64,000 bases of DNA from Peptococcaceae bacterium UBA5757 (GTDB lineage Bacteria > Bacillota > Dehalobacteriia > UBA4068). Each line of letters opens with the position of its first letter. Within the stretch, counting starts at the first letter, position 1. The stretch is taken from positions 142,070 through 206,069 of the forward strand of contig DIFD01000022.1 in assembly GCA_002418965.1 (NCBI GenBank). The letters run 5' to 3'. Below are positions 1-64,000 of the stretch, piece by piece. A model generated the notes under the pieces. That model was not told the DNA's origin. It saw only the letters and a list, made by a program, of their open reading frames with translations, and did no database searches. Position numbers and translations under genes: made by a program.

Positions 1-1295
1 TGTGATACTTCCTCGTCCTCTTTGGCATTACGGCAGTAATACTCGCCCATAATCCCCTGCAATTCCGTGAATTCATATACTGCATGGCTGACCAGATCGG
101 CTTTCATCAGTAACGCAGCGCGCTCAACTTTTTTTAATTGTGAAGGATCAAGTCCGAGTTTTTGGGCTAGATATATGGCCAGTTTTTGCACCCGGGCAAC
201 CTTTGCGCGCGAAGTGCCCAGTTTTTCATGATAGACTACTTTAGACAAACGTTCCACGCATTCTTCCAGGTTAAGTTTGCAGTCTTCCTGCCAAAAGAAC
301 TCGGCATCCTTTAGGCGGGCACGCAAAACACTTTCATTACCAGCCGACACCAGCTGCAAGGAACGGTCGTCCCCGTTACGGACCGTAATAAATTTTGGGA
401 GCAGCTCTTGTTTGCTGCTGTCTTTATACAGCGGGAAGTAGCGTTGATGTTCACGCATTGGCGTGATAACCAGCTCTTTGGGAATCTCGAGATACTTTTT
501 ATCAAAACCACCGGACAAAGCTGTGGGATATTCCACCAGATAAACGACCTCTCCCAGCAGTTCTTCATCTTTTTCCACATAGCCGCCGTTTTTGCTTGCG
601 ACATCCCAAATCTGCTGCCAGATCAATTCTCTTCTTTTTGCCTGATCCACAATTACATAATTTTGCATCAGTTTTTCTTCGTATTGAGCCGGAGAGTCTA
701 AAACGATGGCGTCGCTACCCAAAACACGGTGCCCTCTCGTGACCCGGCCGGATGTTTTATCGGCCAATTGCAGCGGCAGCACATCCTCACCCCAAAGAGC
801 AACCAACCAGCGGATAGGACGGACAAAACGCATCTCTTCATAGCCCCAACGCATCATTTTTGGAAAATACAATTTATGCACCATAAAAACGAGAAGATCA
901 GGCAATACTTGCTCTGCCGGAAGACCTTTGCAATTTTTTTTGGCAAAAACATACAGGTTCCCGCCTACTTCTTTTTGAAGCAGGTCTTTTTCTTCAACAC
1001 CCTGGCCTTTACAAAAACCTAAAAGTGCTTTGGTCGCATTGCCGTCCGGATCATAGGCGGATTTAACAGCCGGTCCCTTGGCTTCCACCACCGTATCAGG
1101 CTGCAACTCTGCAAGTCCGGTAACCAAAAGAGCAAAGCGGCGTGGAGTTGCGTACACCTTTAGGCGATCATAGGACAAACTTTTATCCCGTAAAGCTTGT
1201 ATCGTTAAGGTTTCGATTTGCGTCACAGCCTGCGCAATAAAACGGGCGGGGATTTCTTCCGTACCGATTTCCAATAATAAGTCTCTGGTTTTCAT
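1..1295 (-). CDS. glyS: glycyl-tRNA synthetase beta subunit (5' part; gene runs off left edge)
   Basis: Minus-strand translation from ATG at 1295 reads [19 protein letters not shown]..., the classic GlyS N-terminus. The ATG overlaps the glyQ stop (TAATG). No stop before position 1, which is why it is absent from the ORF track. Confidence 0.85.
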   Translation of the reverse strand, partial: MKTRDLLLEIGTEEIPARFIAQAVTQIETLTIQALRDKSLSYDRLKVYATPRRFALLVTGLAELQPDTVVEAKGPAVKSAYDPDGNATKALLGFCKGQGVEEKDLLQKEVGGNLYVFAKKNCKGLPAEQVLPDLLVFMVHKLYFPKMMRWGYEEMRFVRPIRWLVALWGEDVLPLQLADKTSGRVTRGHRVLGSDAIVLDSPAQYEEKLMQNYVIVDQAKRRELIWQQIWDVASKNGGYVEKDEELLGEVVYLVEYPTALSGGFDKKYLEIPKELVITPMREHQRYFPLYKDSSKQELLPKFITVRNGDDRSLQLVSAGNESVLRARLKDAEFFWQEDCKLNLEECVERLSKVVYHEKLGTSRAKVARVQKLAIYLAQKLGLDPSQLKKVERAALLMKADLVSHAVYEFTELQGIMGEYYCRNAKEDEEVS

Positions 1296-2236
1296 TATTT
1301 GCCCGCCTCCTTTGTGCTCATTTTTTCATTTGTAAGCGGGGGTAATCCTAAAGACAATCGAAGCTTTTCATCTTTGAGCATGGGATAACCCATGGCTCCC
1401 CTTTGAGTCACATAGCCGTTGGCACAGGCCCTTGCCAGGTGACGTACGCGGGTGATGAAGCTTTGCCGCTCCGTTACACTGATGGCGCTGCGGGCATCCA
1501 GAAGGTTGAAAGTATGCGAGCATTTTAAAGCGTAATCATAAGCAGGCTGTACATAGCCCAACTCGATGACGCGCATGGTTTCTTTTTCATAGAGGTCGAA
1601 CAATTGAAACAACATCGCCGTATCGGCAACCTCAAAATTATAATGAGAATAATCCACTTCGTTTTGATGGTAAACATCCCCATACGTAATATCATTCACC
1701 CAATTGATGTTAAAAATACTGTTCACACCCTGGATAAACATAGCCAACCGTTCGATGCCATACGTGAGTTCGGCACAGACCGGCACACAGTCAATACCGC
1801 CGCATTGTTGAAAATAGGTGAACTGTGTTACTTCCATCCCGTCCAACCAAACTTCCCAACCCAATCCCCATGCACCCAATGTAGGACTTTCCCAATTGTC
1901 CTCGACAAAACGGATATCATGATCGGCAGGATTGATGCCGATGACCTCCAAAGACTGCAAATACAATTCCTGTACATTGTCCGGGGAGGGTTTCAGAATC
2001 ACCTGATATTGAAAATAATGTTGCAAGCGGTTCGGGTTTTCCCCATACCGTCCATCGGTCGGACGGCGCGAAGGTTCTACATAGGCCACATTCCATGGTT
2101 CAGGGCCTAAGGCACGTAAAAAGGTTGCCGGATTCATTGTTCCGGCGCCTTTTTCTAAATCATAGGGTTGCAGAATAATGCAATTATGCTCCCCCCAGAA
2201 TTCATTTAGTTTTAAGATCAAGTTTTGGAAGTTCAC
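1295..2236 (-). CDS. glyQ: glycyl-tRNA synthetase alpha subunit
   Basis: 313-aa [39 protein letters not shown]..., highly conserved GlyQ. GTG start preceded by AGGAGG. Confidence 0.95.
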
Positions 2237-2277
2237 AACTTATCCTCCTATTACCAACATCCATAAATATAGAATAT

Positions 2278-2306
2278 ATTTTAACAAAGTTCCAGTTCAA
2301 TGTCAA
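2278..2306 (-). promoter_or_regulatory. sigma-A-like promoter for glyQS (TTGACA-17-TAAAAT on minus strand)
   Basis: RC of 2278-2306 reads TTGACAttgaactggaactttgtTAAAAT, about 40 nt upstream of the glyQ start. No T-box consensus visible in the 138-nt recO-glyQ gap. Confidence 0.4.
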
Positions 2307-2374
2307 AGAAGGTGCACTTTTCCCAATAGTAAAATATCTTGTGTTAAGGATTCTTTCTATTTAGTTTTCTTGAT

Positions 2375-3133
2375 CTAGCTTCTCTCGATCTGGTCCAAAA
2401 TATCTCTGGCACGCAGGGTATAATCCAGATGATAATCCAGATAACACCAAAGCGCCTCTTTTAGTTCCTCCGATGTTTGGGGATTCATTTTGAGATTGAG
2501 GATCTTTTGGGCGGGTGATTTTTGTAAAAAGCGTAGCACTTGCACAGTTCCGGCATGAATCAGCACTTTTGAGCTCATCGTAGCCGCACAGGTTTCGCAA
2601 ACAATGCCGCCATGAAAGGGAGATAGAAAAAACCTGCGTTCCTGTATGCTTCTGCCACATTTTAAACAAGTATCCAACCGGGGCGTAAGCCCCAAACAGG
2701 ATAAAAAACGCAATTCAAAGTATCGCGCCGTTAAAGCGGAAAACTCCGAATAGGCAAGTAAAGAATAAGTGAGTAGCGCTAATAAAAAAAGATCGGCGTT
2801 GGGTTTTCTTTCCGGCATGCCTGCATCCACCAACTCGGCCAGGTAAGAAGCATAGGTGATCTTTTCCAGCTCCTGCCTAAGAGGCGCAAAAGATTCGATA
2901 ACCTCTCCCTGCGTAACGATATGCAACGAACCCCTTCCTTTGGCAATAGCCAGCCTGACATGAGAAAAGGGCTGAACCACTCCACGTAAACTGCTTTTTG
3001 AGCGAGCCGCTCCTTTGGCGATGGCTGACTCCTTGCCCCGTTCGGGGCTAAACATGGTTACAATCTTATCCCCTTCGCCATAGTCCCTGCTGCGAAGGAT
3101 CAAATATTGAGACAGGAAATTTCGTTCCTCCAT
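2375..3133 (-). CDS. recO: DNA repair protein RecO
   Basis: 252-aa ORF with C-terminal CxxC...CxxC zinc motif (CLKCGRS...CETC) and RecO-like N-terminal OB region. Synteny era-recO-glyQS as in Bacillus. Confidence 0.9.
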   Translation of the reverse strand: MEERNFLSQYLILRSRDYGEGDKIVTMFSPERGKESAIAKGAARSKSSLRGVVQPFSHVRLAIAKGRGSLHIVTQGEVIESFAPLRQELEKITYASYLAELVDAGMPERKPNADLFLLALLTYSLLAYSEFSALTARYFELRFLSCLGLTPRLDTCLKCGRSIQERRFFLSPFHGGIVCETCAATMSSKVLIHAGTVQVLRFLQKSPAQKILNLKMNPQTSEELKEALWCYLDYHLDYTLRARDILDQIERS

Positions 3134-3168
3134 AACCTTACTCCCATCAGGCGTTTACCTAACATCCT

Positions 3169-4116
3169 TTATTCTTTCCCTAGCAAATCCCAGTCTTGCA
3201 AAAGCCGCTCATTATCGCGCCAATCTTTTTTGGTTTTTACCCGTAGTTCCAAATAAACATTGCAAGCAAAAAACTTTTCCATCTCAGCCCTGGCCGCGAT
3301 TCCGATGGCTTTAAGCAAGGCACCCCTTTTCCCGATGACGATGCCTTTTTGCGTTTCGCGCTCCACATAAATGACCGCTTCCAAATAGAGGGTTCCGTTT
3401 GCCCGCTCTTCCATTTGCGATATATTGACGGCAACGGAATGCGGGATTTCGTCTCTGGTCAAGCCTAATACCTGCTCACGGATCAGTTCCGCCATGAACA
3501 ATTGTTCCGGCTGGTCAGAGGTCATGCCTTGCGGATAAAATCGGGGCCCAAGAGGTAAATATTGTTTTAAAACCTCTAAAAACCGATCCACATTCGTGCC
3601 ACGTTGAGCGGAAATGGGGATAATCTCCGCAAAAGAATAGCGGTCTTTTAAGCGATCAATTAAAGGCAGTAGCTTTTGCGGCTCAATCAAATCGATTTTA
3701 TTGATCAATAAAAAGACCGGTTTTTTAACTTCCGATAATTGACGGATGATATATTCTTCTCCCCTGCCGAAACTCTCCTGCGTTTCGACCAGATAGACAA
3801 TGATGTCTCCGCCCGATAAAGATTCGTGAACATCCGCCATCATCCGTTCATCCAGTTTATGTTTTGGTTTATGGACTCCCGGGGTGTCGATAAATACAAC
3901 CTGCATATCGTCCGTATTGTAGATTCCACGGATACTGTTGCGCGTGGTTTGCGGTTTATCGGAGACGATGGCGACCTTTGTCCCTAGGATATGGTTCAAT
4001 AAAGTGGACTTGCCTGCATTAGGACGTCCGACGATGGTGACAAAACCGGATCGCACCTGCTTTTCTTCTTGAATCAACCCTCTTTTTTTTTCGTGTCTAA
4101 CGATATGGTATTTCAA
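3169..4116 (-). CDS. era: GTPase Era
   Basis: GRPNAGKSTLLN G1 motif, DTPG, NKID, C-terminal KH domain. Overlaps cdd stop by 4 nt. Confidence 0.9.
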   Translation of the reverse strand: MKYHIVRHEKKRGLIQEEKQVRSGFVTIVGRPNAGKSTLLNHILGTKVAIVSDKPQTTRNSIRGIYNTDDMQVVFIDTPGVHKPKHKLDERMMADVHESLSGGDIIVYLVETQESFGRGEEYIIRQLSEVKKPVFLLINKIDLIEPQKLLPLIDRLKDRYSFAEIIPISAQRGTNVDRFLEVLKQYLPLGPRFYPQGMTSDQPEQLFMAELIREQVLGLTRDEIPHSVAVNISQMEERANGTLYLEAVIYVERETQKGIVIGKRGALLKAIGIAARAEMEKFFACNVYLELRVKTKKDWRDNERLLQDWDLLGKE

Positions 4117-4523
4117 ACGTTTTCTCCTTTAAGATTCTTATTCAAACAAAACGGCGTGGATAACAACTGCTGCAGATTGATCTCTTTATATGTATGATGG
4201 GTATCCGGAAGCAATAATAACAACTGCGGACTAAACTCTGCCAGCACCTGCAAACAAGCGCCGCAAGGAACGATTTGGGCATTATCATCCCCTGCTAATG
4301 CCAACAGTTCAAATTGACGCTCTCCGGCAGTCACAGCTGCGCAAACCGCGCTGCGCTCCGCACATATCGAAAGTCCGTACGAAGCATTTTCCACATTTAC
4401 GCCATAAAATACCCTCCCGCTTTTTCCGAGCAATGCCGCACCGACGCGGAATTGCGAATAAGGGGCATAGGCGTTTTCTTTTGCAACGATTGCCATATCA
4501 AACAATTCATCTTTACTGACCAT
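4113..4523 (-). CDS. cdd: cytidine deaminase
   Basis: 136 aa. CAERSA zinc-binding motif and PCGACLQ motif typical of homotetrameric cytidine deaminase. Confidence 0.9.
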   Translation of the reverse strand: MVSKDELFDMAIVAKENAYAPYSQFRVGAALLGKSGRVFYGVNVENASYGLSICAERSAVCAAVTAGERQFELLALAGDDNAQIVPCGACLQVLAEFSPQLLLLLPDTHHTYKEINLQQLLSTPFCLNKNLKGENV

Positions 4524-4537
4524 TATCCCTTACCTCC

Positions 4538-4924
4538 TTAGATCAAATACGGTAAAAAGATCAATAAGCCGATTATGATAGCCAAAGTAGCGGTAACCAA
4601 AACAGCCCCGGCAGCCACATTTTTAGCGACAGCGGCAAAATGCCTATATTCTTCCGTAACTAAATCCACCAAAGCCTCGGTGGCCGTATTCATCATTTCA
4701 ATTGCAATCACAAGACCGATGGTCAAAAACAAAGCAATCCAATCCATGCGGCTGATATGCAAAAACAATCCGACCACGACAATGGCGGCGGTGCAGATTC
4801 CATGGATCTTCATATTGCGTTCCCAATAGAAGGCGTATACAATTCCCTTTACAGCATAATGGAAAGAGGTGTGCAGCTTATTTTTTGATTTGGGTTTGTT
4901 GGGGATAGAAGATAAAATCTTCAT
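4538..4924 (-). CDS. dgkA: diacylglycerol kinase / undecaprenol kinase (DgkA family)
   Basis: 128 aa, three TM helices, conserved ...IEMMNTA.E... DgkA motif. Confidence 0.85.
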   Translation of the reverse strand: MKILSSIPNKPKSKNKLHTSFHYAVKGIVYAFYWERNMKIHGICTAAIVVVGLFLHISRMDWIALFLTIGLVIAIEMMNTATEALVDLVTEEYRHFAAVAKNVAAGAVLVTATLAIIIGLLIFLPYLI

Positions 4925-4946
4925 AAATCAGCTCCTAAAGTTCTTT

Positions 4947-5480
4947 TTAAAGATTCATTTCAGATAAAATTTCATCCTGTAGTTGGAACATTTTTGTTTC
5001 TTCTTCTAAAGAACGCTCATGATCATAACCCATAAGGTGCAAAAGTCCATGCACAAACAAAAAAACTAATTCACGCTCAATCGAATGACCATATTCCTGT
5101 GCCTGTTCGTATGCACGCTCGACAGAAATCACAATATCGCCCAAAACAAGCGGCAGATCCGTTTGCCATAACCGGTTGTCTTGATCACTCAATGAAGACA
5201 TAAGATCGTCTTCCATGGGAAAAGAAAGAACATCGGTGGGAGCATCTTTATCACGGTATTGTTGGTTGAGAATGAGTATTTGGGCATTATCCGTCATCAG
5301 TAAACTAATGTCAAAGCGTTGCTCATGCTTGCTCTTGCTTTTTCCCTGTTCTTTTGGGCTTCGCATCCGCATTTCCATCTTCGTAAGCGTTCGTTTGGCC
5401 GCCTGCTTCAACAGACTGCGAAACGCTTGCGTCAGTTTCAGTTGTTGTTGCTGATTTTGGATCGTGAGATAAATCAACAC
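4947..5480 (-). CDS. ybeY: rRNA maturation endoribonuclease YbeY
   Basis: HGLLHLMGYDHE zinc-binding motif and DVLSFP motif. The N-terminal region overlaps the 3' end of pgpH by ~158 nt, so the start is uncertain. Confidence 0.8.
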   Translation of the reverse strand: MLIYLTIQNQQQQLKLTQAFRSLLKQAAKRTLTKMEMRMRSPKEQGKSKSKHEQRFDISLLMTDNAQILILNQQYRDKDAPTDVLSFPMEDDLMSSLSDQDNRLWQTDLPLVLGDIVISVERAYEQAQEYGHSIERELVFLFVHGLLHLMGYDHERSLEEETKMFQLQDEILSEMNL

Positions 5481-7653
5481 TTGAGTCTCCCCCTAGCTCT
5501 GTAAGTACTTCCTCCGGATAATCAATCCGGCTATGATTAATACCGCTCAAAACCATAACAAACGCCTGTGCGATTGTTCCCAAATCTTTAAAGGTCAAAT
5601 GACAATCAAATAATTGCCCTTCTTCCTCTTTGATATTGATAATGTCTTTCACTTTCGCCTCGATCTGAGCTTTGGTAGGGTTGCTGATGGACTGAACAGC
5701 AGCCTGCACACTATCCGCTAATAACACTAAAGCTGCTTCCCTTGTTTGCGGCCGCGGCCCAGGATAGGCAAAATCCTCTTTTTTTACAGTAGAAGGATCG
5801 GTTGCCTGTGCCTGTGCTTTATGATAAAAGTACGGAAGAATGCCTGTGCCGTGATGCTCTCTCACAATTTCAATAATTTCTTTTGGAAGCTTGGCTTCTT
5901 CCAGCATCTCAACGCCTTCTTTAACGTGAGAAGTAATCAAGAGTGTACTTAAAGTAGGGGCAAGTTTATCGTGTGGATTTTCTCCGGGCAATTGGTTTTC
6001 GATAAAGAAATAGGGGCGTTTGAGTTTGCCGATATCATGGTAATACGAAGCGACCCGGACGAGCAATGCATTGGCTCCGATGGCATCAGCAGCTGCTTCA
6101 GCCAAATTACCCACCAGAATACTATGATGATAGGTTCCGGGCGCCTCCATCATCAAACGCTTTAATAAAGGATGATTGAAGTTGGACAATTCCAAAAGAC
6201 GTACGATCGTCGTGATCCGGAAGAGATTTTCCAAAAAGGGTAAGATACCCGTCGTGAGGATCGCAGATAAGATCCCGTTCCCCACACCCATTAGGATGCC
6301 GACCCCCAAGGTTTGTAGTTTGATATCCCATAATAATCCCCAGGCTGTTATAGCCACTACATTGGCAGCAGCGATATAAACACTGGAGCCAACGAACTGC
6401 CCCCGCTGGTTGAGCCTGTGGGTAGAAAACACACCAACAATACCACCAATGATGGCAACGAATGCATAAGAAAGTTCCCCATGCATAATAACGCCAACAC
6501 AAATTCCCATGATGATGGTGGCAAAGATGGAAATACGCCGGCCCATTAAAACGGCAAATAACATGGAAAACGCGGCAACCGGCAACAAAAACCCAATCTG
6601 AGCGGCAACTTCCGCTTTATCGGATATACTGACCAAAGATATCAATTTGCAAATCAATAACATCAGATTTAACAAAACACCGATCAGAATCAGATTCACT
6701 TGTCTTGAGCGCGTTTCCGGCAGATAAATCCGGATATAAAGCCAGAAGATAAAATATAAAAGACCCATAAAGAGCAACAATCCTAGGTAAGAAAACCCTT
6801 GAAAATTTTTCGTCTGTAATCCCAGGTATTGTAGTTTTTCCACCTGTTCGGCCGTGACGACATAACCCCGGGAGATGATCTTTTCTCCAGAAAGCACCGT
6901 AACCTGAACACCGGCAATATCCCGCATCACTTTTTCGATCTTCGCAGTGGTTGCCGCAGCATCATATGTTTTATTAGCTTCTAAGTGCAATCCTTCAAAG
7001 TAAGCAGTAAGAAAGTCCGATGATTGATCGGAAAAATCCAATACTTTAATGGAATCAAGAATCGACTGCCTCAGCGTATCAATTTGTTCTGCGAGAACAC
7101 CCGGTTGCATAGCGTTTGCTATCAGCTCGATCAAACCGTCTTTGATTGCCGTGCGGTCTGTTTCGGTAATCTCTAAAATAAATCGCAACTGAGCATCGCT
7201 ATAGGTACCTACGAGACTTTCACGTAAGACTTTCAGCTTATCGGAACTTTGCAAATCGTTATTGGTGGCGGCGGTATAGATGGCATCAAAATCTGTTTCT
7301 ATCTGCTGTTTCAGGTTTTCTAAGACCTGAGAATCAACACGGTAAATCTTTTCTACCTGTGATGCGGCTTGATTGCGCATCTCATCCGTACGGATCTCGC
7401 TGGTGTAGGTGACTGTCGGACCCTCATAGTAAATATCTTGGGTGGCAATTTCCCCTTCTTTGAGAGAGATAGATGAACCAAATAGATTGATAGACATAAT
7501 AAGGGTACTTAAAAGAGCAAAAAAGACCCACAACAAGGTCCGGTACGTTTTCCGCCCCTTTTTTGTTTTAAGCCATTCATGAGTCTTTTGCCAACCTAAT
7601 TTTCCCGACATGTCAATCTCCTTATAACAATAATTAAATCCATTTTCTTTCAT
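5323..7653 (-). CDS. pgpH: 7TM-receptor HD-domain membrane phosphohydrolase (PgpH/YqfF-like c-di-AMP phosphodiesterase family)
   Basis: 776 aa. N-terminal extracellular region, 7 TM helices, C-terminal HD domain (HHSILVGNLAEAAA...YHDIGK). Low-complexity acidic/Thr C-tail. Confidence 0.85.
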   Translation of the reverse strand: MKENGFNYCYKEIDMSGKLGWQKTHEWLKTKKGRKTYRTLLWVFFALLSTLIMSINLFGSSISLKEGEIATQDIYYEGPTVTYTSEIRTDEMRNQAASQVEKIYRVDSQVLENLKQQIETDFDAIYTAATNNDLQSSDKLKVLRESLVGTYSDAQLRFILEITETDRTAIKDGLIELIANAMQPGVLAEQIDTLRQSILDSIKVLDFSDQSSDFLTAYFEGLHLEANKTYDAAATTAKIEKVMRDIAGVQVTVLSGEKIISRGYVVTAEQVEKLQYLGLQTKNFQGFSYLGLLLFMGLLYFIFWLYIRIYLPETRSRQVNLILIGVLLNLMLLICKLISLVSISDKAEVAAQIGFLLPVAAFSMLFAVLMGRRISIFATIIMGICVGVIMHGELSYAFVAIIGGIVGVFSTHRLNQRGQFVGSSVYIAAANVVAITAWGLLWDIKLQTLGVGILMGVGNGILSAILTTGILPFLENLFRITTIVRLLELSNFNHPLLKRLMMEAPGTYHHSILVGNLAEAAADAIGANALLVRVASYYHDIGKLKRPYFFIENQLPGENPHDKLAPTLSTLLITSHVKEGVEMLEEAKLPKEIIEIVREHHGTGILPYFYHKAQAQATDPSTVKKEDFAYPGPRPQTREAALVLLADSVQAAVQSISNPTKAQIEAKVKDIINIKEEEGQLFDCHLTFKDLGTIAQAFVMVLSGINHSRIDYPEEVLTELGGDSSVDLSHDPKSATTTETDASVSQSVEAGGQTNAYEDGNADAKPKRTGKKQEQA

Positions 7654-8635
7654 AGGCTTCGATTATTTTTTGCACCAAAGGATGACGGACAACATCTACC
7701 TTTGAAAGATAACAAAAAACAATCTCCTCTATGTCGTGCAATCTTCTTTCCGCCTCGATCAGTCCGCATGTTTGTCCCAACGGCAAATCGATTTGCGTCA
7801 CATCCCCGGTAATGACTGCCTTAGAACCCATCCCCAAACGGGTTAAAAACATTTTCATTTGCTGCGGGGTTGTGTTTTGTGCTTCGTCTAAAATAATAAA
7901 AGCCTCATCCAGTGTCCGCCCACGCATATAAGCGAGAGGAACCACCTCGATAATGCCTCGTTCTACATACTTTGCAGCCTGTTCTTTACCGAGCGCTTCA
8001 TCTAAAGCATCATAAACAGGCCTTAAATAAGGATTGACTTTATCCTGCAAATCGCCTGGCAAAAATCCCAGCTTTTCTCCCGCCTCTACAGCCGGACGTG
8101 CCAATACAATTTTGGATACTGCTCGCGCTTTTAAAGCGGAAACAGCCATCATCACGGCTAGATAGGTCTTCCCTGTACCGGCAGGGCCAATGGCAAACAC
8201 CAAATCACTGTGCTTGATTGCCTGCATATAATACCATTGCCCAGCAGATTTTACCTTAATCGACTTTCCTTTTGCGGTCATAAAAACTGTTTGTGCCAAA
8301 TTAGAGGCTAATTGTGCATCTTCGTTTTTTGCCGCTATTGCATACCGGATGGCGGTAGGGGTAATTGTCACATCCCCATTGGCCAGGATAATCAAATGCT
8401 GAAAGACTCTTTGCGCTTCTGCTACATCCTCTTTTAAACCACGTATAGTCAGTTCATCCCCACGGATGATTAATTTGGCATGCAAAGACTTCTCCAGCCC
8501 GCTTAAATGTTGATCCTGCTGCCCTAAGATGTTAGCTGCTTGTCCATTGTTACCCAAAGAGATTTTAACCTCGTACTCTCCCGTTTTAGTCTTATCCCCC
8601 AAGAATCCATTTTCCGTTTTTGGCATAACAGGCAA
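7634..8635 (-). CDS. phoH: PhoH-like ATPase (YqfE/YbeZ)
   Basis: Walker A GPAGTGKTYLAV. PhoH family. Conserved position upstream of yqfF/ybeY. Confidence 0.9.
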   Translation of the reverse strand: MPVMPKTENGFLGDKTKTGEYEVKISLGNNGQAANILGQQDQHLSGLEKSLHAKLIIRGDELTIRGLKEDVAEAQRVFQHLIILANGDVTITPTAIRYAIAAKNEDAQLASNLAQTVFMTAKGKSIKVKSAGQWYYMQAIKHSDLVFAIGPAGTGKTYLAVMMAVSALKARAVSKIVLARPAVEAGEKLGFLPGDLQDKVNPYLRPVYDALDEALGKEQAAKYVERGIIEVVPLAYMRGRTLDEAFIILDEAQNTTPQQMKMFLTRLGMGSKAVITGDVTQIDLPLGQTCGLIEAERRLHDIEEIVFCYLSKVDVVRHPLVQKIIEAYERKWI

Positions 8636-8676
8636 TGTCTTGCCCCCTTTTTGGTCTTAGCTAAATTTTATGTTTT

Positions 8677-9966
8677 TTACTGTTGTGGCTGTTTACCATA
8701 CAGTTTGTTCCAACGATTCTTTATTTGCGGCAAAGCATTTGCGTCCATCTGCTTGAATTCCCCGATTGTAGCAATCACTTCAAATGTCACCTGGGCTCTT
8801 TTTATTATTTCATCCCCAAAAGAACGAATGATGGTATCGGATACTTGAGCTTGGGGCGGTAAATTTCTTTTTACCTCCAATTGGGCATCAGCCAAAGCAT
8901 GCTGCCAGGCAATCTCCTCAGTGTAGACAATCTGATATTCTTGCTGCTCTTTATATATGTTTTTTATTAATTCGACAGGCAACCTAATATTCCTCCAAAG
9001 TACCAAAGGCAAACTCTCCTGCTGCAATGTAAAGTGCTGATAAGAAGGTTGTGCCCGAGTTGCAAAATTCAGCCTTTCTTTGCCTTGCCAGGCAATGTTA
9101 TATAAGATTGTTTCCATCCCGGTATAACGCAAACCGGTCTCTTGCAATTGGCATTCCCCATATCCAGTATACCAGAGTTTTGCCTTTACAATACCCTTTG
9201 CTGCAACCAAATTACCATCCAGATCAATACCGGCAATCAAAATATCCCCCTTAGAAACAACGTCGCCTTCGTCAACAATGGGCATTCCTTTCATAACCAA
9301 TACGGCATCGATCACGCCATCGGCATTGGCTACAATATTTCCGGCTGCTAAGGTTTGATCCTCATCCGCAATGGCGATCCTTTTGACAAATTGAATGACT
9401 ACTTTATTCCCTTTGGTTTCAACGGATACCCAAGTCACGTCCTCGAACTTTTGCAAGATATACTTACCGGCTGCATCCGCATCGATATTCCACTTCATAC
9501 TGCCTTCTTGGATATTCATTTCTGTCGCCAAATCACGCACTTTTTTCACCGATTGTTCGTCAACGGCAAAAGGACTCTTCACTTCCACGCTAAAGATAAT
9601 ATTTCCACAAAGATAAAATGCGATACAAAACAAAAAGGCGCCCACGCCCAGCATTTTGCGTTTTTTGATTCTGTTTAAAAAAAACGGCAGTCCAATTCGC
9701 CGGAAAATATGGAACCGACAATGGCTCATACGCGCAATATGCCGCAAGCGGTAAATGTCCGACAGTTTGACGGATGCTCTTACACAATCTTCTTCCAGCC
9801 AGGCGATACCCTTGATTTGGATCTCTTGCTGCAGGGCAAGATTGAGGAACTTTTCCACACCCGATCCTCTGATTTCAATCAATAAAATCCCTTTTATTCT
9901 ATCATTAATTCTATGTAGCATTTTACTCTCCTTACCGTTCTTGTTGAGGCAGTAAAATTTTTTCAA
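8677..9966 (-). CDS. yqfD: sporulation protein YqfD (stage IV sporulation)
   Basis: 429 aa, single TM, YqfD-like N-terminus. Synteny with yqfC/phoH. Indicates an endospore former. Confidence 0.8.
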   Translation of the reverse strand: MKKFYCLNKNGKESKMLHRINDRIKGILLIEIRGSGVEKFLNLALQQEIQIKGIAWLEEDCVRASVKLSDIYRLRHIARMSHCRFHIFRRIGLPFFLNRIKKRKMLGVGAFLFCIAFYLCGNIIFSVEVKSPFAVDEQSVKKVRDLATEMNIQEGSMKWNIDADAAGKYILQKFEDVTWVSVETKGNKVVIQFVKRIAIADEDQTLAAGNIVANADGVIDAVLVMKGMPIVDEGDVVSKGDILIAGIDLDGNLVAAKGIVKAKLWYTGYGECQLQETGLRYTGMETILYNIAWQGKERLNFATRAQPSYQHFTLQQESLPLVLWRNIRLPVELIKNIYKEQQEYQIVYTEEIAWQHALADAQLEVKRNLPPQAQVSDTIIRSFGDEIIKRAQVTFEVIATIGEFKQMDANALPQIKNRWNKLYGKQPQQ

Positions 9967-10213
9967 TCATCCCTTCAATATGAAGCTCATCGCTTTGTAA
10001 TTGGGTTAAGACCAAATGTTTTCCCTCAATTTGTACATCGCCATGGTTATTGCGGAAGACAATTTTATCTTCCGCATAACTACAAATTCCTTTATGGTTT
10101 TCGATCACAAGATTCCCGTTGCCCACAAGCGTCAAACGCATCACATCCAAGATAATTTCTTCAGGCATTTCCAATACCGAAGTCATGGTTTTTTTAAATT
10201 TTTTGACACCCAT
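9932..10213 (-). CDS. yqfC: sporulation protein YqfC
   Basis: ~93 aa YqfC-like (MGVKKFKK...LEMPEEIILDVMRLTLVG...). ATG at 10213 preceded by GGGAGGAGGTG. The ORF-track 'M' at 10222 is a GTG inside the SD. Confidence 0.75.
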   Translation of the reverse strand: MGVKKFKKTMTSVLEMPEEIILDVMRLTLVGNGNLVIENHKGICSYAEDKIVFRNNHGDVQIEGKHLVLTQLQSDELHIEGMIEKILLPQQER

Positions 10214-10233
10214 GCACAACACCTCCTCCCTAA

Positions 10234-10503
10234 GGTGACGAGAGTTGAATTAACCCGCCTCTGCCTGGCTAAATTTATGGTTTGCTTTGTTATCCTTTCT
10301 AGGCATACATCAAGTATGCCGTCGTGCTAAAGCTGTACAAAACGCAAATTTTTCTGACGCCGACGGTCGAAGAGTTTTTTGTCTCCAGCCGTACATCCAG
10401 CAAGGCGGATGACGCCGCTTTACTGAATGTAAAGCAAGGGGAATAACACCGCATAGAGTGCGGATGGAGACAAAAAACCGGATTGGATTCGGCTCCCGTC
10501 ACC
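10234..10503 (-). ncRNA. unclassified 270-nt structured RNA element / interspersed repeat, copy 1 (homologous to 55753-56022)
   Basis: ~75-80% identical to the second copy over the full length. Closing helix ggtgacg/cgtcacc plus internal hairpins (ggcatac-atcaa-gtatgcc; gcgg-atgacg-ccgc; gctttac-tgaat-gtaaagc; ccgca-tagag-tgcgg) with compensatory differences between copies. 3' end (minus sense) sits 3 nt from the yqfC SD. Strand is inferred from gene context only. Confidence 0.45.
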
Positions 10504-10529
10504 TTAAACTTATGACTAAATCTGCCAAA

Positions 10530-10565
10530 ATATGAAAGCAGCCCGAAACTTCTTTCGGGCTGCTT
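10530..10565 (-). terminator. rho-independent terminator after the yqfB-position gene
   Basis: Hairpin agcagcccgaaa-cttc-tttcgggctgct followed by a U-run on the minus strand. Confidence 0.6.
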
Positions 10566-10598
10566 ACTAAATATATTCTATTGAATTAGCACTGGTTT

Positions 10599-11279
10599 TT
10601 ATTTCTCGTTCATAACTCTATTCATAATTTTTGCCTTGGGAGGTCCTAATATTTCCGACAAAATAATCCCATTAAGCAAATTATTTTTTTCAACCAGGTT
10701 TACAAGCTCCCAAGGATTTGTAACCTGGTCTCTTGTTGTTAAAGCCGGAGTTTGTCTTCCCACGACTGTACCTGTTTTCTGATAAGGCGAGGATTCACTT
10801 CCGAAATCGCCTTCTAAAGATGATTCACCCTCCCCATAAGGAGTGCCTTCATAAGAGGATTGCCCCTGCCCAAAAGAACCGCCTTCAGTAGATATTATCG
10901 GCTTGACCTGCTGAGACAATTTCATTGTACGAGGCTTAACTTTTGTGGGTTCCACATAACGACGTACAACATCTTCCCATGAAGTGAGCGCAGACTGATC
11001 TTGCGGAGGCTCATCGTCTAGTTCTTCAATAGCAGCGCCTTCAAAGTACGTGCCCTCAGATTGAGGGTATTCGTCATCTTCTTCCCAGCTTGAATCCCAT
11101 CTTTGAGATCCAACTGTTTGCCTGCTTTGCCTTTGGCGCATTTGGGCTTCATATGCTTCTTTGAGCCTTTTTTGCTGCTCAACTTTATTCGTTTGGCCTG
11201 TACGAGTCTTATTTTTGGTCGCATTTGTGATTACTCTTACGACCACCAGCAAAATGATAAAATAGATCAGACCGCTCAT
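10599..11279 (-). CDS. hypothetical membrane-anchored protein with a long acidic/Gln/Ser/Gly-rich low-complexity region (occupies the B. subtilis yqfB position)
   Basis: 226-aa ORF. N-terminal TM helix (LIYFIILLVVVRVI), then a disordered Q/E/S/G-rich sequence. No recognisable catalytic motif. Confidence 0.55.
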   Translation of the reverse strand: MSGLIYFIILLVVVRVITNATKNKTRTGQTNKVEQQKRLKEAYEAQMRQRQSRQTVGSQRWDSSWEEDDEYPQSEGTYFEGAAIEELDDEPPQDQSALTSWEDVVRRYVEPTKVKPRTMKLSQQVKPIISTEGGSFGQGQSSYEGTPYGEGESSLEGDFGSESSPYQKTGTVVGRQTPALTTRDQVTNPWELVNLVEKNNLLNGIILSEILGPPKAKIMNRVMNEK

Positions 11280-11311
11280 CGATATACCCCCTTTCCTTGG
11301 TGACCATAATT

Positions 11312-12328
11312 TTATTCGTTCATTTTATCACCGGGATTAAGGTTGGATATGCTTTCTCTCATTTTTGTATCGGATGTGATATTTTTCATTTGATAATAAT
11401 CCATAACACCCAGCAGACCTTTACGGAAGGCTTCAGCCATAGCTTGCGGGATTTCTGCTTCCGCTTCCACAACCTTAGCACGCATTTCTACAACGGCGGC
11501 CTTCATTTCCTGTTCTTTAGCAACAGCCATCGCACGACGTTCTTCGGCCTTGGCCTGTGCAATACGCTTATCGGCTTCTGCCTGGTCAGTCTGTAATTGT
11601 GCCCCGATATTACGCCCAACATCAACATCGGCAATATCGATGGAAAGGATTTCAAACGCGGTACCGGCATCTAAACCTTTACCCAAAACGGTCTGGGAAA
11701 TCCGGTCCGGATTTTCCAAAACCTGTTTGTGGGTTTCACTGGAACCAACGGTGGTTACAATCCCTTCACCAACGCGGGCAATGATGGTTTCTTCCCCGGC
11801 ACCTCCGACCAAACGGTCAATATTAGCTCTGACGGTCACTTTTGCTTTGGCACGAACTTCGATTCCGTTCTTAGCTACTGCAGCCACAACAGGTGTTTCA
11901 ATCACTTTTGGGTTGACGCTCATCTGAACAGCTTCCAAAACATTACGTCCGGCCAAATCGATGGCAGCGGCACGCTCAAACGGCAAAGGAATATTGGCTC
12001 TCTCAGCGGCAATTAAGGCATTCACGACACGGTCTACATTACCACCGGCAAGAAAATGCGCTTCTAGCTTTCTTACATCAACATTCAAGCCGGCTTTGTC
12101 TGCCTTGATTTGCGGAATGATGATTTTAGCGGGTGATACACGGCGCAAGCGCATGCCGATCAAATCAAAAATCCCTACTTTCACTCCGGCCGCTAAGGCT
12201 GAGATCCATAAACCCAAAGGAATAAAACTCAAAACAAATAAAACTACGATAATGATGATAACTATGAAAATAATCGATGATAAACTAATAAGCTCTAAAA
12301 CCCCAACAATGGATAAAGCTGATAACAT
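11312..12328 (-). CDS. floA: flotillin-like SPFH/band-7 protein FloA (YqfA)
   Basis: 338 aa. N-terminal hairpin membrane anchor, SPFH domain, Ala/Glu-rich coiled-coil ([33 protein letters not shown]). Confidence 0.85.
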
Positions 12329-12358
12329 GCTTAAGCCCTCCCTTTAAACCAAATTTTT

Positions 12359-13684
12359 TTATTCCCTGATTTGCTGGACAACAACTCTCGTACCTTCCAC
12401 CTTGATCACTTCAATTCTAGAATGGATATCAATGTATTCTCCCTGAGTTACAACGTCCAAACGTTGGCCATCAAAATCCCCTGCACCAGCGGGGCGCAGC
12501 ATGGTTATAGCAACTCCCTTTTTACCTGCATACTGTTGCAAACCGTAATCAGGAGCGACATATCCCTGTTCGTTCTCTTGTTTTAGGGATAAGATCAATT
12601 TACTCCAAACTTTTCTTGTCTTCTTATTTTTAACCATAAACACCACCAATAATACAGATGCTACTAAAGAGATACCAATGGCGATCAGGGCATATTCTGC
12701 ATTGGGCGAGGCCAAAAATATGGAACCGAATACAGAGAGTATACCCAAAACACCAGCAACTCCAAAACCCGGGATAATAAATATTTCCATAACGATGAGG
12801 AATAGTCCTGCAACAAATAGTAATATTGTTCCCAAGCCTGCATAACCTGCCCAATAATTGCCAGCAAAAAAGCCGATAAAAGCCAATAAACCTGCCGCTC
12901 CGAAGACACCAAAACCGACGGTAAATACTTCAATCAATATCCCTGCAATCCCGATTGTAAGCAAAATGGAGGCTACGTAGGGGCTGGAAAGCCATTTGAC
13001 CAACCTTTCCGGAAAAGTGGGCACAACTTCTACCACATTAGCTCCCGGGAAATACGCTTCTACCAGTTCTTCCTGAGTTGCAATGGTAGCGTCGCTGATA
13101 GCATATTGCAACGCCTCGCTATCGGACAAAGTCAATAACTCCCCTTCCTTGACCAGATCAGGAATCTCAATAGAGCTGTCGGACATGGCGGCTGCTATTG
13201 CGCCATCTTTCCCTCTTGCTTCCGCAGTGGCTCTTAATTGTGCCGTCCACATGGAAACAACTTTAATGTCCGCTTTTTCTTCTCCGGCCCGCGGTTCCGC
13301 CGCACCGATGGTACTAGCCGGAGCCATCGCCAGTTTTTCACCCGCCAAAGCGATCAAGGAACCGGCTGAGATAGCTTTGGTATCAACATAACAAATAGAA
13401 GGTACCTGACAATTTAAAATCAGATCTTTAAGATTAATGGCACTGTCAATTTCACCGCCATACGTATCAATGCGGAAGATAATGCCCTCCGCTCCATCTG
13501 TAATAGCATCCGTATAGGCCCGCTGCACAAAAGCAAGCGTACCCGAACCAATATCTCCCTCAATTGGGATCACATACACATCCGTATCGTTTATAGCAAA
13601 AGCCTGCAAAGGCATAAAAACCCCTAAAACAATTATGATAATTAAAATCCATCTGAGATACTGCCTTAAAAAAAAGTTAAACAT
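12359..13684 (-). CDS. nfeD: NfeD-like membrane-bound ClpP-class serine protease (YqeZ)
   Basis: 441 aa. N-terminal signal/TM, ClpP-like protease domain, multi-TM region, C-terminal OB-fold. Classical partner of floA. Confidence 0.85.
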   Translation of the reverse strand: MFNFFLRQYLRWILIIIIVLGVFMPLQAFAINDTDVYVIPIEGDIGSGTLAFVQRAYTDAITDGAEGIIFRIDTYGGEIDSAINLKDLILNCQVPSICYVDTKAISAGSLIALAGEKLAMAPASTIGAAEPRAGEEKADIKVVSMWTAQLRATAEARGKDGAIAAAMSDSSIEIPDLVKEGELLTLSDSEALQYAISDATIATQEELVEAYFPGANVVEVVPTFPERLVKWLSSPYVASILLTIGIAGILIEVFTVGFGVFGAAGLLAFIGFFAGNYWAGYAGLGTILLFVAGLFLIVMEIFIIPGFGVAGVLGILSVFGSIFLASPNAEYALIAIGISLVASVLLVVFMVKNKKTRKVWSKLILSLKQENEQGYVAPDYGLQQYAGKKGVAITMLRPAGAGDFDGQRLDVVTQGEYIDIHSRIEVIKVEGTRVVVQQIRE

Positions 13685-13828
13685 ACGGATACCCCCCCAT
13701 TCTCTTCTTCTGTTATCATACCATAAATTTTTTTAACAAATAACAATCTACTCGCTGCACAGCGATGGTAGCCACATAAGCCGGTCGCTTATCGTTTGCA
13801 GCGATTGCATCGAAACCTGTTTGTTCCT

Positions 13829-13856
13829 TTGCAATGTGTTATGTGGATATTATACT
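13829..13856 (+). promoter_or_regulatory. candidate sigma-A-like promoter (TTGCAA-16-TATACT) for a small plus-strand transcript
   Basis: TTGCAA at 13829-13834, TATACT at 13851-13856. Confidence 0.3.
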
Positions 13857-13862
13857 ACAATT

Positions 13863-14015
13863 CGGCGGCAAAACCTGCGATTTCACCAAACGCCAGGCGT
13901 TTGGGTTGCGCTTTAAGCGCAACCGCCGTTGCGGCGTAATGAACACAATCACGCCTTTGGCGTGACACCGCCATTCGCGGCGCTCAAGAGCGGAGCTCTT
14001 GAGTTCTTGTGTTTA
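13863..14015 (+). ncRNA. candidate ~150-nt sRNA made of consecutive GC-rich hairpins ending in an intrinsic terminator
   Basis: Hairpins ccaaacg-ccagg-cgtttgg, gttgcgc-tttaa-gcgcaac, cgccg-ttg-cggcg, tcacgcc-tttg-ggcgtga, ccgc-cattc-gcgg, then ctcaagag-cggag-ctcttgag followed by ttcttgtgtttatt. No ORF. Confidence 0.3.
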
Positions 14016-14103
14016 TTATACCATATCAGATCATAATTATATGCAAAATCTATCAAAAGTCTAATCAGATAACTACACTTACTTTACTCTATGCTATTAA
14101 TAT

Positions 14104-14134
14104 AAAAAAAGCGGAGCTTTAGCTCCGCTTTTTA
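14104..14134 (-). terminator. bidirectional rho-independent terminator downstream of rny
   Basis: aaaaaaa-gcggagc-ttta-gctccgc-tttttatt. Confidence 0.7.
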
Positions 14135-14143
14135 TTAAAAAGA

Positions 14144-15757
14144 CTATTTGGCGTAATCAACAACCCTCGTCTCACGAATGATCACAACTTTGATCTGTCC
14201 GGGATACTCCAGCTCGGATTCAATCTTTTTGACGATATCACGGGCAATACGGGCCGCGGACAAATCATCCACTTTTTCCGGCTCAACAATGATCCGTACT
14301 TCCCGACCGGCCTGAATCGCATAAGAAGTTTTGACTCCATCAAATGATTCCGCAATCTCTTCAAGCTTCTGCAAACGCTTGATATAATATTCCAAGGTTT
14401 CTCTACGCGCACCTGGTCTTGCGGCAGAAATAGCATCCGCAGCCTGTACCAACGCAGCTTCTAAACTATTTACCTCAATATCTCCATGATGCGCGGCAAT
14501 GGCATGAATCACTTCAGCGCTTTCTTTATGCTTTTTAGCTAAATCGGCTCCGATCACAACGTGGGGCCCTTCTACCTCATGGTCTACTGCTTTGCCCAGG
14601 TCATGTAACAATCCGGCCCGTTTGGCAATCGCCACATTAGCACCCAATTCCGTTGCCATCAACCCGGCCAGATGGGACACTTCTACAGAATGCTTTAATA
14701 CATTTTGTCCATAACTGGTACGGAAATGCAGGCGTCCCAATAATCTGACCATTTCCGAATTCAAGCCATGTACATTTGTATCAAAGGTAGCCTGTTCCCC
14801 TTCTTCCTGAATCTTTTGATCGACTTCTTTTTTGGCTTTTTCTACCATTTCTTCGATTCGTGCGGGGTGAATCCGACCGTCTAAGATCAGTTTTTCCAAA
14901 GCAATGCGGGCTACTTCTCTACGAATCGGATCAAAACCGGATAAGATCACAGCTTCAGGTGTATCATCAATAATCAAATCAATTCCGGTTAAAGTTTCCA
15001 AGGTGCGGATATTACGTCCCTCACGGCCGATGATACGGCCTTTCATCTCTTCATTAGGAAGGTCAACAACAGACACCGTCGTTTCCGCAACATGGTCAGC
15101 GGCAACCCGTTGAATGGCGGAAGCAATAATCTCCCGTGCCTTCTTTTCTCCTTCTTCTTTGGCATGATCACGAATCTCTTTGATCATGATCGAAGCTTCA
15201 TGCTGTACTTCTTCTTCTAAGCTGGACAAAAGCATCTGTTTGGCTTCTGTTGAAGTTAAACCGGAAATTGCCTCCAACTCTTTTAGTTTTCGTCCCTGAA
15301 TCTCTAAAACATGCGCTTTCGCCTGCTCAATTTCCTGTTCCTTTTTGTGAAAATTATCTTCCTTCTTTTCCAGGGCTTCCAATTTATAATCCAAAGATTC
15401 TTCTTTTTGCATCAAACGCTTTTCTTGCCGGGTAATCTCACTTCGTCTTTCTTTATTCTCCCGATCAGCCTCAGTCCGAATCCTAATAATTTCTTCTTTC
15501 GTTTCTAATAGGGCTTCTTTCTTTTTGCTTTCTGATTCCCTTTTTGCATCAATGATCATCTTGGCAGCGGATTCTTCGGCACTTTTGATCGTTCCCTCCG
15601 CAATGTTTTTTCTCATGATATAACCAACCATACCACCGACCACTAAAAAGATAATTGCTATTATAATTTCTTTAATCACCCTGTCACCTCCAAAACCATT
15701 TATAATAAATATCTGATTTGATAAATAAAAAAATCGAGCCGGGAACTCGATTTTCAA
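14144..15757 (-). CDS. rny: ribonuclease Y
   Basis: 537 aa. N-terminal TM, coiled-coil, KH domain, HD domain ([13 protein letters not shown]...LLHDLGK). Confidence 0.92.
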
Positions 15758-16009
15758 AAGACTAATGTAGCTTTACCAGGAATTTTTAATCTAAGTCTAT
15801 ACTCTTATATATCTTTTTGTATAAGTTTATTGCACAACGTATTGACTTGTTGTCGACATAATCCTCTTTTAACAACCCATATACAAAATTCATCTATATA
15901 AAACCATATCAGACTTAAAATCCAAGCTACATTTATATTATGTTACAGGATCAATTTGCTATAACATAATCAATATCTAATAAAAATCATCCCTAACAAA
16001 TTTATTTTA

Positions 16010-16579
16010 TTATTTTCCCAGCTTATTGTCAAGCAAATTTATTTTACCCTCTTCAAATAATGTATAAATTTTAGCGCTAGGGAAGCCACGTCCGGCCGCA
16101 CGACGCATTAAAGTATAGATAAATTTCTTCTTTCTTTGTTCATCGGCTTCAATTTGAGTAGGAAAAGAAGACGCTTCTTTATGCAAATACTTTATTAGTG
16201 CTGCTGTTTCTTCTTCATCTGTGTATTCATTCTCAAGACTTTGATCTATCAAATCCCTGTTCACACCACGGCGTTGCAATTCCGCACGGATGTAAGAACG
16301 GCCTTTTAATGTATAATTTTTTCTTTCAAAGATAATAGCTTCCGCCAATTTTTCTTCATCGAGAAGCCCTACTTCGACCAAAGAATCTACCACAAGAGCC
16401 GCCGTTTCGCAAGAAGCACCTTTTTGTTTGAGTTTTTGTTTTAATTCAAAGGCAGAATACGGACGCCGGGCTAGACACGCAATAGCAGCAGCCCTGAAAC
16501 GATTTAGCCCAGGGCTGCTGTTTGTCTCATCAATTCTATTTTTTAATTTTTTAACATCATTTTCTTTTTTTTTAATCAT
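16010..16579 (-). CDS. recX: recombination regulator RecX
   Basis: 189 aa immediately downstream of recA. RecX-like helical repeats. Confidence 0.8.
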   Translation of the reverse strand: MIKKKENDVKKLKNRIDETNSSPGLNRFRAAAIACLARRPYSAFELKQKLKQKGASCETAALVVDSLVEVGLLDEEKLAEAIIFERKNYTLKGRSYIRAELQRRGVNRDLIDQSLENEYTDEEETAALIKYLHKEASSFPTQIEADEQRKKKFIYTLMRRAAGRGFPSAKIYTLFEEGKINLLDNKLGK

Positions 16580-16586
16580 AGGTCAA

Positions 16587-17633
16587 TTAATTATCATCAT
16601 CCTCTAAGCCTTTCGGCTCGGCACTTGCCCCTATCTTGATCATGGGCGTATCTTTAGCCATATCACGGATTTTTTGTTCCAATTCATTCATGACTTCAGG
16701 ATGTTGCTGAAGATAGGTTTTGGCGTTTTCTCTACCCTGACCGATACGTTCACCGTTATATGAGTACCAACTACCGGTTTTACCAAGCAATTTCATTTCC
16801 GATGCGATATCCAGGATGTTCCCTTCTTTGGAAATGCCCGTGCCGTACATAATATCAAATTCCGCTGTTTTAAAAGGTGGGGCCACCTTATTTTTAACGA
16901 CCTTTACTTTTGTCCGGCAGCCGATTGAATCGGTGCCTTGTTTGATCTGCTCACCCTTGCGGACTTCTAAACGGATAGAAGCATAAAATTTTAATGCCCT
17001 ACCGCCGGACGTGGTTTCAGGATTGCCGAACATAACCCCTACTTTTTCACGAATCTGATTGATAAAGATAATGCACGTGTTGGATTTACTGATCGCGCCT
17101 GTTAATTTGCGCAAGGCCTGGGACATCAGCCGGGCTTGCAAGCCGACAAAGGCATCACCCATGTCGCCTTCTAATTCTATCCTGGGAACAAGCGCCGCCA
17201 CGGAGTCGATGACGATGATATCCACGGCACCGCTTCTGGTTAAGGCTTCGGCAATTTCCAAAGCCTGCTCACCGGTATCGGGCTGCGAAATCAATAAATT
17301 TTCCGTATCCACGCCAAGTTTCGCCGCATAAATTGGGTCCAGGGCGTGTTCGGCGTCGATAAACGCCGCAATACCGCCTTTTTTTTGCGCCTCAGCAATA
17401 ATATGTAAAGAGACAGTCGTCTTACCGGAGGACTCCTGACCAAAAATTTCGATTACACGCCCTCTGGGCACGCCGCCAATACCCAACGCAAGATCCAACG
17501 CTAAAGAGCCAGTTGGGATTGCTTCAATCCCGGCTCTGATATTGTTATCCCCCATGCGCATGATTGCACCTTTGCCAAATTGCTTTTCGATCTGCGCCAA
17601 TGCTGCTTCGAGCGCCTGTGATTTATCTGCCAT
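16587..17633 (-). CDS. recA: recombinase RecA
   Basis: 348 aa. GPESSGKTT Walker A, highly conserved RecA core. Confidence 0.97.
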
Positions 17634-17657
17634 TTCTTTACCTCCTTAATGATCTAC

Positions 17658-17705
17658 CAAACATATGTTCGATTTCATTATACACACTTGTCTCCATTTT
17701 GGCAA
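17658..17705 (-). promoter_or_regulatory. recA promoter (TTGCCA-17-TGTATAAT) with LexA/DinR Cheo box CGAACATATGTTTG
   Basis: Minus-strand reading gives TTGCCA...gtgTATAATgaaatCGAACATATGTTTGg. A 13/14 match to the Gram-positive SOS box (CGAACRNRYGTTYC) lies just downstream of the -10 element. Confidence 0.7.
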
Positions 17706-17719
17706 GTATTTGGCAAAAA

Positions 17720-18229
17720 TTATTTTTTAAGATAGCTGTGCACCAGCTCCACATAGCGTTCGGCATGCTCCAGGAGTCCAGTCACTCTGTTTTCATCCAG
17801 CGTTCTCACCACCTGTCCCGGGATGCCCATCACCATGGAATGGGGCGGGATTTCTTTATTGGGCGAAACCACGCTACCGGCCGCTACGATGGAGCCCTCT
17901 CCAATGGTCACCCCATCCAAAATAACGGAACCCATCCCGATCATGCAACCATCCTCCACGGTGCAAGCATGAAGAACAACATTATGCCCCACGGTCACGT
18001 TATTGCCGATATACGTACCCCGCTCATGGTTGACATGGACTGTAGCGTTATCCTGAATGCTAGTGCCGGAACCGATTACCACATCAAAAATATCCGCCCG
18101 AATCACGGCACTATGCCAAACGCTTGCGTTGTCGCCAAGCACCACATCACCGATCAGATCGGCGGAATCTGCGATAAAACAATCTTTACCGATTTGCGGT
18201 TTTTTTCCTTGATATGTTTCAATTGTCAT
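17720..18229 (-). CDS. gamma-class carbonic anhydrase family / hexapeptide-repeat protein (YrdA/PaaY-like)
   Basis: 169 aa, left-handed beta-helix hexapeptide repeats, conserved His ligands. Confidence 0.75.
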   Translation of the reverse strand: MTIETYQGKKPQIGKDCFIADSADLIGDVVLGDNASVWHSAVIRADIFDVVIGSGTSIQDNATVHVNHERGTYIGNNVTVGHNVVLHACTVEDGCMIGMGSVILDGVTIGEGSIVAAGSVVSPNKEIPPHSMVMGIPGQVVRTLDENRVTGLLEHAERYVELVHSYLKK

Positions 18230-18245
18230 CTTTTTTACTCCTTCG

Positions 18246-19952
18246 TTATTTGTTTTTGATTAACCAATTGGTCACATAATCTACCGTTTCCTGCAGAGGA
18301 ATATCGAATTGTTCCCCCGTAGAACGTACTTTGACTTCGGCATTACCCGTCTCCTTACATTTTGTACCTATGGTAATACGTAAAGGATAGCCCAGAAGAT
18401 CGGCGTCGTTGAACTTGACGCCGGGACGCTCTTTGCGGTCATCCAGAACGGTTTCAATCTGTTTTTTCTGCAGCCCCACATAGATATCTTGAGCAATCTG
18501 AACCAATTCTTGGTCCTTATCGTTGACGGGAATCACGACCACCTGATAAGGAGCTATGGAAACAGGCCAGATGATGCCCTTTTCGTCATGGTTTTGCTCG
18601 ATGACAGCCGCCATGGTACGTCCGACGCCAATGCCGTAACAGCCCATGACAAATTCCTTTTCCTGCCCATCGATGTCATGGAAGCGTGCCTCCATGGAAT
18701 GGCTGTATTTGGTATGCAGCTTAAAGACTTGGCCCACCTCGATGCCTCTGGCTTTGCGTAAAGGAGCGCCGCATTTGGGGCAGCATTCCCCTTCTTCCAC
18801 CATACGAATATCGGCAATCGTTTCCACCGTATAGTCACGCCCGTAATTGGCGTTGACATAATGGGTTCCGTGTTTACCGCCGCCTATGACCTGATTGCTG
18901 ATAAAGGGAACTTCGCAATCGGCGATGACGGAGATCCCTTTGATATCGATGGCTCCGATATAACCGGGAACCAGACCGCCTACCCGCAAAAGCTCTTCCG
19001 GAGCAAATTCCAACTCCAGACAATGGAGTGAATTTTTTAATTTGACCTCATTGACCCGACGGTCTCCACGTAAAAAAACAATAACCAATTTGCCATCGGC
19101 AGCATAGCACATGGCTTTAATGGACTTCTTAATATCTAGGTTTAAAAAGCGGCAGACATCTTCAATCGTAGGACAATTGGGTGTTTCTTTAAGAAAAAGC
19201 TCGGCAGGCGTTTGCGGGTCTGCTTCCGGCAAGGCCGCCACGGATGCGATTTCTGTTGAAGCGGCATAATCGCAAGCCTCGCAATACAAAATATCCGCCT
19301 CACCGGTGTCGGCTAAAGCCATAAATTCATGACTGCCCGAACCGCCGATGGCGCCGCTGTCGGCCTCCACCGGACGGCAGTTTAAGCCGCAACGGCCAAA
19401 TATCTTCTCATAAGCGCCGTAGGCCAAACGGTAGCTGACTTCCAGACCTTCCTCATCCTTATCAAAAGAATACATATCCTTCATCACAAATTCCCGGCTG
19501 CGCATCAGCCCAAAACGCGGGCGGCGCTCGTCGCGGAATTTGGTCTGGATCTGATAAAGGCGCTGCGGCAACTGTTTATAGGAACGGATCGAGTCTTTTA
19601 CTAAATCCGTTATGATCTCCTCATGCGTGGGAGCCAGGCAAAAATCCCTGCCGTGACGATCCTTCACACGCCACAGTTCCGCACCGTACACATCCCAGCG
19701 TCCCGATTGCTGCCAGATTTCGGCCGGATGAACGATGGGCATCATCAATTCCTGCCCGTCGATTGCATCCATCTCCTCGCGGATGATCTCGCTGATCTTT
19801 TTCATCACACGCCAGGATACCGGCAAATAGCTATAGACTCCGGCTGCTAATTTTTGAATCAAACCGGCTTTGAGCATGAGCTGGTGGCTGGCGATTTCCG
19901 CCTCTGCCGGTATTTCTCTCAATGTCGGCGCAAACAACTGATTGGCTTTCAT
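18246..19952 (-). CDS. proS: prolyl-tRNA synthetase (bacterial type with INS editing domain)
   Basis: 568 aa, class II motifs, MKANQLFAPTLREIPAEAEI... N-terminus. Confidence 0.95.
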   Translation of the reverse strand: MKANQLFAPTLREIPAEAEIASHQLMLKAGLIQKLAAGVYSYLPVSWRVMKKISEIIREEMDAIDGQELMMPIVHPAEIWQQSGRWDVYGAELWRVKDRHGRDFCLAPTHEEIITDLVKDSIRSYKQLPQRLYQIQTKFRDERRPRFGLMRSREFVMKDMYSFDKDEEGLEVSYRLAYGAYEKIFGRCGLNCRPVEADSGAIGGSGSHEFMALADTGEADILYCEACDYAASTEIASVAALPEADPQTPAELFLKETPNCPTIEDVCRFLNLDIKKSIKAMCYAADGKLVIVFLRGDRRVNEVKLKNSLHCLELEFAPEELLRVGGLVPGYIGAIDIKGISVIADCEVPFISNQVIGGGKHGTHYVNANYGRDYTVETIADIRMVEEGECCPKCGAPLRKARGIEVGQVFKLHTKYSHSMEARFHDIDGQEKEFVMGCYGIGVGRTMAAVIEQNHDEKGIIWPVSIAPYQVVVIPVNDKDQELVQIAQDIYVGLQKKQIETVLDDRKERPGVKFNDADLLGYPLRITIGTKCKETGNAEVKVRSTGEQFDIPLQETVDYVTNWLIKNK

Positions 19953-19996
19953 TCTTCTTCCTCCTGCTTATCTTCATCAATTAAAGTCGTTCCTGT

Positions 19997-20025
19997 CAAA
20001 CAAACCGAAAGATCGGTTTGTTTTT
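19997..20025 (-). terminator. hairpin between ispG and proS (terminator or attenuator; T-run on plus side, UGUUUG on minus side)
   Basis: caaacaaaccga-aaga-tcggtttgttt-tt. Sits in the 200-nt ispG-proS spacer. No T-box consensus recognised. Confidence 0.4.
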
Positions 20026-20155
20026 GTGACGGTGCCGCAAAAACTATATAAGAACATTTTTAAACGGTCTATAATCCTCTTTTTCATCTCACTAAAAGCC
20101 GTATTATTCTCTGTATTGAGTTTAATTAATAAAGAAGTAACGCGGCTTATGTATT

Positions 20156-21244
20156 TTAAGTCTTTGTAATTTGTTCGGTGGATAATAGTATCTGAACATG
20201 GTCGAGCAAGGCCTTGGCCAGATCGGCATTGGCATAGCGCCCGACAACTTGTCCCTTACAAAACAACAACCCTTCCCCTTTTCCGCCCGCGATGCCAATA
20301 TCGGCGCTTTTGGCCTCGCCGGGGCCGTTGACGGCGCACCCCATCACAGCGATAGAAACAGGAAAAGGCGGTTCGATGCCGGATAAAGCATCTTCCACCT
20401 GTAAAGCAATTTTTTCTACATCGACCTGCGTCCTGCCGCAGGTGGGGCAGGAAATAAAATTAAATCCTCGCTTGCACAAATGTAAAGCCTGCAAAATCTC
20501 TTTTGCAACCAATACCTCCTCAACGGGGTCTCCGGTCAAGGAAATACGGATGGTATCCCCAATGCCGCGGGAAAGAAGAATACCTACGGCCAAGGCTGAT
20601 TTAATGCTGCCTCGACGAACGGTTCCGGCCTCGGTCAGACCGATATGTAAGGGATAATCAGAAAAAGCAGACATCTGCTCATAGGCATCAATCATGCAAA
20701 TTACATCAGAAGATTTAAGCGAGACTACAATCTGGTCGAACCCTTCCTCTTCCAACATATGGATATGACCCAGAGCACTTTCTACCATGGCCTGCGGGCA
20801 GATACCGCCGTGTTTTTCCAGTAAGTCCTTTTCTAGAGACCCGGCATTAACCCCCACACGGATGGGAATGTTTCTTTCTTTGGCGGCCAAAGCGACTTCT
20901 TTAACCTTTTGCCGTCCGCCGATATTGCCCGGATTGAGCCGTAAACCATGAACGCCGGCCTCGATGGAAGCCAGCGCGAGTTTATAATCAAAATGAATGT
21001 CCGCAACAACGGGGATCGGGCTGGAAGTTACGATTGACCGTAAAGCCGCAGCCCCCTCAAAATCGGGGACAGCCAAACGGATGATCTGGCATCCGGCTTG
21101 AGCAAGCTTTTGGATCTGAGCTAATGTAGCCTTTACATCCGCCGTAGAGGTGTTGGTCATTGACTGGATGGAAATTGGGTTCCCGCCGCCGATTAGAACG
21201 TTTCCGACCGTTACAGTTTTTGTGTTTTTACGCTTCCAATCCAT
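20156..21244 (-). CDS. ispG: 4-hydroxy-3-methylbut-2-enyl-diphosphate synthase IspG (GcpE)
   Basis: Conserved IspG TIM-barrel and 4Fe-4S domain. Likely start MDWKRK (the ORF extends to 21286, overlapping rseP). Confidence 0.9.
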   Translation of the reverse strand: MDWKRKNTKTVTVGNVLIGGGNPISIQSMTNTSTADVKATLAQIQKLAQAGCQIIRLAVPDFEGAAALRSIVTSSPIPVVADIHFDYKLALASIEAGVHGLRLNPGNIGGRQKVKEVALAAKERNIPIRVGVNAGSLEKDLLEKHGGICPQAMVESALGHIHMLEEEGFDQIVVSLKSSDVICMIDAYEQMSAFSDYPLHIGLTEAGTVRRGSIKSALAVGILLSRGIGDTIRISLTGDPVEEVLVAKEILQALHLCKRGFNFISCPTCGRTQVDVEKIALQVEDALSGIEPPFPVSIAVMGCAVNGPGEAKSADIGIAGGKGEGLLFCKGQVVGRYANADLAKALLDHVQILLSTEQITKT

Positions 21245-21260
21245 GTAGAAAGTCCCCTTT

Positions 21261-22301
21261 TTATCCGCCGTTAAATAAACGTGCAATATCCTGATAGGTA
21301 ATGATAATCATGAGTGCAAACAGGATCATCAAACCGACAAAATGAACCATGCCTTCTTTTTCCCGATTGACGGGCTTGCGTCGAATGCCTTCAATCGCCA
21401 AAAATACCAGACGGCTACCATCCAAGGCAGGTAGCGGCAAAAGGTTGATCACGCCAAGATTCAGGCTTAAATACGCCGTTAAATACAATAAATTTTGAAA
21501 TCCCGCATTGGCCGCCTGCCCCACATAATTAACAATCCCGACCGGACCGGTAACATCCACGGGCATCTGATGCGTTAGCATCAGAAAGAGCGCCTGCAAC
21601 AATTGAACCGTCATTTGAAAAGATTGCTTGATTCCCAACGCTATCGCTGAAAAAAACCCGACCTTTTCAATGCTTTGCGTAACACCAAGCATCCAATATC
21701 CGGCCTCTTTGTTATATGTCGGAGTCAATTGCACTGTCAACATCTCGCCATCGCGTTGTACTTTGATTTGCAATGGTTTGCCGGCATCCTGGACCTGGCC
21801 TTTTTCCTGATCCTGCACGATGGTGATAATATCGGCCCACTGCGTTACGGCAACTCCGTTAATGTCTTCGATCACATCGCCGGGTAAAATACCGGCGGCT
21901 TCCGCAGACAAGCCCGAAGATACATTACCGACGATATTTTTTGCAGAAGGCATTCCCATAGCTGTGAATACCACAGCAAAAAGCAAAATAGCCACAATAA
22001 AATTCGTCAAAGGTCCGGCAAAGATCACAGACATTCTCCGCCAGACAGCCTTATGATTAAAGGAGCGCGGATCATCTACGGATTCGTCCTCACCCATCAT
22101 GCGGACAGATCCTCCGATCGGAAAAAGGCGTAAGGTATACTCCGTTTCTTTTCCTTTATGCTGCCACAGTTTCGGTCCCATACCCAAACTAAAATCATAT
22201 ACAAAAATCCGATTGGCTTTAGCCACAATAAAATGACCAAACTCATGGGAGATTATTAAAAGACAAAATACCAGTATGGCCCAAATAATGCTCATTCCCA
22301 T
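21261..22301 (-). CDS. rseP: RIP site-2 zinc metalloprotease RseP
   Basis: HEFGHF zinc motif, PDZ domain, multi-TM. Position between dxr and ispG/proS as in Firmicutes. Confidence 0.9.
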   Translation of the reverse strand: MGMSIIWAILVFCLLIISHEFGHFIVAKANRIFVYDFSLGMGPKLWQHKGKETEYTLRLFPIGGSVRMMGEDESVDDPRSFNHKAVWRRMSVIFAGPLTNFIVAILLFAVVFTAMGMPSAKNIVGNVSSGLSAEAAGILPGDVIEDINGVAVTQWADIITIVQDQEKGQVQDAGKPLQIKVQRDGEMLTVQLTPTYNKEAGYWMLGVTQSIEKVGFFSAIALGIKQSFQMTVQLLQALFLMLTHQMPVDVTGPVGIVNYVGQAANAGFQNLLYLTAYLSLNLGVINLLPLPALDGSRLVFLAIEGIRRKPVNREKEGMVHFVGLMILFALMIIITYQDIARLFNGG

Positions 22302-22326
22302 ACCTAAAGCTTCCTCCTTATACCAT

Positions 22327-23478
22327 TCAACCGTTATCCAACAGTTCTTTTACCTGAATCCGGCTTTGCCGGTCCACATAATAGACTTCTTCCAAATCCG
22401 AACCCTCTAAAGGTTCATGATTTTCCATGATCTTTTTTATATAATATCCGATATCATGAAAATTTATTTCATCACGCAAATAAGCCCAAACCAATTCTTC
22501 ATTGGCAGCGTTCATGGCCGCAGCGAAGGTCTTGCCTAAAAACCCTGCCTCATAGGCCAAACGCAAACAAGGAAAACGGTCAAAATCGGGTTTTTCAAAA
22601 GTTAAAGTACCCATTTGTGCAAAATCGATTTTTTGTAACGGATTGGCTTGCCTTTGAGGGTAAGTCAACGCATATTGGATCGGAATCCTCATATCGGCCG
22701 GACCTAATTGAGCCAAGATAGCGCCGTCGACATATTGTACCATGGAGTGGATTACGCTTTGCGGATGAATCACAACCCGGATGCGGTCATAATCAACACC
22801 AAACAGCATATGCGCCTCGATTACTTCCAGGCCTTTATTCATCAAGGTGGCGCAATCGATGGTGATCTTTGCTCCCATCTGCCAAGTAGGATGACAAAGG
22901 GCTTCTTTGGCTTTTACCGATTTCATCTGTTCATAGCTCATCCGGCGAAACGGTCCGCCGGAAGCTGTCAACAAAATAGAATCCAAGCCGCCTTTTTCCT
23001 GCCCCAAACATTGAAAAACAGCCGAGTGTTCACTGTCCACCGGCAAAATAGAAACTCCTGCTTCTTGAGCCATTTTTATGACAATTTGCCCGGCCGCAAC
23101 TAAAACTTCTTTATTCGCCAGAGCAATATCTTTCCCCTTCTTGATGGCTTCCACAACGGGAAGGAGCCCTGCCACGCCAGAGATGGCCGCTACCACTGTA
23201 TCAGCCTGATCCAAGGTCGCTGCGGCAATAATGCCTTCCCGCCCCGCCAAAACCTGACAAGTAGTATCCCTTAATAGAGACTTTAATTCTTTATATTTTG
23301 TTTCATCGGCAACAGCGACCAAAACCGGGTGATACCGATGTGCCTGATTCGATAAGAGTTCAACATCGCAATTGGCGCAAAGTGCGCCAATTTGGAGATC
23401 ATCGGCAAACCAATCAGTAACATCCAGAGTCTGCCTGCCGATCGAACCGGTAGAACCGAGAATGGAAAGTGTTTTCAT
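22327..23478 (-). CDS. dxr: 1-deoxy-D-xylulose 5-phosphate reductoisomerase
   Basis: 383 aa. N-terminal GSTGSIG NADPH motif, conserved Dxr core. Confidence 0.95.
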   Translation of the reverse strand: MKTLSILGSTGSIGRQTLDVTDWFADDLQIGALCANCDVELLSNQAHRYHPVLVAVADETKYKELKSLLRDTTCQVLAGREGIIAAATLDQADTVVAAISGVAGLLPVVEAIKKGKDIALANKEVLVAAGQIVIKMAQEAGVSILPVDSEHSAVFQCLGQEKGGLDSILLTASGGPFRRMSYEQMKSVKAKEALCHPTWQMGAKITIDCATLMNKGLEVIEAHMLFGVDYDRIRVVIHPQSVIHSMVQYVDGAILAQLGPADMRIPIQYALTYPQRQANPLQKIDFAQMGTLTFEKPDFDRFPCLRLAYEAGFLGKTFAAAMNAANEELVWAYLRDEINFHDIGYYIKKIMENHEPLEGSDLEEVYYVDRQSRIQVKELLDNG

Positions 23479-23503
23479 ATCCCGTTAACCTCAAAACTGT
23501 GAC

Positions 23504-24643
23504 TTAAGATTCCCTAGGCGGAGCCGGAGGAATTTTATCCGCAACTTCTTTTTTAGTACGGAAGAAGGATATAATTAAGGCTGCAACAAGTGGTCCTATA
23601 ATGATACCCAATACCCCAATGATCTCAAACCCGATAAACATCGAGGCAAGCGATGCCAAAGGATGCAAGCCAACCCGGTCTCCCACTACCTTTGGCTGGA
23701 GCAGGTTGCGGGTAATCGTCAAGACCAAAAACAAAACCAACATGCCGACCCCGGTAAAATAATCTCCGGTTAATAAAGCGATGATCCCCCAGGGAACAAT
23801 AATCGTACCCGGTCCTAAAACGGGGATAAAATCCAGCAGTCCGGCTATAAGGCCTATTGTGAAAGCGCCATCAACCCCAATGATAAAAAGCGCAATGATA
23901 CATATTGCGGTCGTAATGGCAACCAAAATAATTTGGGCAATACAAAATCCGCTGATTACATTTGAGAAGTTCTGATAGGTGATAGTAGCTGCTTCCCTAT
24001 GTCTTTTAGGGAATATATTGATCAGCATATTTTGTACTTTTTCATTATCCAAACACCAAAAATAAGTTGCAACAACGGTAACCAAAACCATAAAAAACCC
24101 TGTCGGCGTACCCTGCACAATACCTATCAAACTTTGTGTGAAGTAATTTGCAAAACTGGCAATCGCATTGGTAATCGTATCGATCCCGGATTGTATGCTG
24201 GAAAGGTCCGATTGCGCAAGATTCATTTTATCGATGTTACGAACAATCCCTTCGAAATACTCATAAATACCGTTTTGCGCTTGCGGCAGATACGCAACAA
24301 AACCGGAGATGGCATTAATCAAGCGGGCAATGATTAGGGTAAGAATGGTTCCAAAGACAGCAAGTAAAAAAACAACAATTAGTAAAACGGACAATTTACG
24401 GGAAAAGTGAAAGCGTCTGACAAAAAATTCAACCCACGGTTTTGTCATGATGGCAATTAACCAAGCCAAAATAAACGGTAATATCAATATCATCAAAAAG
24501 AAAAATATCTTACTGAACACCGGAGCAAAATAATAAACGAATAAAATCAAGCAAGCAAGTATAATCAGGACTAAAAGGGCCTTTAAGACACGCTCCTTTA
24601 ATTTTTCATGATCCGTTTGCAACGAACGGTCACCTTCTTCCAT
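23504..24643 (-). CDS. AI-2E family transporter (YtvI/PerM-like sporulation integral membrane protein)
   Basis: 379 aa polytopic membrane protein with AI-2E family topology. Confidence 0.65.
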   Translation of the reverse strand: MEEGDRSLQTDHEKLKERVLKALLVLIILACLILFVYYFAPVFSKIFFFLMILILPFILAWLIAIMTKPWVEFFVRRFHFSRKLSVLLIVVFLLAVFGTILTLIIARLINAISGFVAYLPQAQNGIYEYFEGIVRNIDKMNLAQSDLSSIQSGIDTITNAIASFANYFTQSLIGIVQGTPTGFFMVLVTVVATYFWCLDNEKVQNMLINIFPKRHREAATITYQNFSNVISGFCIAQIILVAITTAICIIALFIIGVDGAFTIGLIAGLLDFIPVLGPGTIIVPWGIIALLTGDYFTGVGMLVLFLVLTITRNLLQPKVVGDRVGLHPLASLASMFIGFEIIGVLGIIIGPLVAALIISFFRTKKEVADKIPPAPPRES

Positions 24644-24689
24644 TTGAATTCACTTAAATATAATCCGATTGTTCGGTCACTTTCAACGA

Positions 24690-25472
24690 CTATAAAAATA
24701 ATTTTAAGACAATACAAAGATATGGCGCTGTCAATAAGATGCTGTCAAAACGGTCCCAAATCCCACCATGCCCCGGCAAAATATTGCCGGAATCTTTTAC
24801 GTCCGCCCATCTTTTTACCATGGATTCCAATAAGTCCCCCACTTGTGCAAAAACGGAACCGCCTAGCCCTATTACTATTAATTGCCAAATTTGTAAATTT
24901 AATACAATTGACCCAAAAATTAATACACTTAAAATAGAAATAAGTAGTCCGCCGATTGCCCCTTCTACGGTTTTTTTAGGACTGATCTCCGGCGCCAACT
25001 TGTGCTTTCCTATACAGATACCGACTGCATAAGCGCCGATATCCGTAAACCAGGTAATAAAAAAAGCCAATAACAGCCAAACCCATGTGTCATGAGCAAA
25101 ACGCAAATACAAAATCGAGCCAAAACCGAGCGCAAAATAAACCGTTCCGGCGAAGTTCATCATGGTTCCTTCTAAAGCATATGCTTTGCCGCGGAAATGC
25201 AAAAACATAATGATCACAAAAGAAAGTAATAATACCGCCGGCAGATAGGCGAATTGGGCATACCCGGTCAGTAAACCAATAAAAAGAGCAATGACAATTG
25301 AAAACACAGTATTGGTCTTATAGTTTTTATGAGCCAGCATCCGACAATATTCGTAAACCGACATGGTTATAAGAAAAGCCACAGCCGCAATCAGTGCAAT
25401 ATTCCCAACCCAAATTGCTAATAGCAGTAAAGGAACAAAAACAAGGGCTGTAGTTACTCGTGTTTTCAACAT
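24690..25472 (-). CDS. cdsA: phosphatidate cytidylyltransferase
   Basis: CdsA C-terminal signature (...GHGGIWDRFDS...). Start probably the internal M (the ORF extends to 25526, overlapping uppS). Confidence 0.85.
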   Translation of the reverse strand: MLKTRVTTALVFVPLLLLAIWVGNIALIAAVAFLITMSVYEYCRMLAHKNYKTNTVFSIVIALFIGLLTGYAQFAYLPAVLLLSFVIIMFLHFRGKAYALEGTMMNFAGTVYFALGFGSILYLRFAHDTWVWLLLAFFITWFTDIGAYAVGICIGKHKLAPEISPKKTVEGAIGGLLISILSVLIFGSIVLNLQIWQLIVIGLGGSVFAQVGDLLESMVKRWADVKDSGNILPGHGGIWDRFDSILLTAPYLCIVLKLFL

Positions 25473-25482
25473 ACAAATCCCC

Positions 25483-26301
25483 CTATAAAATACCACCATA
25501 ACGGCGTTGGCGTTTTTGATAATCAATGACAGCTCTCATCAATTCTTTTTTATCAAAATCCGGCCATAATACCAATGTATAATAGAACTCCGTATAAGCT
25601 AGCTGCCATAATAAAAAGTTGCTGACGCGCATTTCTCCCGATGAACGAATAATAATATCCGGATCGGGCTGTCCGGCTGTATATAATCTTTGGGTAATCA
25701 AATCGGTAATGGCATCGTCATCCATCGATAAAACATCTTCCAACTTAATCAAACCTTGTTCGATGTTTTGAGCTATACATTTGACGGCATGCCCGATTTC
25801 CCTTCTCGAACCGTAATTTACGGCAATATTTAATGTCATCCCTGTATTGCTAGATGTAAGCTCGATGGCATCGTCAAACGCTTTGCGAATTTCATTAGAA
25901 AAGGGGTCTAAATCGCCCAATGCCAGAACCCTGACATTTTCTTTATGCAAAAACGCAACTTCTTTCTTCAGATATTCCAAAAAAAGCGTCATTAAGAAAG
26001 ATACTTCTTCCGATGGTCGGCTCCAGTTTTCCGTTGAAAAAGCAAATATCGTTAAATAACCGACACCTAAGTCACTACAAATTTCAACTGTTTTTTTTAA
26101 AGCTGTCATTCCGTAACGGTGTCCAATATTCCGAGGAAGCATTCTTTTTTTTGCCCAACGACCGTTCCCGTCCATAATAATAGCGATATGCTTGGGCAGA
26201 TTATCTTCGTAGATGGCTTGCAACAATTCAAGATAAGTCTTGCTTGGATTGTGACCTCTGTTTTTTTCTTTTGCTAATACTTTATCAACCAAACCTACCA
26301 T
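25483..26301 (-). CDS. uppS: undecaprenyl-diphosphate synthase (isoprenyl transferase)
   Basis: HIAIIMDGNGRWA motif and conserved UPPS fold motifs. Confidence 0.92.
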   Translation of the reverse strand: MVGLVDKVLAKEKNRGHNPSKTYLELLQAIYEDNLPKHIAIIMDGNGRWAKKRMLPRNIGHRYGMTALKKTVEICSDLGVGYLTIFAFSTENWSRPSEEVSFLMTLFLEYLKKEVAFLHKENVRVLALGDLDPFSNEIRKAFDDAIELTSSNTGMTLNIAVNYGSRREIGHAVKCIAQNIEQGLIKLEDVLSMDDDAITDLITQRLYTAGQPDPDIIIRSSGEMRVSNFLLWQLAYTEFYYTLVLWPDFDKKELMRAVIDYQKRQRRYGGIL

Positions 26302-26404
26302 AAAAATCCCCTTTAGATAAAAAGGCTAAAAAGCAATCTATTCCATAATAATGGTAATTATCTCATATATTAAATAAAAATGCAAAGAGAAGTGTGATCT
26401 GTAA

Positions 26405-26446
26405 TAAAAAGGATTCTTTGGTAAACAAAGAATCCTTTTTGTTTTT
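26405..26446 (-). terminator. bidirectional rho-independent terminator downstream of the ferredoxin gene
   Basis: aaggattctttg-gtaaa-caaagaatcctt with flanking A- and T-runs. Confidence 0.65.
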
Positions 26447-26472
26447 AAATCAAGCATATAAGTATTGGTGTT

Positions 26473-26638
26473 ATTAGTCTTCAATAATTGCCCCTACCGG
26501 GCAAGCTTCCACACAAAGACCACATTCCAGGCAACTTTCTGTAATTTTATAGATATCGCCTTCTTTAATCGCATCGTTTGGGCATTCGGACAGACAAGAA
26601 CCGCAAGCGAGACACTCTTCGGTGATTTTATATGCCAT
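26473..26638 (-). pseudogene. 2[4Fe-4S] ferredoxin, reading frame broken by +1 frameshift in a C4 homopolymer (as sequenced)
   Basis: Good SD (GGAGGTG) + ATG at 26638. N-half MAYKITEECLACGSCLSECP and, after one extra C at ~26578-26581, C-half NDAIKEGDIYKITESCLECGLCVEACPVGAIIED*. Two CxxCxxCxxxCP motifs. Confidence 0.5.
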
Positions 26639-26717
26639 CAACAGCACCTCCTTCCAATATTAGCAGAAATTTTTCTTATACTGACACTAACGTATGCAAG
26701 AAAATATACTCTAAAGC

Positions 26718-27302
26718 TTAAACTTCCATAATCTCTTTTTCTTTTTGGGCAAAAACTTCATCCAGTTTTTGAATATATTTGTCTGTCAATTTTTGGGTAG
26801 TTTCCAAGCCACGTTTCACATCATCTTCGGAAACTTCCTTCGATTTTTCCAATGCTTTCAGCTCATCGTTAGAATCGCGGCGCAGGTTGCGAACAACTAC
26901 TTTAGCCTCTTCTGTTTTTTTGGCGCAAATCTTGACCAGTTCTTTGCGTCTGTCTTCCGTCAGCTGCGGAATAGCAATGCGCAAGACCTGACCGTCACTG
27001 TTGGGATTAAGCCCCAAATCTGATTTTAGCAATGCTTTTTCAATTGCGGAAATCATTGTTTTATCCCAAGGCTGAATCAAAATCAACCGCGGTTCCGGAC
27101 AAGAGATGTTCGCCGTTTGATTGATTGGGGTAGGCGTGCCATAATAATCAACGGCGACTTTATCCAACAGAGCCGGAGTTGCCCGGCCAGCCCGGACAGA
27201 GGCAAAATCCTTACGCAAAATTTCCACAACTTTTTGCATTTTTGCTTCGGTTTCATCCAGTATGAGCTTAATCAAGCGTTCCACCTCCCAAATACGTTCC
27301 AA
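26718..27302 (-). CDS. frr: ribosome recycling factor
   Basis: RRF fold signature. True start likely a few codons inside the ORF (the ORF overlaps the pyrH stop). Confidence 0.9.
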
Positions 27303-27993
27303 TATCTTCTCCCATTACGGCACGTTTTATGTTTCCCTCGCCGGTAAGATCAAAAACGATGATCGGTATTTTATTATCTTTACATAAAGAGGCAGCAGTC
27401 GAATCCATTACTCCGAGGCCCAGATTCAATACATCCATGTAGGATAGCGACTTAAAGCGTTTGGCATTGGAGTTTTTATTGGGGTCTGAGTCATAGATTC
27501 CGTCTACCTTTTTGGCCATTAAGATCACGTCGGCTTCGAGTTCAGCAGCCCTTAGTGCCGCTGTTGTATCGGTGGAAAAATAGGGGTTGCCTGTCCCAGC
27601 GGCAAAAATCACCACACGGCCTTTTTCCAAATGCCGGATGGCCCGGCGGCGGATATAAGTTTCAGCAATCTGATGCATCTCGATAGCAGACTGTACCCGC
27701 GTCATCACACCGACTTGTTCCAAGGCATCCTGAAGCGCCAGAGCATTCATCACAGTAGCAAGCATACCCATATAGTCAGCAGTTGCACGGTCGATTCCTT
27801 TTGAATTGCCGGAAATGCCGCGCCAGATATTGCCGCCACCGACAACGATCGCCACTTGCACCCCGAGCTCATTTACCTCTCTGATTTGTTTGGAAATGGA
27901 AGAAAGTGTTCCAAAATCAAGTCCATAACCAAGGTTGCCCGCTAAAGCCTCACCACTGATTTTTAAGATCAGCCTTTTATATTTTGTTTCCAT
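27268..27993 (-). CDS. pyrH: UMP kinase
   Basis: 241 aa, [14 protein letters not shown]-terminus, amino-acid kinase family. Confidence 0.95.
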
Positions 27994-28056
27994 AAAACCC
28001 CTCCATAAATCATTTAATAAAAATCAAATCTTCTATTAGAGGTGATGGCTTCAAGA

Positions 28057-28701
28057 TTAAAACTTCATGGCTGCAACCTCATCTGCTAAGTTGCATTCTT
28101 TTTTAGTCAGGCCTTCTCCCATCTGGAAACGGGCAAAACGGCGAATGGAAATGTTTTCTCCCATTTTAGCAATCTTATCTGTTACCAAATCCTGAACTGT
28201 CTTATCTGTATCTTTAATAAATGGCTGTTCCAGAAGGCATACTTCTTTAAAATATTTGTCAATTTTTCCTTCTACTATTTTTTCGATTATTTTTTCCGGT
28301 TTACCTTCTTCTAAAGCTTGAGCGCGCAAAACTTCTCTTTCACTTTCGATTGTATCTGCGGGAATTTCTTCGCGTTTGATAAATTTTGGGCTGGACGCGG
28401 CAATTTGCAGGGCAATATCACGGCAAAGTTCTTTATACTCCGGCGTGTTGGCAACAAAGTCTGTTTCGCAATTGACTTCTACCAAGACCCCGATCCGTCC
28501 GCCACCGTGGATATAAGCTTCTACAATGCCTTCAGCCGCAACTCTGTCGGCTTTTTTCGCTGCGAAGGCAAGGCCCTTTTCTTTTAAATATTCAATGGCT
28601 TTTTCCATATCCCCATCAAATTCCGTCAATGCTCTCTTGCAATCCATCATCCCGGCATTTGTTTTTTCTCTCAATTCTTTTACAGCAGCTGCACTAATCA
28701 T
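28057..28701 (-). CDS. tsf: elongation factor Ts
   Basis: 214 aa, N-terminal UBA-like [25 protein letters not shown]. Confidence 0.95.
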
Positions 28702-28810
28702 AATTGAACCCTCCCATATTTCTACTAGATCTATTTTCTATATACTTCTATCTATTTTACTTTCATTTAATTCTTCTATACATTTAGGTTAAAACCCCTA
28801 TTAAAAATAC

Positions 28811-28841
28811 AAAAAAGGCGGGGATAACCCCGCCTTTTTAC
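28811..28841 (-). terminator. rho-independent terminator/attenuator between rpsB and tsf
   Basis: aaaaaa-ggcgggg-ataa-ccccgcc-ttttt. Confidence 0.7.
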
Positions 28842-28843
28842 TA

Positions 28844-29686
28844 TTATACTTCAGCGGGAGCTTCTTGTTCCACTGCAACCTCTTCTTCTACTGCCACAGG
28901 AACCTCTTCCGTTGCAACAGCAATCGCTTCTTCTGCCGCAGAGATCTCTTCTGCTTCAACGGCAGGTGATAACTTGGCAAGCGGTGCAACATCTGCAATT
29001 TCAGCGCTTTGCCTACCTTCTATGATGGCATCTGCCATCTTTGCCGAAAGTAATTTAACGGCACGGATAGCATCATCGTTACCGGGGATAATGTAATCTA
29101 TCTCATCCGGATCACAGTTGGTGTCAACAATCGCTACAACGGGAATTTTTAAGCGGCGGGCCTCGGCGATGGCGATCCGTTCTTTTCTCGGGTCTACCAC
29201 AAACAATGCGCCGGGGATCTTTTTCATATCTTTGATACCGCCCAAGAAACGTTCCAATTTAACTTTTTCTGCACGAAGCTGTGAGACTTCTTTTTTTGGC
29301 AAAACTTCAAACGTACCGTCTTCTTCCATTTTTTCCAGGCTGCGCAAATAATCAATACGCTGCTGAATGGTATGAAAGTTGGTCAACATGCCGCCCAACC
29401 AGCGTTCATTGACAAAATACATGTTGCAACGGAGTGCTTCTTCCTTGATGGAATCCTGGGCCTGTTTTTTAGTGCCGACAAACAGTACCGTTTGACCATC
29501 CTGGGAGATGCTGCGGACAAAATTGTACGCCTCTTCAACCTTATGAACCGTTTTTTGCAAATCGATAATGTAAATGCCGTTGCGCTCGGTAAAAATATAC
29601 TTTGCCATTTTGGGGTTCCAACGGCGTGTCTGGTGACCGAAGTGTACCCCGGCCTCCAACAATTGTTTCATAGAAATAACAGACAT
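28844..29686 (-). CDS. rpsB: 30S ribosomal protein S2 with acidic Ala/Glu/Val-rich C-terminal tail
   Basis: [27 protein letters not shown]... start. The ORF-track N-terminal extension (to 29773) is unlikely to be translated. Confidence 0.93.
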
Positions 29687-29827
29687 TAAAAAGTTCCTCC
29701 TTTTGTTTTCCCTCCGATGCTTCCAAAGCTTTTCACCCGAAAACAACCGGGCACTCAAAAAGCCAATCCACACCGTGTGTATTTTACACCATTTAACACT
29801 ATAGCATAGTTTTTTAATAAATGCAAG

Positions 29828-31228
29828 CTATAATATGAAGCGACTTAAATCCTCGTTTTTGATGATATGGCTCAATCTTTTTTCCACATATTCGCGGTCT
29901 ATTTCGACCGTCCCGCCAACGTTATCGGGAGCCAAATAAAGCAAATCTTCCAAAACTTTTTCTAAAATCGTATGCAAACGTCTGGCGCCGATGTTTTCAG
30001 ACTCACGGTTGACACGGTCGGCGATTTCCGCAATGGCATCGATTCCGTCTTCCATAAACGCAACATCAACCCCGTCGACTTCCAGCATGGCTTTATACTG
30101 TTTGATCAAAGAGTTTTTGGGTTCTAAAAGGATGCGCCGCAGATCCGCACCATCCAGGCTTTCCAAAGTAACACGGATAGGGAAACGTCCCTGCAGTTCC
30201 GGAATCAAGTCGGAAGGTTTGGAAACATGGAATGCGCCGGCTGCGATAAATAACACATAATCGGATTTGACGGGGCCGTATTTGGTCATGACCGTGCTGC
30301 CTTCCACAATCGGCAGGATGTCGCGCTGTACGCCGCCTCGGGAGACGTCGATCCCTTGCGTATCCCCTCCTGCGATCTTATCGATCTCATCCAAAAAGAC
30401 GATGCCGGATTGTTCTGCCCGCTGTACTCCAAGAGAGTTGACTTCTTCCATATCCACAAGCTTTTCTGCTTCTTCCTGTGTAAGGATACGGCGTGCTTCC
30501 GCAACGGTAACCTTCTTCTTTTTGTGTTTTTTAGGCATGAGGCTACCTAACATACCCTGCATGTTGATGCCCATTTCTTCCATACCGGCACCCAGAAATC
30601 CCATATTGCCGGAGGCGCTTTCTTCCACTTCGATTTCAACCATTTCTTTGTCCAAAAGGCCTTTAGAAAGCTGATCCCGTAACCAGACTCTTTTGCGGCG
30701 AATTTCGTCTTCCTTGCTTTTTTTCTTATCTTCCTCCGCCATGTCTAAGGTGTCTTCATCTTCACCGCTATTAAAAAACATATTGAAAGGATTTACGGGC
30801 TTATTGCGGGTGGGCAAAGGCGCAAGCAAATCTAATAAACGCAGTTCTGCACTCATGGATCCGCGTTCCTGCATCTCTTCCATTTTTTCATTGCGAACCA
30901 TGCGGATGGACGTTTCCACCAGGTCGCGCATGATGGACTCTACGTCACGGCCCACATAGCCCACTTCTGTAAATTTGGTCGCTTCTACCTTAATAAAGGG
31001 AGCGTCGACCAGTTTTGCCAGGCGGCGGGCGATCTCCGTTTTCCCCACACCCGTAGGTCCGATCATGATCACATTTTTGGGTAAGATTTCTTCCTGCAAA
31101 TCTAAAGAGAGCTGCTGACGGCGATAGCGATTGCGCAAAACCACGGCCACACATTTTTTGGCGTCATTTTGGCCCACAATGTATTTATCCAGTTCAGCAA
31201 CGATTTCACGAGGCGTTAACTCTTTCAT
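29828..31228 (-). CDS. hslU: ATP-dependent protease ATPase subunit HslU
   Basis: 466 aa AAA+. [18 protein letters not shown] Walker A, I-domain. Confidence 0.95.
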
Positions 31229-31239
31229 ATAAACCTCCT

Positions 31240-31779
31240 TTATTCACCAAGCTGTTCAACAGTGACATTATGATTGGTATAAACACAGATATCAGCTGCG
31301 ATATGCAAAGCTTTTTCGGCAATCTCTTTTGCCTCCATATCCGTATTGCTGGCAAGCGCCCGGGCGGCTGCCAGCGCATAGTTGCCGCCGGAACCGATCG
31401 CGGCGATCTGATCGTCCGGTTCGATGACCTCACCGTTGCCGGAAATTACCAGCATCTTTTCCAAAGAAGCCACGATCAACAAAGCCTCCAACTGCCGCAA
31501 AAACTTGTCATTGCGCCATTCTTTGGCCAAGGCGACAGCGGCCCGTTCCAGGTTGCCCCGGTGTTCTTCTAATTTTGCTTCAAATTTGTCAAATAAGGTA
31601 AATGCATCTGCGACCGAACCGGCAAAACCGGTGATGATTTTTCCCCCATGTAAGTAACGTATTTTTCTGGCAGTTTGTTTCATGATGGTTGCATTGCCTA
31701 ACGTCACCTGTCCGTCTCCGGCAATAGCGACCTTATTCCCTTTTTTTACACATATGATGGTCGTTGCATGCAGTTCCAA
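31240..31779 (-). CDS. hslV: ATP-dependent protease subunit HslV
   Basis: 179 aa. N-terminal catalytic Thr after Met ([13 protein letters not shown]), Ntn-hydrolase. Confidence 0.95.
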
Positions 31780-31853
31780 TTTATTCCCCTCCTTGAATTG
31801 CTTTGACTCTATTTTATTTCTATATGCTAAAGTTTCAGTCTTATGCGCTCATT

Positions 31854-32750
31854 TTATGCCCTCGGATGCGTTTTGTCATAAACCTGTTTCATCCTGTTTT
31901 TGGTGATATGCGTATAGATTTGCGTGGTCGACATGGTTTCATGACCTAAAAACTCCTGTACAGAACGTAGGTCAGCTCCGCCTTCCAACAGATGGGTGGC
32001 AAAGGAATGGCGCAACATGTGCGGGTTGACTTTTTTTGCGGAAGCCAGTTGCTCCACATATTTGTTTATAATATTGCGGAAAGCCCTGTCACTTAACCGT
32101 GTACCCGCTTTGTTCAAAAATACCGCTTCTCCTTTAATAAGAGGAACTTTGACCTTACGTTGTTCCATATAACAATTGAGTGCCTTCAAAGCCGGCTTTC
32201 CCAAAGGTACAATGCGTTCTTTAGAGCCTTTTCCCATGACCCGGACATACCCGACCGACCCATCGACATCGCCTACATTGATGGAGACCAGCTCACTGAC
32301 ACGCAAACCGCCCCCATAGGCAATTTCCAACAAGGCTTTATCCCGTAACCCCAAAAGCGTATCATCCGGGGCTTCCAATAAAGCTTCCACTTCATCATAA
32401 TAAAGAAACTTAGGCAGTTTTTTGTCTTTTTTAGGCGTTGCAATCAAAGCAGCCGGATTGTTCTCCATAATATCTTCTCGACACAAAAACCGAAAAAATG
32501 AACGGATCGCGGACAAATGTCTGCTGATGGAAGATTTTACCAATCCTTGTTGTTGTAAAAAAGACAGATAGCGGCGCAAGATCAGGACATCCACACAAAG
32601 CAAGTCCACATCCTGCGGCTTTCTGTCCTGTTCTTTGGCGGTAAATTCGATAAAAGCCATCAAATTGGAACGGTAAGCCTGAATGGTAAGAGGGGAAGCA
32701 TTTTTTTCCACCTCAAGATAAAATAAAAATTTATTCAACAGCGCTTCCAT
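31854..32750 (-). CDS. xerC: tyrosine recombinase XerC (CodV)
   Basis: 298 aa. R..HxxR..Y catalytic residues (HMLRHSFATHLL...Y). Conserved position upstream of hslVU. Confidence 0.9.
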   Translation of the reverse strand: MEALLNKFLFYLEVEKNASPLTIQAYRSNLMAFIEFTAKEQDRKPQDVDLLCVDVLILRRYLSFLQQQGLVKSSISRHLSAIRSFFRFLCREDIMENNPAALIATPKKDKKLPKFLYYDEVEALLEAPDDTLLGLRDKALLEIAYGGGLRVSELVSINVGDVDGSVGYVRVMGKGSKERIVPLGKPALKALNCYMEQRKVKVPLIKGEAVFLNKAGTRLSDRAFRNIINKYVEQLASAKKVNPHMLRHSFATHLLEGGADLRSVQEFLGHETMSTTQIYTHITKNRMKQVYDKTHPRA

Positions 32751-34086
32751 TTAACCACTCCTTTAAGCCTTCTAAAGCTCGACGGGCTAATTGGGCGTTC
32801 TTTTCTTTCTTATTTTTGATCCGTTCTTGTAACGGGGGCATGATGCCGAAGGTGATGTTCATGGGCTGAAATTTGGCATTGGGTGTGGTAATGTAACGGA
32901 TCAAACTACCCAGGGCTGTGTTTTGCGGGAACGAGGCAATCGATTTTTGTTGCAATTGGGCAGCTGCGTAAATGGCGGCGGCCAAGCCGCAAGCGGCAGA
33001 TTCCACATAGCCCTCCACACCTGTAATCTGCCCGGCAAAAAAGATGCGCGGAGCTGTCTTAAGACTTAAATTTGAATTCAATAGCTTAGGAGAATCCAGA
33101 TACGTATTGCGGTGCATTTGCCCGAAGCGTAAAAATTCGGCGTGCTCCAATCCCGGAATCAGGCGAAAAACCCGTTCCTGCTCACCCTGACGCAAGCGGG
33201 TCTGGAAACCGACCAGGTTATACATGGTAGCGGCCGCATCATCCTGACGCAACTGCACTACGGCATAAGGTTCGGTACCGTCCGGACAGGTCAAGCCAAC
33301 CGGCTTTAGGGGGCCGTAGCGCATGGTATCCACGCCGCGTTCAGCCATGGTCTCGATAGGCATACAACCTTCGAAGGTCTTAGGAGTTTCAAAATTCTTT
33401 AATGGATAGCGTTCGGCATCCACAATTGCCCGATAAAAATCAAGATACTGCTCCCGGTCCATGGGACAGTTGATATAATCGCCTTCCCGCTCGGAAGGTT
33501 CTCCTTTATCATAACGAGAAGCAAAAAAAGCTTTACTAAAATCGATGCTGTCCGAGGAAACGACAGGTGCGATGGCGTCATGAAAAAACAGGTGCGTTTG
33601 CCCGGTTAAATAGACAATCTCCTGACTTAAAGCATCCGACACTAAAGGTCCGGCTGCAACAATAACAGTCCCTTCCGGGATTTGCGTCACCTCTTCGCGC
33701 ATGATTTCGATTTTGGGATGTTGACTGAGAACCTGTTCGATGGTTTGAGAAAACAAAGTGCGGTCGACGGCCAAAGCCGCTCCCGCCGGAACTTTCGTAG
33801 CATCGGCTGCCCGCATGATCAAAGAATCCAGGCAGCGCATTTCTTCTTTTACAAGCCCGACTGCGTTTTCCACCGAGGCGGCACGCAAGGAATTGCTGCA
33901 CACCAGTTCTGCAAAACCGCCCGTCTTATGCGCAGGAGTCATTTGATGGGGACGCATCTCATACAAACGGACAAAGACTCCACGCTCGGCCAGTTGCCAG
34001 GCAGCCTCGCAGCCTGCCAAACCAGCGCCGATCACGGTAATGGATTGTTGTTCGGATTGGGGTTGACGACTCGTCATAGCATTCAT
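32731..34086 (-). CDS. trmFO: methylenetetrahydrofolate--tRNA-(uracil-5-)-methyltransferase TrmFO (Gid)
   Basis: 451 aa. FAD-binding VIGAGLAGCEAAWQLA, TrmFO family. Confidence 0.9.
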   Translation of the reverse strand: MNAMTSRQPQSEQQSITVIGAGLAGCEAAWQLAERGVFVRLYEMRPHQMTPAHKTGGFAELVCSNSLRAASVENAVGLVKEEMRCLDSLIMRAADATKVPAGAALAVDRTLFSQTIEQVLSQHPKIEIMREEVTQIPEGTVIVAAGPLVSDALSQEIVYLTGQTHLFFHDAIAPVVSSDSIDFSKAFFASRYDKGEPSEREGDYINCPMDREQYLDFYRAIVDAERYPLKNFETPKTFEGCMPIETMAERGVDTMRYGPLKPVGLTCPDGTEPYAVVQLRQDDAAATMYNLVGFQTRLRQGEQERVFRLIPGLEHAEFLRFGQMHRNTYLDSPKLLNSNLSLKTAPRIFFAGQITGVEGYVESAACGLAAAIYAAAQLQQKSIASFPQNTALGSLIRYITTPNAKFQPMNITFGIMPPLQERIKNKKEKNAQLARRALEGLKEWLNGSAVE

Positions 34087-36393
34087 CTATTCTTTTTTTG
34101 TCTTGGTTGTTTTCTTTGTGGTGGATTTGGCGGTAGATTTGGCTCCCGTCTTCTTTTTGGCTGCCGACTTAGCTGCTTTTTTTGACACCTGAACTTTTGC
34201 GGTTTTGGTTTGGGTTTTCTTTTCTCTTTGCGGTTTGGCAGGACAAGTCTGATTGGGGCAGATTAAGATCGATCCCCCGTTTTTGAGTTCTTTTTTGCTC
34301 ATTTGCGTATTGCAATGCGGGCATACTTCACTGACCGGCAGGTCCCAAGACATATACCGACATTCGGGATAATGGTCACAACCGAAAAAGATGCGGCCCG
34401 TTTTGGTTTTGCACTGAATGATATTACCGCCGCAGGCCATACATTTAATATTGGTCGCTTTGACAATGGGCTTGGTATTGCGGCATTTGGGGAAGCCGCT
34501 GCAAGCTAAAAATTTACCGAATTTCCCCATGCGGTATACCATGGGACTACCGCAAAGCTCGCAGATTTCTCCGCTTTCTTCCGGTTTGATAATGATTTTG
34601 TCCATATCTCCTTCGGCATAGCTTAAGGTTTGGGCAAATGGGCCGTAAAAGTCACGCAACAGGTCGCGCCAATTCACGTTGCCTTCTTCCACCATATCGA
34701 GTTTTTTCTCCATATCGGCCGTGAACTCCACGTCCATGATATCGGTAAAATATTTTTTCATCAGATCGACAACAATTGTACCCAGTTCCGTGGGGACAAA
34801 TTTCTTTTCCTCCCGTACGACATAGCCTCGAGCCAGGATCGTTTCAATGATCGGGGCATAGGTGCTAGGGCGTCCGATCCCCAATTCTTCCAAGACTTTG
34901 ACCAGCATCGCTTCTGTATAGCGGGAGGGCGGCTGGGTAAAGAACTGCTTGGGATCCAGCTTTAGCAGTTTTAATTTTTGGTTCGCCGCAACCGATGGCA
35001 AAATGCCCTGGTCTTCTTCTTCTTTTTCATCTTTGCCTTCCATATAAACTTGCATGAATCCAGCAAAACGGATCTGACTGCCCGTCGTCTGAAAGAGATA
35101 ATAATCAGCGGTAACATCCACCGTCGTAACATCAACAGTGGCCATACTCATCTGGCTTGCTACAAAGCGGTCCCAAATGAGTTTGTAGACTTTAAACTGC
35201 TGCGGCGTAAGATACTGTTTAACCAAAGCCGGCGTCTTTTCCACCGAAGTGGGACGGATCGCTTCATGTGCATCCTGAATCCGGCCTTTGGAGGCATAGA
35301 CATTGGGCTTTTCCGGAATGTATTCTTTACCGTATTTCTGCACGATGTATGCTCGCGCCATGTTTTGCGCTTCGGAGGAAACCCGCACAGCGTCGGTACG
35401 CATATAGGTAATAAGACCCGTAACCGTACCGCCGATAGCGATGCCTTCATAAAGCTGCTGCGCTGTCTGCATAGTTTTTTTGGTTACCATACTTAGACGG
35501 CGGGAAGCCTCTTGTTGCATGCTGCTTGTGGTAAACGGTGGTGCAGGATGACGTTTTTGCTCCCGTTTGCGGATATCGCTAACGACATAGTTCTTACCTT
35601 TAAGATCGGAAAGCACGGCATCCATTTCTTCCTGATTATGGATATCCGCCTTTTTGTTTTTTATTTTTGCTAACTTCGCTATAATATTGCCCTTGCCGGT
35701 ATCCAGATCAGCCTGCAAGTTCCAATATTCCTCTTCAACAAAGTTCTTAATCTCTTCTTCCCGGTCGCAAATCAAACGTACGGTGACGGATTGAACCCGG
35801 CCTGCGGACAAGCCTTTTTTGACTTTCTTCCATAGTAATGGGCTGATTTTATACCCAACCAACCTGTCTAAGATTCTTCTGGCCTGTTGAGACTCAACAC
35901 GGTTCATATCGATGGGGTGCGGATTTAAGACAGCGCTTTTTACGGCCTTATCGGTGATTTCATTAAATTCAATGCGGCAGTTTTCTTCATCAACGCCTAA
36001 ATATTGCTGCAGATGCCAGGCGATGGATTCCCCTTCTCGGTCAGGGTCGCTGGCTATAAGGACATGAGCCGATTTCTGCGCTTCCGTTCTTAAAGTTTTG
36101 ATCACGTCCCCCTTACCGCGGATGGTAATATAACGGGGCGTAAAATTATCTTCAGGGTCCACGCCAATCTCGCTCTTTGGCAAATCCCGGATATGGCCGA
36201 AAGAAGATTTCACAATATAGTTTTTACCTAAAAACTTTTCGATCGTTTTGGCTTTGGTCGGGGATTCCACAATCACCAATGTTTGGTTGGTCTTAACTCC
36301 CTTAAGGCTTTGAACGGATTTTTTTGTAACCGTAGTTGTCGTAGATTTGACCGCTTTTGCTTTCTTACTTGGAACAGCTGCAGAAGTATTCAA
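34087..36393 (-). CDS. topA: DNA topoisomerase I with C-terminal zinc ribbons and Lys-rich tail
   Basis: 768 aa. Toprim and Topo IA core, multiple C4 zinc-ribbon motifs, KKxxK tail. Confidence 0.95.
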   Translation of the reverse strand: MNTSAAVPSKKAKAVKSTTTTVTKKSVQSLKGVKTNQTLVIVESPTKAKTIEKFLGKNYIVKSSFGHIRDLPKSEIGVDPEDNFTPRYITIRGKGDVIKTLRTEAQKSAHVLIASDPDREGESIAWHLQQYLGVDEENCRIEFNEITDKAVKSAVLNPHPIDMNRVESQQARRILDRLVGYKISPLLWKKVKKGLSAGRVQSVTVRLICDREEEIKNFVEEEYWNLQADLDTGKGNIIAKLAKIKNKKADIHNQEEMDAVLSDLKGKNYVVSDIRKREQKRHPAPPFTTSSMQQEASRRLSMVTKKTMQTAQQLYEGIAIGGTVTGLITYMRTDAVRVSSEAQNMARAYIVQKYGKEYIPEKPNVYASKGRIQDAHEAIRPTSVEKTPALVKQYLTPQQFKVYKLIWDRFVASQMSMATVDVTTVDVTADYYLFQTTGSQIRFAGFMQVYMEGKDEKEEEDQGILPSVAANQKLKLLKLDPKQFFTQPPSRYTEAMLVKVLEELGIGRPSTYAPIIETILARGYVVREEKKFVPTELGTIVVDLMKKYFTDIMDVEFTADMEKKLDMVEEGNVNWRDLLRDFYGPFAQTLSYAEGDMDKIIIKPEESGEICELCGSPMVYRMGKFGKFLACSGFPKCRNTKPIVKATNIKCMACGGNIIQCKTKTGRIFFGCDHYPECRYMSWDLPVSEVCPHCNTQMSKKELKNGGSILICPNQTCPAKPQREKKTQTKTAKVQVSKKAAKSAAKKKTGAKSTAKSTTKKTTKTKKE

Positions 36394-36429
36394 ATGCTTC
36401 CCTCCAAATTTGTTAAATGTCTTTTATTT

Positions 36430-37527
36430 TTAAATATCTTTCGTAATTCGATGGTAGTACTTTCCCGGTAATTGGCTGATAATACCACGGATTTCCCAAA
36501 TTGTCAACAGGGACGCCAGTTTTTGTGGGGTGAGATTGACTTGCCGTAGCAGGTCGTCGAAATGAACCGGTAGGGTCATTAGATCTAAAATTTCTTTTTC
36601 CTGACCGGTGAATCTTTCTTTATCTTTCGCTGATTTTTTTGGCAGCATAGCGCCATAAGGCAAGTATTCTTCGTAAATATCTTTGGATGACAGTACGATT
36701 TTTATGCCCATGCGGATCAAATTATTGGTGCCCCTGCTCATGGGGCTTGTGATCGGCCCGGGCACGGTAAAAATATCCCGGTTTTGTTCCAAGGCATGGT
36801 CGACGGTTAAAAGCGTCCCGCTTTTGGCACCGGCTTCGATCACAACCACACCGCGCGACAAACCGCTGATAATGCGGTTACGCATAGGGAAATGCTGCGG
36901 CAGCGCCGGAGATCCCACCGGCAATTCGCTGACCACAGCTCCGTTTAAGATGATTTGTTGATACAAAGCGGCATTTTCCCGTGGATAAGGGATGTCAATG
37001 CCTGTCCCCAAAACGGCGACGGTTTTTCCGCCGGCTTTGAGAGCGCCCTCATGGCAGATAGAATCGATGCCCCTGGCCATGCCCCCGATTACCCAGATTC
37101 CCATTTTTGCTAGGTCGCGCGAGAGAATTTCTCCCACCTGTTTTCCATAAGACGTCGAAGAACGGGAACCGATCATTGCCACGCAAATGTCATCGTCCTG
37201 CGGTAGAGTCCCTTTGTAAAACAAAAGCGGCGGCGGGTCTAAGATATCCTTCAGGGCAGAGGGATATGCTTCGTCTTCCAACGTCACAACACAGGCTCCC
37301 GATTGCAAAAAGCAGTCGTACACCTTTTGCGGTTCGACTTCCAGCTTAGAGCGTTGCAATGATTGGCAAACATCGGCGCTGATTTCGGGGATATGGCCCC
37401 AAGCATTTGATTCCTGCCAGGCGGCAGCCGCATCATTCTCAAAATAGGTTAAAATCTGCCGTAACCTAACCGGCCCCATGCCCGGGACGCTATGTAAAGC
37501 CAAAAGATCAGCTAAGGAATTGGTCAT
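36430..37527 (-). CDS. dprA: DNA processing protein DprA (Smf)
   Basis: 365 aa. Rossmann-like DprA core (GSRSSTSYG..., GMARGIDS...). Confidence 0.9.
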   Translation of the reverse strand: MTNSLADLLALHSVPGMGPVRLRQILTYFENDAAAAWQESNAWGHIPEISADVCQSLQRSKLEVEPQKVYDCFLQSGACVVTLEDEAYPSALKDILDPPPLLFYKGTLPQDDDICVAMIGSRSSTSYGKQVGEILSRDLAKMGIWVIGGMARGIDSICHEGALKAGGKTVAVLGTGIDIPYPRENAALYQQIILNGAVVSELPVGSPALPQHFPMRNRIISGLSRGVVVIEAGAKSGTLLTVDHALEQNRDIFTVPGPITSPMSRGTNNLIRMGIKIVLSSKDIYEEYLPYGAMLPKKSAKDKERFTGQEKEILDLMTLPVHFDDLLRQVNLTPQKLASLLTIWEIRGIISQLPGKYYHRITKDI

Positions 37528-37588
37528 TCATACTTTCCCGCCTTCCCTAATGATTTTAAAAATTTATTCGCAAGTTCTGTTTTTTCAC

Positions 37589-38788
37589 TTAAGACTTGCC
37601 GCCTTTGCCACCTTTGAAGCCCCCTTGGGCAAGAATGTTAGAGGCATAGGTAAAGACCATCTTTTCTTTACGGCGGCTGCGTTTTAATGCCAAATCGATC
37701 AAATCATCCAGCAAAGCAGTAAAACTTTTGCCTTTGGGTTCCCAAAGATAAAAGGATAAAGACCCCGGGATGGTATTGATCTCATTGACATAGATTTCTT
37801 TGGTCTCCTCATTCATCAAAAAGTCAATGCGGCAGACACCGTAGCCATCCGTAGCAACAAACGTCCTTCGGGATAGCTCTTCTATTTTTATCGTCAATTG
37901 GTCTGGGATATCGGCCGGCAAACGCCTTTTAGCGCCGCTCATGCCTGATGCGGATTTGGAACCCGCACTGATATACTTATCGCGGAAAGAAAGGATTTCG
38001 TCCGTAGAAAAAGGTTCTTCGCACAAAGATACTTCCATCTTTTCCGGACTGCCTAAAACGGCGCAGTTGATTTCCCGCAAAGGAGTAATCAGCTGCTCCA
38101 CGAGGATACGGTTGGCAAAGCTACCGGCCAGGTCAATGGCGTCTTCCAACTGGCTTTTATCTTGAACTTTAGTAATGCCGATGGAAGAGCCCAAATTAGC
38201 CGGTTTAACGATCATCGGATAAGGGATTTTACGCGCTATCATATCCACCACAGCCTGCGGATCATCCTGCCATTGCCAATAATAAAACCAATGATACTCC
38301 GGCACAGGGATGCCTGCTTCTTTTAAAACGGCCTTCATGGTGATCTTATCCATACCGATGGCGCCGCCTAAAACGCCGGGCCCCGCATACGGAACTCCGG
38401 AAAGCTCCAATAAACCCTGCAGGCAACCATCCTCGCCATGCGTACCGTGAATTACAGGTAAAACAACATCGATTGCAGCCTCAAACGGTTTTTTAAATAA
38501 ACCGCCGCTCATGGCCCCCGTAACAAGGTAAGCACCCCGATTGGGGTGAAAGATGACCTTTTGACATTTAGCCAACAAGCTATTCACATCACGGTATGCG
38601 GAAAGATCCAGTAAAGCTTCTCCCGTATACCAAACGCCTTCCTTTGTAATATACAAAGGAACCGGCTCATATTTTGCCGCATTGAGATTTTTTACGGCCT
38701 GCAATGCCGAGATAATGGATACTTCATGTTCGACGCTACGTCCGCCGTAAACAACCGCAACTCTAATTTTATTCATATTTGCCTCCAA
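37589..38788 (-). CDS. ddl: D-alanine--D-alanine ligase (long form with Gly/Lys-rich C-tail)
   Basis: 399 aa. ATP-grasp; N-terminal KIRVAVVYGGRSVEHEVS. Confidence 0.85.
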   Translation of the reverse strand: MEANMNKIRVAVVYGGRSVEHEVSIISALQAVKNLNAAKYEPVPLYITKEGVWYTGEALLDLSAYRDVNSLLAKCQKVIFHPNRGAYLVTGAMSGGLFKKPFEAAIDVVLPVIHGTHGEDGCLQGLLELSGVPYAGPGVLGGAIGMDKITMKAVLKEAGIPVPEYHWFYYWQWQDDPQAVVDMIARKIPYPMIVKPANLGSSIGITKVQDKSQLEDAIDLAGSFANRILVEQLITPLREINCAVLGSPEKMEVSLCEEPFSTDEILSFRDKYISAGSKSASGMSGAKRRLPADIPDQLTIKIEELSRRTFVATDGYGVCRIDFLMNEETKEIYVNEINTIPGSLSFYLWEPKGKSFTALLDDLIDLALKRSRRKEKMVFTYASNILAQGGFKGGKGGKS

Positions 38789-38870
38789 AGAGTTTTCTTA
38801 ATTATAAAGTAATTTTTTGTCCCGTGTAATAACCGTTTGAATAAAAGATTATTATCTGCCTCTGCTTGCC

Positions 38871-40451
38871 CTATGATTCATTATACGTATCCGGCAGATC
38901 ATTTTCAAACAAAACAACGTCTCCTGCAGATACAATTTCCGCCAATTTAGTGCGGGCATCGTTTAAATCAGCCGCTACATACATCTTTTCGACCGGATAA
39001 ACCGCTTCTTTTAAGCCATCCTGCAATGGTTGGGTCTGTTTTTTACCCACCAGAATAATAAAATCGCAAACTTGAGCGCAGCTTTTACCAAATTGTTTGT
39101 TTAATTCGTATTCACGAGCGCCCAGTTCTACCATCCCGGGTGTAATCATGATTTTTTTACCGCTTGTAAAACTCTGTAACACTTCCAAGGCCATCTGGGA
39201 ACCTTGTGGGTTGGAATTAAAAGCATCGTCGATGATGGTGTAAGCGGGATTGGGCAGAATCTGCAACCGGTGTTCCACTGGTGGCAGGGTTTTTACGGCA
39301 CGCACCGCGGTAAGAAGCGGTACGCCAAGGGAATGGGCCGCCGCAACCGCGGCCAGTATATTCGATACATTATGCCTACCCAAAAGCATGCTGGCAAACT
39401 CTATGCTTTCTCCTTCGGGTGCATGCAACGTAAAAGCAAGGCCTTTGACCGAATAAGAAATATGGTCGGCATAATAATCCCACCCCGGATTGAATCCATA
39501 AGTAACTACGCGGCAGGGACTTTTATCAAGATTGGCTGCAATATTCTCGTCATCCATATTTAATACGGCAATACCATCCGAAGGCAAAGCCATAATCAGT
39601 TCAAACTTAGTTGCTATAATATTCTCTAAGCTGCCGAATGTTTCCAAATGCTGCTCTCCGATAGAGGTCAAGATACCCACCTTGGGTGCAGCTAACTTGC
39701 AAAGCTCCTCAATATCGCCTTTTTGTTTGGCTCCCATTTCCAAAACCAGCATTTGATGCGTCGGACGCAGCATCTCACGAATCACGCGCGTAATGCCCAT
39801 GGGTGTATTGTAACTTTGCGGTGTCGTAAGCGTCATATATTCTTCCGATAAGATAGCTCCCAGAATCATCTTACAGCTTGTTTTACCGTAGCTGCCCGTG
39901 ATGGCTACAATATTTAGCTCAGGCATCGATTGAATCATACGCTGCGCGTCTTCATAATAGCCACGGTTAATTTTTTTCTCGATTGGTCTTAATACCGTAT
40001 TAGCCAGTAAAATAAAGTATTCGGAAAACTGCACGCCGATGATCAAGAGAATAACCGGGATTGGTGTAAAAACCCCGAACACAAAGCAAATAACGGCTAT
40101 TGCCGTATCAATCGCAATAAAAATCCAGGAAACAAGAAAAAGCCGCTTTGCCCTTTTTGTCATCACAAGCGGTTTTTTTACTTCGTAACCGGCCGTCAAA
40201 CTCAAGTACAACAAAAACCCCGCCAAAACACTCAAAGAAATATAAAAATCAAATAATGCCAAAATGACCGGCACCCAGATCAAATATTCCTCCAAAGACA
40301 TCCTGCCATGCGATTGTTTAAGCCAGTGCAGGTAACGGGAATTGCGGTAAGAATTCAACTGCAACATATGCAGATTTTTGCGTGTTTTCCTCAACATGCA
40401 GATCAAAAAGAGCACGATCGCAATCATCCAAAAGAAGAACAAATTTGTCAT
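38871..40451 (-). CDS. murF: MurF-like Mur ligase (UDP-MurNAc-tripeptide--D-Ala-D-Ala ligase family) with N-terminal multi-TM domain
   Basis: 526 aa. Residues ~1-170 form 4-5 TM helices. The remainder carries Mur-ligase ATP site ITGSYGKTS, GRHNVSNILAA, DDAFNSNP, and an HRLQ motif. Downstream of ddl as in Bacillus. Confidence 0.75.
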   Translation of the reverse strand: MTNLFFFWMIAIVLFLICMLRKTRKNLHMLQLNSYRNSRYLHWLKQSHGRMSLEEYLIWVPVILALFDFYISLSVLAGFLLYLSLTAGYEVKKPLVMTKRAKRLFLVSWIFIAIDTAIAVICFVFGVFTPIPVILLIIGVQFSEYFILLANTVLRPIEKKINRGYYEDAQRMIQSMPELNIVAITGSYGKTSCKMILGAILSEEYMTLTTPQSYNTPMGITRVIREMLRPTHQMLVLEMGAKQKGDIEELCKLAAPKVGILTSIGEQHLETFGSLENIIATKFELIMALPSDGIAVLNMDDENIAANLDKSPCRVVTYGFNPGWDYYADHISYSVKGLAFTLHAPEGESIEFASMLLGRHNVSNILAAVAAAHSLGVPLLTAVRAVKTLPPVEHRLQILPNPAYTIIDDAFNSNPQGSQMALEVLQSFTSGKKIMITPGMVELGAREYELNKQFGKSCAQVCDFIILVGKKQTQPLQDGLKEAVYPVEKMYVAADLNDARTKLAEIVSAGDVVLFENDLPDTYNES

Positions 40452-40457
40452 CCCCTT

Positions 40458-41228
40458 TTATTGTTTGGTTTTTTCTTGTGCTAAAAAAGAATCCAAAATG
40501 AGCTTAAACTGTCCAAACTGGTCCAGATACGAATAGTGGCCGGCCGACTTTAAAACTGCAAGACCGCTGTCCGGAATTTTTTGTTCCATCAGTTTGGCAT
40601 CGGAAAGAGGCGTCGCCGTGTCGTTTTCTCCCCATACCAAAAGCGTCGGCACAGATATTTTCGGTAAAAGATCGCTCAAGTCTTCATTGACCACGCGGAC
40701 AAAGATCTGCCGCATGATGCCACCCGCCTGTTTATAATCGCTGGAAGGATTGCTTTTAAGCCATACCTGTAAGGCCTTTTCTTGATAGCGGCATAAACCG
40801 GGCAGGCTCATCACTTTTTTAGCCGCTTTGTAGCTATAAACACGCAGGTAGTAATCCGGACCGCGTTTGGGCCGGATTCCCGCGCTGTCAACTAAAATAA
40901 TCTTGGAACAAAGCCCCTCCGAACCTAAAATGATGGTGAGCCGCCCACCGAAAGAATGTCCGATTACAATCGGCGTTTTAATCTGCATTGCAGCAAAAAA
41001 ATGCTGCGCAAATTCCGCATAATCATAGACACTCCAAACCGCTTGTGGCACGGTACTTTTTCCAAAACCAGGCAAATCGATACTATAAACGGTAAAATCC
41101 TTTTCCAAATACTGATGCACGGGAGTCAAAGCCTCCAGGCTTACCCCCCATCCATGCAGCAAAACAACCGGGTAGCCTTCACCCGATTGATGGTAATTGA
41201 CTTTAATTCCGTCCAACAACAAATCCAT
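40458..41228 (-). CDS. alpha/beta-fold hydrolase
   Basis: 256 aa. HGWG oxyanion motif, GHSFGG nucleophile elbow. Confidence 0.75.
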   Translation of the reverse strand: MDLLLDGIKVNYHQSGEGYPVVLLHGWGVSLEALTPVHQYLEKDFTVYSIDLPGFGKSTVPQAVWSVYDYAEFAQHFFAAMQIKTPIVIGHSFGGRLTIILGSEGLCSKIILVDSAGIRPKRGPDYYLRVYSYKAAKKVMSLPGLCRYQEKALQVWLKSNPSSDYKQAGGIMRQIFVRVVNEDLSDLLPKISVPTLLVWGENDTATPLSDAKLMEQKIPDSGLAVLKSAGHYSYLDQFGQFKLILDSFLAQEKTKQ

Positions 41229-41262
41229 ACGGTTATCTTACTCCTCATAGGTTTAAAAAATT

Positions 41263-42804
41263 TTAAGTCAAAGAGCGATCCAAAGAACGGTATTGGATTG
41301 CTTCGGCGATATGTTCCACGGTTATGGCGTCCTGTCCGTCCAAGTCGGCAATGGTGCGGGCCACTTTCAAAATACGGTCATGAGCCCGGGCCGAAAGTTG
41401 CAGGTAGCGAAATGCTTCGGCCAACATCTCTTTGGCTGCCGGCTCCAAGCAGCAGTATTTTTCCACATCTCTTCTTCCCATCTGGCTGTTACAGGTATAG
41501 GATGTGCCTTTATAGCGATCTTGCTGGATTTTTCGGGCCGCTTCCACACGGGCGCGGATTTGCGCCGAAGAATCGGTCTTCTCAACCGACGAGATATCTT
41601 TATATTTTACTCTCGGAACTTCCATATGGATATCGATCCTATCCCACAAGGGACCGGAAATCTTTTGCCGGTATTTCTGGATCTGGTGCGGCGTACAAAC
41701 GCATTCCTTTAAAGTATCGCCCAAATAGCCGCAGGGACAAGGATTTAAAGCCCCTACAAGCTGGAATTGCGCCGGGAAAGAAACCCTGGCATTGACACGG
41801 GCTACGGTAATCATATGATCTTCCAGCGGTTGACGCAACGCTTCCAAAACATCCCGTGTAAATTCCGGCATTTCGTCCAAAAATAAGACGCCGTGGCTGG
41901 CAAGGCTCACCTCTCCGGGCTTGGGATTGGCTCCCCCGCCGATAATGCTGGCCGATGACGCCCCATGGTGCGGCGCGCGGAACGGGCGGCGGGTGATCAA
42001 AGCTTGTTCTTTGGGCAACAGCCCGGCAATGCTATATAATTTGGTTACTTCAATGCTCTCTTCCAAAGTCATGTCAGGTAAAATAGAAGGCAAGCGGCGG
42101 GCCAACATGGTTTTGCCGGAACCGGGAGGACCGATCAAAAGCACATTGTGCCCACCGGCCGCCGCAATCTCCAAAGCCCGTTTGACGCCTTCCTGCCCTT
42201 TGACGTCGGCCATATCAACATCCTCTTGACCGCTTTGCCGCGCGGAAAAAACCGCAGCCAAATCGATCTTTAACGGTTGGGGTTGCTCTTCACCCGATAA
42301 AATCATGGCCAGTTCCCGCAAGTGAGGAATCGGATAGATTTGCAAACCCGTCACAATAGCCGCTTCCGGCGCGTTTTCTGCAGGCAGGAAAAAACCCGTA
42401 ATTGCTTCTTCTTTTTGGAGGCAATCTGCGATGGCCAGGCCCCCCGATATGGGACGAATGGCCCCTTCCAAAGACAACTCACCACAAAAAGCGGAACTTT
42501 GCAACAAATCGGATGCGGGGATCTGCCCCGTTGCCGTCAAGATTCCGACAGCGATCGGCAAATCAAACAGAGAGCCTTCTTTTTTGACGTCTGCAGGAGC
42601 CAGGTTTACTGTTATGCGCCGCAAGGGGAACTCAAAGCCGGAATTGCGGATGGCGGCGCGCACACGCTCTTTGCTTTCTTTTACGGAAGCATCGGGCAAA
42701 CCAACGATATCAAAAGCAGGCAACCCGGAGCTGACATCGACTTCGACTTGGACTCTATACCCTTCCATTCCCCAAAAAGCGCAGCTTGAGATGATTGACA
42801 GCAA
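41263..42804 (-). CDS. comM: Mg-chelatase-like AAA+ ATPase ComM/YifB
   Basis: 513 aa. Lon-like N-domain, AAA+ with LLIGPPGSGKTMLARR, C-terminal ChlI domain. Confidence 0.9.
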   Translation of the reverse strand: MLSIISSCAFWGMEGYRVQVEVDVSSGLPAFDIVGLPDASVKESKERVRAAIRNSGFEFPLRRITVNLAPADVKKEGSLFDLPIAVGILTATGQIPASDLLQSSAFCGELSLEGAIRPISGGLAIADCLQKEEAITGFFLPAENAPEAAIVTGLQIYPIPHLRELAMILSGEEQPQPLKIDLAAVFSARQSGQEDVDMADVKGQEGVKRALEIAAAGGHNVLLIGPPGSGKTMLARRLPSILPDMTLEESIEVTKLYSIAGLLPKEQALITRRPFRAPHHGASSASIIGGGANPKPGEVSLASHGVLFLDEMPEFTRDVLEALRQPLEDHMITVARVNARVSFPAQFQLVGALNPCPCGYLGDTLKECVCTPHQIQKYRQKISGPLWDRIDIHMEVPRVKYKDISSVEKTDSSAQIRARVEAARKIQQDRYKGTSYTCNSQMGRRDVEKYCCLEPAAKEMLAEAFRYLQLSARAHDRILKVARTIADLDGQDAITVEHIAEAIQYRSLDRSLT

Positions 42805-42995
42805 ACCAAACCCTCTTTTCTGATCAACATAATATAGGTATTAATCATTAATTTCTATTAGTTTCGCCATTTTATATCCTTTCCCTTCAATTGGATTTAT
42901 GAATAAAAATATAAAATTATATTTATGCTCTTGATAAATTATGATATACTTTTTACGATTCAACATAGATACACACTCGAAAGGGGCTATTAAAA

Positions 42996-44306
42996 ATGGC
43001 AAATATCAAGGCTTTTCGGGCCTGGCGGTATGACCAAAATAAAGCCGGCAAAATAGAAGAGCTCTACACTCCCCCCTATGATATTATCAACGAAAAAATG
43101 CAGGATGATTTTTATCAAATCAACCCCTATAATATGATCCGTTTGGAATGGGGCAAAAAATATCCCGATGATACTCAAAAAAATAATCGTTATACCCGAG
43201 CCGCCACCGATTATGACAAATGGCGTAAAGAGGGCATTCTCTTGCGCGATGCCGAGCCTGCATTTTACCTTTACCGTCAGACTTTTGAGACTAACGGACA
43301 AACCAAAACCAGAAACGGCGTTCTGGCCACCATCCGCGCCGAAGGTTATGAATCCGGCGCTGTTTTGCCGCATGAAGATACTTTACCCAAACACAAAGCC
43401 GACCGGCTGGAACTAATGCGCCATACATTCGCCAATTTTAGCCCTATTTTTGGCCTTTACGCACAAGAAAGCCGCCATATTGACCGCCAGCTGGACACAG
43501 AGGCAAAAAAACAACATCCGGTCATTGATTTTAGCGATGCAGACGGTGTGAAGCATTCCATCTGGAAAATTGACAATCCAGATGTGGTGACTCATATCGA
43601 AGCTCAGTTTGCGAACTTAAAAATCTACATCGCCGATGGACATCACCGTTACGAAACGGCTTCCTTCTTTGCCAAAGAAACAGAAGGCAAGGGCATCATC
43701 AACCATGACCGCATCTTGATTGCTCTGGTCAATCTCTATGATCCAGGGCTCGTTATTTTGCCGACCCACCGTCTGATCAAAAATATCCCGGATTTCGATC
43801 TGAACGAATTTATCGGCCAATTGATCATATCCGGTTTTATCCTAACCAAAATGGAAAGTAAAGACAGGACAAAAGCCCTCTCCATGTTGCTCGAGGGCAT
43901 GGCAAAAGGAGGAAAAGAAATCCCGTCTTTTGGGCTGTACGCTCAAGGACAATTCTATCTGCTACAAATCCATAATAAACATGGCGCCCTATATCTTGTC
44001 GATCAGCAAAAATCCGATGCTTACCGGGAGCTCGACGTTACACTCCTGCATACATTGATCCTGGAAAACCTGCTGGGCATCAGTCCCAAAGAATTAGCCG
44101 AAGAAGGCTGGGTGGATTACACCCAAAGCACAACAGAAGCCTTGGAAAAAGTGGATAACGGTCAATCCCAGATGGCATTTCTCTTAAACAGCACATTGGT
44201 GGAAGAATTATTAGCAGTCGCGGACTCAAAAGATAAAATGCCACAAAAATCGACCTTCTTTTATCCGAAGATGGTCGCAGGATTGCTTATCAACCAATTA
44301 GACTAG
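42996..44306 (+). CDS. DUF1015 family protein
   Basis: 436 aa. Conserved ...YTPPYDIIN... and ...IADGHHRYETA... signatures of DUF1015. Confidence 0.75.
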   Translation: MANIKAFRAWRYDQNKAGKIEELYTPPYDIINEKMQDDFYQINPYNMIRLEWGKKYPDDTQKNNRYTRAATDYDKWRKEGILLRDAEPAFYLYRQTFETNGQTKTRNGVLATIRAEGYESGAVLPHEDTLPKHKADRLELMRHTFANFSPIFGLYAQESRHIDRQLDTEAKKQHPVIDFSDADGVKHSIWKIDNPDVVTHIEAQFANLKIYIADGHHRYETASFFAKETEGKGIINHDRILIALVNLYDPGLVILPTHRLIKNIPDFDLNEFIGQLIISGFILTKMESKDRTKALSMLLEGMAKGGKEIPSFGLYAQGQFYLLQIHNKHGALYLVDQQKSDAYRELDVTLLHTLILENLLGISPKELAEEGWVDYTQSTTEALEKVDNGQSQMAFLLNSTLVEELLAVADSKDKMPQKSTFFYPKMVAGLLINQLD

Positions 44307-44320
44307 ACCCTTTACTAAAT

Positions 44321-44358
44321 AAATAAAGCAGCTGGAATAACCAGCTGCTTTATTTATT
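44321..44358 (+). terminator. bidirectional rho-independent terminator
   Basis: aaagcagctgg-aataa-ccagctgcttt flanked by A/T runs. Confidence 0.65.
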
Positions 44359-44462
44359 GTGCATTATTTTATCTTACATTAAATAATATAATATATTAAT
44401 ATTTGTATATATGCTTGAATATAACTTAAATGCCATTTTTACTTTACTAAAAAGTTTATGGA

Positions 44463-45371
44463 TTATGCTTTCCGTTCCATAAAATAAACCGGGATTTGCG
44501 CCAGAATGTCCGTGCCTTGCGTAAATATTTTCAATGATTTTTGGGCTTTTTCAACGGCTACTTGTCCCATACGTTTAGCCTCCTGCAATCCAAACACAAG
44601 CGGATACGTACATTTAATATTTTTCAAATCGCTACCCGTCGGTTTACCCATCATTTCGGGATCGCCCGTTACATCCAAAATATCATCCGCAATCTGAAAG
44701 GCCAAGCCGATTTCCCGGCCGTATTGCCGTAATGCTTTGATTTCATCTTCGTTGGCGCCGGCTAATATTGCCGCACTGACGATGGAAGCAATAAACAAAG
44801 CCCCCGTTTTGTTGTCATGGATATAATCCAGGCAGCGGATATCCAGATTTTGTCCTTCCCACTCCATATCCAAGACTTGTCCTACAATCATTCCACCGAC
44901 TCCGGCAAGCCAGGCAACTTCATTGACAGCCCGAAGCAAACGCTCAGGATTGGCATAGGGCGCAACTTGAAGCATCGCGTTAAAAGCATACGTCAAAAGG
45001 GCATCCCCAGCTAGAATAGCCTGCGCTTCGCCAAATACTTTGTGGCAGGTTGGCTTTCCCCTACGGTAATCATCATCATCCATACTGGGCAGATCGTCAT
45101 GGATTAAAGAATAGGTATGGATCATCTCCAATGCGCAAGCAAACGGCAAAAAGTGGTTAATATCTATTTGGCTTTCTTGCCGATTTTGCTGGTTCAAAAG
45201 CTCCATCGTGGTTATAAATAAGGCAGGGCGTAAACGTTTCCCTCCGGCAAAAACGCTATAGCGCATGGCTTCATACAATACCTTTTCCGCTCCTTGAGCT
45301 TTTGGCAATAATTCTTCCAGACAATTGTTTACCAAAGCAGCTTTGCTCTCTAAATATGACCTTAAATCCAT
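44463..45371 (-). CDS. ispA: (2E,6E)-farnesyl/geranyl diphosphate synthase (polyprenyl synthetase)
   Basis: FARM motif LIHDDLPSMDDDDYRRGKPT and second DD-rich motif (FQIADDILD). Start taken at MDLRSYL (the ORF extends to 45464). Confidence 0.85.
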   Translation of the reverse strand: MDLRSYLESKAALVNNCLEELLPKAQGAEKVLYEAMRYSVFAGGKRLRPALFITTMELLNQQNRQESQIDINHFLPFACALEMIHTYSLIHDDLPSMDDDDYRRGKPTCHKVFGEAQAILAGDALLTYAFNAMLQVAPYANPERLLRAVNEVAWLAGVGGMIVGQVLDMEWEGQNLDIRCLDYIHDNKTGALFIASIVSAAILAGANEDEIKALRQYGREIGLAFQIADDILDVTGDPEMMGKPTGSDLKNIKCTYPLVFGLQEAKRMGQVAVEKAQKSLKIFTQGTDILAQIPVYFMERKA

Positions 45372-45411
45372 TGATGGCTGACCCCTTTCGCCTTTAGCAT
45401 CTGATTCAACA

Positions 45412-45645
45412 TTAATTGGGTTTGATCTCCTCGAACCTGTTTTGGACATCATTAAGCCAAACACGACAATTTTGGATCAAATGAACACCTTCGGCATATT
45501 TTTCCAATAAGTCTTCCAAGACCACGTCGGAAGCTTCCATCTCTTTGATCAGGTCTTCTAAGCGGTTTAGAGACTCCTCGAACCCGGGCTTTTGCTTGGA
45601 AGACTTATTGGGATTACCCTTTTTAATTCCCGTATCCTCTTTCAA
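45412..45645 (-). CDS. xseB: exodeoxyribonuclease VII small subunit
   Basis: 77 aa. FEESLNRLEDLIKEME... XseB helix hairpin. No adjacent xseA. Confidence 0.85.
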   Translation of the reverse strand: MKEDTGIKKGNPNKSSKQKPGFEESLNRLEDLIKEMEASDVVLEDLLEKYAEGVHLIQNCRVWLNDVQNRFEEIKPN

Positions 45646-45723
45646 GTATGACCTCTCCTTTTTCTCTTCTTAGCTCTTTTACTGGAAGCATTTGCATACA
45701 GTTCATCAATCATTCGACTTTTA

Positions 45724-45752
45724 TTGACAGAGAACAACAAAAATATTACAAT
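45724..45752 (+). promoter_or_regulatory. sigma-A-like promoter TTGACA-17-TACAAT for the PspC-domain gene
   Basis: TTGACA 45724-45729, TACAAT 45747-45752. Confidence 0.5.
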
Positions 45753-45798
45753 AAATCATAGTTTGGTTGTTTGATTTTTTTGTTTGGAGGAATTGATT

Positions 45799-46011
45799 AT
45801 GGCTGAAAAAAAACTCTACCGCTCCCAAAAAAATAAAGTGCTTGCCGGCATATGCGGCGGTATCGGCGAACGGTTTGGAATCGATCCTACGATTGTCCGT
45901 GTGATTTGGGTGGTTATTTCTTTCTTTCTGGGGTATTTCATCGGCGGTTTGGTTCTTTATATTATCCTCATCTTTATCATTCCCCAAGAACCTGATTATT
46001 TCGATGTCTAA
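45799..46011 (+). CDS. PspC-domain small membrane protein
   Basis: MAEKKLYRSQKNKVLAGICGGIGERFGIDPTIVRV... PspC domain + TM helix. The ORF-track start at 45784 is upstream of the likely ATG. Confidence 0.7.
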   Translation: MAEKKLYRSQKNKVLAGICGGIGERFGIDPTIVRVIWVVISFFLGYFIGGLVLYIILIFIIPQEPDYFDV

Positions 46012-46021
46012 ATCTTAAGCC

Positions 46022-46056
46022 AAGCAGCCTGCAATTCAGGCTGCTTATTTTTTTTG
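46022..46056 (+). terminator. rho-independent terminator (overlaps the lgt stop codon on the opposite strand)
   Basis: aagcagcctg-caatt-caggctgctt-atttttttt. Confidence 0.65.
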
Positions 46057-46863
46057 TTTTTTAGATTTATTTTTTTTAATATGAGAGGCTGTACTCTTTG
46101 TCACAGGAATGGCCTTGGCAACATCGACCGCAGGTTTATTTTTTAGTAAACGTAACAGAATAACTCCGGCCACGACCCCAAGACCGGAAACTACCATGGC
46201 GGCCGAAAATGGCCCGAACATAAGGCTATCCGTGCGAAAATATTCCACAAAAAACCGTCCGATCGAATAAAAAACCAAATAGCTGGCGAAAATACTGCCG
46301 ATTTTATGTTTTTTCCGGATCAAAATCATCAGAACAAAAAAAACGCCTACATCCCAAAGGCTTTCATATAAAAAAGTAGGGTGACGGTATGCACCGTCGA
46401 TATACATGGCCCAGGGAACAGTCGTCACATAACCGTAGGCTTCCTGGTTAAAAAAGTTCCCCCAGCGTCCGATAGCTTGTCCCAGTACTAAAGAGGGCAC
46501 CAAAAGATCGGCCCAAAGCAAAAACTTAAGCTTATGTTTATGGCAGTAGATGAGCGAAACGATTAATGCCGCGATAATCCCGCCATGAATCGCCATTCCA
46601 CCCGTCCAAGTCTTAAAAATCAGAACAGGATTTTGTGAATAATAAGATAAATTACATAGTACATAATATAATCTGGCACCGACCACGGCAAAAGGGAGGA
46701 TTAACAAACAAAGATTTAATAAGTCATTGACATCCAAATGCTGCCTTTTTGCCTCACGGTAGGCCAAAATAACCCCGACCGCCATGGCCAAACTCATCAA
46801 AACCCCGTACCAACGTACGGTAAAATAGCCTATTTGAAAAGCAATCGCAGAATCTGGCGTCAT
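46045..46863 (-). CDS. lgt: prolipoprotein diacylglyceryl transferase
   Basis: 272 aa. Lgt signature (GARLYYV..., G.RWGNF... region), Lys-rich C-tail. Confidence 0.9.
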   Translation of the reverse strand: MTPDSAIAFQIGYFTVRWYGVLMSLAMAVGVILAYREAKRQHLDVNDLLNLCLLILPFAVVGARLYYVLCNLSYYSQNPVLIFKTWTGGMAIHGGIIAALIVSLIYCHKHKLKFLLWADLLVPSLVLGQAIGRWGNFFNQEAYGYVTTVPWAMYIDGAYRHPTFLYESLWDVGVFFVLMILIRKKHKIGSIFASYLVFYSIGRFFVEYFRTDSLMFGPFSAAMVVSGLGVVAGVILLRLLKNKPAVDVAKAIPVTKSTASHIKKNKSKKQKK

Positions 46864-47132
46864 TCAAGTACACCCCTAATTTTATTTATGAGAATTTTTT
46901 CTTAATAATTTTACCTGTCTAACGTCGTCCGGGTTAAAGTCAAATATCCCACGTCACGTCATATACACCGCAAGCTAGTGTAAACAGCTTTGCGGATTTG
47001 TTCTGTGGCTATTATATCATCGATATGCCCCAAATCCAAACAAATTTGCTGGCGCTTCGATAGAAATTGATTTATACTATTATTTATTACCCAAGTTACA
47101 TCAAAAAATAACAAAGAACAAGGACTAAAAAA

Positions 47133-48050
47133 ATGAACACAAAACAATTTGATTTTAAACCGATTACGATCGAGGATAAAGAAGTCTTTCAGGCCCATTT
47201 TAAAAACCATATCTTCAATACCTTTACTTTTAATTTTACCAGCTTCTTTATTTGGAGAAACTGGGACCCTTTTCTTTGGACAGAGGTAAATGGCGCCATC
47301 TGTGTCAAAACCACATTCCAGGGTGATGCCATTCTTTGCCCCTTTGCCGATAATGACCAGGCTATCTTAGACGCTACGGAAACCATGATCAACTGGTACG
47401 CCGAGCGGGGGGTTCCCTTTTTGATGGTGGACGTACCGCAGACCATGTTGGAGTTCTTTGAACGCAATATGCCCCAACGCTTCCAAGTATGCTACAAACC
47501 CGAATATGCCGAATATGTCTATGACGTTTCTGACCTAGCCAATCTGGAAGGCAAAAAATATACCAAAAAACGCAACCATATCCATCAATTCATCCGTAAT
47601 AATCCCGACTATCAGTTTGTTCCCATGACCAAAGATTTGATTCCGGCCTGCCGCAGACAGCTTGAACTATGGTATTCACTAAACAAAAAATCACGCACTC
47701 TGACCATTGAAAAAGAGGCAATTGAATCTGCCTGGCAATACATGGACAGGCTTGATTATACAGGAGCCTGCCTGATGCTGGGAGACCGCGTGATCGGGTT
47801 TACCATAGGTGAGCCTTTAAACGATGAAATGGTAGGCATCCATATCGAAAAAGCCGACCCCGAAATCAACGGTGCCTACACACTACTCAATCAATTATTT
47901 GTCAAGACCTATTGGCAGGATTACAAATACATTAACCGTGCCGAAGACATGGGGTTACCAGGCTTACGTAAAGCTAAACTCAGTTATTATCCCTGCCGTA
48001 TGGAAAAACGCTACCAATTGCGTGTCGAACAGTCTGAAACAAGAGGATGA
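47133..48050 (+). CDS. DUF2156-like protein (free-standing homologue of the MprF C-terminal aminoacyl-tRNA-dependent transferase domain; GNAT-like fold)
   Basis: 305 aa. Motif ...EGKKYTKKRNHIHQF... resembling the conserved GKK..K.RN..N.F segment of LPG-synthase C-domains. Call made from memory of the family. Confidence 0.55.
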   Translation: MNTKQFDFKPITIEDKEVFQAHFKNHIFNTFTFNFTSFFIWRNWDPFLWTEVNGAICVKTTFQGDAILCPFADNDQAILDATETMINWYAERGVPFLMVDVPQTMLEFFERNMPQRFQVCYKPEYAEYVYDVSDLANLEGKKYTKKRNHIHQFIRNNPDYQFVPMTKDLIPACRRQLELWYSLNKKSRTLTIEKEAIESAWQYMDRLDYTGACLMLGDRVIGFTIGEPLNDEMVGIHIEKADPEINGAYTLLNQLFVKTYWQDYKYINRAEDMGLPGLRKAKLSYYPCRMEKRYQLRVEQSETRG

Positions 48051-48053
48051 ACT

Positions 48054-49139
48054 ATGGAATTTAAATTTGCCGCCAAAAAAGACTTCTCCGCCATTAAAAA
48101 TTTATGGGCTTGCTCTTTTGAAAGTTACGAGCCTTATTTCAGCTGGTATTTTAATTCCGTTTACCAACCGAAAAAAACTTTGTGCTGTTTTGATACCGAC
48201 TATAAGCAGAACGTTTTGTTGGCCGACTTACAATTTGCGGATTACAAATTGCAAATTAGAGATCAAATCATGCCCATTACCTTTTTTGTCGGCGTGATTA
48301 CCAATCCCCTTTACCGTGGCAAACATATCGGTGAAAAACTCATGAAAGAGGCCCTGCAGTATCTTTACGAGCACAAGATACCGCTTGCTTGCCTCTACCC
48401 GGAAGCTCCTGTCTTTTATCAAAAGCTGGGATTTGAATATTGCTATGAGGAAACGCAATCTTATTTACTCCCCCAAAGCTACAAAAATTTGTTCTCAGAT
48501 CCCAACTGGAAGATACTGGATAATCAAAATTTTGCGGATTGGGACTGGAAATCGATCGATAAAATCTACCGACAGCAGAACAAATCAGCAAATGGTTGGA
48601 TTGTAAGGCGTAAAAAAGACTGGTTCGTCTTCGTCGGCGAAGCGATTTGCGACCAGTCACAAATGATACTTTATTCCCAAGAAGAAAACCCGCAAGCTTA
48701 TCTGCTCTTACTACCTAAAAAAGAGTATTTTTTAGTCCGGGAATTTGCCGGGTTATCTCCCACACAGCAATCTCTTTTGGAAACCGGTCAAACAAAACCC
48801 TCGGTAATGGGTCGGATCATCGACGCAAAACAGGTTTTGCAACAAATCCGTTATCCTAAAGGGCTTGAGACAAAAATCAGCTATTTTCTCAAAGATGACC
48901 AGATTAAAGAAAACAACGGTCATTATCTGTTGACCGTTGCTAATCAAAAAGGCGTATTGGAATCGGCAAACTCCGCCCGGTTTCATTTGGGTATCCCCGA
49001 GTTAACTTCCATGGTCTGGGGCTATCGGTCCGCTACGGAATTAGCGCAAAACAATAGGCTGTTTGCCCCCAGCGATCAGATCGAAATACTGGATCGCATC
49101 TTCCCAAAACAAATCAACAAAACCACGCACCGGACCTAA
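48054..49139 (+). CDS. GNAT family N-acetyltransferase, Eis-like (GNAT + C-terminal SCP2-like region)
   Basis: 361 aa. Acetyl-CoA motif ...NPLYRGKHIGEKLMKEAL..., ...KLGFEY.... Start 4 nt after the upstream gene stop (operonic). Confidence 0.6.
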   Translation: MEFKFAAKKDFSAIKNLWACSFESYEPYFSWYFNSVYQPKKTLCCFDTDYKQNVLLADLQFADYKLQIRDQIMPITFFVGVITNPLYRGKHIGEKLMKEALQYLYEHKIPLACLYPEAPVFYQKLGFEYCYEETQSYLLPQSYKNLFSDPNWKILDNQNFADWDWKSIDKIYRQQNKSANGWIVRRKKDWFVFVGEAICDQSQMILYSQEENPQAYLLLLPKKEYFLVREFAGLSPTQQSLLETGQTKPSVMGRIIDAKQVLQQIRYPKGLETKISYFLKDDQIKENNGHYLLTVANQKGVLESANSARFHLGIPELTSMVWGYRSATELAQNNRLFAPSDQIEILDRIFPKQINKTTHRT

Positions 49140-49161
49140 AGAAGGCTCCGGTTTTTTATTT

Positions 49162-49947
49162 TTATACCTCCAGGCAAATCCCTACGGGGCAATGGTCTGA
49201 ACCCAAGACCTCGGGTATGATAAAAGCATCCGTGAGAGCATCTTTAAGCGATTGCGAGGCAAAAAAATAATCGATCCTCCAGCCCACATTGCGGCCTCTC
49301 GCTCTGGTTTTCATATCCCACCAACTATAATTGTGCTCTTCCTGACAAAACAGACGAAAGGTATCCAGAAAGCCCAAGTCCAAAAATTCATCGATCCATT
49401 GCCGCTCGATGGGCATAAAGCCGGAATGATTGACGTTTTCCTTCGGCCTGGCCAAATCGATCTCCCGATGCGCCGTATTGACATCGCCGCAAAGTAAGAT
49501 CGGCCTCTTGCTCTCCTTACAATAAGTGCTGATTGCCTGGCAAAATTCCAGCTTATAATTAAGCCGTTCTTCTCCCGAACCCCCGTTGGGGAAATAAGCG
49601 TTAATCAGCTGAAAAGCGTCGTAATCCAAAATCAAAACGCGGCCTTCGCGGTCATATTTATCCTCCCCGATTCCATAACGTACGGAGTTGGGCTCAATCT
49701 TGCTGTATACAGCCACACCGCTGTACCCCGGACGCTCAGCCGCAAAAAAATAACCGTGATACCCAGGAAACTCCAGCAACTCTTGTGGCAATTGATCTTC
49801 TTTGACCTTTGTTTCCTGCAGGCAGATCACATCGGGATCGATCATAGACATCGTTTCTCTAAAACCCTTTTGAGCAACGGAACGCAGGCCGTTAACATTC
49901 CAGGACAACAATTTTAGCTTTGTTTTATTGTTCATTCTGGTTCTCAC
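49162..49947 (-). CDS. xth: exodeoxyribonuclease III (Xth/ExoA)
   Basis: LLSWNVNGLR, EEP-fold catalytic residues, C-terminal ...SDHCPV... Confidence 0.9.
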   Translation of the reverse strand: MRTRMNNKTKLKLLSWNVNGLRSVAQKGFRETMSMIDPDVICLQETKVKEDQLPQELLEFPGYHGYFFAAERPGYSGVAVYSKIEPNSVRYGIGEDKYDREGRVLILDYDAFQLINAYFPNGGSGEERLNYKLEFCQAISTYCKESKRPILLCGDVNTAHREIDLARPKENVNHSGFMPIERQWIDEFLDLGFLDTFRLFCQEEHNYSWWDMKTRARGRNVGWRIDYFFASQSLKDALTDAFIIPEVLGSDHCPVGICLEV

Positions 49948-51178
49948 CGTCCTCTTCTAGATAGGCAATATCCTGCTCTAAATCTTCCTCTCCGATCAAA
50001 TGATTAGCCTGTGATTGGGAAAGCTGGCTCACCTGGCGCAATTTGCGTTCGATGGTGCGTGTCTTGCGGGAGGCATCTTCGATGGTATGGCTGGCTTCGC
50101 TGAGTTTCTTTTGGGTTTTATCCAATAATTGGCCGAAACCGGCAAATCCGGTTTTTACAGCCCCTAAAAGCTGCCAGACTTCATCGGCTCTTTTTTCGAT
50201 GGCCAACGTGCGGAACCCCATCTGCAGACTATTTAGCAGAGCCGAAATGGTCGTCGGCCCCGCAAGCATAACACGGTAGTCCTGCTGCAAGGATTCGCTC
50301 AAGCCCGGGCGCTGCAACAGTTCTGAATACAACCCTTCTAAGGGGACGAATAAAACTGCGAAATCCGTCGTGTGAGGCGGCTGCAAATACTTTTCCTGCA
50401 CATCTTTGGCAAAAGATTTGACGCGCTGCTCTAAAGCCCTTCCCGCTAATTGAGCCGCTGTGGCATCACCGTCTTGCTGAGCCTGCAATAATACCTGATA
50501 ATCTTCCAACGGGAACTTGGCGTCGATGGGCAAATAGACGATCTGGTTTTCGTTTTTGCCCGGCAGACGGATGGCATACTCCACACGGTTATTCGGTTGG
50601 GACGGTTTGGTGGCAACATTGCAATCATATTGATCAATGGTCAGCATCTGTTCTAAAATGCTGCCCAACTGGACTTCTCCCCAAATGCCGCGAGTCTTGA
50701 CGTTGGAAAAAATCTTCTTTAAATCCCCCACGCCGGAAGCAAGCGTTTGCATTTCGCCCAAGCCCTGATGCACCTTTTCCAGCCGTTCGCTGACCTGACG
50801 GAACGATTCCCCAAGCCGCTTTTCCAGATTCTGGCTGAGCTTTTCATCCACAGTCAACCGCATCTCTTCGAGTTTCTTTTCATTGTTTTGCCGGATTTGC
50901 AGCAGGTTTTGTTCGATCTCGCGTCGGATGGTTTCCATGGTGGTACGGCTTGTTTCCATGCGCTGCTCGTTGGCCTGATTTAAGGCCATAAACTGACGCA
51001 ACAACTGCTCTGCGGTACTTTGCAAAGAATTGTTCAATTCCTGTCGCATCAATGTCATCTCTTCTTTAATCCGGCGTTCATTGGCTTCGAACGCATCCTT
51101 TTTGCTCCGGCTGGCCAATAAAACAATCAAGACCACAATCATCAAAGCTAAATTGATGCCCAAAAGAGTTGTCGTCAT
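49925..51178 (-). CDS. rmuC: DNA recombination protein RmuC
   Basis: 417 aa. N-terminal TM, long coiled-coil, RmuC C-domain. Confidence 0.85.
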   Translation of the reverse strand: MTTTLLGINLALMIVVLIVLLASRSKKDAFEANERRIKEEMTLMRQELNNSLQSTAEQLLRQFMALNQANEQRMETSRTTMETIRREIEQNLLQIRQNNEKKLEEMRLTVDEKLSQNLEKRLGESFRQVSERLEKVHQGLGEMQTLASGVGDLKKIFSNVKTRGIWGEVQLGSILEQMLTIDQYDCNVATKPSQPNNRVEYAIRLPGKNENQIVYLPIDAKFPLEDYQVLLQAQQDGDATAAQLAGRALEQRVKSFAKDVQEKYLQPPHTTDFAVLFVPLEGLYSELLQRPGLSESLQQDYRVMLAGPTTISALLNSLQMGFRTLAIEKRADEVWQLLGAVKTGFAGFGQLLDKTQKKLSEASHTIEDASRKTRTIERKLRQVSQLSQSQANHLIGEEDLEQDIAYLEEDGENQNEQ

Positions 51179-51318
51179 AGAAACCCTCCCGCCTGTCTTC
51201 CTTAATTCTGTTTTTAATTCGCTATTTATGCTGCTTTTTCCTTTTAAGATTATGGGCAGGAAGGAACGGGTGCTTGGATCACGAATTTAGACAATAAAAG
51301 TAGTTTGGGAGAAACGAT

Positions 51319-51753
51319 ATGCTGAAAGATTTGATCGCCCAAGGATTTGGTAATGAAGAAGATTATAACTGCGCCGAAAAGATCATCAACGGGGCAAACA
51401 TCGCCTACCAGTTGCATCTAACGCCGGATCAATGCCGTTTAATGGCAGGGTTTGGCGGCGGCATGGGCATCGGCAGCGTTTGCGGTGCACTGGCTTCCGG
51501 CGTGGCTGTCTTAAGCTATCTCTTTGTGCAAAAAAACGCCCATGAGAGTGATACCATCAAAAGGCTGACTAAGGATTTTCTTCAGTGCTTTGAACATAAG
51601 ATGGGTTCCATTATTTGCACGCCATTGAAAGAAGCCTATTATACAGAAGAAAAACATTGCAAAGATGTTATTTTTGCGGCGGCGGTTGCCCTGGATGAGG
51701 TCATTAACCAAGAAATGTCCAAGCAAAACACAATCAATTCGGAGGAAATATAA
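51319..51753 (+). CDS. C_GCAxxG_C_C family (putative redox-active) protein
   Basis: 144 aa. Motif ...SVCGALASGV... plus additional conserved Cys residues. Confidence 0.65.
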   Translation: MLKDLIAQGFGNEEDYNCAEKIINGANIAYQLHLTPDQCRLMAGFGGGMGIGSVCGALASGVAVLSYLFVQKNAHESDTIKRLTKDFLQCFEHKMGSIICTPLKEAYYTEEKHCKDVIFAAAVALDEVINQEMSKQNTINSEEI

Positions 51754-52361
51754 TGACAAAAGTTTTAGCCGTCATGGCCAGTCCTAAACCAGAGCACCTT
51801 TCGTTAAGCACAAGAATCTGTCAGTCCTTTCTTGATCAATACCAATCCCAAAATCCGCAAGATACCGTTTGGCAACTTGCTTTACACAAAACAAATTTAC
51901 CCCTAATCAACCAGGACACAATTGATTTTTTCGAGGCGCAAACACCGGCAAAAACCGGTGAACAATCTGCAATTGATGCGCTTTGCCAGCAATTTATCAC
52001 GGTGGATAAATATATTTTTGCTTTTCCCAACTGGAACTTGCTCTGTCCGGCAGACCTGGTCACTTATCTTTTATGTGTGGTGCGCGCCGGCAAAGCGTTC
52101 TCATACACACCGCAAGGTGTAGTCGGTTTGTTGCAAAACAAAAAAGCGCTGCTGATCATCTCTTCCGGCGGCTATTGTACGGACCACCCCTACGCCATTC
52201 CCTGTTTTGGCATCGATTGGCTGCAAAGGCTGCTTGCTCTCTGCGGCATTACGGATATTTCCCTTATGATTGCCCAGGGCGGCGAACAGCTCCCCGATCA
52301 GGCTGAACAAATCGAAGAAAAGTCACTAGGTGAAGCCCATGATTTGGCAACGGTCTGGTAA
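51753..52361 (+). CDS. flavodoxin-like fold FMN-dependent NAD(P)H azoreductase/quinone reductase (AzoR/AcpD-like)
   Basis: 202 aa. N-terminal KVLAVMASPK..., flavodoxin-like fold. Start overlaps the upstream stop (ATGA). Confidence 0.65.
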   Translation: MTKVLAVMASPKPEHLSLSTRICQSFLDQYQSQNPQDTVWQLALHKTNLPLINQDTIDFFEAQTPAKTGEQSAIDALCQQFITVDKYIFAFPNWNLLCPADLVTYLLCVVRAGKAFSYTPQGVVGLLQNKKALLIISSGGYCTDHPYAIPCFGIDWLQRLLALCGITDISLMIAQGGEQLPDQAEQIEEKSLGEAHDLATVW

Positions 52362-52403
52362 ACCCTCTCCGTTAAATGCTTTTTATATGCGGAGGTGTTA
52401 ATA

Positions 52404-52784
52404 TTGCAAGATGGAACAAAAAAAGGAATTCAGAAGTTTTTGTTTAGCCTTTTATTAACATTTAGTTGTTGGTCAATAGTTGTAGTTATTATAAGTATAA
52501 TTTCAATAATTATATGGTATTCTTCAGGGTACAATATCTATTGGGATAAGCCTTATAGTGATATCTATATATTTTTAAGATCTACAATTAATTGGTATGT
52601 TAAACCATCCACCATACTATACACTTTACTTTTTTCTTTTGCTGTTTGCATTGTATCGTCTATTTTATGGGCTTTTAAAGTGAATGGAAAACTTCATAAT
52701 ATACCAGGTAGATTTCAAAAAAGGTTATTAATTCTTAATATAATTAATTTTATTTTATGGTTTTGTTTAGCTTGTCTGCAATAG
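52404..52784 (+). CDS. small hypothetical 3-TM membrane protein encoded in a sharply AT-rich islet
   Basis: GGAGG + TTG start (the ORF-track start at 52395 is a GTG inside the SD). Three hydrophobic helices, no recognisable domain. Local GC visibly far below flanking genes. Confidence 0.4.
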   Translation: MQDGTKKGIQKFLFSLLLTFSCWSIVVVIISIISIIIWYSSGYNIYWDKPYSDIYIFLRSTINWYVKPSTILYTLLFSFAVCIVSSILWAFKVNGKLHNIPGRFQKRLLILNIINFILWFCLACLQ

Positions 52785-52807
52785 TTTAACTTTATTAATT
52801 AGCGATA

Positions 52808-52856
52808 AAGAAAAGAAGAGGGGCTTTAATCATCCTCTTCTTTTCTTTATTTTTCG
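52808..52856 (+). terminator. bidirectional rho-independent terminator (serves the AT-rich ORF and ksgA)
   Basis: gaaaagaagagg-ggctttaatcat-cctcttcttttc followed by tttatttttcg. Confidence 0.65.
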
Positions 52857-52857
52857 C

Positions 52858-53718
52858 TTATTGTGATTTTTTGTCGTATAGCTGGTTGGCCAGACAGACA
52901 AATTCCGCCAAAGTTAGCGTTTCACCCCTTCGTTTGCCATCGATGTCGCATTGTGTCAAAATTGGCTGCCATTGGGTTTTATCAGCCAACAAATTGCTGT
53001 TTGCCAGGCAATTGGCCAGCGTTTTTCTTCGTTGAGCAAAAGCTGCTTTAACCACCTGCCATAACAGATCTTCATCTATTGCTTTGTTTTGAGTCTCGGC
53101 CAATTTATCCAGACAGACAACGACGGATTCTACATTGGGCGGCGGTAAAAAAACATGCGGCAGTACAACAAATAATTGTTCCGCTTTGGTATAGTATTTT
53201 GCCATCAGGGATAATGGGCCATATTCCTTTGCTCCCAGAGGCGAAAAGAAGCGTTCTGCGGCCTCCTTTTGCATCATTAGGACTATTTTACCCCAACTTG
53301 CGTTTAGACGAAGCAAAGACAGCAGGATTGGCGTTGTAATATAATACGGCAAATTTGAAATGATTTTACAATTTTCATAACCGGATTCATGAATTTTTTG
53401 CACCCAATTTGATTTTAAGATGTCTCCCTGCAAAATTTCCACATTTGGGCAATCCGACATTTGTTTCTTTAAAACTTCTACCAGTCGTCCGTCTATTTCC
53501 CACAACAATAGCTTTTCCGGCCGGTAACTGCGGGCAATGATCTGGCTCAAAACACCGACGCCGGGACCGATCTCCAAAACACAATCGCCCGGTTCGATAT
53601 CTAAGGCGGCGACGATCTTTTGCGCTGTGGGTTCATCAATTAAAAAATTTTGACCCAATGATTTTTTTAAACGGATTTGATGTGCATCCAAAAGATGACG
53701 CGTTTGTAAAACGTCCAC
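52858..53718 (-). CDS. rsmA: 16S rRNA (adenine1518/1519-N6)-dimethyltransferase KsgA/RsmA
   Basis: 286 aa. SAM motif VLEIGPGVG, KsgA family. Confidence 0.95.
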   Translation of the reverse strand: MDVLQTRHLLDAHQIRLKKSLGQNFLIDEPTAQKIVAALDIEPGDCVLEIGPGVGVLSQIIARSYRPEKLLLWEIDGRLVEVLKKQMSDCPNVEILQGDILKSNWVQKIHESGYENCKIISNLPYYITTPILLSLLRLNASWGKIVLMMQKEAAERFFSPLGAKEYGPLSLMAKYYTKAEQLFVVLPHVFLPPPNVESVVVCLDKLAETQNKAIDEDLLWQVVKAAFAQRRKTLANCLANSNLLADKTQWQPILTQCDIDGKRRGETLTLAEFVCLANQLYDKKSQ

Positions 53719-53785
53719 AAGACCCGACCTTTCCGACTTTAATGCAATGTAAAAGCCGGTTTTACCCGGCTTTTACATTGCATTT

Positions 53786-54772
53786 TTATTTTAGTACATA
53801 AATTTTTACGGAACGGACTCCCCATTTGATACAGACAGATTCCGTCTCAAAATAGACATCGATCTTGTTTCCTTTGATTGAACCGCCGGTATCTTCTGCC
53901 GTCGCAAATCCATACCCTTCAACATAGACTTTGGTACCCAAAGGAATAACTTTCGGGTCAACGGCAATGGTCCCAACTTTGGGAACCGTTCCCGTCGCCG
54001 TATGGTAACCTGTATCCGTATAGGCTGTGGCGCTTACGACTAACGCCTTTTCGAAACTGAAACTCATCCCGCCACGGCTTGCTGTGGTGATCGTACCATA
54101 AGCAACCTTTTTAGGTTGGGCTTCGGTAACAACCGTTGAGGAAAGTATTTTGCTTGCCACCTGCACGCCGTCTGCCAAAGTAATCAAGAGTTGATTTTCT
54201 TTTACCCCTGCCTTCCCTTTGGATAGGGTCTTGGTAATTCCTTGTTCCAAAGTAGAATCGGACACACGTACGAGCGAAGGCGCAATCGCTTCTTTCTCTG
54301 TGATCACCTTTTCTTCTATGCGCACTACCCGTACTTTTTGTGCACCGGTAATGAGCGGGTTATATTCGGGATATACCTTATCTTTTTCGCCTAATGTTAT
54401 CCCTGCCAACTCCAAAACTTGGGAAACCGTTATCGGAATGCTGTGAACGGTTTGTTCGTTATTGTCGGCCATTACCGTAATATCAAATGCTTTTGTTACG
54501 GTCACTGTCTGACCGGATTCCAGTTTTGTATCCAAAGCGGGTTCTACTAAATCCGCCCCGTCTACTACGATTCCGTTCTCTTCCAATAATTCTGCTACAG
54601 TATCGGCTTTCGTCATCACTTCATACGTATTTTTATCAACTGCTAATGTTATATTCTTTTCCCAGAATAAACTTATTGCCAAAATTAAAAACATCAGTAA
54701 AGCGATGAAACATAAGATCAAAATCGGTACCAGACGAGCGGGGCGAGTATTTCTTGTCGCCCGAATCTCCAT
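53786..54772 (-). CDS. yabE: YabE-like cell-wall protein (TM + DUF348 + G5 + C-terminal 3D domain)
   Basis: 328 aa. C-terminal 3D domain (...TASGRGMSF..VAVDP.VIPLGTKVYVEGYG...D.GG.IKG..IDVY). Synteny tatD-yabE-ksgA. Confidence 0.8.
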   Translation of the reverse strand: MEIRATRNTRPARLVPILILCFIALLMFLILAISLFWEKNITLAVDKNTYEVMTKADTVAELLEENGIVVDGADLVEPALDTKLESGQTVTVTKAFDITVMADNNEQTVHSIPITVSQVLELAGITLGEKDKVYPEYNPLITGAQKVRVVRIEEKVITEKEAIAPSLVRVSDSTLEQGITKTLSKGKAGVKENQLLITLADGVQVASKILSSTVVTEAQPKKVAYGTITTASRGGMSFSFEKALVVSATAYTDTGYHTATGTVPKVGTIAVDPKVIPLGTKVYVEGYGFATAEDTGGSIKGNKIDVYFETESVCIKWGVRSVKIYVLK

Positions 54773-54948
54773 AAAATACCTCCTTGCAAGATTAAAGAGA
54801 ACAGCATCACTTTGATTGTCTGTTCTCAGGAATATGCTTGTATTCTACCGCACTTTAGATAAAGTTGTCAATTTTATCCATTTATCACAGGCGTTTTTGA
54901 TTTGGAAGCAATGTCTGATTTGTCAATTTATTTATTTTTATTCATCTG

Positions 54949-55728
54949 TCATACGCAATTTTTGATGCGGTAAACTCGAATAGCATTTTCCGTTGTCATC
55001 TTTGTGATTTGCTCTATATCTATGCCGCAAATCTCAGAAAGTTTCCTGGCAACCAAAGACACTCTGGCCGGTTCATTGTTTTTGCCGCGATATGGATGCG
55101 GTGAAAGATAGGGGCAATCCGTCTCGATTAAAAGATGTGCCAACGGTACTTTTTTTGCGACTTCCACCAAAGATCTGGCATTGGTATAGGTAATTGGTCC
55201 GGCAAACGAAATCTCAAACCCTAAACGCATACAGACTTCCGCCATTTCCCAACTACCGGAAAAACAGTGTATAATTCCTCCATTAACGCCGCCACGCTCC
55301 TGTTTTAAGATGCGCATGACATCGCCGTGAGCATCTCGATCATGGATAACGATCGGAAGCGACAATTCCCGCGCCAACTTAATTTGTTCGACAAAAGCAC
55401 GGATTTGGTCTTCTTTTGGCGACAAATTTCGGTAATAGTCCAAGCCGATTTCGCCGATTGCCACAACGTCGGCCGATCTTGCCAGCTCATAGATTTTTTG
55501 CGACATCTTTTCGTCCCAGATCTTGGCGTCATGGGGATGGATGCCGATTACGGCGTGGACCATATCGGGATATTTTTCCGCCAGGCGAACATTCATCAAA
55601 GAGGACGGCCAATCGTAACCGATGGAAGCAATGTGACCGACTCCGGCCTCCTTGGCCCTGGTTAAAACGTCCTCCAAGTCTTTATACAGTTCCGGGTCAT
55701 TCAAATGGGCATGCGAATCAAAAAGCAA
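54949..55728 (-). CDS. tatD: TatD family metal-dependent DNase (YabD)
   Basis: Start taken at TTG giving MLFDSHAHL... (matches YabD N-terminus), preceded by GAGGTG. The ORF-track start at 55770 lies inside the upstream structured element. Confidence 0.88.
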   Translation of the reverse strand: MLFDSHAHLNDPELYKDLEDVLTRAKEAGVGHIASIGYDWPSSLMNVRLAEKYPDMVHAVIGIHPHDAKIWDEKMSQKIYELARSADVVAIGEIGLDYYRNLSPKEDQIRAFVEQIKLARELSLPIVIHDRDAHGDVMRILKQERGGVNGGIIHCFSGSWEMAEVCMRLGFEISFAGPITYTNARSLVEVAKKVPLAHLLIETDCPYLSPHPYRGKNNEPARVSLVARKLSEICGIDIEQITKMTTENAIRVYRIKNCV

Positions 55729-55752
55729 TTCCGACACCTCTTTTTTTTGCTT

Positions 55753-56022
55753 AAGGCGAGGTAAGTGCAACTAATCTGCCTCGGCCTTGTTAGTCTGTGT
55801 TTTGCTTTGTTTTCGTCCTAGGCATACATAAATATGCCTTTCGTCCTCAACCTTGTAAACCGTAAATTTTCACGACGCCGACGGTCGGAGAGTTTTTAGC
55901 TCCTAGCCGTGCGTCAGGCAAGGCAGACGAAGCTGCTTTACCTATGGTAAGCAAGGAGGATAATGCCGCATTGCGTGCGGTTGGCATCTAAAAACCGGGT
56001 TGGGTTTGACTCCCCTTGCCTT
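55753..56022 (-). ncRNA. unclassified 270-nt structured RNA element / interspersed repeat, copy 2 (homologous to 10234-10503)
   Basis: Starts 5 nt after the metG stop and ends 12 nt before the tatD SD. Same hairpin order as copy 1, with compensatory substitutions: closing helix ggcgagg/ccttgcc with one G·U on the plus reading; gcag-acgaag-ctgc; gctttacc-tat-ggtaagc; ccgca-ttgcg-tgcgg. Confidence 0.45.
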
Positions 56023-56027
56023 AAAAT

Positions 56028-57977
56028 CTATTGTACTTTGGTTCCGGCAGGCATGGACGCAACTTCCAAGACTTCCAGGCGGTCTTTGCCCACGGCGGAA
56101 AGCAGCATGCCGTGTGATTCGATACCGCGGATGGTTCTGGGTTTAAGATTAGCGATCAAAATCAGATTCTTGCCCACCAAGTCTTCCGGCTCGTATTGCT
56201 CAGCGATCCCTGCCAAAACAGTTCTTTGCTCATCCCCTACCTGCAACAAAAACTGCAGCAGTTTATCGGCTTTGGGTACTTTTTTGCATTCCAGCACTTT
56301 GACCACACGTAAATCCAGTTTGGCAAAGTCCTCGATCGTAATCTCCTCACCAATGGGTGCAAATTCTTCTTTTATTACTTCTGTTTCTTCTTGAGACTGC
56401 GGTTCTTCTTCCACTACAATAGCCGCTTGTTCGTCGGCTTGCCAATCTATCCGGGGAAACAAAGGCTCCCCGCGGTCTATTTTAACGCCGACCGGGAACC
56501 GGCCCCAACTAAGACTATCCCAGGTCTGGACATCGGTATTGGCAACGATCCCTAATTGCTGCCAGACTCTCTGAGGCAAAGTGGGCATCACGGGCGTAAT
56601 CATAACCGTCACCAAACGGATGACCTCAGCCATATTGTACAAAACAGTTGCCAACTTCTCTTTTTCTTGCGCTTTATTGAGCGCCCAGGGGGCGGCATCA
56701 TCGATATATTTGTTGGCCTTATTCACGAGCTTCCAGACTTCCGCCAGCGCGCCCGCCCATTCCATATGATCCATTAGCTCTTCCACTTTTGCAGGCGTCA
56801 CTTTTGCCAGCTCGATCAAAGACGCGTCAAATTCAGTTCCCGGCCCCGCTGCCAGTACTTCACCGTTTTGAAATTTATTGAACATAGCGGTGGTTCGAGA
56901 AAGCAGATTGCCGTAATCGTTGGCCAGATCCACATTGATACGGCTGACTAAAGCCTCTTCCGAATAAGTGGCGTCGAGGCCATAGCCCATCTCTCTAATC
57001 AAAAAGTAACGGATGGCATCCACGCTGTATTTTTGTACCAAAATAACCGGATCGACCACATTGCCTTTGGATTTACTCATTTTGCCTTCGCCTAAAAGCA
57101 ACCAGCCGTGCGCCATCACTTTTTGGGGTAAAGGAATATCGGCGGCCATGAGGATAATGGGCCAGATGATGGTATGGAAACGGACAATATCTTTGGCCAT
57201 CAAGTGCACATCGGCGGGCCAGAATTTTTGATAAAGAGATTCGTCATCCGTATACAGTCCTAACGCAGAGACATAATTCAGCAAGGCGTCAAACCAAACG
57301 TAGATCACGTGCTTTTCATCAAACGGTACTTTAATGCCCCAATCGAAGGTAGTGCGGGATACGCACAGGTCTTCCAGCCCCTGTTTGACAAAATTAACCA
57401 TCTCGCTGCGGCGATTGGGCGGCTGGATAAAATCGGGGTTTTCTTCAATAAATTGCAGCCAACGATTGGTATATTTACTCATCTTAAAGAAATAGCTTTC
57501 TTCTTTGGTCAGCTCAGCCGGACGACCGCAGTCCGGACAGCAATGGGTTTCTCCCAATTGGCGTTCCGTAAAAAAGGTTTCGCAGGGCGTACAGTACCAA
57601 CCTTCATATTCGGCCTTGTAGATGTCGCCCTGGTCATAAATCTTTTGGAATATCTTTTGGGCAAATACTTTGTGGCGGGGTTCGGACGTACGCAAGAAAT
57701 CATCATATTCGATCTGCATGGTCTGCCACAAATCCTTGATCCCGGCCACGATCTCATCGACGAATAACTGGGGCTCTTTACCTGCCTCTTGAGCACGGCG
57801 CTGAATCTTTTGACCGTGTTCGTCTGTACCTGTTAAAAAATACGTTTCAAAACCCCGCATCTTTTTATAGCGCGTCATGGTATCGGCCGCCACCGTCGTA
57901 TAGGCATGGCCGATATGCAAATTACCGCTGGGATAATAGATGGGAGTGGTAATATAAAATGTAGGTTTTTGGTTCAT
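56028..57977 (-). CDS. metG: methionyl-tRNA synthetase with C-terminal EMAP/tRNA-binding domain
   Basis: Start MNQKPTFYITTPIYYPSGNLHIGHAY (HIGH motif) preceded by GGAGGT, KMSKS motif, C-terminal Trbp111-like domain. The ORF-track N-terminal extension to 58061 overlaps rsmI. Confidence 0.95.
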   Translation of the reverse strand: MNQKPTFYITTPIYYPSGNLHIGHAYTTVAADTMTRYKKMRGFETYFLTGTDEHGQKIQRRAQEAGKEPQLFVDEIVAGIKDLWQTMQIEYDDFLRTSEPRHKVFAQKIFQKIYDQGDIYKAEYEGWYCTPCETFFTERQLGETHCCPDCGRPAELTKEESYFFKMSKYTNRWLQFIEENPDFIQPPNRRSEMVNFVKQGLEDLCVSRTTFDWGIKVPFDEKHVIYVWFDALLNYVSALGLYTDDESLYQKFWPADVHLMAKDIVRFHTIIWPIILMAADIPLPQKVMAHGWLLLGEGKMSKSKGNVVDPVILVQKYSVDAIRYFLIREMGYGLDATYSEEALVSRINVDLANDYGNLLSRTTAMFNKFQNGEVLAAGPGTEFDASLIELAKVTPAKVEELMDHMEWAGALAEVWKLVNKANKYIDDAAPWALNKAQEKEKLATVLYNMAEVIRLVTVMITPVMPTLPQRVWQQLGIVANTDVQTWDSLSWGRFPVGVKIDRGEPLFPRIDWQADEQAAIVVEEEPQSQEETEVIKEEFAPIGEEITIEDFAKLDLRVVKVLECKKVPKADKLLQFLLQVGDEQRTVLAGIAEQYEPEDLVGKNLILIANLKPRTIRGIESHGMLLSAVGKDRLEVLEVASMPAGTKVQ

Positions 57978-58057
57978 ATTCTTACCTCCGGTTTGGCAAA
58001 AACGCACAGTACGGCGTTCGCCTGATTGATTCATTTTAGTATATCGTTTGCCCTTTG

Positions 58058-58903
58058 TCAAGGTTTGATTCCCAAGTCATATATGGTTTTTGCAGGCATG
58101 TCGTACTTTTGCGCCAGAATTTTTGCCGCTTGTTTACGGCTTTGCCCGTCTGTCATCAAATGTTGTAATTGGCTTAAAAGCTCCGGTTCATCCGGCTTCT
58201 GTGAGGTTCGCATTCGACCACCGGCTACGACCAAAGTAAACTCTCCCCGCGGTGGGTTCTCTTCAAAATGAGCAAGCACCTGCCCAATCGTACCACGTAC
58301 AGTTTCTTCATAGAGTTTGGTTAATTCCCGACCCGCAGCCATTTCCCGCTCACCGAAAATTTCAGACATATCCCGCAATACTGCAAGTAAACGGTGCGGC
58401 GCTTCATAAAAAACCAAGGTCCTTGTTTCATCCTGCAATGATAGTAATTGCTTGCGACGTGCTGATTTTTCACGCGGCAAAAAACCCTCAAAAGCGAAAC
58501 GTGCCGTATCCAGGCCGCTGCCTACCAAAGCCGTCAACATCGCATTGGCACCTGGGATCACCGTCACCAAAATACCGGCTGCAAGCGCTTCTTTGACCAA
58601 ATCAGACCCTGGGTCGCTGATACCGGGCATGCCGGCGTCAGATATTAAAGCGATGTTTTGCCCTTCTTTGAGCTTTTGCAGTAAGACAGGGCCTTTGATC
58701 ACTTTATTATGCTCATAGTAGCTGGTTAACGGTTTTTGGATGGCAAAATGATTGAGCAGATTACGGCTAGCGCGCGTATCTTCGGCCGCAACCAGATCCA
58801 CCTCACGCAAGATCCTTAAAGCACGCAAGGTGATATCTTCTAGGTTGCCGATCGGAGTAGCAACCAGATATAACATGCCGTATGGGCCAGCATTCCGGTT
58901 CAT
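58058..58903 (-). CDS. rsmI: 16S rRNA (cytidine1402-2'-O)-methyltransferase RsmI (YabC)
   Basis: 281 aa. Tetrapyrrole-methylase fold, LYLVATPIGNLEDITLRAL. Confidence 0.9.
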   Translation of the reverse strand: MNRNAGPYGMLYLVATPIGNLEDITLRALRILREVDLVAAEDTRASRNLLNHFAIQKPLTSYYEHNKVIKGPVLLQKLKEGQNIALISDAGMPGISDPGSDLVKEALAAGILVTVIPGANAMLTALVGSGLDTARFAFEGFLPREKSARRKQLLSLQDETRTLVFYEAPHRLLAVLRDMSEIFGEREMAAGRELTKLYEETVRGTIGQVLAHFEENPPRGEFTLVVAGGRMRTSQKPDEPELLSQLQHLMTDGQSRKQAAKILAQKYDMPAKTIYDLGIKP

Positions 58904-59661
58904 ACATATTCTCCCTCGTGAATCTTTTGCATTTCTTGTGTGTAAATACCCACTTCGCGATAGATAATCAAAGGCGGCATCACGGTTAAACTCCCTTGTT
59001 TTTTCTTTTGGGCCTGGAGTAAAAACAAGACGGCATCGTTGTCAATCATGGAATGCACCATACGTAACCGTATGGGATACAGGCCGTGTTCTTGCAAAAG
59101 AATCAGTAAATTGTTTAAGCGTTGCGGTTTATAACAAAGCAGTAAACTTCCGTTTTCTTTCAAAAGAACGGAAGATTGACGGATGACATCCTCAGGCTTG
59201 CAATAAAGCTCCGAACGAGCAGCGGCAAAAAGAGGATTTTCGCTGAGACGTCCGTCTTTGAGAGCAAAGTAAGGCGGATTAGCCGTCACCAAGTCAAAAC
59301 TCCTGGGTTTAAACAGTTGGTCGCTATCCCGCAGGTCAGCATGAATCACTTTGACTTGATCTTCCCCGATGCCGTTTAAAGCGACGCTACGCTGGGCCAT
59401 ATCGGCCATCTGTTCCATAATTTCCACAGCCCAAAATTTTGCCTTTTGATTGACGGTATAAAGCAAAAGCGGGAGTATGCCCGTTCCGGTACCCAAATCC
59501 AAAACATAGGGGGATGCTTGCTGTTTGATCACAGGCAAAGCAAAATCAGCCAGTAAGACGGCGTCTAAACAAAAACAAGGGGCAGTGGCATTTTGAATGA
59601 TCTTCAGCCCACCCCAGTTGAGGGTTTCAACTCTTTCCGGCAAGCTAACGATACTATCCAA
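58900..59661 (-). CDS. SAM-dependent methyltransferase YabB (tRNA m6A37 TrmN6-like)
   Basis: 253 aa. DLGTGTG SAM motif and NPPY/TANPPYF catalytic motif. Confidence 0.8.
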   Translation of the reverse strand: MDSIVSLPERVETLNWGGLKIIQNATAPCFCLDAVLLADFALPVIKQQASPYVLDLGTGTGILPLLLYTVNQKAKFWAVEIMEQMADMAQRSVALNGIGEDQVKVIHADLRDSDQLFKPRSFDLVTANPPYFALKDGRLSENPLFAAARSELYCKPEDVIRQSSVLLKENGSLLLCYKPQRLNNLLILLQEHGLYPIRLRMVHSMIDNDAVLFLLQAQKKKQGSLTVMPPLIIYREVGIYTQEMQKIHEGEYV

Positions 59662-59674
59662 AGTTTTCCCTCCC

Positions 59675-59716
59675 CGTTTCCGTTTCCGTTTCCGTTTCCG
59701 TTTCCGTTTCCGTTTT
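59675..59716. repeat. hexanucleotide microsatellite (CGTTTC)6 plus one degenerate unit [(GGAAAC)n on the coding strand] in the yabA-yabB intercistronic region
   Basis: cgtttc x6 perfect (59675-59710) followed by cgtttt. On the minus strand it reads (GGAAAC)7-GGGGAGGGAAAACUUUGG-AUG(yabB). Confidence 0.9.
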
Positions 59717-59725
59717 CTTTTGCTT

Positions 59726-60016
59726 CTATTTTACTTTGTCAGTACGGATACCTTCGGACAACAAAAAAGATAAGCAAAACAAACATTCTTCGTCTCGGGC
59801 TTGGGCAAAATGGGCATGACAAATATGAAAGCCTTCGTTATATAATTCCGTCAAGGCTTCCATGCTGCCGCTCTTTACCGTTTCGCTATTAAAACGCGCT
59901 TGCAAAAGAGCGTTTTGTTTTTCCATTTCCGATACTTTTTTTCTTAAAGAATTCAATTCGGACATCAACACGGCGAATTTTTCTTCCCATTCCAAAAAGT
60001 CCTGACTTAAGGTCAT
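59726..60016 (-). CDS. yabA: DNA replication initiation control protein YabA
   Basis: 96 aa. N-terminal coiled coil, C-terminal Zn-binding HxxH...CxxC (HICHAHF...CLFC). Confidence 0.85.
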
Positions 60017-60037
60017 TTTGCTTCACCTTTGCTTTTC

Positions 60038-61099
60038 TTAAACCTTGCTTTTATAATCGCAATCCCCGTTTAATTTTTTTAAAGTTTCTTCTACAGATTC
60101 CTCCATGGGATCATCCACAATCACTTTAACGAGATCATCATCGACGATTACTTTCTGGTCAGGAGGACAACTCTTTTTCTTAGCGCCGTTATCATCATAA
60201 CTTTCATATTTTAAGCAGCACATCAACCGCCCGCAAACACCGGAAATTTTGGTTGGATTTAAAGATAAATTTTGCTGTTTGGCCATACGAATGGAAACAG
60301 GCTGAAAATCGTCTAAGACGGAATGACAACATAAAACACGTCCGCAGGAACCAATGCCACCGATAATCTTTGCTTCATCCCGTACACCGATTTGACGCAT
60401 TTCAATGCGCGTACGGAAAACAGAGGCCAGATCCTTAACCAATTCGCGAAAGTCGATACGGCCTTCCGCCGTAAAATAAAAAATGATCTTGCCCACATCA
60501 AACGTATAGGAAACTTCGATTAATTTGATGGGTAAATTATGCTGCGCGATCTTTACTACGCAGATGCGGAAAGCTTCTTTTTCTGCCTTGATATTCTCTT
60601 CATGTTTTTTTATATCATCTTGGGTTGCTTTACGAATGACATCCTTTAAAGGACTGACCAAATCGCTTTCCGATATTTTTTTTAAGGGAATAACGACTCT
60701 CCCGAACTCTAAGCCTCTAACCGTTTCTACTATTACAGAATCACCCACGTTCAAAGCCAATCCGTCCGGGCCAAAATAATAAATCTTCCCGGCCATTTTA
60801 AAGCGAACGCCTACAATATCGACCATCTTAGCGGGATCATGGTCTGTTGCTTGCACTTTATCGGATATTATAGCTTCCCCCATTGGTACACAAGCATCGC
60901 AAACACAGGCGCAATCCGCTGGCTCTTCTGAACAAACCGTGCCGGTTGCCGCGTTGTTTTGGTCTTTTTCTACAGGGGTTTTTACACAGGTTTCAGAACT
61001 GTTTTCTTTTATTGTATCCGCATTCTCTGTTTCATTCGCTAAAACAGAATATGATTTTTCCGTATCGTTTCGATCCATATATTTTTGAACCTCCTTCAT
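60038..61099 (-). CDS. ricT: RicT/YaaT (PSP1 C-terminal domain, stage 0 sporulation protein) with ~85-aa Cys-rich N-terminal extension
   Basis: PSP1 domain (VVGVRFKMAGKIYYF...GSCGRVLCC...CGRLMCCLKYE). Likely start M8 (61078), preceded by AAGGAGG. The extension contains C-x6-C-x-C-x-C-x2-C. Confidence 0.8.
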   Translation of the reverse strand: MKEVQKYMDRNDTEKSYSVLANETENADTIKENSSETCVKTPVEKDQNNAATGTVCSEEPADCACVCDACVPMGEAIISDKVQATDHDPAKMVDIVGVRFKMAGKIYYFGPDGLALNVGDSVIVETVRGLEFGRVVIPLKKISESDLVSPLKDVIRKATQDDIKKHEENIKAEKEAFRICVVKIAQHNLPIKLIEVSYTFDVGKIIFYFTAEGRIDFRELVKDLASVFRTRIEMRQIGVRDEAKIIGGIGSCGRVLCCHSVLDDFQPVSIRMAKQQNLSLNPTKISGVCGRLMCCLKYESYDDNGAKKKSCPPDQKVIVDDDLVKVIVDDPMEESVEETLKKLNGDCDYKSKV

Positions 61100-61172
61100 A
61101 TGAAAAAAGGCTTATTAACCCTTATTTTTCTATTGTACCCGAAAGATTGTATGAACACAAGTTATTGTTTAC

Positions 61173-62006
61173 TCACTTGATCTGGGAAAACCGCCAAAGA
61201 CGCAAAAATAAAACATCCAACAATAACCTTTGATTGATATTGCGTCTTAAAAGCTCGACAGCCCGTTCTGTCAACAAGGCGGCCTTGAGATTGTTTTGCG
61301 GCCCGAAGGGAAAAGTGCAGCTTTCGGCCAAAAGATTACGAAACACGCGTAACAGGGCGGCAAGATAATGTAGGAGCCCATCTTTGTCTTTCTCCCAAAC
61401 AAGCGCTTGATTCATCACCTGAGCGCAGGTCATTTGGGGAAGATCACGCAAAAACTGTTCCGCCCCCAGCATCTGCTGTCTCACTTGCTCTTCATTGAGA
61501 ATAAACGGCAAGTCGCTGCCAAAATGGAATTGCTGGCAGCGGGAGAGGATCGTAGGCAGAATCTTATCCGTATGATGCACGCAAAGAATAAAAAGAATAC
61601 GTTCCGGCGGTTCCTCTAAAATTTTCAACAAGCTGTTGGCCGTCGTATCCTTCATCAGTTCAGCATCCCGGATAATAAAAACCTTATCATTGCCGTAATT
61701 TTGATAGAGATGGGCCTGCGATTGCATGGAACGTACAGCTTCCACGCGCACAAACCCTCTTTCCGGTTCAACCACCTGCAACAAATCCGGATTTAAAGCG
61801 GCAACACGTCGGCAGGCCTCACAATCGCCACAGGGATAACCGTCATCGGTATTGAGGCAATTCACAGCCATAGCAAACAAAACAGCTTGCTCAAAAGAAG
61901 CATCGCCACTAAATAAATAAGCATGCCCCACCTGATGCTTTGCTACCGATTGTGCCAAGGCTTTATCCAAAACTTTGTCCCGGTCATTATCTTTTGCATG
62001 GGCCAT
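61173..62006 (-). CDS. holB: DNA polymerase III delta' subunit
   Basis: 277 aa. HAYLFSG motif, zinc-module CGDCEACRR, AAA+-like delta' fold with a degenerate P-loop. Confidence 0.8.
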   Translation of the reverse strand: MAHAKDNDRDKVLDKALAQSVAKHQVGHAYLFSGDASFEQAVLFAMAVNCLNTDDGYPCGDCEACRRVAALNPDLLQVVEPERGFVRVEAVRSMQSQAHLYQNYGNDKVFIIRDAELMKDTTANSLLKILEEPPERILFILCVHHTDKILPTILSRCQQFHFGSDLPFILNEEQVRQQMLGAEQFLRDLPQMTCAQVMNQALVWEKDKDGLLHYLAALLRVFRNLLAESCTFPFGPQNNLKAALLTERAVELLRRNINQRLLLDVLFLRLWRFSQIK

Positions 62007-62029
62007 GATCGCATGTTCTCCTTTATTTC

Positions 62030-62695
62030 TTACAGGTTATATTGGGCTAAGTATTGCTCCATGATTGGTTGGATCAGGATAAAAACTTCTTCCGGGTTGC
62101 CTGCGCCGTCAATGGCATGGATCCGTTTGGGATACTGATTTGCCAATTTTTCATAGGCTGCCGCCACATCTTCATGGAATTTTAGGTCTTCCCGTTCCAT
62201 TCTGTCCGTTTGCCTACCGCGTCTCTTTAAAGCCAATTGCATGGGCACCCTCAGGTAAAAGGTCAAATCGGGAACCATATCCCCCACCGCAAAATCATTG
62301 AGCGCTGCCAAAAACTTAAGGTTGATCTTGCGTCCTCCTCCCTGGTAGGCGAACGTGGAATCAATATAACGATCGCAAACAACAAAAGTACCACTTTCAA
62401 TAGCCGGAGCAATCACATTGAGTACATGCTGCGCACGGTCGGCGGCAAACATCAACAATTCGGCCTTATCCCCTAAGGTCTCACCGCTGGCGGTAAAATC
62501 ATCTTGCAGGAGCAATTGGCGTAAGCGTTTGCCAAGTTCGCTACCGCCCGGCTCAAATGTATGCAAGACGGAATAATTTTGTGCTTTCAACCACTGCACA
62601 AGCATTTTGCTTAAGGTACTTTTTCCGCAACCGTCAATCCCCTCAAAGGTGATCAACAGACCTCTTTTCTGATTTGTCATACCCTTCCCGTCCAA
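62030..62695 (-). CDS. tmk: thymidylate kinase
   Basis: 221 aa. P-loop FEGIDGCGKST, DRY motif. Confidence 0.95.
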   Translation of the reverse strand: MDGKGMTNQKRGLLITFEGIDGCGKSTLSKMLVQWLKAQNYSVLHTFEPGGSELGKRLRQLLLQDDFTASGETLGDKAELLMFAADRAQHVLNVIAPAIESGTFVVCDRYIDSTFAYQGGGRKINLKFLAALNDFAVGDMVPDLTFYLRVPMQLALKRRGRQTDRMEREDLKFHEDVAAAYEKLANQYPKRIHAIDGAGNPEEVFILIQPIMEQYLAQYNL

Positions 62696-63010
62696 TCTTT
62701 TTTCTTTTTTTTATCATTCCTGTAATTTCTATTGCAGCATAGCTAGAAACCAAATTGTCTACAGTCACTATCGCGTTAGGCTGGGCTTTACTGCTACTCA
62801 TAAAAGATACGGGTTATTTACAATTTTAGGAGTATGGTATGTGGATATTATACCACGGATCGATGGCAAACCCCCAGGTATTGCAAAGATAAAGCGTTTC
62901 AAATTACCGTGTAATACACACAATACACTAAAGACGTGACATCACAACATGTAGCACTTAAAAACCTTGCTCTTGAATATCTGTCCTTATTATATCAAAA
63001 ATGAGGACAA

Positions 63011-63050
63011 ACAAAAAGTATCGGCTTATTAAATTAAAAAGCCGATACTC
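63011..63050 (-). terminator. rho-independent terminator of lysA
   Basis: Minus strand: agtatcggctt-tttaatttaat-aagccgatact-ttttg. Confidence 0.65.
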
Positions 63051-63062
63051 TTGATTATCTTT

Positions 63063-64000
63063 TTAAAGATCGGTAAAATTCAGTGTGGCAAAGAGGTCTT
63101 CTATAGTCTCGGCTCTGCGAATCAACTGCACCGTACCGTCCTCTTTCCATAATAGTTCTTTAGATCGAAGCTTACCGTTATAATTGAACCCCATCGCATG
63201 TCCATGCGCACCGCTGTCATGAATCACCAACAGGTCTCCAATTGTTATCTTGGGCAAGGCGCGATCCACTGCAAATTTATCATTGTTTTCACATAGAGAA
63301 CCCGTCACATCATAGATATGGTCGCAGGGTTGGTCTTCTTTGTCTACGACAGTAATATAATGATACGCTCCGTATAGGGCCGGACGCATCAAATCTGCCA
63401 TGCAAGCATCCAGACCGATATAATTCTTATAGATGTTTTTTTCATGCAAAACTGTAGCAACCAAATAGCCGTAAGGACCTGTAACCATACGTCCGCTTTC
63501 CAAACAAATCTTTGTTTGCCCCAAACCTGCCGGAACCAAAATACGCTCAAAAGCCGCCTTGACCCCTTGCCCAAAAGTTTCCAGGTCAACGGGATCGTCT
63601 TCCGGCTTATAAGGAATGCCGATTCCGCCACCCAGATTGATAAACGATACGGACACGCCTAAACGTTTTTTTACATCTACAGCCAGATCAAACATCATTT
63701 CGGCTGTACCGATCAAAAATTCTACATTCAGTTCGTTGGAAACGACCATTGTATGCAGACCAAATGTTTCCACACCCATTTGCTTGCATCTTTCTATCCC
63801 CTGGAAGATTTGCTCTCTGGTAAAACCATATTTTGCTTCTTCCGGATAGCCAATAATAGCGTTTCCACCTTGCCTCAGCGGACCGGGATTATACCGCAAC
63901 GAAATGGTCTTGGGCATACCGGCTGCCTGGGCCAAAAAATCGATGTGGTTGAAGTCGTCTAAGTTGATGATAGCACGAAGCTCTTTGGCTTTGACAAACT
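63063..64000 (-). CDS. lysA: diaminopimelate decarboxylase (C-terminal ~310 codons; gene continues past the window end)
   Basis: PLP-dependent Orn/DAP decarboxylase C-terminal domain (...EPGRMVTGPYGYLV..., ...CESGD...). Minus frame remains open to position 64000. Confidence 0.88.
   Translation of the reverse strand, partial: FVKAKELRAIINLDDFNHIDFLAQAAGMPKTISLRYNPGPLRQGGNAIIGYPEEAKYGFTREQIFQGIERCKQMGVETFGLHTMVVSNELNVEFLIGTAEMMFDLAVDVKKRLGVSVSFINLGGGIGIPYKPEDDPVDLETFGQGVKAAFERILVPAGLGQTKICLESGRMVTGPYGYLVATVLHEKNIYKNYIGLDACMADLMRPALYGAYHYITVVDKEDQPCDHIYDVTGSLCENNDKFAVDRALPKITIGDLLVIHDSGAHGHAMGFNYNGKLRSKELLWKEDGTVQLIRRAETIEDLFATLNFTDL

Follow-up and report, generated by a model that had tools for sequence, protein, structure and literature searches.

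The window analyzed here is a stretch of 64,000 nucleotides in which all genes lie on the minus strand, which is the G-rich and presumably the leading strand across the window, as judged from the GC skew. The segment under study, referred to here as copy 1, sits between a YqfB-like gene and yqfC, a gene of the YabP family that is followed by yqfD and phoH. The intrinsic terminator of the YqfB-like gene lies outside the segment, and copy 1 is located 28 nt downstream of the terminator stem. At its other end, the flank of copy 1 directly adjoins the Shine-Dalgarno sequence (SD) of yqfC. Both neighbors had been recognized in an earlier reading of the DNA that was made without database searches (the sequence-only reading). 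Three other assemblies of this organism carry copy 1 without any difference. The organism, a spore-forming Firmicute that has not been cultured, comes from metagenomes of SCADC enrichments (oil-sands), in which short-chain alkanes are degraded under methanogenic conditions.

A homologous segment, copy 2, is present in the window between metG and tatD, 3 nt past the metG stop codon (TAG, 56028-56030). A blastn alignment of the two copies shows 74.5% identity over 278 nt with an E-value of 1e-40. When the window was scanned with an HMM made from the two sequences (nhmmer), they were recovered at E-values of 1e-94 and 1e-91, and no further copy was found inside the 64 kb. The homology ends sharply at TAAGG...CCTTAA, and the DNA flanking the two copies shows no mutual homology. 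The core of copy 1 comprises 270 nt (10234-10503), or 278 nt with the flanking tetranucleotides, and the core of copy 2 comprises 266 nt (55755-56020), or 274 nt with its flanks, which are TTAA on both sides. The sequence-only reading had placed the two homologous non-coding segments correctly. It had estimated their identity at ~75-80%, and the homology holds with a measured value of ~75%, at the bottom of that estimate. Its statement that both copies are exactly 270 nt long has to be corrected, as the cores differ in length and in register. The hairpins that it named are all found, namely GGCATAC/GTATGCC, CCGCA/TGCGG, GCGG/CCGC versus GCAG/CTGC, and GCTTTAC/GTAAAGC versus GCTTACC/GGTAAGC, as are the conserved blocks GACGCCGACGGTCG and TTTGCTTTGTT in both window copies.

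A third copy was detected by nhmmer (E-value of 7e-37) ~2 kb past the end of the window, at positions 5895-6047 of locus L213, in the spacer that separates a YfbR-like HD gene from the gene of a HAD hydrolase. Copy 3 is an internal-deletion form of 153 nt with flanks and 145 nt without, and it has TTAA on both sides. It has the first ~120 nt (in the plus-strand sense) and the last ~40 nt in common with the long form. About 125 nt of the interior are missing, GACGCCGACGGTCG and the long internal helix among them, and both termini are kept. Much of the interior of the element is therefore dispensable. The orientation is the same in all three copies, for which the probability by chance is 0.25. 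The family is known from these three copies in ~81 kb of the source genome, and a search of the source DNA for more inverted repeats bounded by TAAG...CTTA gave only a coincidence within a coding region (45508-45607). With copies that are ~75% identical, any mobility of the family would be old. The features of the element and of its surroundings within the window are listed in Table 1.

Table 1. Positions of the repeat copies, their structural parts, and adjacent expression signals in the window
Feature	Position	Strand	Basis or remark
Repeat copy 1 with flanks	10230..10507	minus	Sequence and homology to copy 2
Flanks of copy 1, TTAA and TTAG	10504-10507 (TTAA); 10230-10233 (TTAG)		Minus-strand reading; TTAG is CTAA on the plus strand
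Repeat copy 2 with flanks	55751..56024	minus	Homology and empty-site comparison with relative L209
P1/TIR of copy 1, 5' arm (gene-sense) TTAAGGTGACGGGAGCC	10491..10507	minus	
P1/TIR of copy 1, 3' arm AACTCTCGTCACCTTAG	10230..10246	minus	yqfC Shine-Dalgarno directly after
P1/TIR of copy 2, 5' arm TTAAGGCAAGGGGAGTC	56008..56024	minus	
P1/TIR of copy 2, 3' arm CACTTACCTCGCCTTAA	55751..55767	minus	
Block TTTGCTTTGTT (plus strand)	10282..10292	minus	Invariant in all three copies
Hairpin GGCATAC-loop-GTATGCC	10303..10321	minus	Copies 1 and 2 have the same stem; slight decay in copy 3
Block GACGCCGACGGTCG	10357..10370	minus	Identical in copies 1 and 2, missing from copy 3
Internal long-hairpin domain	10373..10479	minus	15-bp perfect helix TTTTTTGTCTCCA/TGGAGACAAAAAA around three small hairpins
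yqfC RBS GGAGGAGG (10222-10229) and ATG start (10211-10213)	10211..10229	minus	Directly 3' of copy 1; 93-aa gene call
Intrinsic terminator of the upstream YqfB-like gene	10536..10565	minus	Outside the element
Candidate sigma-E-like promoter TCATATT-14 nt-CATAAGTT	10507..10535	minus	Resembles the B. subtilis sigma-E consensus
Likely true tatD RBS AGAGGTG (55735-55741) and TTG start (55726-55728; MLFDSHAHL)	55726..55741	minus	

All three copies carry terminal inverted repeats (TIRs) whose arms pair over 13-16 bp, and a weaker inverted similarity reaches ~30 nt in from the ends. In the relative L209, empty sites are seen for copies 2 and 3. The metG-tatD spacer reads TTTTTAGCAAAAAACAGAGGTG in L209 and TTTTAA[266-nt element]TTAAGCAAAAAAAAGAGGTG in the source, and the yfbR-HAD junction reads GGATTAAAATACC in L209 and GGATTAA[145-nt element]TTAAATATAGG in the source, where the TAA stop codon of the gene upstream of copy 3 falls within the left TTAA. 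Removal of the element together with one TTAA makes the spacer collinear with that of L209, and an ancestral-looking site is thus obtained at two independent loci. At copy 1, the two flanks are TTAA and TTAG, so a duplication of 2 bp (TA) or 3 bp (TTA) is also compatible with the data.

Several features by which MITEs are recognized are found in the element: it is small (<~400 bp) and non-coding, it has TIRs and a flanking duplication, and its copies are dispersed and show presence/absence differences. Two other MITE features, a TIR sequence that is conserved among the copies and a cognate IS or transposase that matches it, were not found. Only TTAAGG is common to the termini of all copies, and positions 7-15 differ yet remain complementary. 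TIR sequences that are unconserved beyond TTAAGG are atypical of a TIR that is bound by a transposase. A transposase gene, with matching ends or without, was not found in the ~81 kb of source genome, and genes for a recombinase, TnpA(Y1), or an integrase are missing near the copies. Because the TIRs are not conserved in sequence and no transposase is seen, the element is described here as MITE-like and not as a typical MITE.

The two arms of the TIRs form a closing helix, P1. For the alignment of P1, one bulged G in copy 3 was taken out by hand. Across the three copies, 93.8% of the cells are paired, and both sides have changed in 7 of the 16 pairs. None of 500 shuffles reached a value as high, and when the partner was slid out of register only 0-1 double-changed pairs were left. 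Over the outer 12 nt, the arms within one copy match at 10, 9, and 7 positions, versus 5-8 positions when the same arm is compared across copies. It is the pairing of the element ends that is conserved, not their sequence.

The interior of the element is structured as well. On both strands, copies 1 and 2 form folds that are much more stable than those of dinucleotide shuffles, with z-scores of -4 to -7 (-6.9 for copy 1). The MFE structure of copy 1 was projected on copy 2. On the gene-sense strand, 71 of 92 pairs are kept, compared with 60.4 ± 3.1 under the null model (p = 0.0008), and there are 8 double changes versus 2.75 expected. On the other strand, 69 of 87 pairs are kept (p = 0.03). 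In the reverse direction, with the structure of copy 2 projected on copy 1, the results are not significant. Support for base-pair-preserving change across the whole fold is moderate, and that for the internal helices is weaker and strand-ambiguous. In copy 2 the domain with the 15-bp helix has partly decayed, and copy 3 has lost it. The conserved blocks behave differently from each other: the absence of GACGCCGACGGTCG from copy 3 indicates that this block is dispensable for the family, and TTTGCTTTGTT stays the same while its predicted partner mutates, which argues that TTTGCTTTGTT is conserved for a reason besides that helix.

The strand on which the structure might act was considered from two sides. 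The asymmetry between G-U and A-C pairs points to the gene-sense strand for P1 and to the opposite strand for the TTTGCTTTGT helix. The folding energy favors the gene-sense strand for copy 3 (-48.1 versus -34.6 kcal/mol) and the other strand for copy 2 (-91.2 versus -98.9), and it is neutral for copy 1. As these indicators disagree, they do not show that selection acts on one given RNA strand. The sequence-only reading had proposed base-pair-preserving change between the copies and, from it, selection on the RNA structure. The former is upheld for the terminal helix and moderately supported for the fold as a whole; of the latter, the pairing of the ends stands, and RNA-level selection on one strand is not shown, as the G-U signals conflict.

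Each copy is followed closely by the SD of a gene. The distance from the flank of the copy to the SD is 0 nt for yqfC (GGAGGAGG), 9 nt for tatD (AGAGGTG), and 4 nt for the HAD gene (AGGGGTG). No relation exists among these downstream genes, of which yqfC is a sporulation gene and the others encode a TatD nuclease and a HAD hydrolase. In the public gene calls the start of tatD is the TTG at 55770, inside copy 2. Upstream of copy 1, the candidate sigma-E-like promoter overlaps the tail of the terminator and adjoins the element; given this putative promoter, copy 1 would be essentially the whole 5' leader of yqfC. The predicted unpaired probability of the region from the SD to the start codon, with and without the element, is 0.40/0.35, 0.26/0.32, and 0.23/0.44, so that the direction of the effect is inconsistent. 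A conserved promoter or terminator that belongs to the element itself was not found on either strand, and the few promoter-like matches occur in copy 2 only.

Relatives of the element were looked for at the RNA, DNA, and protein levels. With the Rfam 15 covariance models, neither the whole window nor copy 3 gave a match at the gathering threshold, and in E-value mode the three copies gave only implausible scores that lie far under it (mir-4716, STnc410, and MESTIT1). This agrees with the sequence-only reading, in which the segment could not be matched to known RNA families. Seven loci (~100 kb) from six relatives contain no copy of the element, their metG-tatD spacers included; these loci were reached through MetG homologues, and the orthologous spacers compared are metG-tatD and yfbR-HAD. 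Some of the relatives carry long metG-tatD spacers of their own that are unrelated. The nearest MetG relatives are only 72-75% identical, which indicates that the source organism is phylogenetically isolated in the databases. A search for YqfC homologues returned only YqfC itself.

No copy was found in plasmids and phages by blastn or in viral contigs. A scan of genome contigs with GACGCCGACGGTCGNAGAG gave 84 matches, all of them chance occurrences in high-GC genomes, and nhmmer identified no homologues. A scan of metagenomes with TTTGCTTTGTTN{4,10}TAGGCATAC gave at least 120 chance matches, mostly in human-gut contigs, and none among the matches listed is homologous. The element does not contain a conserved reading frame: each of the six frames is either interrupted or not conserved, and the copies differ by 1-nt indels. 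When the six-frame translations were used as protein bait nothing was found, and a profile of the 46-aa ORF that is called in the element retrieved just itself from 1.84 billion proteins.

The copies are dispersed, they have TIRs and TTAA flanks, their sites are empty in a relative, and one of them is a deletion form that keeps its ends. On this basis we consider that the segment is a MITE-like structured repeat and probably belongs to a family of small insertion elements that are non-autonomous and specific to this lineage. Among the interpretations offered by the sequence-only reading, this agrees with that of a structured interspersed repeat analogous to BOX, ERIC, and Correia elements. The element may be moved in trans, now or in the past, by an IS5-type DDE transposase, an enzyme that makes 4-bp YTAR duplications, and it would land in TTAA sites where a short AT-rich spacer separates the next RBS from a stop codon or promoter. 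All copies are in transcribed spacers and in one orientation, from which we infer that the mRNA includes the element. Within the transcript it may fold into a closed body with several hairpins, the two ends of which are paired by helix P1.

The ends differ among the copies but stay complementary, which suggests that the pairing itself matters. A self-contained fold could keep the insert from trapping the adjacent RBS, or matched ends could be needed for mobilization, and these are the two most likely reasons for the covarying termini. Effects on the stability, processing, or translation of the mRNA of yqfC, tatD, and the HAD gene would then follow from insertion as a side product, in the way described for ERIC, Correia, and bcr1 elements, and would not amount to a dedicated regulatory circuit. 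Judged from the position of the copies, a side effect on the expression of the adjacent genes is possible.

The covarying ends also bear on a different explanation, in which a mobile element is handled as a folded single strand of DNA or RNA and a structure-specific enzyme reads the paired ends, as for attC sites and IS200/IS605. Such handling would explain why the termini covary freely and retain only TTAAGG. It would fit the single orientation on a minus strand that is leading throughout the region, and also the spacing of the arms, which are 145-270 nt apart and would not pair in a duplex without strand separation. The orientation sample consists of three copies, however, and a clean 4-bp duplication combined with true TIRs is the signature of DDE cut-and-paste transposition. 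IS200/IS605 elements have no TIR and produce no target duplication. In addition, the element has no GTTRRRY/RYYYAAC cores, and the enzymes that would be expected are not encoded nearby, so that we regard single-strand handling as a rather unlikely origin of the family. The sequence-only reading had put forward, first among its candidates, a novel cis-acting leader for yqfC-yqfD-phoH. As a dedicated regulatory RNA, which might resemble a riboswitch or bind a protein, such a leader would gate the adjacent SD through its closing helix. The ends of the copies 0-9 nt from an SD, the z-score of the copy 1 fold, the base-pair-preserving changes, and the possibility that copy 1 is the entire 5' leader behind the putative sigma-E-like promoter would all suit a leader. 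The same element nevertheless stands before tatD and the HAD gene, which have no relation to yqfC, and the relatives have metG-tatD and yfbR-HAD spacers without it, with intact empty sites. Copy 3 does without a 125-nt internal domain that includes the best-conserved block, and in copy 2 the long internal helix has decayed. As sequestration of the SD is not consistently predicted, no terminator lies within the element, and Rfam holds no relative, a dedicated leader is improbable and the earlier proposal is not sustained.

A processed sRNA had likewise been proposed, and it is considered here as a multi-copy family of independently transcribed small RNAs. A structured, non-coding, and repeated sequence that is absent from Rfam is what such a family would look like, but on neither strand does the element carry a conserved sigma-70-type promoter or an intrinsic terminator of its own. 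Within operons, the copies are squeezed in at a distance of a few nucleotides from stop codon and SD, and an RNA of this kind leaves the flanking duplications unexplained; we consider it very improbable. A last alternative is a spacer that was duplicated by chance, which the sequence-only reading had named as its fallback, or by segmental duplication, with neither a family nor mobility behind it. Only two copies are present in the window, and the public plasmid, phage, and viral sets contain none, as a chance event would have it. The third copy at a third locus with distinct flanks, the precise borders with inverted repeats and TTAA in otherwise unrelated flanking DNA, and the empty sites in L209 speak against it so strongly that it can practically be dismissed.

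Several other identities were rejected. An integron attC site does not apply, as the ends read TTAAGG...CCTTAA with no consistent GTT core, the length is 153-278 nt as compared with 57-141 nt, and the flanks are housekeeping operons in place of gene cassettes. A PATE derived from IS200/IS605, which would lack both a TIR and a target duplication and would have a subterminal hairpin at each end beside a fixed tetra- or pentanucleotide target, is at odds with the true terminal inverted repeats and the duplicated TTAA. A coding small protein is not supported by any conserved ORF, and a type I toxin-antitoxin is missing both a conserved ORF and a promoter. A tRNA-derived element was rejected as well. 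ARAGORN detected neither a tRNA nor a tmRNA.

The ends bear a likeness to those of IS5 of E. coli. In the copies of E. coli K-12, which were read directly, IS5D has the junctions TTAG-GGAAGGTGCG...CGCACCTTCC-TTAG and IS5F has CTAA-GG...CC-CTAA. Both the 4-bp YTAR duplication and the GG termini are thus similar to those of the element, which reads TTAA-GG...CC-TTAA (or TTAG). AAGGTG is common to the end of copy 1, TTAAGGTGACG, and the IS5 end GGAAGGTGCG; for copies 2 and 3, the match to the IS5 ends is limited to AAGG. Unlike IS5, the element lacks a transposase gene, and its length is smaller by a factor of 5-8. The ~81 kb of source DNA did not reveal a member of the IS5 family. By this analogy, mobilization by the IS5 family may be taken as a lead.

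Among the short repeats, bcr1 in particular and the related group-A repeats of the Bacillus cereus group (MITE-like, ~155 bp) are comparable. The features described for MITEs are TIRs, flanking direct repeats, and a stable RNA fold, and bcr1 itself is reported to be transcribed, flanked by short direct repeats, and folded into a cruciform-like RNA that is kept by compensatory changes (PMC3184786). Like these repeats, the element is intergenic and non-coding in a Firmicute, and it is dispersed with a non-conserved genomic distribution. Both have flanking duplications, and the closing helix of the element covaries. In contrast, there is no sequence similarity, and the duplication is 5 bp for bcr1 versus the 4-bp TTAA of the element. 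The element also differs in its size of 266-270 nt with a 145-nt deletion form and in its host lineage.

The Correia/NEMIS repeats of Neisseria and the ERIC/IRU repeats of enterobacteria are also small, bounded by TIRs, and located in transcribed intergenic DNA near genes (PMC3184786). In mRNA they form long hairpins, which can affect RNase III processing or the stability of the transcript. Their TIRs are well conserved and they make one long hairpin, whereas the element has poorly conserved, covarying ends and a multi-branched interior. The duplication made by Correia elements is TA. With the riboswitches and leader RNAs of Rfam, such as T-box, SAM, and ydaO, the element has in common a stable multi-hairpin fold and a position upstream of an SD, where copy 1 is probably in a 5' UTR. 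Unlike them, it shows neither an association with a class of genes nor conservation at orthologous positions, and it has the hallmarks of insertion.

The MITE-like family described here is new, and it belongs to a kind of element that is already well known; what is unusual is that its ends change in step. A more far-reaching possibility is that the family is a mobile RNA-structure module that is recognized by shape and not by sequence, so that mutations in its ends would be tolerated provided that pairing is kept. We think this unlikely. If true, it would imply either an undescribed structure-specific, single-strand mobilization for elements that duplicate TTAA or selection by the host. In the case of host selection, a self-insulating or processable stem would let insertions sit directly against RBSs, and the element might represent a domesticated, portable RNA device of 5' UTRs and intercistronic regions in anaerobic Firmicutes. 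The covarying termini are the sole aspect of the family with a lead to novelty, and many copies could separate selection in the mRNA from a need for mobilization.

For the genome itself, the element accounts for long "orphan" spacers, and it offers a clean case of insertion exactly between a stop codon or promoter and an RBS. Public gene calls have been misled by it: the 46-aa ORF in copy 2 is spurious, and the starts of tatD and of the HAD gene have been put inside the element. Searches for riboswitches and small RNAs in this lineage should therefore mask the element first. With it, a MITE-like family is added to what is known of the uncultured Peptococcaceae-like Firmicutes of alkane cultures, a group that is poorly studied.

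The third copy of the repeat lies past the end of the window, on source-genome DNA (L213), where it separates the gene for a YfbR-like HD protein from that for a HAD hydrolase. The TAA stop codon of the upstream gene falls inside the left TTAA of this copy.

Coordinates of the third repeat copy and of features associated with the repeat or its genomic setting
Feature	Position	Strand	Remark
Copy 3	L213 5895-6047 (~window 65960-66112)		Short form, 153 nt with flanks
TCATATT-14 nt-CATAAGTT	window 10507-10535	-	Between upstream terminator and copy 1
Called 46-aa ORF	window 55847-55987	-	Inside copy 2
Annotated tatD start, TTG	55770 (window 55768-55770)	-	Within repeat
Annotated HAD start, GTG	L213 6020 (6020-6022)		Within repeat
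Long metG-tatD spacer of relative	L208 5937-6436		
Long metG-tatD spacer of relative	L210 3440-3751		
Long metG-tatD spacer of relative	L215 6905-7214		

Among the matches listed, well over 100 metagenome contigs (L088-L207), mostly from the human gut, contain the 20-base pattern TTTGCTTTGTT-N8-TAGGCATAC. No further similarity to the element was found in these listed contigs, and the pattern there presumably belongs to a conserved stretch of a gene in a common gut species. Within the window, a 100-nt stretch (45508-45607) is bounded by the inverted repeats TAAGTCTTCCAAG...CTTGGAAGACTTA. It lies within a 77-aa ORF on the minus strand, and its resemblance to a family member was judged a coincidence.

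The metG-tatD spacers of three relatives (MetG 72-73% identical) are 310-500 nt long. They share a conserved AT-rich sequence of their own, ...TTGTCATAATAACTATTTTT...TTGCAGGGAAATAAA...AATTAGGGAGATAA..., which is unrelated to the repeat element of the window and may represent another kind of leader or promoter.

Two long spacers of the window, one preceding nfeD and the other tmk, have in common a motif of ~39 nt (13837-13875 and 62835-62873; 79% identical), with a weaker occurrence at 46990-47037. Its gene-strand sequence, ...GTAGTATAATATCCACATA..., includes a TATAAT box, and the motif probably marks a promoter or operator region of related type. Simple repeats are also present, namely a tandem repeat inside the YqfB-like ORF (10808-10887; 36-nt unit, 2.2 copies, 75% match) and a perfect CCGTTT microsatellite of seven units (59674-59715).

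The sequence preceding copy 1 resembles the consensus of promoters for sigma-E, the mother-cell sporulation factor. A promoter of this type at this location would agree with the role of yqfC and yqfD as sporulation genes.

The element misleads public gene calls, both through the ORF called inside copy 2 and through the annotated starts of tatD and the HAD gene. For each of these two genes, a better start that is preceded by a Shine-Dalgarno sequence occurs just downstream of the annotated one, at TTG 55726-55728 for tatD and at TTG L213 6065 for the HAD gene.

Follow-up and report, generated by a model that had tools for sequence, protein, structure and literature searches.

The 459-nt spacer between rny and nfeD (13685-14143) in a 64-kb stretch of DNA from Peptococcaceae bacterium UBA5757, here called the window, contains a cluster of GC-rich hairpins that has been selectively maintained in two sister species and is absent from more distant relatives. 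The core of this cluster is tentatively read as an accessory structured leader located upstream of the nfeD-floA-yqfB operon and acting on the minus strand, a reading held with clearly less than even confidence. The surroundings of the block are as follows.

16587-17633, minus strand: recA
16010-16579, minus strand: recX
14144-15679, or to 15757 if started from an upstream TTG, minus strand: rny, encoding RNase Y (TIGR03319, E=4e-231)
14106-14133, minus strand: intrinsic terminator of rny, bidirectional, with a 12-bp A/T-extended stem and T runs on both sides
12359-13684, minus strand: nfeD
11312-12328, minus strand: floA
10599-11279, minus strand: yqfB

The genes yabP and yqfD come after yqfB and are likewise encoded on the minus strand. 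Both genes that flank the spacer, rny and nfeD, reside on the minus strand, a point overlooked in the sequence-only reading, where the rny/yqeZ region was described as divergent. The sole homologue of the block that was found is present in a sister sequence, L008 (ENA ERZ21831159 contig_52), which is 89.4% identical over 4.8 kb and has both the rny-nfeD junction and the block; the JGI contig L007 is identical to the window. The rny terminator, with d-scores of +45 on the minus and +28 on the plus strand, is kept in L008 and bounds the hairpin block without being part of it.

The hairpin cluster noticed in the sequence-only reading is real, with several of the stems listed there being short or long-range. 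Within 13886-14003, four local hairpins whose perfect stems measure at least 7 bp (7-9 bp, 3-nt loops) are observed directly; in 2000 dinucleotide-preserving shuffles of 13741-14020 the mean number of such hairpins was 0.12, and none of the shuffles (0/2000) reached four. Across the 64-kb window, this block is the densest 280-nt stretch for hairpins of this type, and its fold z relative to shuffled sequences amounts to -5.53 on the plus and -5.47 on the minus strand. The parts of the block, given without strand, are the following.

13983-14003: hairpin 1, perfect, CTCAAGAGC-N3-GCTCTTGAG, 9 bp, with TTCTTGTGTTTATT as its 3' neighbour on the plus strand
13966-13982: hairpin 2, CGCCGC/GCGGUG on the minus strand (6 bp, including one G.U pair), reduced to 4 bp on the plus strand
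13949-13965: hairpin 3, perfect, TCACGCC-N3-GGCGTGA, 7 bp, with TTGTGTTCATT as its 3' neighbour on the minus strand
13937-13948: putative junction-closing tract, complementary to 14007-14018 and reading TAATGAACACAA on the plus strand
13924-13936: hairpin 4, CGCCG-N3-CGGCG, 5 bp
13904-13924: hairpin 5, perfect, GGTTGCGCT/AGCGCAACC, to be written as GGTTGCGC(T)-loop-(A)GCGCAACC, 8-9 bp
13886-13904: hairpin 6, perfect, CCAAACGC-N3-GCGTTTGG, 8 bp
13845-13866: invariant 22-nt stretch, identical in both species, with overlapping -10 boxes
13735-13834: left part of the block as drawn earlier, with the long-range repeats cgctgca/tgcagcg and ccacataa/ttatgtgg

Among the stems previously put at 7-8 bp, cgccg/cggcg has 5 bp only and ccgc/gcgg has 4 bp on the plus strand, or 6 bp on the minus strand if one G.U pair is included. 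The pairs cgctgca/tgcagcg and ccacataa/ttatgtgg, also counted as hairpins, are long-range inverted repeats, ≈ 37 and ≈ 59 nt apart. The tract at 13937-13948 is 92% complementary to 14007-14018 over its 12 nt and could close a four-way junction around hairpins 1-3, with junction loops of 3, 5 and 3 nt. Two of the hairpins are perfect palindromes of 19 and 21 nt, the symmetry running into the loop, where it is not needed for RNA folding. Furthermore, the succession of A-rich tract, three hairpins and T-rich tract is symmetric on both strands.

The four-fold degenerate sites of rny and nfeD, which are 72% identical between the window and L008, served as the neutral reference, against which the identity along the spacer was as follows.

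14045-14094: 74%, neutral
14013-14063: 90%
13935-14012: 93.6%, the best-conserved segment of the core
13885-13934: 86%
13835-13884: 92%
13735-13834: 71.7%, neutral
13685-13734: 94%

The segment 13857-14012 differs from L008 at 17 of 156 positions, to be compared with a neutral divergence of 28% (binomial p = 2e-7), and this structured, non-coding core is thus under purifying selection as judged from the two sequences. The functional core was placed at ≈ 13835-14063 (≈ 230 nt) because identity there ranges from 86 to 94% as opposed to neutral flanks. Relative to this core, the extent drawn earlier, 13741-14020, is shifted, and its left ≈ 100 nt are unconstrained. The left part, 13735-13834, probably lies outside the functional core, since its identity of 71.7% is close to the 72% of four-fold sites and its pairings are gone in L008.

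The individual hairpins have fared differently in the sister species. Hairpin 1, with a predicted energy of -13 kcal/mol, is invariant, and in hairpin 5 the stem is invariant with both substitutions placed in the loop. Hairpin 2 carries two one-sided changes (G.U <-> G-C) that retain its pairing on the minus strand, where its predicted energy is -9.7 kcal/mol as compared to -5.6 kcal/mol on the plus strand. The stem of hairpin 3 has acquired a mismatch (C>G) and is predicted in L008 at -8.1 kcal/mol on the minus versus -4.7 kcal/mol on the plus strand; hairpin 6 is shortened from 8 to 6 bp; and hairpin 4 is lost, with three changes in one arm and a predicted energy of 0 kcal/mol. In the junction-closing tract a single substitution has occurred, the pair being retained only on the plus strand, as G.U, and a further helix, helix 7, forms only on the minus strand. 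With stems 1 and 5 invariant, 2 still paired, 6 shortened, 3 mismatched and 4 lost, the comparison points to selection on several, although not all, of the hairpins.

The hairpin block was absent upstream of nfeD in the more distant relatives and downstream of rny in the relatives recovered through RNase Y. Beyond its own 90% cluster, the best homologue of NfeD is 61% identical, and in these relatives nfeD is preceded by mtaB-HIT-rpsU, with a short, AT-rich spacer and a ATGGTATAATAA-type -10 box. In relatives identified through RNase Y (78-80% identical), rny is followed by ymdB, sometimes with spoVS; none of ymdB, spoVS, rpsU and mtaB is present in the window. Because relatives have rny-ymdB and rpsU-nfeD without the block, the rny-nfeD junction is, as far as the compared loci indicate, a lineage-specific synteny breakpoint, and the block sits exactly there. 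The search for orthologs in GTDB genomes with NfeD confirmed no relative. Conservation in related genomes, named earlier as a check, is therefore found in the sister species L008 only, and not in relatives farther away.

No second copy of the block was detected by blastn in the 64-kb window, which is the part of the organism's own genome covered by the copy search, or in plasmid and phage collections. A pattern scan of genome and viral contig collections revealed no copy, an exact-pattern scan of metagenome contigs gave two chance matches only, both in coding DNA, and a covariance model of the core, run against all loci collected, recovered only the core itself and its counterpart in L008. The lack of similarity to the 270-nt elements, stated in the sequence-only reading, was confirmed by blastn within the window. 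Along these lines, the block appears to be a lineage-restricted orphan, present in the two sister species only.

A survey of described classes led to the same picture. The Rfam search proposed earlier matched no family: with Rfam 15 there were 0 matches at gathering score in the whole window, and at E<=10 over 13000-15000 there were none in the block, all matches falling on the rny terminator (14023-14268). ARAGORN found 0 tRNA or tmRNA genes in the whole window, and a tRNA-like cloverleaf was discarded on this result and on the 3-, 5- and 3-nt loops of the four-way junction. The statement that there is no ORF proved effectively right; ORFs of 21-47 aa exist, none of them conserved, and six ORF translations had no homologues in the protein collection. 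The 39-aa ORF called by JGI (13855-13974, minus strand) has no Shine-Dalgarno sequence, shows mostly non-synonymous differences, is frameshifted in L008, and was rejected. A degraded rpsU (S21) pseudogene was considered as well, as an ORF in the block reads RFKR...GVM, and was dismissed with tblastn of four S21 proteins at chance level (E ≈ 10-50). Neither does a type I toxin-antitoxin system apply, none of the ORFs being hydrophobic and the 39-aa frame being devoid of a Shine-Dalgarno sequence and frameshifted. A riboswitch or attenuator leader was rejected, with no competent minus-strand terminator, a free ribosome-binding site, perfect helices, and loops that are minimal and variable between the species; for an attenuator with antiterminator, the alternative pairing read from the sequence is just 4 bp (GGCG/CGCC). 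In the predicted folds the core does not pair with the ribosome-binding site of nfeD so as to sequester it, and no regulatory switch is visible in them. In the literature on nfeD/floA leaders nothing relevant was found beyond the sigma-W regulon paper. The element could be assigned to no described family.

As the hairpins are palindromes, their structure says little on the strand, and the flanking signals are more informative in this respect. The candidate promoter boxes are listed below.

14036-14063, minus strand: P1, promoter-like, TAGACT-16-TATAAT, 10/12 matches
14015-14023, minus strand: P2, perfect extended -10 box TGGTATAAT, predicted start ≈ 14008, 5 nt before hairpin 1
13854-13849, minus strand: TATAAT in the invariant 22-nt stretch
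13851-13856, plus strand: TATACT in the same stretch
13829-13834, plus strand: TTGCAA, the -35 box of the promoter proposed earlier
13713-13725, minus strand: P3, TATGGTATGATAA, with the extended -10 box TGGTATGAT at 13723-13715, ≈ 30 nt upstream of the nfeD ATG

The plus-strand pair TTGCAA-16-TATACT (13829-13856) put forward in the sequence-only reading was indeed found by the promoter scan, with 9/12 matches, and was not kept in L008, where it reads TTGTAA-23-TATACT: the -35 box is changed and the spacer, having gained 7 nt by insertion, measures 23 nt. The scan found no promoter on the plus strand of L008. For a conserved sigma-A promoter, -35 and -10 hexamers 16-18 nt apart were expected to be retained in the orthologous sequence, and the plus-strand pair does not qualify as one; its -10 box, TATACT, matches at 5/6 positions and is without a TG extension. 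The 22-nt stretch in which this box resides has 16 nt in common with the tmk promoter (62838-62853).

The earlier focus on the plus strand alone had missed a conserved extended -10 box on the minus strand, just upstream of the hairpins. This box, P2 (TGnTATAAT), is identical in L008, has the full extended -10 sequence and points toward nfeD. On its minus strand the window has four TGNTATAAT sites, each placed in a spacer ahead of a minus-strand gene, and on its plus strand three, all inside genes; a ATGGTATAATAA-type -10 box as in P2 is the nfeD promoter in distant relatives. From its sequence and placement, P2 looks like a genuine promoter. The P1 region is 90% identical in L008, but with TAGGCT as the -35 box and a spacer longer by 1 nt, so that the scan misses P1 there. 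P3 is conserved in L008 and has AATTTATGGTAT in common with the nfeD promoter of L005, of which it is an ortholog; it is regarded as the ancestral promoter proximal to nfeD. P3 is also a 12/13 direct repeat of the P2 region (14013-14025), TATGGTATAATAA/TATGGTATGATAA, 300 nt apart. A sigma-W promoter in the spacer was sought and rejected, the nearest match being TGAAAT-N15-CGAA as compared to TGAAAC-N16-CGTA, and this match is not conserved in L008.

As for termination, the intrinsic terminator assigned to the final hairpin on the plus strand was flagged by the scan as a hairpin with TTCTTGTGTTT (5/8 T), and its score is marginal: hairpin 1 has d = -3.8 compared with +28 to +57 for canonical terminators of the genome, and lacks the A/T-extended stems typical of them. 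On the plus strand, hairpin 1 and its T-rich tail, which overlaps P2, are perfectly conserved. A terminator-like site was flagged on the minus strand at 13966-13948 (hairpin 3), with d = -11; in L008 it has d = -41, a T>C change in the tail, and is not flagged. There is hence no competent minus-strand terminator, and read-through into nfeD would be expected.

Base-pair changes and folding energies were compared for the two strands. Double compensatory changes were found in none of the pairs between the two sequences, window and L008. According to RNAalifold, one-sided changes that retain pairing number three in the minus-strand and six in the plus-strand consensus, and a separate tally over the local hairpins alone gives ≈ 3 and ≈ 4, respectively; this wobble-pair evidence is ambiguous and favours neither strand. 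The core of the window is predicted to fold at -72.6 kcal/mol on the minus versus -70.0 kcal/mol on the plus strand (z -5.13 versus -4.88), and for the core of L008 z is -5.41 on the minus versus -3.25 on the plus strand, so that predicted energy and z-score both slightly favour the minus strand.

In the tentatively preferred reading, P2 (TGGTATAAT, 14023-14015), possibly helped by P1, would start a transcript at ≈ 14008. After ≈ 5 unpaired nucleotides, the RNA would fold into a stack of stable GC-rich hairpins, 1-3 coming first, followed by a second domain composed of hairpins 5 and 6 and a weaker helix containing G.U pairs. With no efficient terminator on the minus strand, the transcript would read through the unconstrained 100 nt and P3 into nfeD. 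The 5'-proximal hairpins might function as a 5' stabiliser, or as a barrier to the 5'-end-dependent decay by RNase J1 and RNase Y, and might also help to insulate the operon at the junction made by genome rearrangement beside rny. The hairpins, their maintenance by selection, the conserved -10 boxes on this strand and the lack of the block in relatives farther away are observed, whereas transcription from P2, action on the minus strand and a stabilising role are inferred. The identity of 90% over 14013-14063, upstream of the hairpins, fits a promoter region and is unfitting for a plus-strand sRNA ending at ≈ 14015. The invariant stems of hairpins 1 and 5, with the loop of hairpin 5 free to change, and the selection on the core (p = 2e-7) argue for the leader, as does, in the predicted folds, the better pairing of hairpin 2, hairpin 3 (in L008) and helix 7 on the minus strand through G.U pairs. 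Against it stand the weakening or loss of hairpins 3, 4 and 6 in L008, by which not every hairpin is needed, and the presence of P3, a promoter that by itself would be enough for nfeD, as in relatives. The core leaves the ribosome-binding site free in the predicted folds, and the perfect conservation of hairpin 1 together with its plus-strand T-rich tail also speaks against a minus-strand leader. Finally, only two sequences are at hand, with no double compensatory change among them and a pairing tally that favours neither strand.

Several other explanations have to be weighed against the leader. The proposal of the sequence-only reading, a stand-alone plus-strand sRNA of ≈ 150 nt, would start from the -10 box at 13851-13856, comprise hairpins 6 to 1 and terminate at ≈ 14012 or at the rny terminator; it would be antisense to any long nfeD leader, and would need a promoter that works without a -35 box. 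What stood of the promoter-to-terminator unit is the structured non-coding element itself, its promoter being unconserved and its terminator marginal. The pair TTGCAA-16-TATACT (9/12) and a terminator-like hairpin are present in the window, L008 has kept the -10 region, hairpin 1 and the tail of hairpin 1 unchanged, the left limit of conservation (≈ 13835) coincides with the putative promoter, hairpin 1 scores higher than hairpin 3, the other marginal terminator, and the six one-sided substitutions that retain plus-strand pairing include a long-range stem and the junction-closing stem. On the other hand, the -35 box and the spacing are lost in L008 (TTGTAA, 23 nt), where the scan gives no plus-strand promoter, the -10 box is a 5/6 match with no TG extension, the terminator at d = -3.8 remains below threshold and unlike the canonical ones of this genome, conservation runs 45 nt past the proposed 3' end, the plus-strand fold of L008 is weaker (z -3.25), and no Rfam family matches. 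A plus-strand sRNA gene is accordingly not well supported as the mechanism and is regarded as unlikely. A shorter RNA from the other strand, namely a P2 transcript of ≈ 70 nt comprising hairpins 1-3 and stopping at the TTGTGTTCATT tail after hairpin 3, as an sRNA or attenuator, would agree with the site flagged at 13966-13948, with the conserved P2 and with the top identity of 93.6% in 13935-14012; it is considered very unlikely, as the terminator of hairpin 3 has d = -11 and decays to -41 in L008, the possible antiterminator pairing is only 4 bp, and such an RNA would not explain why hairpins 5 and 6 and the downstream 22-mer are conserved. A doubtful and more far-reaching proposal treats the conserved 160-230-nt core as a new genus-restricted structured ncRNA, born de novo at the rearrangement junction, where it would have gained a function, and made of two domains with several hairpins apiece that could both form a four-way junction; it might be a regulatory sRNA, or a convergent sense/antisense pair that is made from P2 and the overlapping -10 boxes (13849-13856) and controls nfeD-floA, the membrane-stress operon.

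Two further readings were weighed. The block might be a scar of rearrangement or small insertion, in which a foreign piece of ≈ 290 nt landed in the nfeD promoter as rny and nfeD became neighbours, duplicating the -10 region, so that selection would act on nothing but the promoter boxes embedded in it and a barrier to transcription in both directions, and the hairpins would be inherited palindromes, now at most a roadblock or insulator in both directions. The location exactly at the lineage-specific synteny breakpoint agrees with this view, as do the 13-nt direct repeats (12/13) which flank the block 300 nt apart, the neutral third of the piece, the 19- and 21-nt palindromes with a symmetry beyond the need of RNA folding, and the arrangement of A-rich tract, three hairpins and T-rich tract that is the same on both strands. 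However, inspection of the sequence reveals no terminal inverted repeats, and no second copy turned up in the window, in the genome, metagenome and viral contigs, or in the plasmid, phage and protein collections. The direct repeat is within reach of chance, as in an AT-rich spacer of 459 nt a 13-nt repeat allowing one mismatch would, by a rough estimate, be expected 0.06-0.5 times; both of its copies coincide with promoter boxes, so that convergence is possible, and the combination of unchanged stems and variable loops speaks for hairpins that are themselves under selection. The scar is distinctly unlikely on balance. The palindromes could also be DNA-level operators for dimeric regulators of the nfeD promoters, in keeping with the invariant half-sites and variable centres of hairpins 1 and 5 and with perfect palindromes placed among promoter boxes. 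Yet 4-6 unrelated palindromes would require as many regulators; they are GC-rich, have centres of 1-3 nt, are packed end to end and lie 130-310 nt upstream of the proximal promoter, with no regulator gene adjacent, and this explanation is highly improbable.

If functional as proposed for the leader, the block would represent a regulatory RNA structure which arose at a synteny breakpoint and was then kept by selection, and an added layer of control for the flotillin/NfeD membrane operon. Its reach is narrow, as it is confined to two sister species in a Bacillota lineage that is uncultured, and all of the plausible functions are of known kinds. With regard to the sequence-only reading, the main corrections are the shifted core, the unconserved plus-strand promoter and the conserved minus-strand promoter that had been overlooked.

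Among known systems, the REP/BIME elements of enterobacteria come to mind, being short GC-rich perfect hairpins clustered between co-directional genes, with possible roles as decay barriers or weak two-way terminators. REPs constitute one sequence family with hundreds of copies per genome, whereas the hairpins of the present block all differ from each other and the searches of the window and the collections gave no second copy, so that the block resembles REP/BIME superficially. Genes for trans-acting sRNAs with a sigma-A promoter and an intrinsic terminator are similar in length (≈ 150 nt), in being non-coding and multi-hairpin, and in their promoter- and terminator-like ends; they differ in that the promoter is unconserved here in the sister, the terminator is sub-threshold and no Rfam family applies. 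The yqeZ locus of B. subtilis is not known to carry such a hairpin block. The operon downstream of the block (nfeD-floA-yqfB-yabP-yqfD) is orthologous to the yqeZ-yqfA-yqfB (nfeD-floA) operon of that organism, which is controlled by sigma-W (PMC3498285), in contrast to the spacer described here, which has no sigma-W-type promoter. Stem-loops at the 5' end are known to stabilise mRNAs in Bacillus, for example in the aprE leader and the ermC 5' stabiliser (PMC3997798), and a structured 5' UTR is found in hbs of B. subtilis (PMC5737220). Unlike these Bacillota stabilisers, which have one hairpin, the block features six or seven consecutive hairpins, is located upstream of a second, proximal promoter and has no sequence homology to them, and its stabilising effect is a predicted one. 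In common with them, it has a stable hairpin ≈ 5 nt from the predicted 5' end of a transcript reading into an operon, shows no ligand-sensing architecture, and occurs in an organism that encodes RNase Y. By analogy, the block would thus work most like the 5' stabiliser hairpins and structured 5' UTRs of Bacillota.

The adjacency of rny and nfeD, which here share a spacer at 13685-14143, is a lineage-specific rearrangement. The gene orders found around rny or nfeD in more distant relatives (loci L002-L006 and L011-L013) are recA-recX-rny-ymdB(-spoVS) and mtaB-HIT-rpsU-nfeD-floA-yqfB, and none of the four genes ymdB, spoVS, rpsU and mtaB is present within the 64-kb window.

The hairpin cluster occupying this spacer has a homologue in the sister species (L008, ENA ERZ21831159 contig_52), in which a 7-nt insertion, ATATAAA, lies directly downstream of the conserved TATAATATCC (L008 ~2835-2845, aligned to window ~13842-13845). 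The insertion looks like a slippage duplication of ACATAA, and because of these seven nucleotides the spacing of the plus-strand promoter proposed by the sequence-only reading (TTGCAA-16-TATACT, 13829-13856) is broken in the sister species. A 16-nt sequence in the -10 region inside the block, GTATAATATCCACATA (13840-13855), recurs without a mismatch in the promoter upstream of a putative tmk gene (62838-62853), in both places on the minus strand. The motif GTATAATA-NN-CACA, with at most two mismatches allowed, occurs 13 times compared with 4.1 expected, and is probably the -10 plus start-site consensus of this organism. Hairpin 1 (13983-14003) and the left arm of the bidirectional rny terminator bounding the block have 11 of 12 positions in common (AAGAGCGGAGCT / AAAAGCGGAGCT, 13986-13997 and 14107-14118), a likeness that may be due to chance or may reflect duplication of part of the terminator.

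A pair of paralogous non-coding elements, each ~270 nt long and already mentioned in the sequence-only reading, is located at 10239-10510 and 55760-56040, one of them in the gap between yqfB and yabP. They are ~78% identical over ~270 aligned columns, the 10-kb copy has no match in Rfam at E ≤ 1, and the elements are unrelated to the hairpin block.

The long region upstream of rny, the recX-rny spacer, is strongly conserved, with 92.7% identity to the sister species over 15680-16009 versus 72% at four-fold sites. It may represent a regulatory 5' UTR of rny, or an N-terminal extension starting from TTG at 15757. In B. subtilis, RNase Y is autoregulated via its own 5' UTR (PMC10303841), which a regulatory 5' UTR in the recX-rny spacer would resemble.

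Follow-up and report, generated by a model that had tools for sequence, protein, structure and literature searches.

A free-standing DUF2156 protein and an Eis-like acetyltransferase make up a unit that is conserved across anaerobic bacteria, often as a single protein. In a genome scan, an Eis-like partner was found near DUF2156 in 42 of 75 assessable loci; the partner was adjacent downstream in 34 of these, separated by one intervening gene in four, fused in three and located upstream in one. The paired loci span Clostridia, Veillonellaceae, Sporomusaceae and Bacteroidales. An earlier sequence-only reading of the 64,000-nt stretch of DNA analysed here (the window), from Peptococcaceae bacterium UBA5757, had pointed to two such linked genes, ORF1 and ORF2, and the co-occurrence of the pair in other genomes is now borne out, with fusion in many of them. 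The other 33 of the 75 DUF2156 loci (~44%) had no nearby Eis-like partner, suggesting that DUF2156 can also work alone.

All of the best 120 database relatives of one fusion carried PF09924 and PF13527 on one polypeptide, and fusions were present in at least 120 protein clusters. They occur as long forms of 637-711 aa and short forms of 459-470 aa; in Alistipes, the first GNAT domain alone is kept from the Eis-like part. DUF2156 comes first in gene order and in the domain order of the fusions. DUF2156 was directly upstream in both of the ORF2-like representatives that were sampled (29% and 23% identity), and it was present in 18 of 18 GNAT-seeded metagenome loci with enough flanking DNA. Pairwise distances of ORF1-type and ORF2-type proteins were correlated with an r of 0.91, and none of 2000 permutations gave a higher value. 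The two genes stay paired in different phyla, whereas their flanks vary. Together, these results show that the two proteins function as a unit, being co-inherited, fused in many Bacteroidales and each a faithful neighbour of the other. That unrelated enzymes are neighbours by chance, with no functional meaning, could appeal to the ~44% of loci without a partner, but this is already contradicted by the fusions and runs against the reciprocal neighbourhood in every assessable GNAT-seeded case, the pairing kept across phyla despite varying flanks and the starts and stops arranged for translational coupling (below), so that we give it almost no credence. The literature retrieved on DUF2156, PF09924 or LPG_synthase_C contained nothing about the DUF2156/Eis-like pair, and a literature search on BT_3688 and BT_3690 gave no match.

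Operon layout and surroundings

The ORF list placed ORF1 and ORF2 exactly where the sequence-only reading had them (Table 1). Proteins identical to ORF1 and ORF2 are recorded on contigs of 142-319 kb, indicating that these are real genes and not chance ORFs. No second DUF2156 or Eis-like gene was found within the window. The tight linkage of the two genes holds, with a spacer of 3 nt, and not 4 as first counted, separating the stop codon of ORF1 from the ATG of ORF2. The ribosome-binding site of ORF2 lies inside the end of ORF1, which suggests translational coupling. The hairpin after ORF2 overlaps the ORF2 stop codon and sits between the convergent genes ORF2 and xth. The short spacer, the internal ribosome-binding site and this terminator all favour a single operon. 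The pair had also been described as lying among otherwise minus-strand genes; this proved incorrect, as DUF1015, a PspC-domain ORF and a C_GCAxxG/azoreductase pair are on the plus strand, making the strands of the window mixed.

Table 1. Coordinates of the module and adjoining features in the window
Feature	Position	Strand	Details
lgt	46045..46863	-	Pfam PF01790 (LGT), prolipoprotein diacylglyceryl transferase; divergent from ORF1
Divergent intergenic region lgt/ORF1	46864..47132	.	269 bp, from sequence
Ribosome-binding site AAGGA of ORF1	47120..47124	+	8 nt before ORF1 ATG, from sequence
ORF1, free-standing BT_3689-type DUF2156 (PF09924) tandem-GNAT transferase	47133..48050	+	305 aa
Conserved basic helix codons, ORF1 residues 140-156 (GKKYTKKRNHIHQFIRN)	47550..47600	+	AlphaFold2 model and family alignment
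Ribosome-binding site GAGGA of ORF2	48043..48047	+	in final ORF1 codons, 6 nt before ORF2 ATG
ORF2, Eis-fold acetyltransferase	48054..49139	+	361 aa; N-terminal GNAT 4-129, shortened central GNAT, SCP2-like tail 259-353
Terminator-like hairpin and T-run	49129..49163	+	stem 49129-49152; RNA fold -12.3 kcal/mol, z -2.67 vs shuffles

The promoters of lgt and of ORF1 are presumably both within the intergenic region that separates them. A promoter scan of these 269 bp gave minus-strand matches only, in a number no higher than in shuffled sequence, and an alignment of 22 orthologous lgt-DUF2156 intergenic regions revealed no operator, only a -10-like TATTATA block. An Rfam scan of positions 45600-49400, at E up to 1, detected no T-box, riboswitch or other RNA family; the idea of an aminoacyl-tRNA (aa-tRNA) donor thus receives no support from a tRNA-sensing leader.

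ORF1, a cytosolic BT_3689-type tandem-GNAT transferase

ORF1 matched PF09924 (LPG_synthase_C/DUF2156) at an E-value of 7e-45 and 153.7 bits (cut-off 27.5), over model positions 11-296 of 298, which confirms the family first assigned to it. The AlphaFold2 model is a single globular tandem-GNAT protein (pLDDT 94.3). In Pfam and AlphaFold2 the synthase-like domain spans all 305 aa, with no membrane, flippase or membrane-anchor segment, as had been proposed from the translation. BT_3689 of Bacteroides thetaiotaomicron (PDB 2HQY), a structural-genomics entry, has the same size as ORF1 and is similar over the full length at 38% identity. Relatives of ORF1 are all ~295-315 aa, and free-standing DUF2156 homologues gave 4319 matches at E 1e-10; NCBIfam has no named family for ORF1. 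These data show that ORF1 is a cytosolic tandem-GNAT transferase belonging to the BT_3689 subfamily of DUF2156.

The GKK..K.RN..N.F signature reported earlier is present as G140-K-K-Y-T-K-K-R-N-H-I-H-Q-F153, except that H151 occupies the position that is usually N in the family. Residues 141-156 form a helix between the two GNAT lobes in the AlphaFold2 model. Among 39 family members, G140 and N148 were invariant, and K or R was found at position 146 in 100%, at 147 in 97%, at 141 in 82% and at 142 in 77%; the median pI of the ORF1 family is 5.8. An inter-lobe basic helix has been described as the aa-tRNA acceptor-stem binding element common to aminoacyl-tRNA transferases (PMC6103681; PMC7334510). 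By its modelled fold, we infer that ORF1 sits in the aminoacyl-tRNA transferase branch, with aa-tRNA as a putative donor.

A BT_3689-subfamily profile run against PDB sequences reached 2HQY only and no MprF chain. The comparison with MprF was therefore made by fold, and the function of the subfamily may have diverged. The MprF synthase domain (PF09924; PDB 4V36, 4V35, 6LV0, 5VRV, 9J8Q) shares with ORF1 the tandem GNAT fold and the positively charged inter-lobe helix, at only 11-15% identity. In MprF the synthase is fused to an integral-membrane flippase domain at the N-terminus, whereas ORF1 lacks any flippase or membrane domain and has an Eis-like GNAT as its partner, separate or fused, which is never the case for MprF.

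ORF2 has an Eis-like fold and an atypical sequence

Pfam detected PF13527 (Acetyltransf_9) in ORF2 at E 1.4e-21 and, in residues 259-353, PF13530 (SCP2_2) at E 7e-14, in line with the SCP2-like tail foreseen in the sequence-only reading. PF17668, the central Eis GNAT domain also expected there, went undetected in ORF2, although the full Eis fold was modelled; it does score in orthologues such as L025, L083 and L084. The AlphaFold2 model (pLDDT 92.8) matched 2OZG, 3N7Z, 2HV2, M. abscessus Eis2 and M. tuberculosis Eis with TM scores of 0.76-0.83 in Foldseek. The catalytic Tyr is kept as Y122 and is invariant in 43 partners. In the model, these results show that ORF2 has the Eis fold with its catalytic Tyr. 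Like Eis (Rv2416c) and Eis-like proteins (2OZG, 3N7Z, 2HV2, 2I00, 4MY0, 6RFY), ORF2 is modelled as GNAT, GNAT and an SCP2-like tail, with an identity to Eis proteins of only 14-18%; unlike Eis, it belongs to a dedicated subfamily always accompanying DUF2156. A word-indexed search returned 2 relatives of ORF2 and an exhaustive search 279 representatives at E 1e-10, and the NCBIfam match was sub-threshold only.

Several features set the copy in the window apart. In the acetyl-CoA pyrophosphate loop (R-x-x-G-x-G/A), ORF2 has R88-G-K-H91-I-G93, whereas position 91 is G in 95% of partners and in at least 90% of the closest relatives. Compared with close relatives, ~30 residues of the central domain are deleted. 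Eis-type enzymes characteristically form hexamers, place their C-terminal carboxylate in the active site and acetylate amines at more than one site. The C-terminus of ORF2 reads INKTTHRT, and partners end in a conserved YINEWW, NWxNEYT or YMSLMLN. A frameshift was rejected as the cause of this odd tail, as no frame at the 3' end encodes the family C-terminal motif. By its sequence, this copy of ORF2 is atypical and probably derived, and it may be weakened.

The module recurs beside lgt and an LtaS-like gene

The gene directly upstream of ORF1 is lgt, which had gone unmentioned in the first reading of the window. It is divergent from and upstream of DUF2156 in all 22 loci of the window's Clostridia clade. 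In three Bacteroidales loci (L030, L033 and L086), lgt is convergent and immediately downstream of the fused gene, so that it adjoins the module in two phyla and in two arrangements unrelated to each other. In the rearranged locus L096, the lgt-DUF2156 pair is intact and the GNAT gene has moved away. In four Alistipes loci, the fusion gene overlaps at its start with an LtaS/MdoB-like gene. Lgt and LtaS-type enzymes are users of phosphatidylglycerol. The recurrent lgt linkage and the LtaS-like linkage in Alistipes point to the phosphatidylglycerol pool as a possible shared substrate. The breadth of this linkage is two lineages for lgt and one for the LtaS-like gene, and most module loci have no lgt neighbour; lgt is an associated neighbour and not a proven part of the system.

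Other neighbours are more scattered. In Bacteroides, Phocaeicola and L087, pta-ackA is found upstream of the module in divergent orientation. A LysE-type exporter gene splits the pair in three Veillonella loci only, all nearly identical to one another. In L083 and L084, the gene after lgt encodes an MsbA-like ABC exporter, a 46%-identical relative of which is directly upstream of DUF2156 in L062. MsbA-like exporters occur near the module in four loci only and, like the LysE insertion, are too sparse to build on. The surroundings of the module are housekeeping genes, and neither a biosynthetic cluster nor a dedicated tRNA synthetase paralogue was found in the module loci.

Possible functions of the module

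We tentatively favour, with rather less than even confidence, a pathway in which a phosphatidylglycerol-type lipid is first aminoacylated and then N-acetylated. ORF1 and ORF2, from one operon, would then be a two-enzyme module performing two steps on one substrate drawn from the phosphatidylglycerol pool. ORF1 would take an aminoacyl group from a charged tRNA, bound via the conserved inter-lobe basic helix, and, like the MprF synthase domain, attach it as an ester to the head-group glycerol of a lipid on the inner face of the membrane, either phosphatidylglycerol or a related glycerolipid. ORF2 would use acetyl-CoA to N-acetylate the new amino group, neutralising its charge and stabilising the ester. 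We infer this order of steps; the conserved basic helix, the DUF2156-first order of genes and domains, and phosphatidylglycerol-using neighbours in several lineages argue for it. N-succinyl-Lys-PG is a lipid that exists and whose modifying enzyme is unknown (PMC6103681; PMC9973362), and LTA polymerisation by LtaS is altered by MprF (PMC9973362). Against lipid aminoacylation stand the failure of the subfamily profile to match MprF, the lack of a flippase, anchor, synthetase paralogue or T-box, the 33 of 75 loci with no partner, the narrow lineage range of the lgt and LtaS-like linkage, and H91 and the ~30-residue loss in ORF2.

Published work on the ORF1 subfamily, limited to one paper, counts against an aa-tRNA donor. 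The 2HQY structure is reported to have acetyl-CoA in its active site, and deletion of the H. pylori homologue (HPB8_1270) to cause a partial drop in acetylation at K323, K397, K511 and K649 of RNase J (PMC10700544), which points to acetyl-CoA as the donor of ORF1. Both enzymes might then use acetyl-CoA and no tRNA, their acetylation targets being protein lysines or multiple amines on a single small molecule. This main alternative, unlikely on balance yet a serious possibility, also fits the distance of the subfamily from MprF, too great for detection by sequence, the M. tuberculosis Eis complexes with DUSP16/MKP-7-related and Lys-peptide substrates among the Foldseek-matched entries, and the divergent pta-ackA genes noted above. 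The H. pylori effect, however, is partial and indirect, HPB8_1270 being tied only genetically to lysine acetylation (PMC10700544), and an Eis-like neighbour is absent from L027, a Helicobacter sp. MAG and the sole Helicobacter locus that the genome scan retrieved. The bound CoA could mimic the tRNA 3' adenosine, and acetylation by both enzymes would leave unexplained the strictly conserved basic helix, the fixed-order fusion and the lgt and LtaS-like linkage.

We consider it rather doubtful that ORF1 aminoacylates an amine or hydroxyl of a soluble metabolite or xenobiotic, as VlmA and Sbb17/Orf11 do, with ORF2 then acetylating the product for biosynthesis, export or detoxification. Both proteins lack membrane segments, aminoglycosides are acetylated by Eis enzymes (whose structures are among the Foldseek matches), and the LysE-type exporter would fit such a role, but that insertion is limited to one close strain group. 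The free-standing aa-tRNA-dependent enzymes VlmA, Sbb17/Sba18/Orf11 and FemX act in antibiotic or cell-wall pathways on known acceptors, whereas the ORF1 module has housekeeping surroundings, with no biosynthetic cluster, synthetase paralogue or other conserved neighbour, and a dedicated acetyltransferase partner. It lies in the core genomes of gut anaerobes, unlike a secondary-metabolite gene. In mycothiol synthesis by MshC and MshD, a soluble sugar is the acceptor and MshC works as an ATP-dependent ligase rather than by tRNA-dependent transfer; the sequences are unrelated to ORF1 and ORF2.

In B. subtilis, the cytosolic acetyltransferase YvoF, encoded in an hprK-lgt-yvoD-yvoE-yvoF cluster, adds an acetyl group to the glycerol of a lipid carrier, which LhaT then uses to N-acetylate lipoproteins (PMC12345273). 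With this precedent, the module might load a glycerolipid with an acetyl or N-acetyl-aminoacyl ester, the flipped lipid being the donor for lipoprotein N-termini or glycerophosphate polymers in a counterpart of Bacillus PcrB/YvoF/LhaT. Such a role, which we hold to be improbable, draws on the lgt linkage in two phyla and the LtaS-like linkage in Alistipes, on L096, in which lgt and DUF2156 stay together, and on the MsbA-like exporters of L083, L084 and L062, although ABC exporters are common and their adjacency is weak evidence. In both systems a cytosolic acyltransferase gene is linked to lgt, and the proposed chemistry of the module would share the esterified glycerol moiety on a membrane lipid. 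YvoF, however, is of another protein family, its carrier is heptaprenylglycerol (PMC12345273), no LhaT-like acceptor-side enzyme was found near the module, and most module loci have no lgt neighbour; the parallel is one of analogy, of gene position and logic only. Returning to aminoacylation followed by N-acetylation, a more specific form of it, and a long shot, is that the lgt-linked module is a cytosolic loader placing a tRNA-derived, then N-acetylated, aminoacyl group onto a glycerolipid such as phosphatidylglycerol. Once flipped, this lipid could be an activated donor or modified substrate at the outer face, for lipoprotein maturation that depends on Lgt or for glycerophosphate transfer by LtaS-like enzymes. 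The Bacillus acetyl-heptaprenylglycerol shuttle would then have a tRNA-dependent counterpart, widespread in gut Bacteroidales, Veillonella and Clostridia.

Two further candidates were rejected. A GNAT toxin-antitoxin system does not fit two large multi-domain enzymes with no small antitoxin gene, and direct lipoprotein N-acetylation by a cytosolic GNAT does not agree with topology, a problem for which Bacillus uses a lipid carrier (PMC12345273).

Significance

Free-standing DUF2156 proteins number in the thousands and have had a crystal structure since 2006, and they are still without a function. A dedicated Eis-type acetyltransferase accompanies, or is fused to, about half of these proteins, which provides a concrete two-step hypothesis, open to tests in the tractable B. 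thetaiotaomicron, Veillonella parvula and Alistipes. If ORF1 uses acetyl-CoA, part of PF09924 would be redefined, and the automatic NCBI name 'phosphatidylglycerol lysyltransferase domain-containing protein' would be misleading. An N-acetyl-aminoacyl lipid as the product would instead represent a new class of membrane lipid in dominant human gut anaerobes, and the module could then reveal the type of enzyme that N-acylates aminoacyl-PG, as in N-succinyl-Lys-PG. The link to lgt may tie the module to lipoprotein chemotype and so to recognition by Toll-like receptor 2.

Family assignment and unusual features of ORF1 and ORF2

ORF1 matched PF09924 (LPG_synthase_C/DUF2156) in Pfam over the entire model (E 7e-45) and shared 38% identity with BT_3689 (PDB 2HQY), which is likewise 305 aa long. 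Its AlphaFold2 model was confident (pLDDT 94.3), with residues 141-156 forming a strongly basic, conserved helix between the two GNAT lobes; despite this helix, the median pI of the family is 5.8. Every invariant residue of the family is kept in ORF1. ORF1 belongs to PF09924 and to the BT_3689 subfamily, which is set apart within the Pfam family as a distinct and distant group. When the subfamily sequence profile was searched against the PDB, 2HQY was the sole match and no MprF chain was recovered. The sequence-only reading of ORF1 as a DUF2156 domain lacking a flippase was borne out by the Pfam match and the absence of the flippase domain that is present in MprF. Because of this absence, and because its chemistry is putative only, ORF1 is not an MprF.

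For ORF2, Pfam detected Acetyltransf_9 and SCP2_2 domains, structural matches in a sequence search were to Eis-like structures only, and the model (pLDDT 92.8) matched Eis-family structures over its full length (TM 0.76-0.83), in agreement with the proposed Eis-type GNAT with an SCP2-like tail. ORF2 shares the Eis fold but is in a dedicated subfamily partnering DUF2156. Of all proteins in its clade it is the most derived. Position 91 is His (residues 89-91 are encoded at window 48318-48326), where 95% of partners and no fewer than 90% of the closest relatives carry Gly, the central glycine of the loop for the acetyl-CoA pyrophosphate. The central GNAT domain is ~30 residues shorter than in the closest relatives, and the C-terminus reads INKTTHRT, family endings being NWxNEYT, YINEWW or YMSLMLN; the family C-terminal motif was not encoded in any alternative frame at the ORF2 3' end. 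ORF2 does keep its catalytic Tyr (Y122) and its overall fold. Given His91, the central deletion and the odd tail on a retained fold and Y122, the window's ORF2 may be a weakened or specialised enzyme.

The two genes resemble an operon

The pair looks like a two-gene operon from its layout, since the GAGGA ribosome-binding site of ORF2 lies inside the final ORF1 codons, 3 nt separate the ORF1 stop codon (48048-50) from the ORF2 ATG, and a hairpin with a T-run lies at the end of ORF2. Thus the tight plus-strand linkage reported earlier holds, and the spacing of 4 nt is corrected to 3 nt. An AAGGA site lies 5' of ORF1. The hairpin was missed by a consensus terminator scan. Upstream, a 269-bp intergenic region separates the pair from the divergent lgt; downstream, the pair is flanked by xth-rmuC, which run convergently. 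Identical proteins were found in an enrichment culture that degrades alkanes methanogenically, on contigs of 142-319 kb.

Coordinates of features in the window and in retrieved loci (L-numbers)
Feature	Position	Strand	Remarks
ORF1	47133-48050	+	305 aa, real gene
ORF2	48054-49139	+	361 aa, real gene
Hairpin and T-run	49129-49163		-12.3 kcal/mol, z -2.7; overlaps ORF2 stop codon; between convergent ORF2 and xth
lgt	46045-46863	-	divergent from ORF1
PspC-domain ORF	45784-46011	+	small; adjoins lgt
ispA/xseB	44463-45645	-	housekeeping operon; longest ispA ORF overlaps xseB by 53 nt; called ispA gene starts further in
xth/rmuC	49162-51178	-	housekeeping operon; 23-nt overlap
lgt-linked loci, divergent	L003-L005, L083-L085, L094-L112		Clostridia
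lgt-linked loci, convergent	L030, L033, L086		Bacteroidales
Rearranged locus	L096:399-5528		xth between Eis-like gene and DUF2156
LysE-type exporter gene (PF01810)	L011:10915-11523		start overlaps DUF2156 stop codon
Alistipes membrane protein	L088:1975-4032; L089:2098-4008; L090 and L091:2106-4004		632-685 aa
MsbA-like ABC exporter	L084:2167-3894; L083:2247-3972		after lgt
MsbA-like copy, 46% identical	L062:579-2279		directly 5' of partner-less DUF2156 gene

DUF2156 and the Eis-like GNAT form a conserved unit

When one genome was scanned per species, 80 DUF2156 loci were retrieved (5 non-assessable). The ORF2-type GNAT was the next gene downstream in 34 loci, the next upstream in 1, one gene removed in 4, part of an in-frame fusion in 3 and absent from 33. 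The co-occurrence on which the sequence-only reading was to be tested was thus found in 42 of the 75 assessable loci. Partner-positive loci came from Clostridia, Peptococcaceae, Veillonella, Sporomusaceae, Caldicoprobacter, Bacteroides, Phocaeicola, Parabacteroides, Dysgonomonadaceae and Paludibacteraceae; partner-negative loci came from Selenomonadaceae, Helicobacter, Phycisphaerae and several Lachnospiraceae and Oscillospiraceae. Pfam placed both domains in a single ORF in L030, L033 and L082, and the best 120 matches of a database search with one fusion all carried PF09924 and PF13527. These fusions come in two sizes, 637-711 aa and, in Alistipes, 459-470 aa; the short form retains just the first GNAT domain of the Eis-like part. 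Chance adjacency of the two genes is ruled out by the fusions.

The association is reciprocal: DUF2156 lies directly upstream of two ORF2-like representatives (29% and 23% identity) and occurs in 18/18 metagenome loci that were seeded on the GNAT motif and had enough flanking DNA. Pairwise distances of the two proteins correlated with r 0.91, exceeded in 0 of 2000 permutations, as expected of co-inherited genes. Clustering of all flanking ORFs revealed no further broadly conserved neighbour. The two proteins, one a cytosolic tandem-GNAT transferase and the other an Eis-fold acetyltransferase, are thus shown to be a conserved unit that is often fused and in which DUF2156 comes first. Our literature search found no publication on this pairing, its fusions or its linkage to lgt.

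A LysE-type exporter gene is inserted between the two genes only in L011, L012 and L013, three Veillonella loci that are close relatives.

Neighbouring genes point to phosphatidylglycerol

The surroundings had been described as minus-strand housekeeping genes, but their strands are mixed (the PspC-domain ORF, for one, is on the plus strand). That description also leaves unmentioned the divergent lgt, whose product lipidates prolipoproteins with phosphatidylglycerol. In 22/22 loci of the window's clade, lgt is divergent from DUF2156, with variable outer flanks; identity across these loci is 39-51% for ORF1 and 44-63% for Lgt. The lgt-DUF2156 pair is intact even in L096, where DUF2156 is on the opposite strand to the Eis-like gene. 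In three Bacteroidales loci, the long fusion is followed directly by a convergent lgt, an arrangement unrelated to and independent of the Clostridia one. In four Alistipes loci, the short-fusion start overlaps the end of a membrane protein gene by 4-32 nt, which suggests one operon; the best matches of this protein are LtaS, LtaP and phosphoglycerol transferase I, all phosphatidylglycerol users. These linkages, to lgt in two lineages and to an LtaS-like gene in one, are few and all point to phosphatidylglycerol as substrate.

A PspC-domain ORF beside lgt recurs in L005, L084, L094, L097 and L108 as clade-specific synteny. The MsbA-like ABC exporter is a conceivable candidate for a lipid flippase, although exporters of this class occur commonly. 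Divergent pta-ackA genes (phosphate acetyltransferase and acetate kinase) replace lgt in Bacteroides, Phocaeicola and the fused locus L087, where they are directly upstream, a lineage-specific tie to the acetyl-CoA/acetyl-phosphate node; in L029, L039 and L066 (Bacteroides/Phocaeicola), lrgA/lrgB-like genes also lie upstream of the module.

Possible function of the pair

We tentatively favour a pathway in which ORF1 would take an aminoacyl group off a charged tRNA and attach it to phosphatidylglycerol, or a lipid related to it, at the glycerol head group, and ORF2 would then N-acetylate the newly made amino group from acetyl-CoA. Aminoacylation first makes sense because it makes the amine needed by a GNAT, and this order would account for the frequent fusion of a dedicated N-acetyltransferase to the end of the transferase. 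N-succinyl-Lys-PG is a precedent for an N-acylated aminoacyl-PG, its enzyme being unknown (PMC6103681; PMC9973362), and MprF influences LtaS-dependent LTA polymerisation (PMC9973362).

The main rival reading, nearly as probable, is that acetyl-CoA is instead the donor for both enzymes. The sole statements in print on what the ORF1 subfamily does speak directly against a tRNA-dependent step: the 2HQY active site is reported to contain acetyl-CoA, and deletion of the H. pylori homologue HPB8_1270 to lower acetylation of four RNase J lysines (PMC10700544). However, that effect was partial, and in the one Helicobacter locus retrieved (L027) the DUF2156 gene has no adjacent Eis-like partner. By analogy with VlmA or Sbb17, the pair might serve a soluble small-molecule pathway, which we consider unlikely. 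Bacillus YvoF, encoded in an lgt cluster, acetylates a glycerol lipid that LhaT uses outside the cell for lipoprotein N-acetylation (PMC12345273); that the module would similarly load a carrier is more improbable still.

The hypothesis of lipid aminoacylation followed by N-acetylation is testable in accessible model organisms.

Follow-up and report, generated by a model that had tools for sequence, protein, structure and literature searches.

A structured MITE-like repeat, probably mobile, between metG and tatD in a spore-forming member of the Bacillota

The window analyzed here is the whole 64,000-nucleotide stretch of DNA from Peptococcaceae bacterium UBA5757, and between its metG and tatD genes, both encoded on the minus strand, lies a non-coding element of 274 nt (positions 55751-56024, including both terminal TTAA sequences). 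We call this element copy 2 and take as sense the strand of the flanking genes, i.e., the window minus strand. The metG gene (56028-57977, 649 aa according to the JGI call) ends in a TAG stop codon (reverse complement of 56028-56030) located 3 nt from the nearer terminal TTAA. At the other end, the TTAA stops 10 nt short of GAGGTG (55735-55740), the Shine-Dalgarno sequence of tatD, which encodes 259 aa from a TTG start at 55728 (54949-55728). An initial annotation, made from the letters alone, had placed a second homologue of a 270-nt element between the metG stop and the tatD ribosome binding site, at 55753-56022. That location is borne out with coordinates within 2-3 nt, and the spacings then given, 5 nt from the TAG and 12 nt from the Shine-Dalgarno sequence, hold when measured from those ends. 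The JGI call for tatD, 273 aa from position 55770, starts within copy 2 and is too long; the tatD profile match begins at residue 16 of this form, and homologues have 255-259 aa. The identities of metG, tatD, ksgA, yqfC, and yqfD were confirmed with NCBIfam.

Terminator prediction for the metG-tatD spacer returned no terminator-like site, so copy 2 is probably transcribed through into tatD-yabE-ksgA. Judging from the sequence, which leaves no room beside the element and holds no predicted terminator, it would probably be co-transcribed passively in a metG-tatD-yabE-ksgA message. A weak sigma-70-like site (TTTACA-17-CATATT, 55831-55859, minus strand) lies within arm B of the fold described below and is directed at tatD. 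Its counterparts in the alignment of the other copies are weaker, and we offer it as a lead to a candidate promoter.

A blastn search of the whole window with copy 2 found a single other copy at 10231-10508 on the same strand (74.6% identity over 280 nt, E 1.6e-40), while all remaining matches had E > 0.6. This copy 1 of 278 nt (10230-10507), also on the minus strand, is bordered by the terminator of an upstream yqfB-like gene on one side and by the yqfC ribosome binding site on the other. The intrinsic terminator (10536-10565, minus strand) has a 13-bp stem and a T tail. A candidate sigma-E-type promoter, TCATATT-14 nt-CATAAGTT (10507-10535, minus strand), which resembles what we take to be the sigma-E-type consensus, abuts the 5' end of copy 1. 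If this candidate is a real promoter, copy 1 may form the 5' leader of yqfC.

In all, nine members of the family were found in two genomes, four in the source organism and five in the Clostridiales MAG GCA_026419635.1 (hereafter, the MAG). The source contig (SCADCLC_10003601, 218 kb) belongs to JGI sample 3300002219, whose name suggests a metagenome of an oil-sands culture that degrades short-chain alkanes (for context, PMC4161757). Copies were located by an outward walk from the window, by a search of the protein collection for ORFs called inside copies, and on the contigs of those ORFs. The ORF search used a profile of a single translated frame of the element and recovered called ORFs of 36-71 aa. 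DNA searches used nhmmer profiles of the element, and over all sequence gathered here they returned no copy beyond the nine. The remaining two source copies are different internal-deletion forms, each of 150 nt with both termini retained. The first, c3 (L085:6571-6721), lies 10 kb to the right of the window, where an HD-domain gene meets a gene for a HAD hydrolase; ~130 nt of the full element are missing from it, with arm B and the two ends still present. The second, c4 (L091:10021-10170), lies at the spoVAE/priA junction, antisense to both genes, on a 51-kb contig from a second JGI sample carrying the source organism; it consists of the 5' 125 nt and a short 3' end. In the MAG, m1 (~270 nt) is upstream of a yabM-mazG-hbs-yabO-yabP-yabQ-divIC cluster, m2 (of the ~270-nt class, with a truncated 3' end) follows a flagellar gene at an operon end with a convergent gene opposite, m3 (~270 nt) is 160 nt upstream of yqfC-yqfD, and m4 (~270 nt) is upstream of argC on the opposite strand. 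The fifth MAG member, at the era/recO junction, is a 73-bp mini form with perfect 20-bp termini around 33 nt. Sizes in the family range from 73 to 280 bp, and the neighboring genes are unrelated to one another (sporulation, flagellar, arginine-synthesis, and tRNA-synthetase genes). The elements have a GC content of 47-55% against 44.7% for the window and are thus not AT-rich relative to the genome; AT-richness is a typical trait of MITEs but not an obligatory one.

Pairwise identity is 89-92% among the MAG copies, 69-75% between these and the source copies, and 74% between copies 1 and 2. A copy upstream of yqfC is present in both hosts, which is unlikely by chance according to our own estimate (p ~0.005, random placement among ~3000 intergenic regions). 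We considered orthology of these two copies and rejected it, as it finds no support in the identity matrix. The likeness of the MAG copies, together with the fact that the yqfC-upstream pair are not mutual closest relatives, points to amplification within a genome, and for the MAG the sequences indicate that this amplification was recent. The two hosts are distant from each other (PhoH is 52% and YqfD 24% identical between them), and the source organism, a spore former of the Bacillota, has no close relatives in the protein collection, where its best foreign TatD match is 64% identical. The element itself is ~72% identical across the hosts, above the values for PhoH and YqfD, so that either horizontal transfer or constraint is needed to account for it despite the host distance. 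A strain comparison revealed no polymorphism, the source-organism assemblies being 100% identical where compared.

Two gene callers had read protein genes into these elements, and JGI annotated a 46-aa ORF inside copy 2 (55847-55987, minus strand). Together with the ORFs that NCBI called in the MAG copies (56-71 aa), this call could suggest a small protein gene. Each of the six frames is interrupted by stops in both window copies, however, and the longest ORF of one copy matches that of the other in neither frame, start, nor stop, so the 46-aa ORF is spurious. Start and stop positions also vary between copies, copies 1 and 2 are offset by a frameshift, the ORFs contain no Pfam domains, and the ORF is lost in the deletion forms; we consider the probability of a small protein gene to be practically negligible.

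Rfam 15 had no match anywhere in the window at gathering scores, and in E-value mode it returned matches at chance level for copy 2 and nothing for m2 and m4. A tRNA-like origin, considered on account of a TTCGA T-loop-like motif in the closing stem, was rejected with ARAGORN, which found no tRNA or tmRNA in any element. Exact-pattern scans relied on a 24-nt block that is common to both window copies and variable in the MAG copies. In the genome contig collection, CCGACGGTCGNAGAGTTTT gave 10 matches, and in the metagenome contig collection, CGCCGACGGTCGNAGAGTT gave 66, neither collection containing the source contigs; all of these were chance matches of ~20 nt. The viral contig collection yielded one chance match to the 24-nt block and nothing for a two-block pattern. 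The chance matches lay in unrelated, mostly GC-rich DNA. BLAST of copy 2, m4, and the terminus against phage and plasmid sequences produced nothing or noise.

The ends of the family are well defined. All intact ends conform to [T/A]TAAGG…CCTTA[A/G/C], and they form terminal inverted repeats, TTAAGG(Y)G…/…C(R)CCTTAA, with 13-28 paired bases in the full copies and 20 bp of perfect pairing in the mini form. Both ends are kept in the two 150-nt forms and in the 73-bp form. Each intact copy has TA or TTAA at both ends, where TTAA is its own reverse complement and overlaps the inverted repeat. The flanking sequences of intact copies contain no direct repeats beyond the terminal TTAA, and because TTAA is palindromic, a target-site duplication would be inseparable from the inverted repeat. 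At c3 and c4 the upstream genes (the HD-domain gene and spoVAE, respectively) end in TAA stop codons that fall within the terminal TTAAGG/CCTTA, as expected if the target were gene-end DNA containing TAA or TTAA.

Several junctions can be compared with and without the element. Removal of the element with one TTAA leaves spacers of ~20-30 nt, and the metG-tatD junction then reads TAG-ATTTTAAGCAAAAAAAAGAGGTG. The initial annotation had taken an empty metG-tatD spacer of ~20 nt in relatives as a sign of insertion, and the spacer of relatives is indeed empty or unrelated: it measures 9 nt in one (L083) and an unrelated 254 nt in another (L079). Between era and recO, the source organism has a 35-nt spacer, against 443 nt including the mini form in the MAG. 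A relative of the MAG (L095, ~75% nucleotide identity in the flanking genes) has a Zn-ribbon/yabM junction without the element, and in the alignment homology restarts exactly past the right-hand TTAA of the element at the yabM site.

Both window copies are highly structured, with folding z-scores of -4.1 to -7.2 over both strands and none of 200 shuffles folding as well. RNAalifold of five full-length copies predicted near-identical helices on the two strands, with 77 shared pairs, that form a three-way fold of a ~26-pair closing stem and two hairpin arms, A and B. The coordinates of these parts in copy 2 all refer to the minus strand. The closing stem (P1/P2, from the consensus helices of both strands) has its 5' arm at 55996-56023 (UAAGGCAAGGGGAGUCAAACCCAACCCG) and its 3' arm at 55752-55778 (CAGAUUAGUUGCACUUACCUCGCCUUA); the stem is degraded in copy 2, with several C·A mismatches on this strand. 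Arm A (55892-55995) comprises a long-range helix, GGUUUUUAG/CUAAAAAC, and an extension; in the consensus the helix is GGUUUUUUG/CAAAAAAC, followed by the extension and an apical hairpin (P4 of the consensus fold, 55935-55952). A conserved motif of this arm, UCCUCCUUGCU (55950-55960), is predicted to be unpaired. Arm B (55779-55884) includes helices P5 and P6, and the block with the strongest conservation in the element, AAAAACUCUCCGACCGUCGGCGUC, also lies here. The consensus for this arm has two helices and a hairpin, GGCAUAC…GUAUGCC, whose equivalent in copy 2 is P7 (GGCAUAU…AUGCC, 55821-55838).

Covariation argues that this fold is more than a chance property of the sequences. In an eight-sequence alignment, 86.7% of cells are paired, and 13 pairs are doubly compensated. 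Shuffling yields 7.5±1.9 such pairs, with none of 500 shuffles reaching 13, and sliding the partners yields 1-4; the excess over both controls indicates that the pairing is real and has been maintained. Five of the doubly compensated pairs are in the closing stem and six in arm A. Individual copies differ in how well they preserve the fold: copy 2 has 56 of 75 Watson-Crick pairs with eight A·C mismatches on the gene strand, and m4 has 72 of 75 with one G·U. The lineage behind the MAG burst has diverged from copy 1 by ~28% and is nevertheless ~97% paired. Template switching that corrects quasi-palindromes would be an alternative explanation of pairing without selection. Compensated pairs across the whole fold, and not at the termini alone, are not predicted by a plain DDE-type MITE model.

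Which strand, if any, the fold serves as RNA is not indicated consistently. The initial annotation had called the transcribed strand ambiguous, pointing to a closing helix in copy 2 (TAAGGCGAGG/CCTTGCCTTA) that shows one G·U pair when read on the plus strand, where the minus strand has one C·A mismatch. We see the same helix, and the ambiguity persists with the helices common to both strands and with substitutions in the MAG that show no strand bias. Assignment of a strand by counts of G·U against A·C was tried and abandoned, as the per-copy signals conflict (in folding energy, c3 prefers the gene strand, copy 2 the opposite strand, and copy 1 neither) and the independent substitutions are unbiased. 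An independent family of small-RNA genes on the window plus strand, antisense to the neighbors, would gain from a consensus fold of -97.5 kcal/mol on that strand versus -85.2 on the gene strand and from a GNRA loop (GCGA or GUGA) of P7 on the plus strand of MAG copies. The shared helices, read on the gene strand, hold 17 G·U, 38 A·C, and 29 other mismatches, so that G·U-compatible mismatches number 38 on the plus strand versus 17, counts that are not independent events. The independent recent substitutions, by comparison, are unbiased (11 A·C versus 6 G·U among new mismatches in the MAG, p = 0.33), we found no conserved flanking promoter or terminator on that strand, and neither the deletion derivatives nor the form reduced to its termini fit an RNA gene. 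We regard such a gene family as extremely unlikely.

Substitutions private to single MAG copies show what happens to the fold after insertion. They affect 22 of 572 paired and 18 of 443 unpaired site-copies (3.8% vs. 4.1%, Fisher p = 0.87), and three quarters of them are transitions. Nearly all that fall in stems leave a mismatch there (11 A·C, 6 G·U, and 2 others), and a single pair is compensated. Since stems and loops change at equal rates, the decay of MAG copies after insertion is neutral, and this speaks against a role for the host at the individual loci. The simplest reading would be that pairing is required for propagation and not for the host. The same logic, in which the propagating lineage keeps the pairing, has been proposed for REPINs, and this reading agrees with the compensatory changes described for bcr1 of Bacillus (PMC3184786).

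This decay bears directly on the possibility that the host has domesticated the element within its mRNA, where it might be processed by RNase III or RNase Y, determine transcript stability, or insulate metG from tatD in translational coupling (and likewise in the yqfC leader). Such a role would be in keeping with the gene-strand folds of the window copies (-91.5 and -108.2 kcal/mol, z -4.1 and -6.6), with the preference of c3 for the sense strand (-48.1 kcal/mol, z -2.3, versus -34.6, z -0.3, antisense), and with the cutting of Correia and ERIC elements within transcripts by RNase III/RNase E (PMC10969869). Among the seven orientable copies, six run sense to their neighbors and one antisense; one further copy is left unassigned. 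A six-to-one split falls short of significance (two-sided p ~0.13), and ORFs called on the sense strand were what led to most copies. Against domestication stand not only the neutral decay of stems in the MAG copies but also the state of copy 2 itself, with its closing stem already degraded and the 56 Watson-Crick pairs and eight A·C mismatches noted above, and the relatives that have no element at the metG-tatD junction. On balance we consider a domesticated mRNA element improbable.

Another functional reading is that of a cis-regulatory structured RNA, a riboswitch-like or protein-binding leader through which a common signal controls the downstream gene. The three source copies that end 1-10 nt before a ribosome binding site, the copies upstream of yqfC-yqfD in two distant organisms, the compensated pairs, and a conserved, anti-Shine-Dalgarno-like motif (UCCUCCUUGC) that is predicted to be unpaired would all suit such a leader. 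The downstream genes, however, have no functional relation, and their start codons lie anywhere from ~10 to 160 nt away. Moreover, c4 is antisense, m2 faces a convergent gene at an operon end, m4 is on the strand opposite argC, and the deletion forms lack one or the other arm while their ends are intact. Neither the orthologous spacers of relatives, which have no element, nor the stems of the MAG copies, which show no purifying selection (p = 0.87), nor Rfam, which has no match, lends it support, and we judge a cis-regulatory RNA to be very unlikely. The initial annotation had already set aside a metabolite riboswitch for its functionally unrelated operons, and the unrelated neighbors, varied orientations, and element-free orthologous spacers seen here lead to the same rejection.

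We conclude with fair confidence that copy 2 is an old, partly degraded copy of a non-autonomous MITE-like mobile repeat whose full form is ~270 bp. The element is of a known kind, a dispersed small mobile repeat, and has two distant spore-forming Clostridia as its hosts. In line with the traits by which MITEs are recognized (PMC10969869), it is shorter than 500 bp and non-coding, has terminal inverted repeats and dispersed copies, and is present or absent at a given site depending on the genome. Known MITEs are likewise described as shorter than 500 bp, bounded by terminal inverted repeats, and co-transcribed, their transcripts forming stable stem-loops (PMC10969869). The initial annotation had favored a mobile or MITE-like element on the one hand and an RNase-processing determinant or coupling insulator on the other; the former gains from the dispersed copies, size forms, and empty sites, whereas the latter loses from neutral decay in the MAG.

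In the mechanism that we propose for this mobile repeat, the ends TTAAGG…CCTTAA pair into a ~26-bp stem that closes the two hairpin arms. Insertion would be into intergenic DNA containing TA or TTAA, often at a stop codon or before a ribosome binding site, and spread would presumably be by transposition. The element would multiply within a genome, and some copies would then suffer internal loss while retaining both ends. Copy 2 would have entered a metG-tatD spacer that was formerly ~25-30 nt long. It probably does nothing adaptive there and is selfish DNA, not a gene switch.

With Rfam and the phage and plasmid collections without a match, and with named families compared by description, the repeats appear to be a new family of structured MITE-like elements, and no sequence evidence assigns them to a named one. 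Compared in this way, the closest in behavior would be bcr1 of the Bacillus cereus group and Correia of Neisseria. The bcr1 or "group A" repeats are intergenic in a Firmicute, non-coding, and not conserved in distribution (Klevan 2007; Kristoffersen 2011; both as summarized in PMC3184786). They are transcribed with their neighbors, and compensatory changes maintain a cruciform-like fold, so that the Bacillus repeat also has compensated pairs (PMC3184786). By description, bcr1 differs in its length of ~155 bp and its clear 5-bp direct repeats, as against ~270 bp, a three-way fold, and TTAAGG/CCTTAA ends here. Correia/NEMIS elements share TA-containing ends, long terminal inverted repeats, full and internally deleted forms, insertion next to genes, and co-transcription (PMC10969869). 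The long terminal duplexes of their transcripts are RNase III substrates, and some copies carry promoters (PMC10969869). They are, however, ~105-155 bp long and proteobacterial, have an IHF site, and occur as hundreds of near-identical copies, whereas the repeats described here are larger, reside in Clostridia, and are ~74% identical within the source genome.

Other families resemble the repeats in single respects. ERIC is an imperfect palindrome in transcribed intergenic regions, with size variants that arise by internal insertion or deletion, but it is 127 bp long and enterobacterial, occupies mostly conserved positions with little current mobility, and has no sequence relation to the family. 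In REPIN/RAYT systems and in palindromes derived from IS200/IS605, as here, the propagating lineage keeps the pairing and inserted copies decay, a pattern that by analogy would be expected if an enzyme recognized a folded single strand. REPINs differ in being simple hairpins of ~70-110 nt, built from two REP sequences and accompanied by a RAYT gene, and no HUH gene (RAYT/TnpA) was found in the examined loci of both hosts. IS200/IS605 derivatives are without terminal inverted repeats, and the presence of such repeats here argues against an IS200/IS605 origin. RUP of Streptococcus pneumoniae, which is mobilized by a member of the IS630 family, is a Firmicute MITE with terminal inverted repeats and TA at both flanks; it differs in its length of 107 bp and in having termini that match a known IS. 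We know of no IS with the termini of the metG-tatD repeat family. No transposase or autonomous partner with the element termini was detected in ~170 kb of the two host genomes, and the terminus motif did not occur elsewhere in the window or in 94 loci.

A bolder version of the mobile-repeat reading, which we think unlikely, is that the family is a structure-dependent mobile element of a sort undescribed in Firmicutes, whose propagating lineage must keep the entire ~270-nt three-way fold. Room for it is left by the compensated pairs throughout the fold, by an element better conserved across the hosts than their proteins would lead one to expect, and by the copy upstream of yqfC in both. If true, this requirement would point to mobilization by an enzyme acting on a folded, single-stranded intermediate of DNA or RNA, to horizontal spread across distant Clostridia, or to a "master" RNA gene with a function of its own, from which decaying copies are shed in a SINE-like manner. 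A fold that is kept in the propagating lineage and yet decays neutrally after insertion would make the family a useful case for asking what a mobilizing enzyme recognizes. The family also provides a Clostridial counterpart to bcr1, Correia, and ERIC.

The repeats have left their mark on annotation. The ORFs of 36-71 aa that the JGI and NCBI annotations place inside them are spurious, and the JGI calls for tatD and for the HAD hydrolase gene are extended N-terminally into them; a family model would clear such errors in related Clostridia. Copies of the repeat separate a promoter or stop codon from the next ribosome binding site of housekeeping and sporulation genes, with no obvious harm.

The MITE-like self-pairing repeat (ends TTAAGG…CCTTAA) is found upstream of yqfC-yqfD in both hosts, as copy 1 in the source organism (window 10230-10507) and at L093:1-271 in the Clostridiales bacterium MAG GCA_026419635.1. 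These two copies are not mutual closest relatives, their hosts are very distant, and their placement differs: one is 1 nt from the ribosome-binding site vs 160 nt from the start codon for the other. In the source organism, the yqfB-like gene is followed by a strong terminator and then directly by a sigma-E-like promoter candidate (within window 10507-10565, minus strand; TCATATT-14-CATAAGTT), the -10 box of which abuts the end of copy 1. If this candidate promoter is real, copy 1 in its entirety would form the 5' leader of yqfC, a sporulation gene.

The metG-tatD junction, which holds copy 2 (window 55751-56024), is variable across the group. In the closest TatD relative, the spacer (L079:9747-10000) carries five tandem AGGAATT units and, across a GC hairpin, CATTCCT units forming their inverted complement. 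Together these make up a large, terminator-like palindrome, which is unrelated to the repeat of copy 2. In another relative (L081/L082:6006-10000), genes for a heavy-metal P-type ATPase and an ArsR-type regulator on the opposite strand are inserted between metG and tatD, together with two small ORFs.

Two further sites concern the MAG. At the site of its copy upstream of the yabM cluster (m1), a relative of the MAG has 216 nt of other, hairpin-rich sequence with three perfect hairpins (L095:6776-6991); part of it, '…GCGACACCTTAA', looks like a right terminus of the repeat standing alone. The m1-site spacer looks like an insertion hot spot for palindromic sequences. Between era and recO, the MAG carries a 73-bp form of the repeat consisting of termini only, with perfect 20-bp arms (L093:5312-5384), and a 49-aa ORF call (L093:5160-5309) adjoins it. 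The era-recO spacer of the source organism is only 35 nt at this position.

Public gene calls overlap the repeats at both copy 2 and c3, the 150-nt copy of the source organism between an HD-domain gene and a HAD hydrolase gene (L085:6571-6721). JGI calls tatD as a 273-aa gene from TTG 55770, within copy 2 (region window 55729-55770); homologues and the NCBIfam profile back the TTG start at 55728 (259 aa). For the HAD hydrolase, two differing calls (234 and 229 aa) both start within the repeat (L085:6694-6741), and the true start is likely a TTG about 20 nt past c3, preceded by AGGGGTG. A 143-aa ORF antisense to metG (window 55963-56394, plus strand) also starts within copy 2, directly behind an AAGGAGG to which the conserved UCCUCCUU motif is complementary. 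Because its ATG is missing from copy 1 and from the MAG copies, this ORF is probably spurious.

The profile of the repeat's translated frame, used to find copies through spurious ORFs in protein collections, additionally matched P0122, P0124, and P0125 (1236, 284, and 291 aa), long proteins built of many tandem repeats. These were judged to be false positives, resembling translations of unrelated repetitive DNA.
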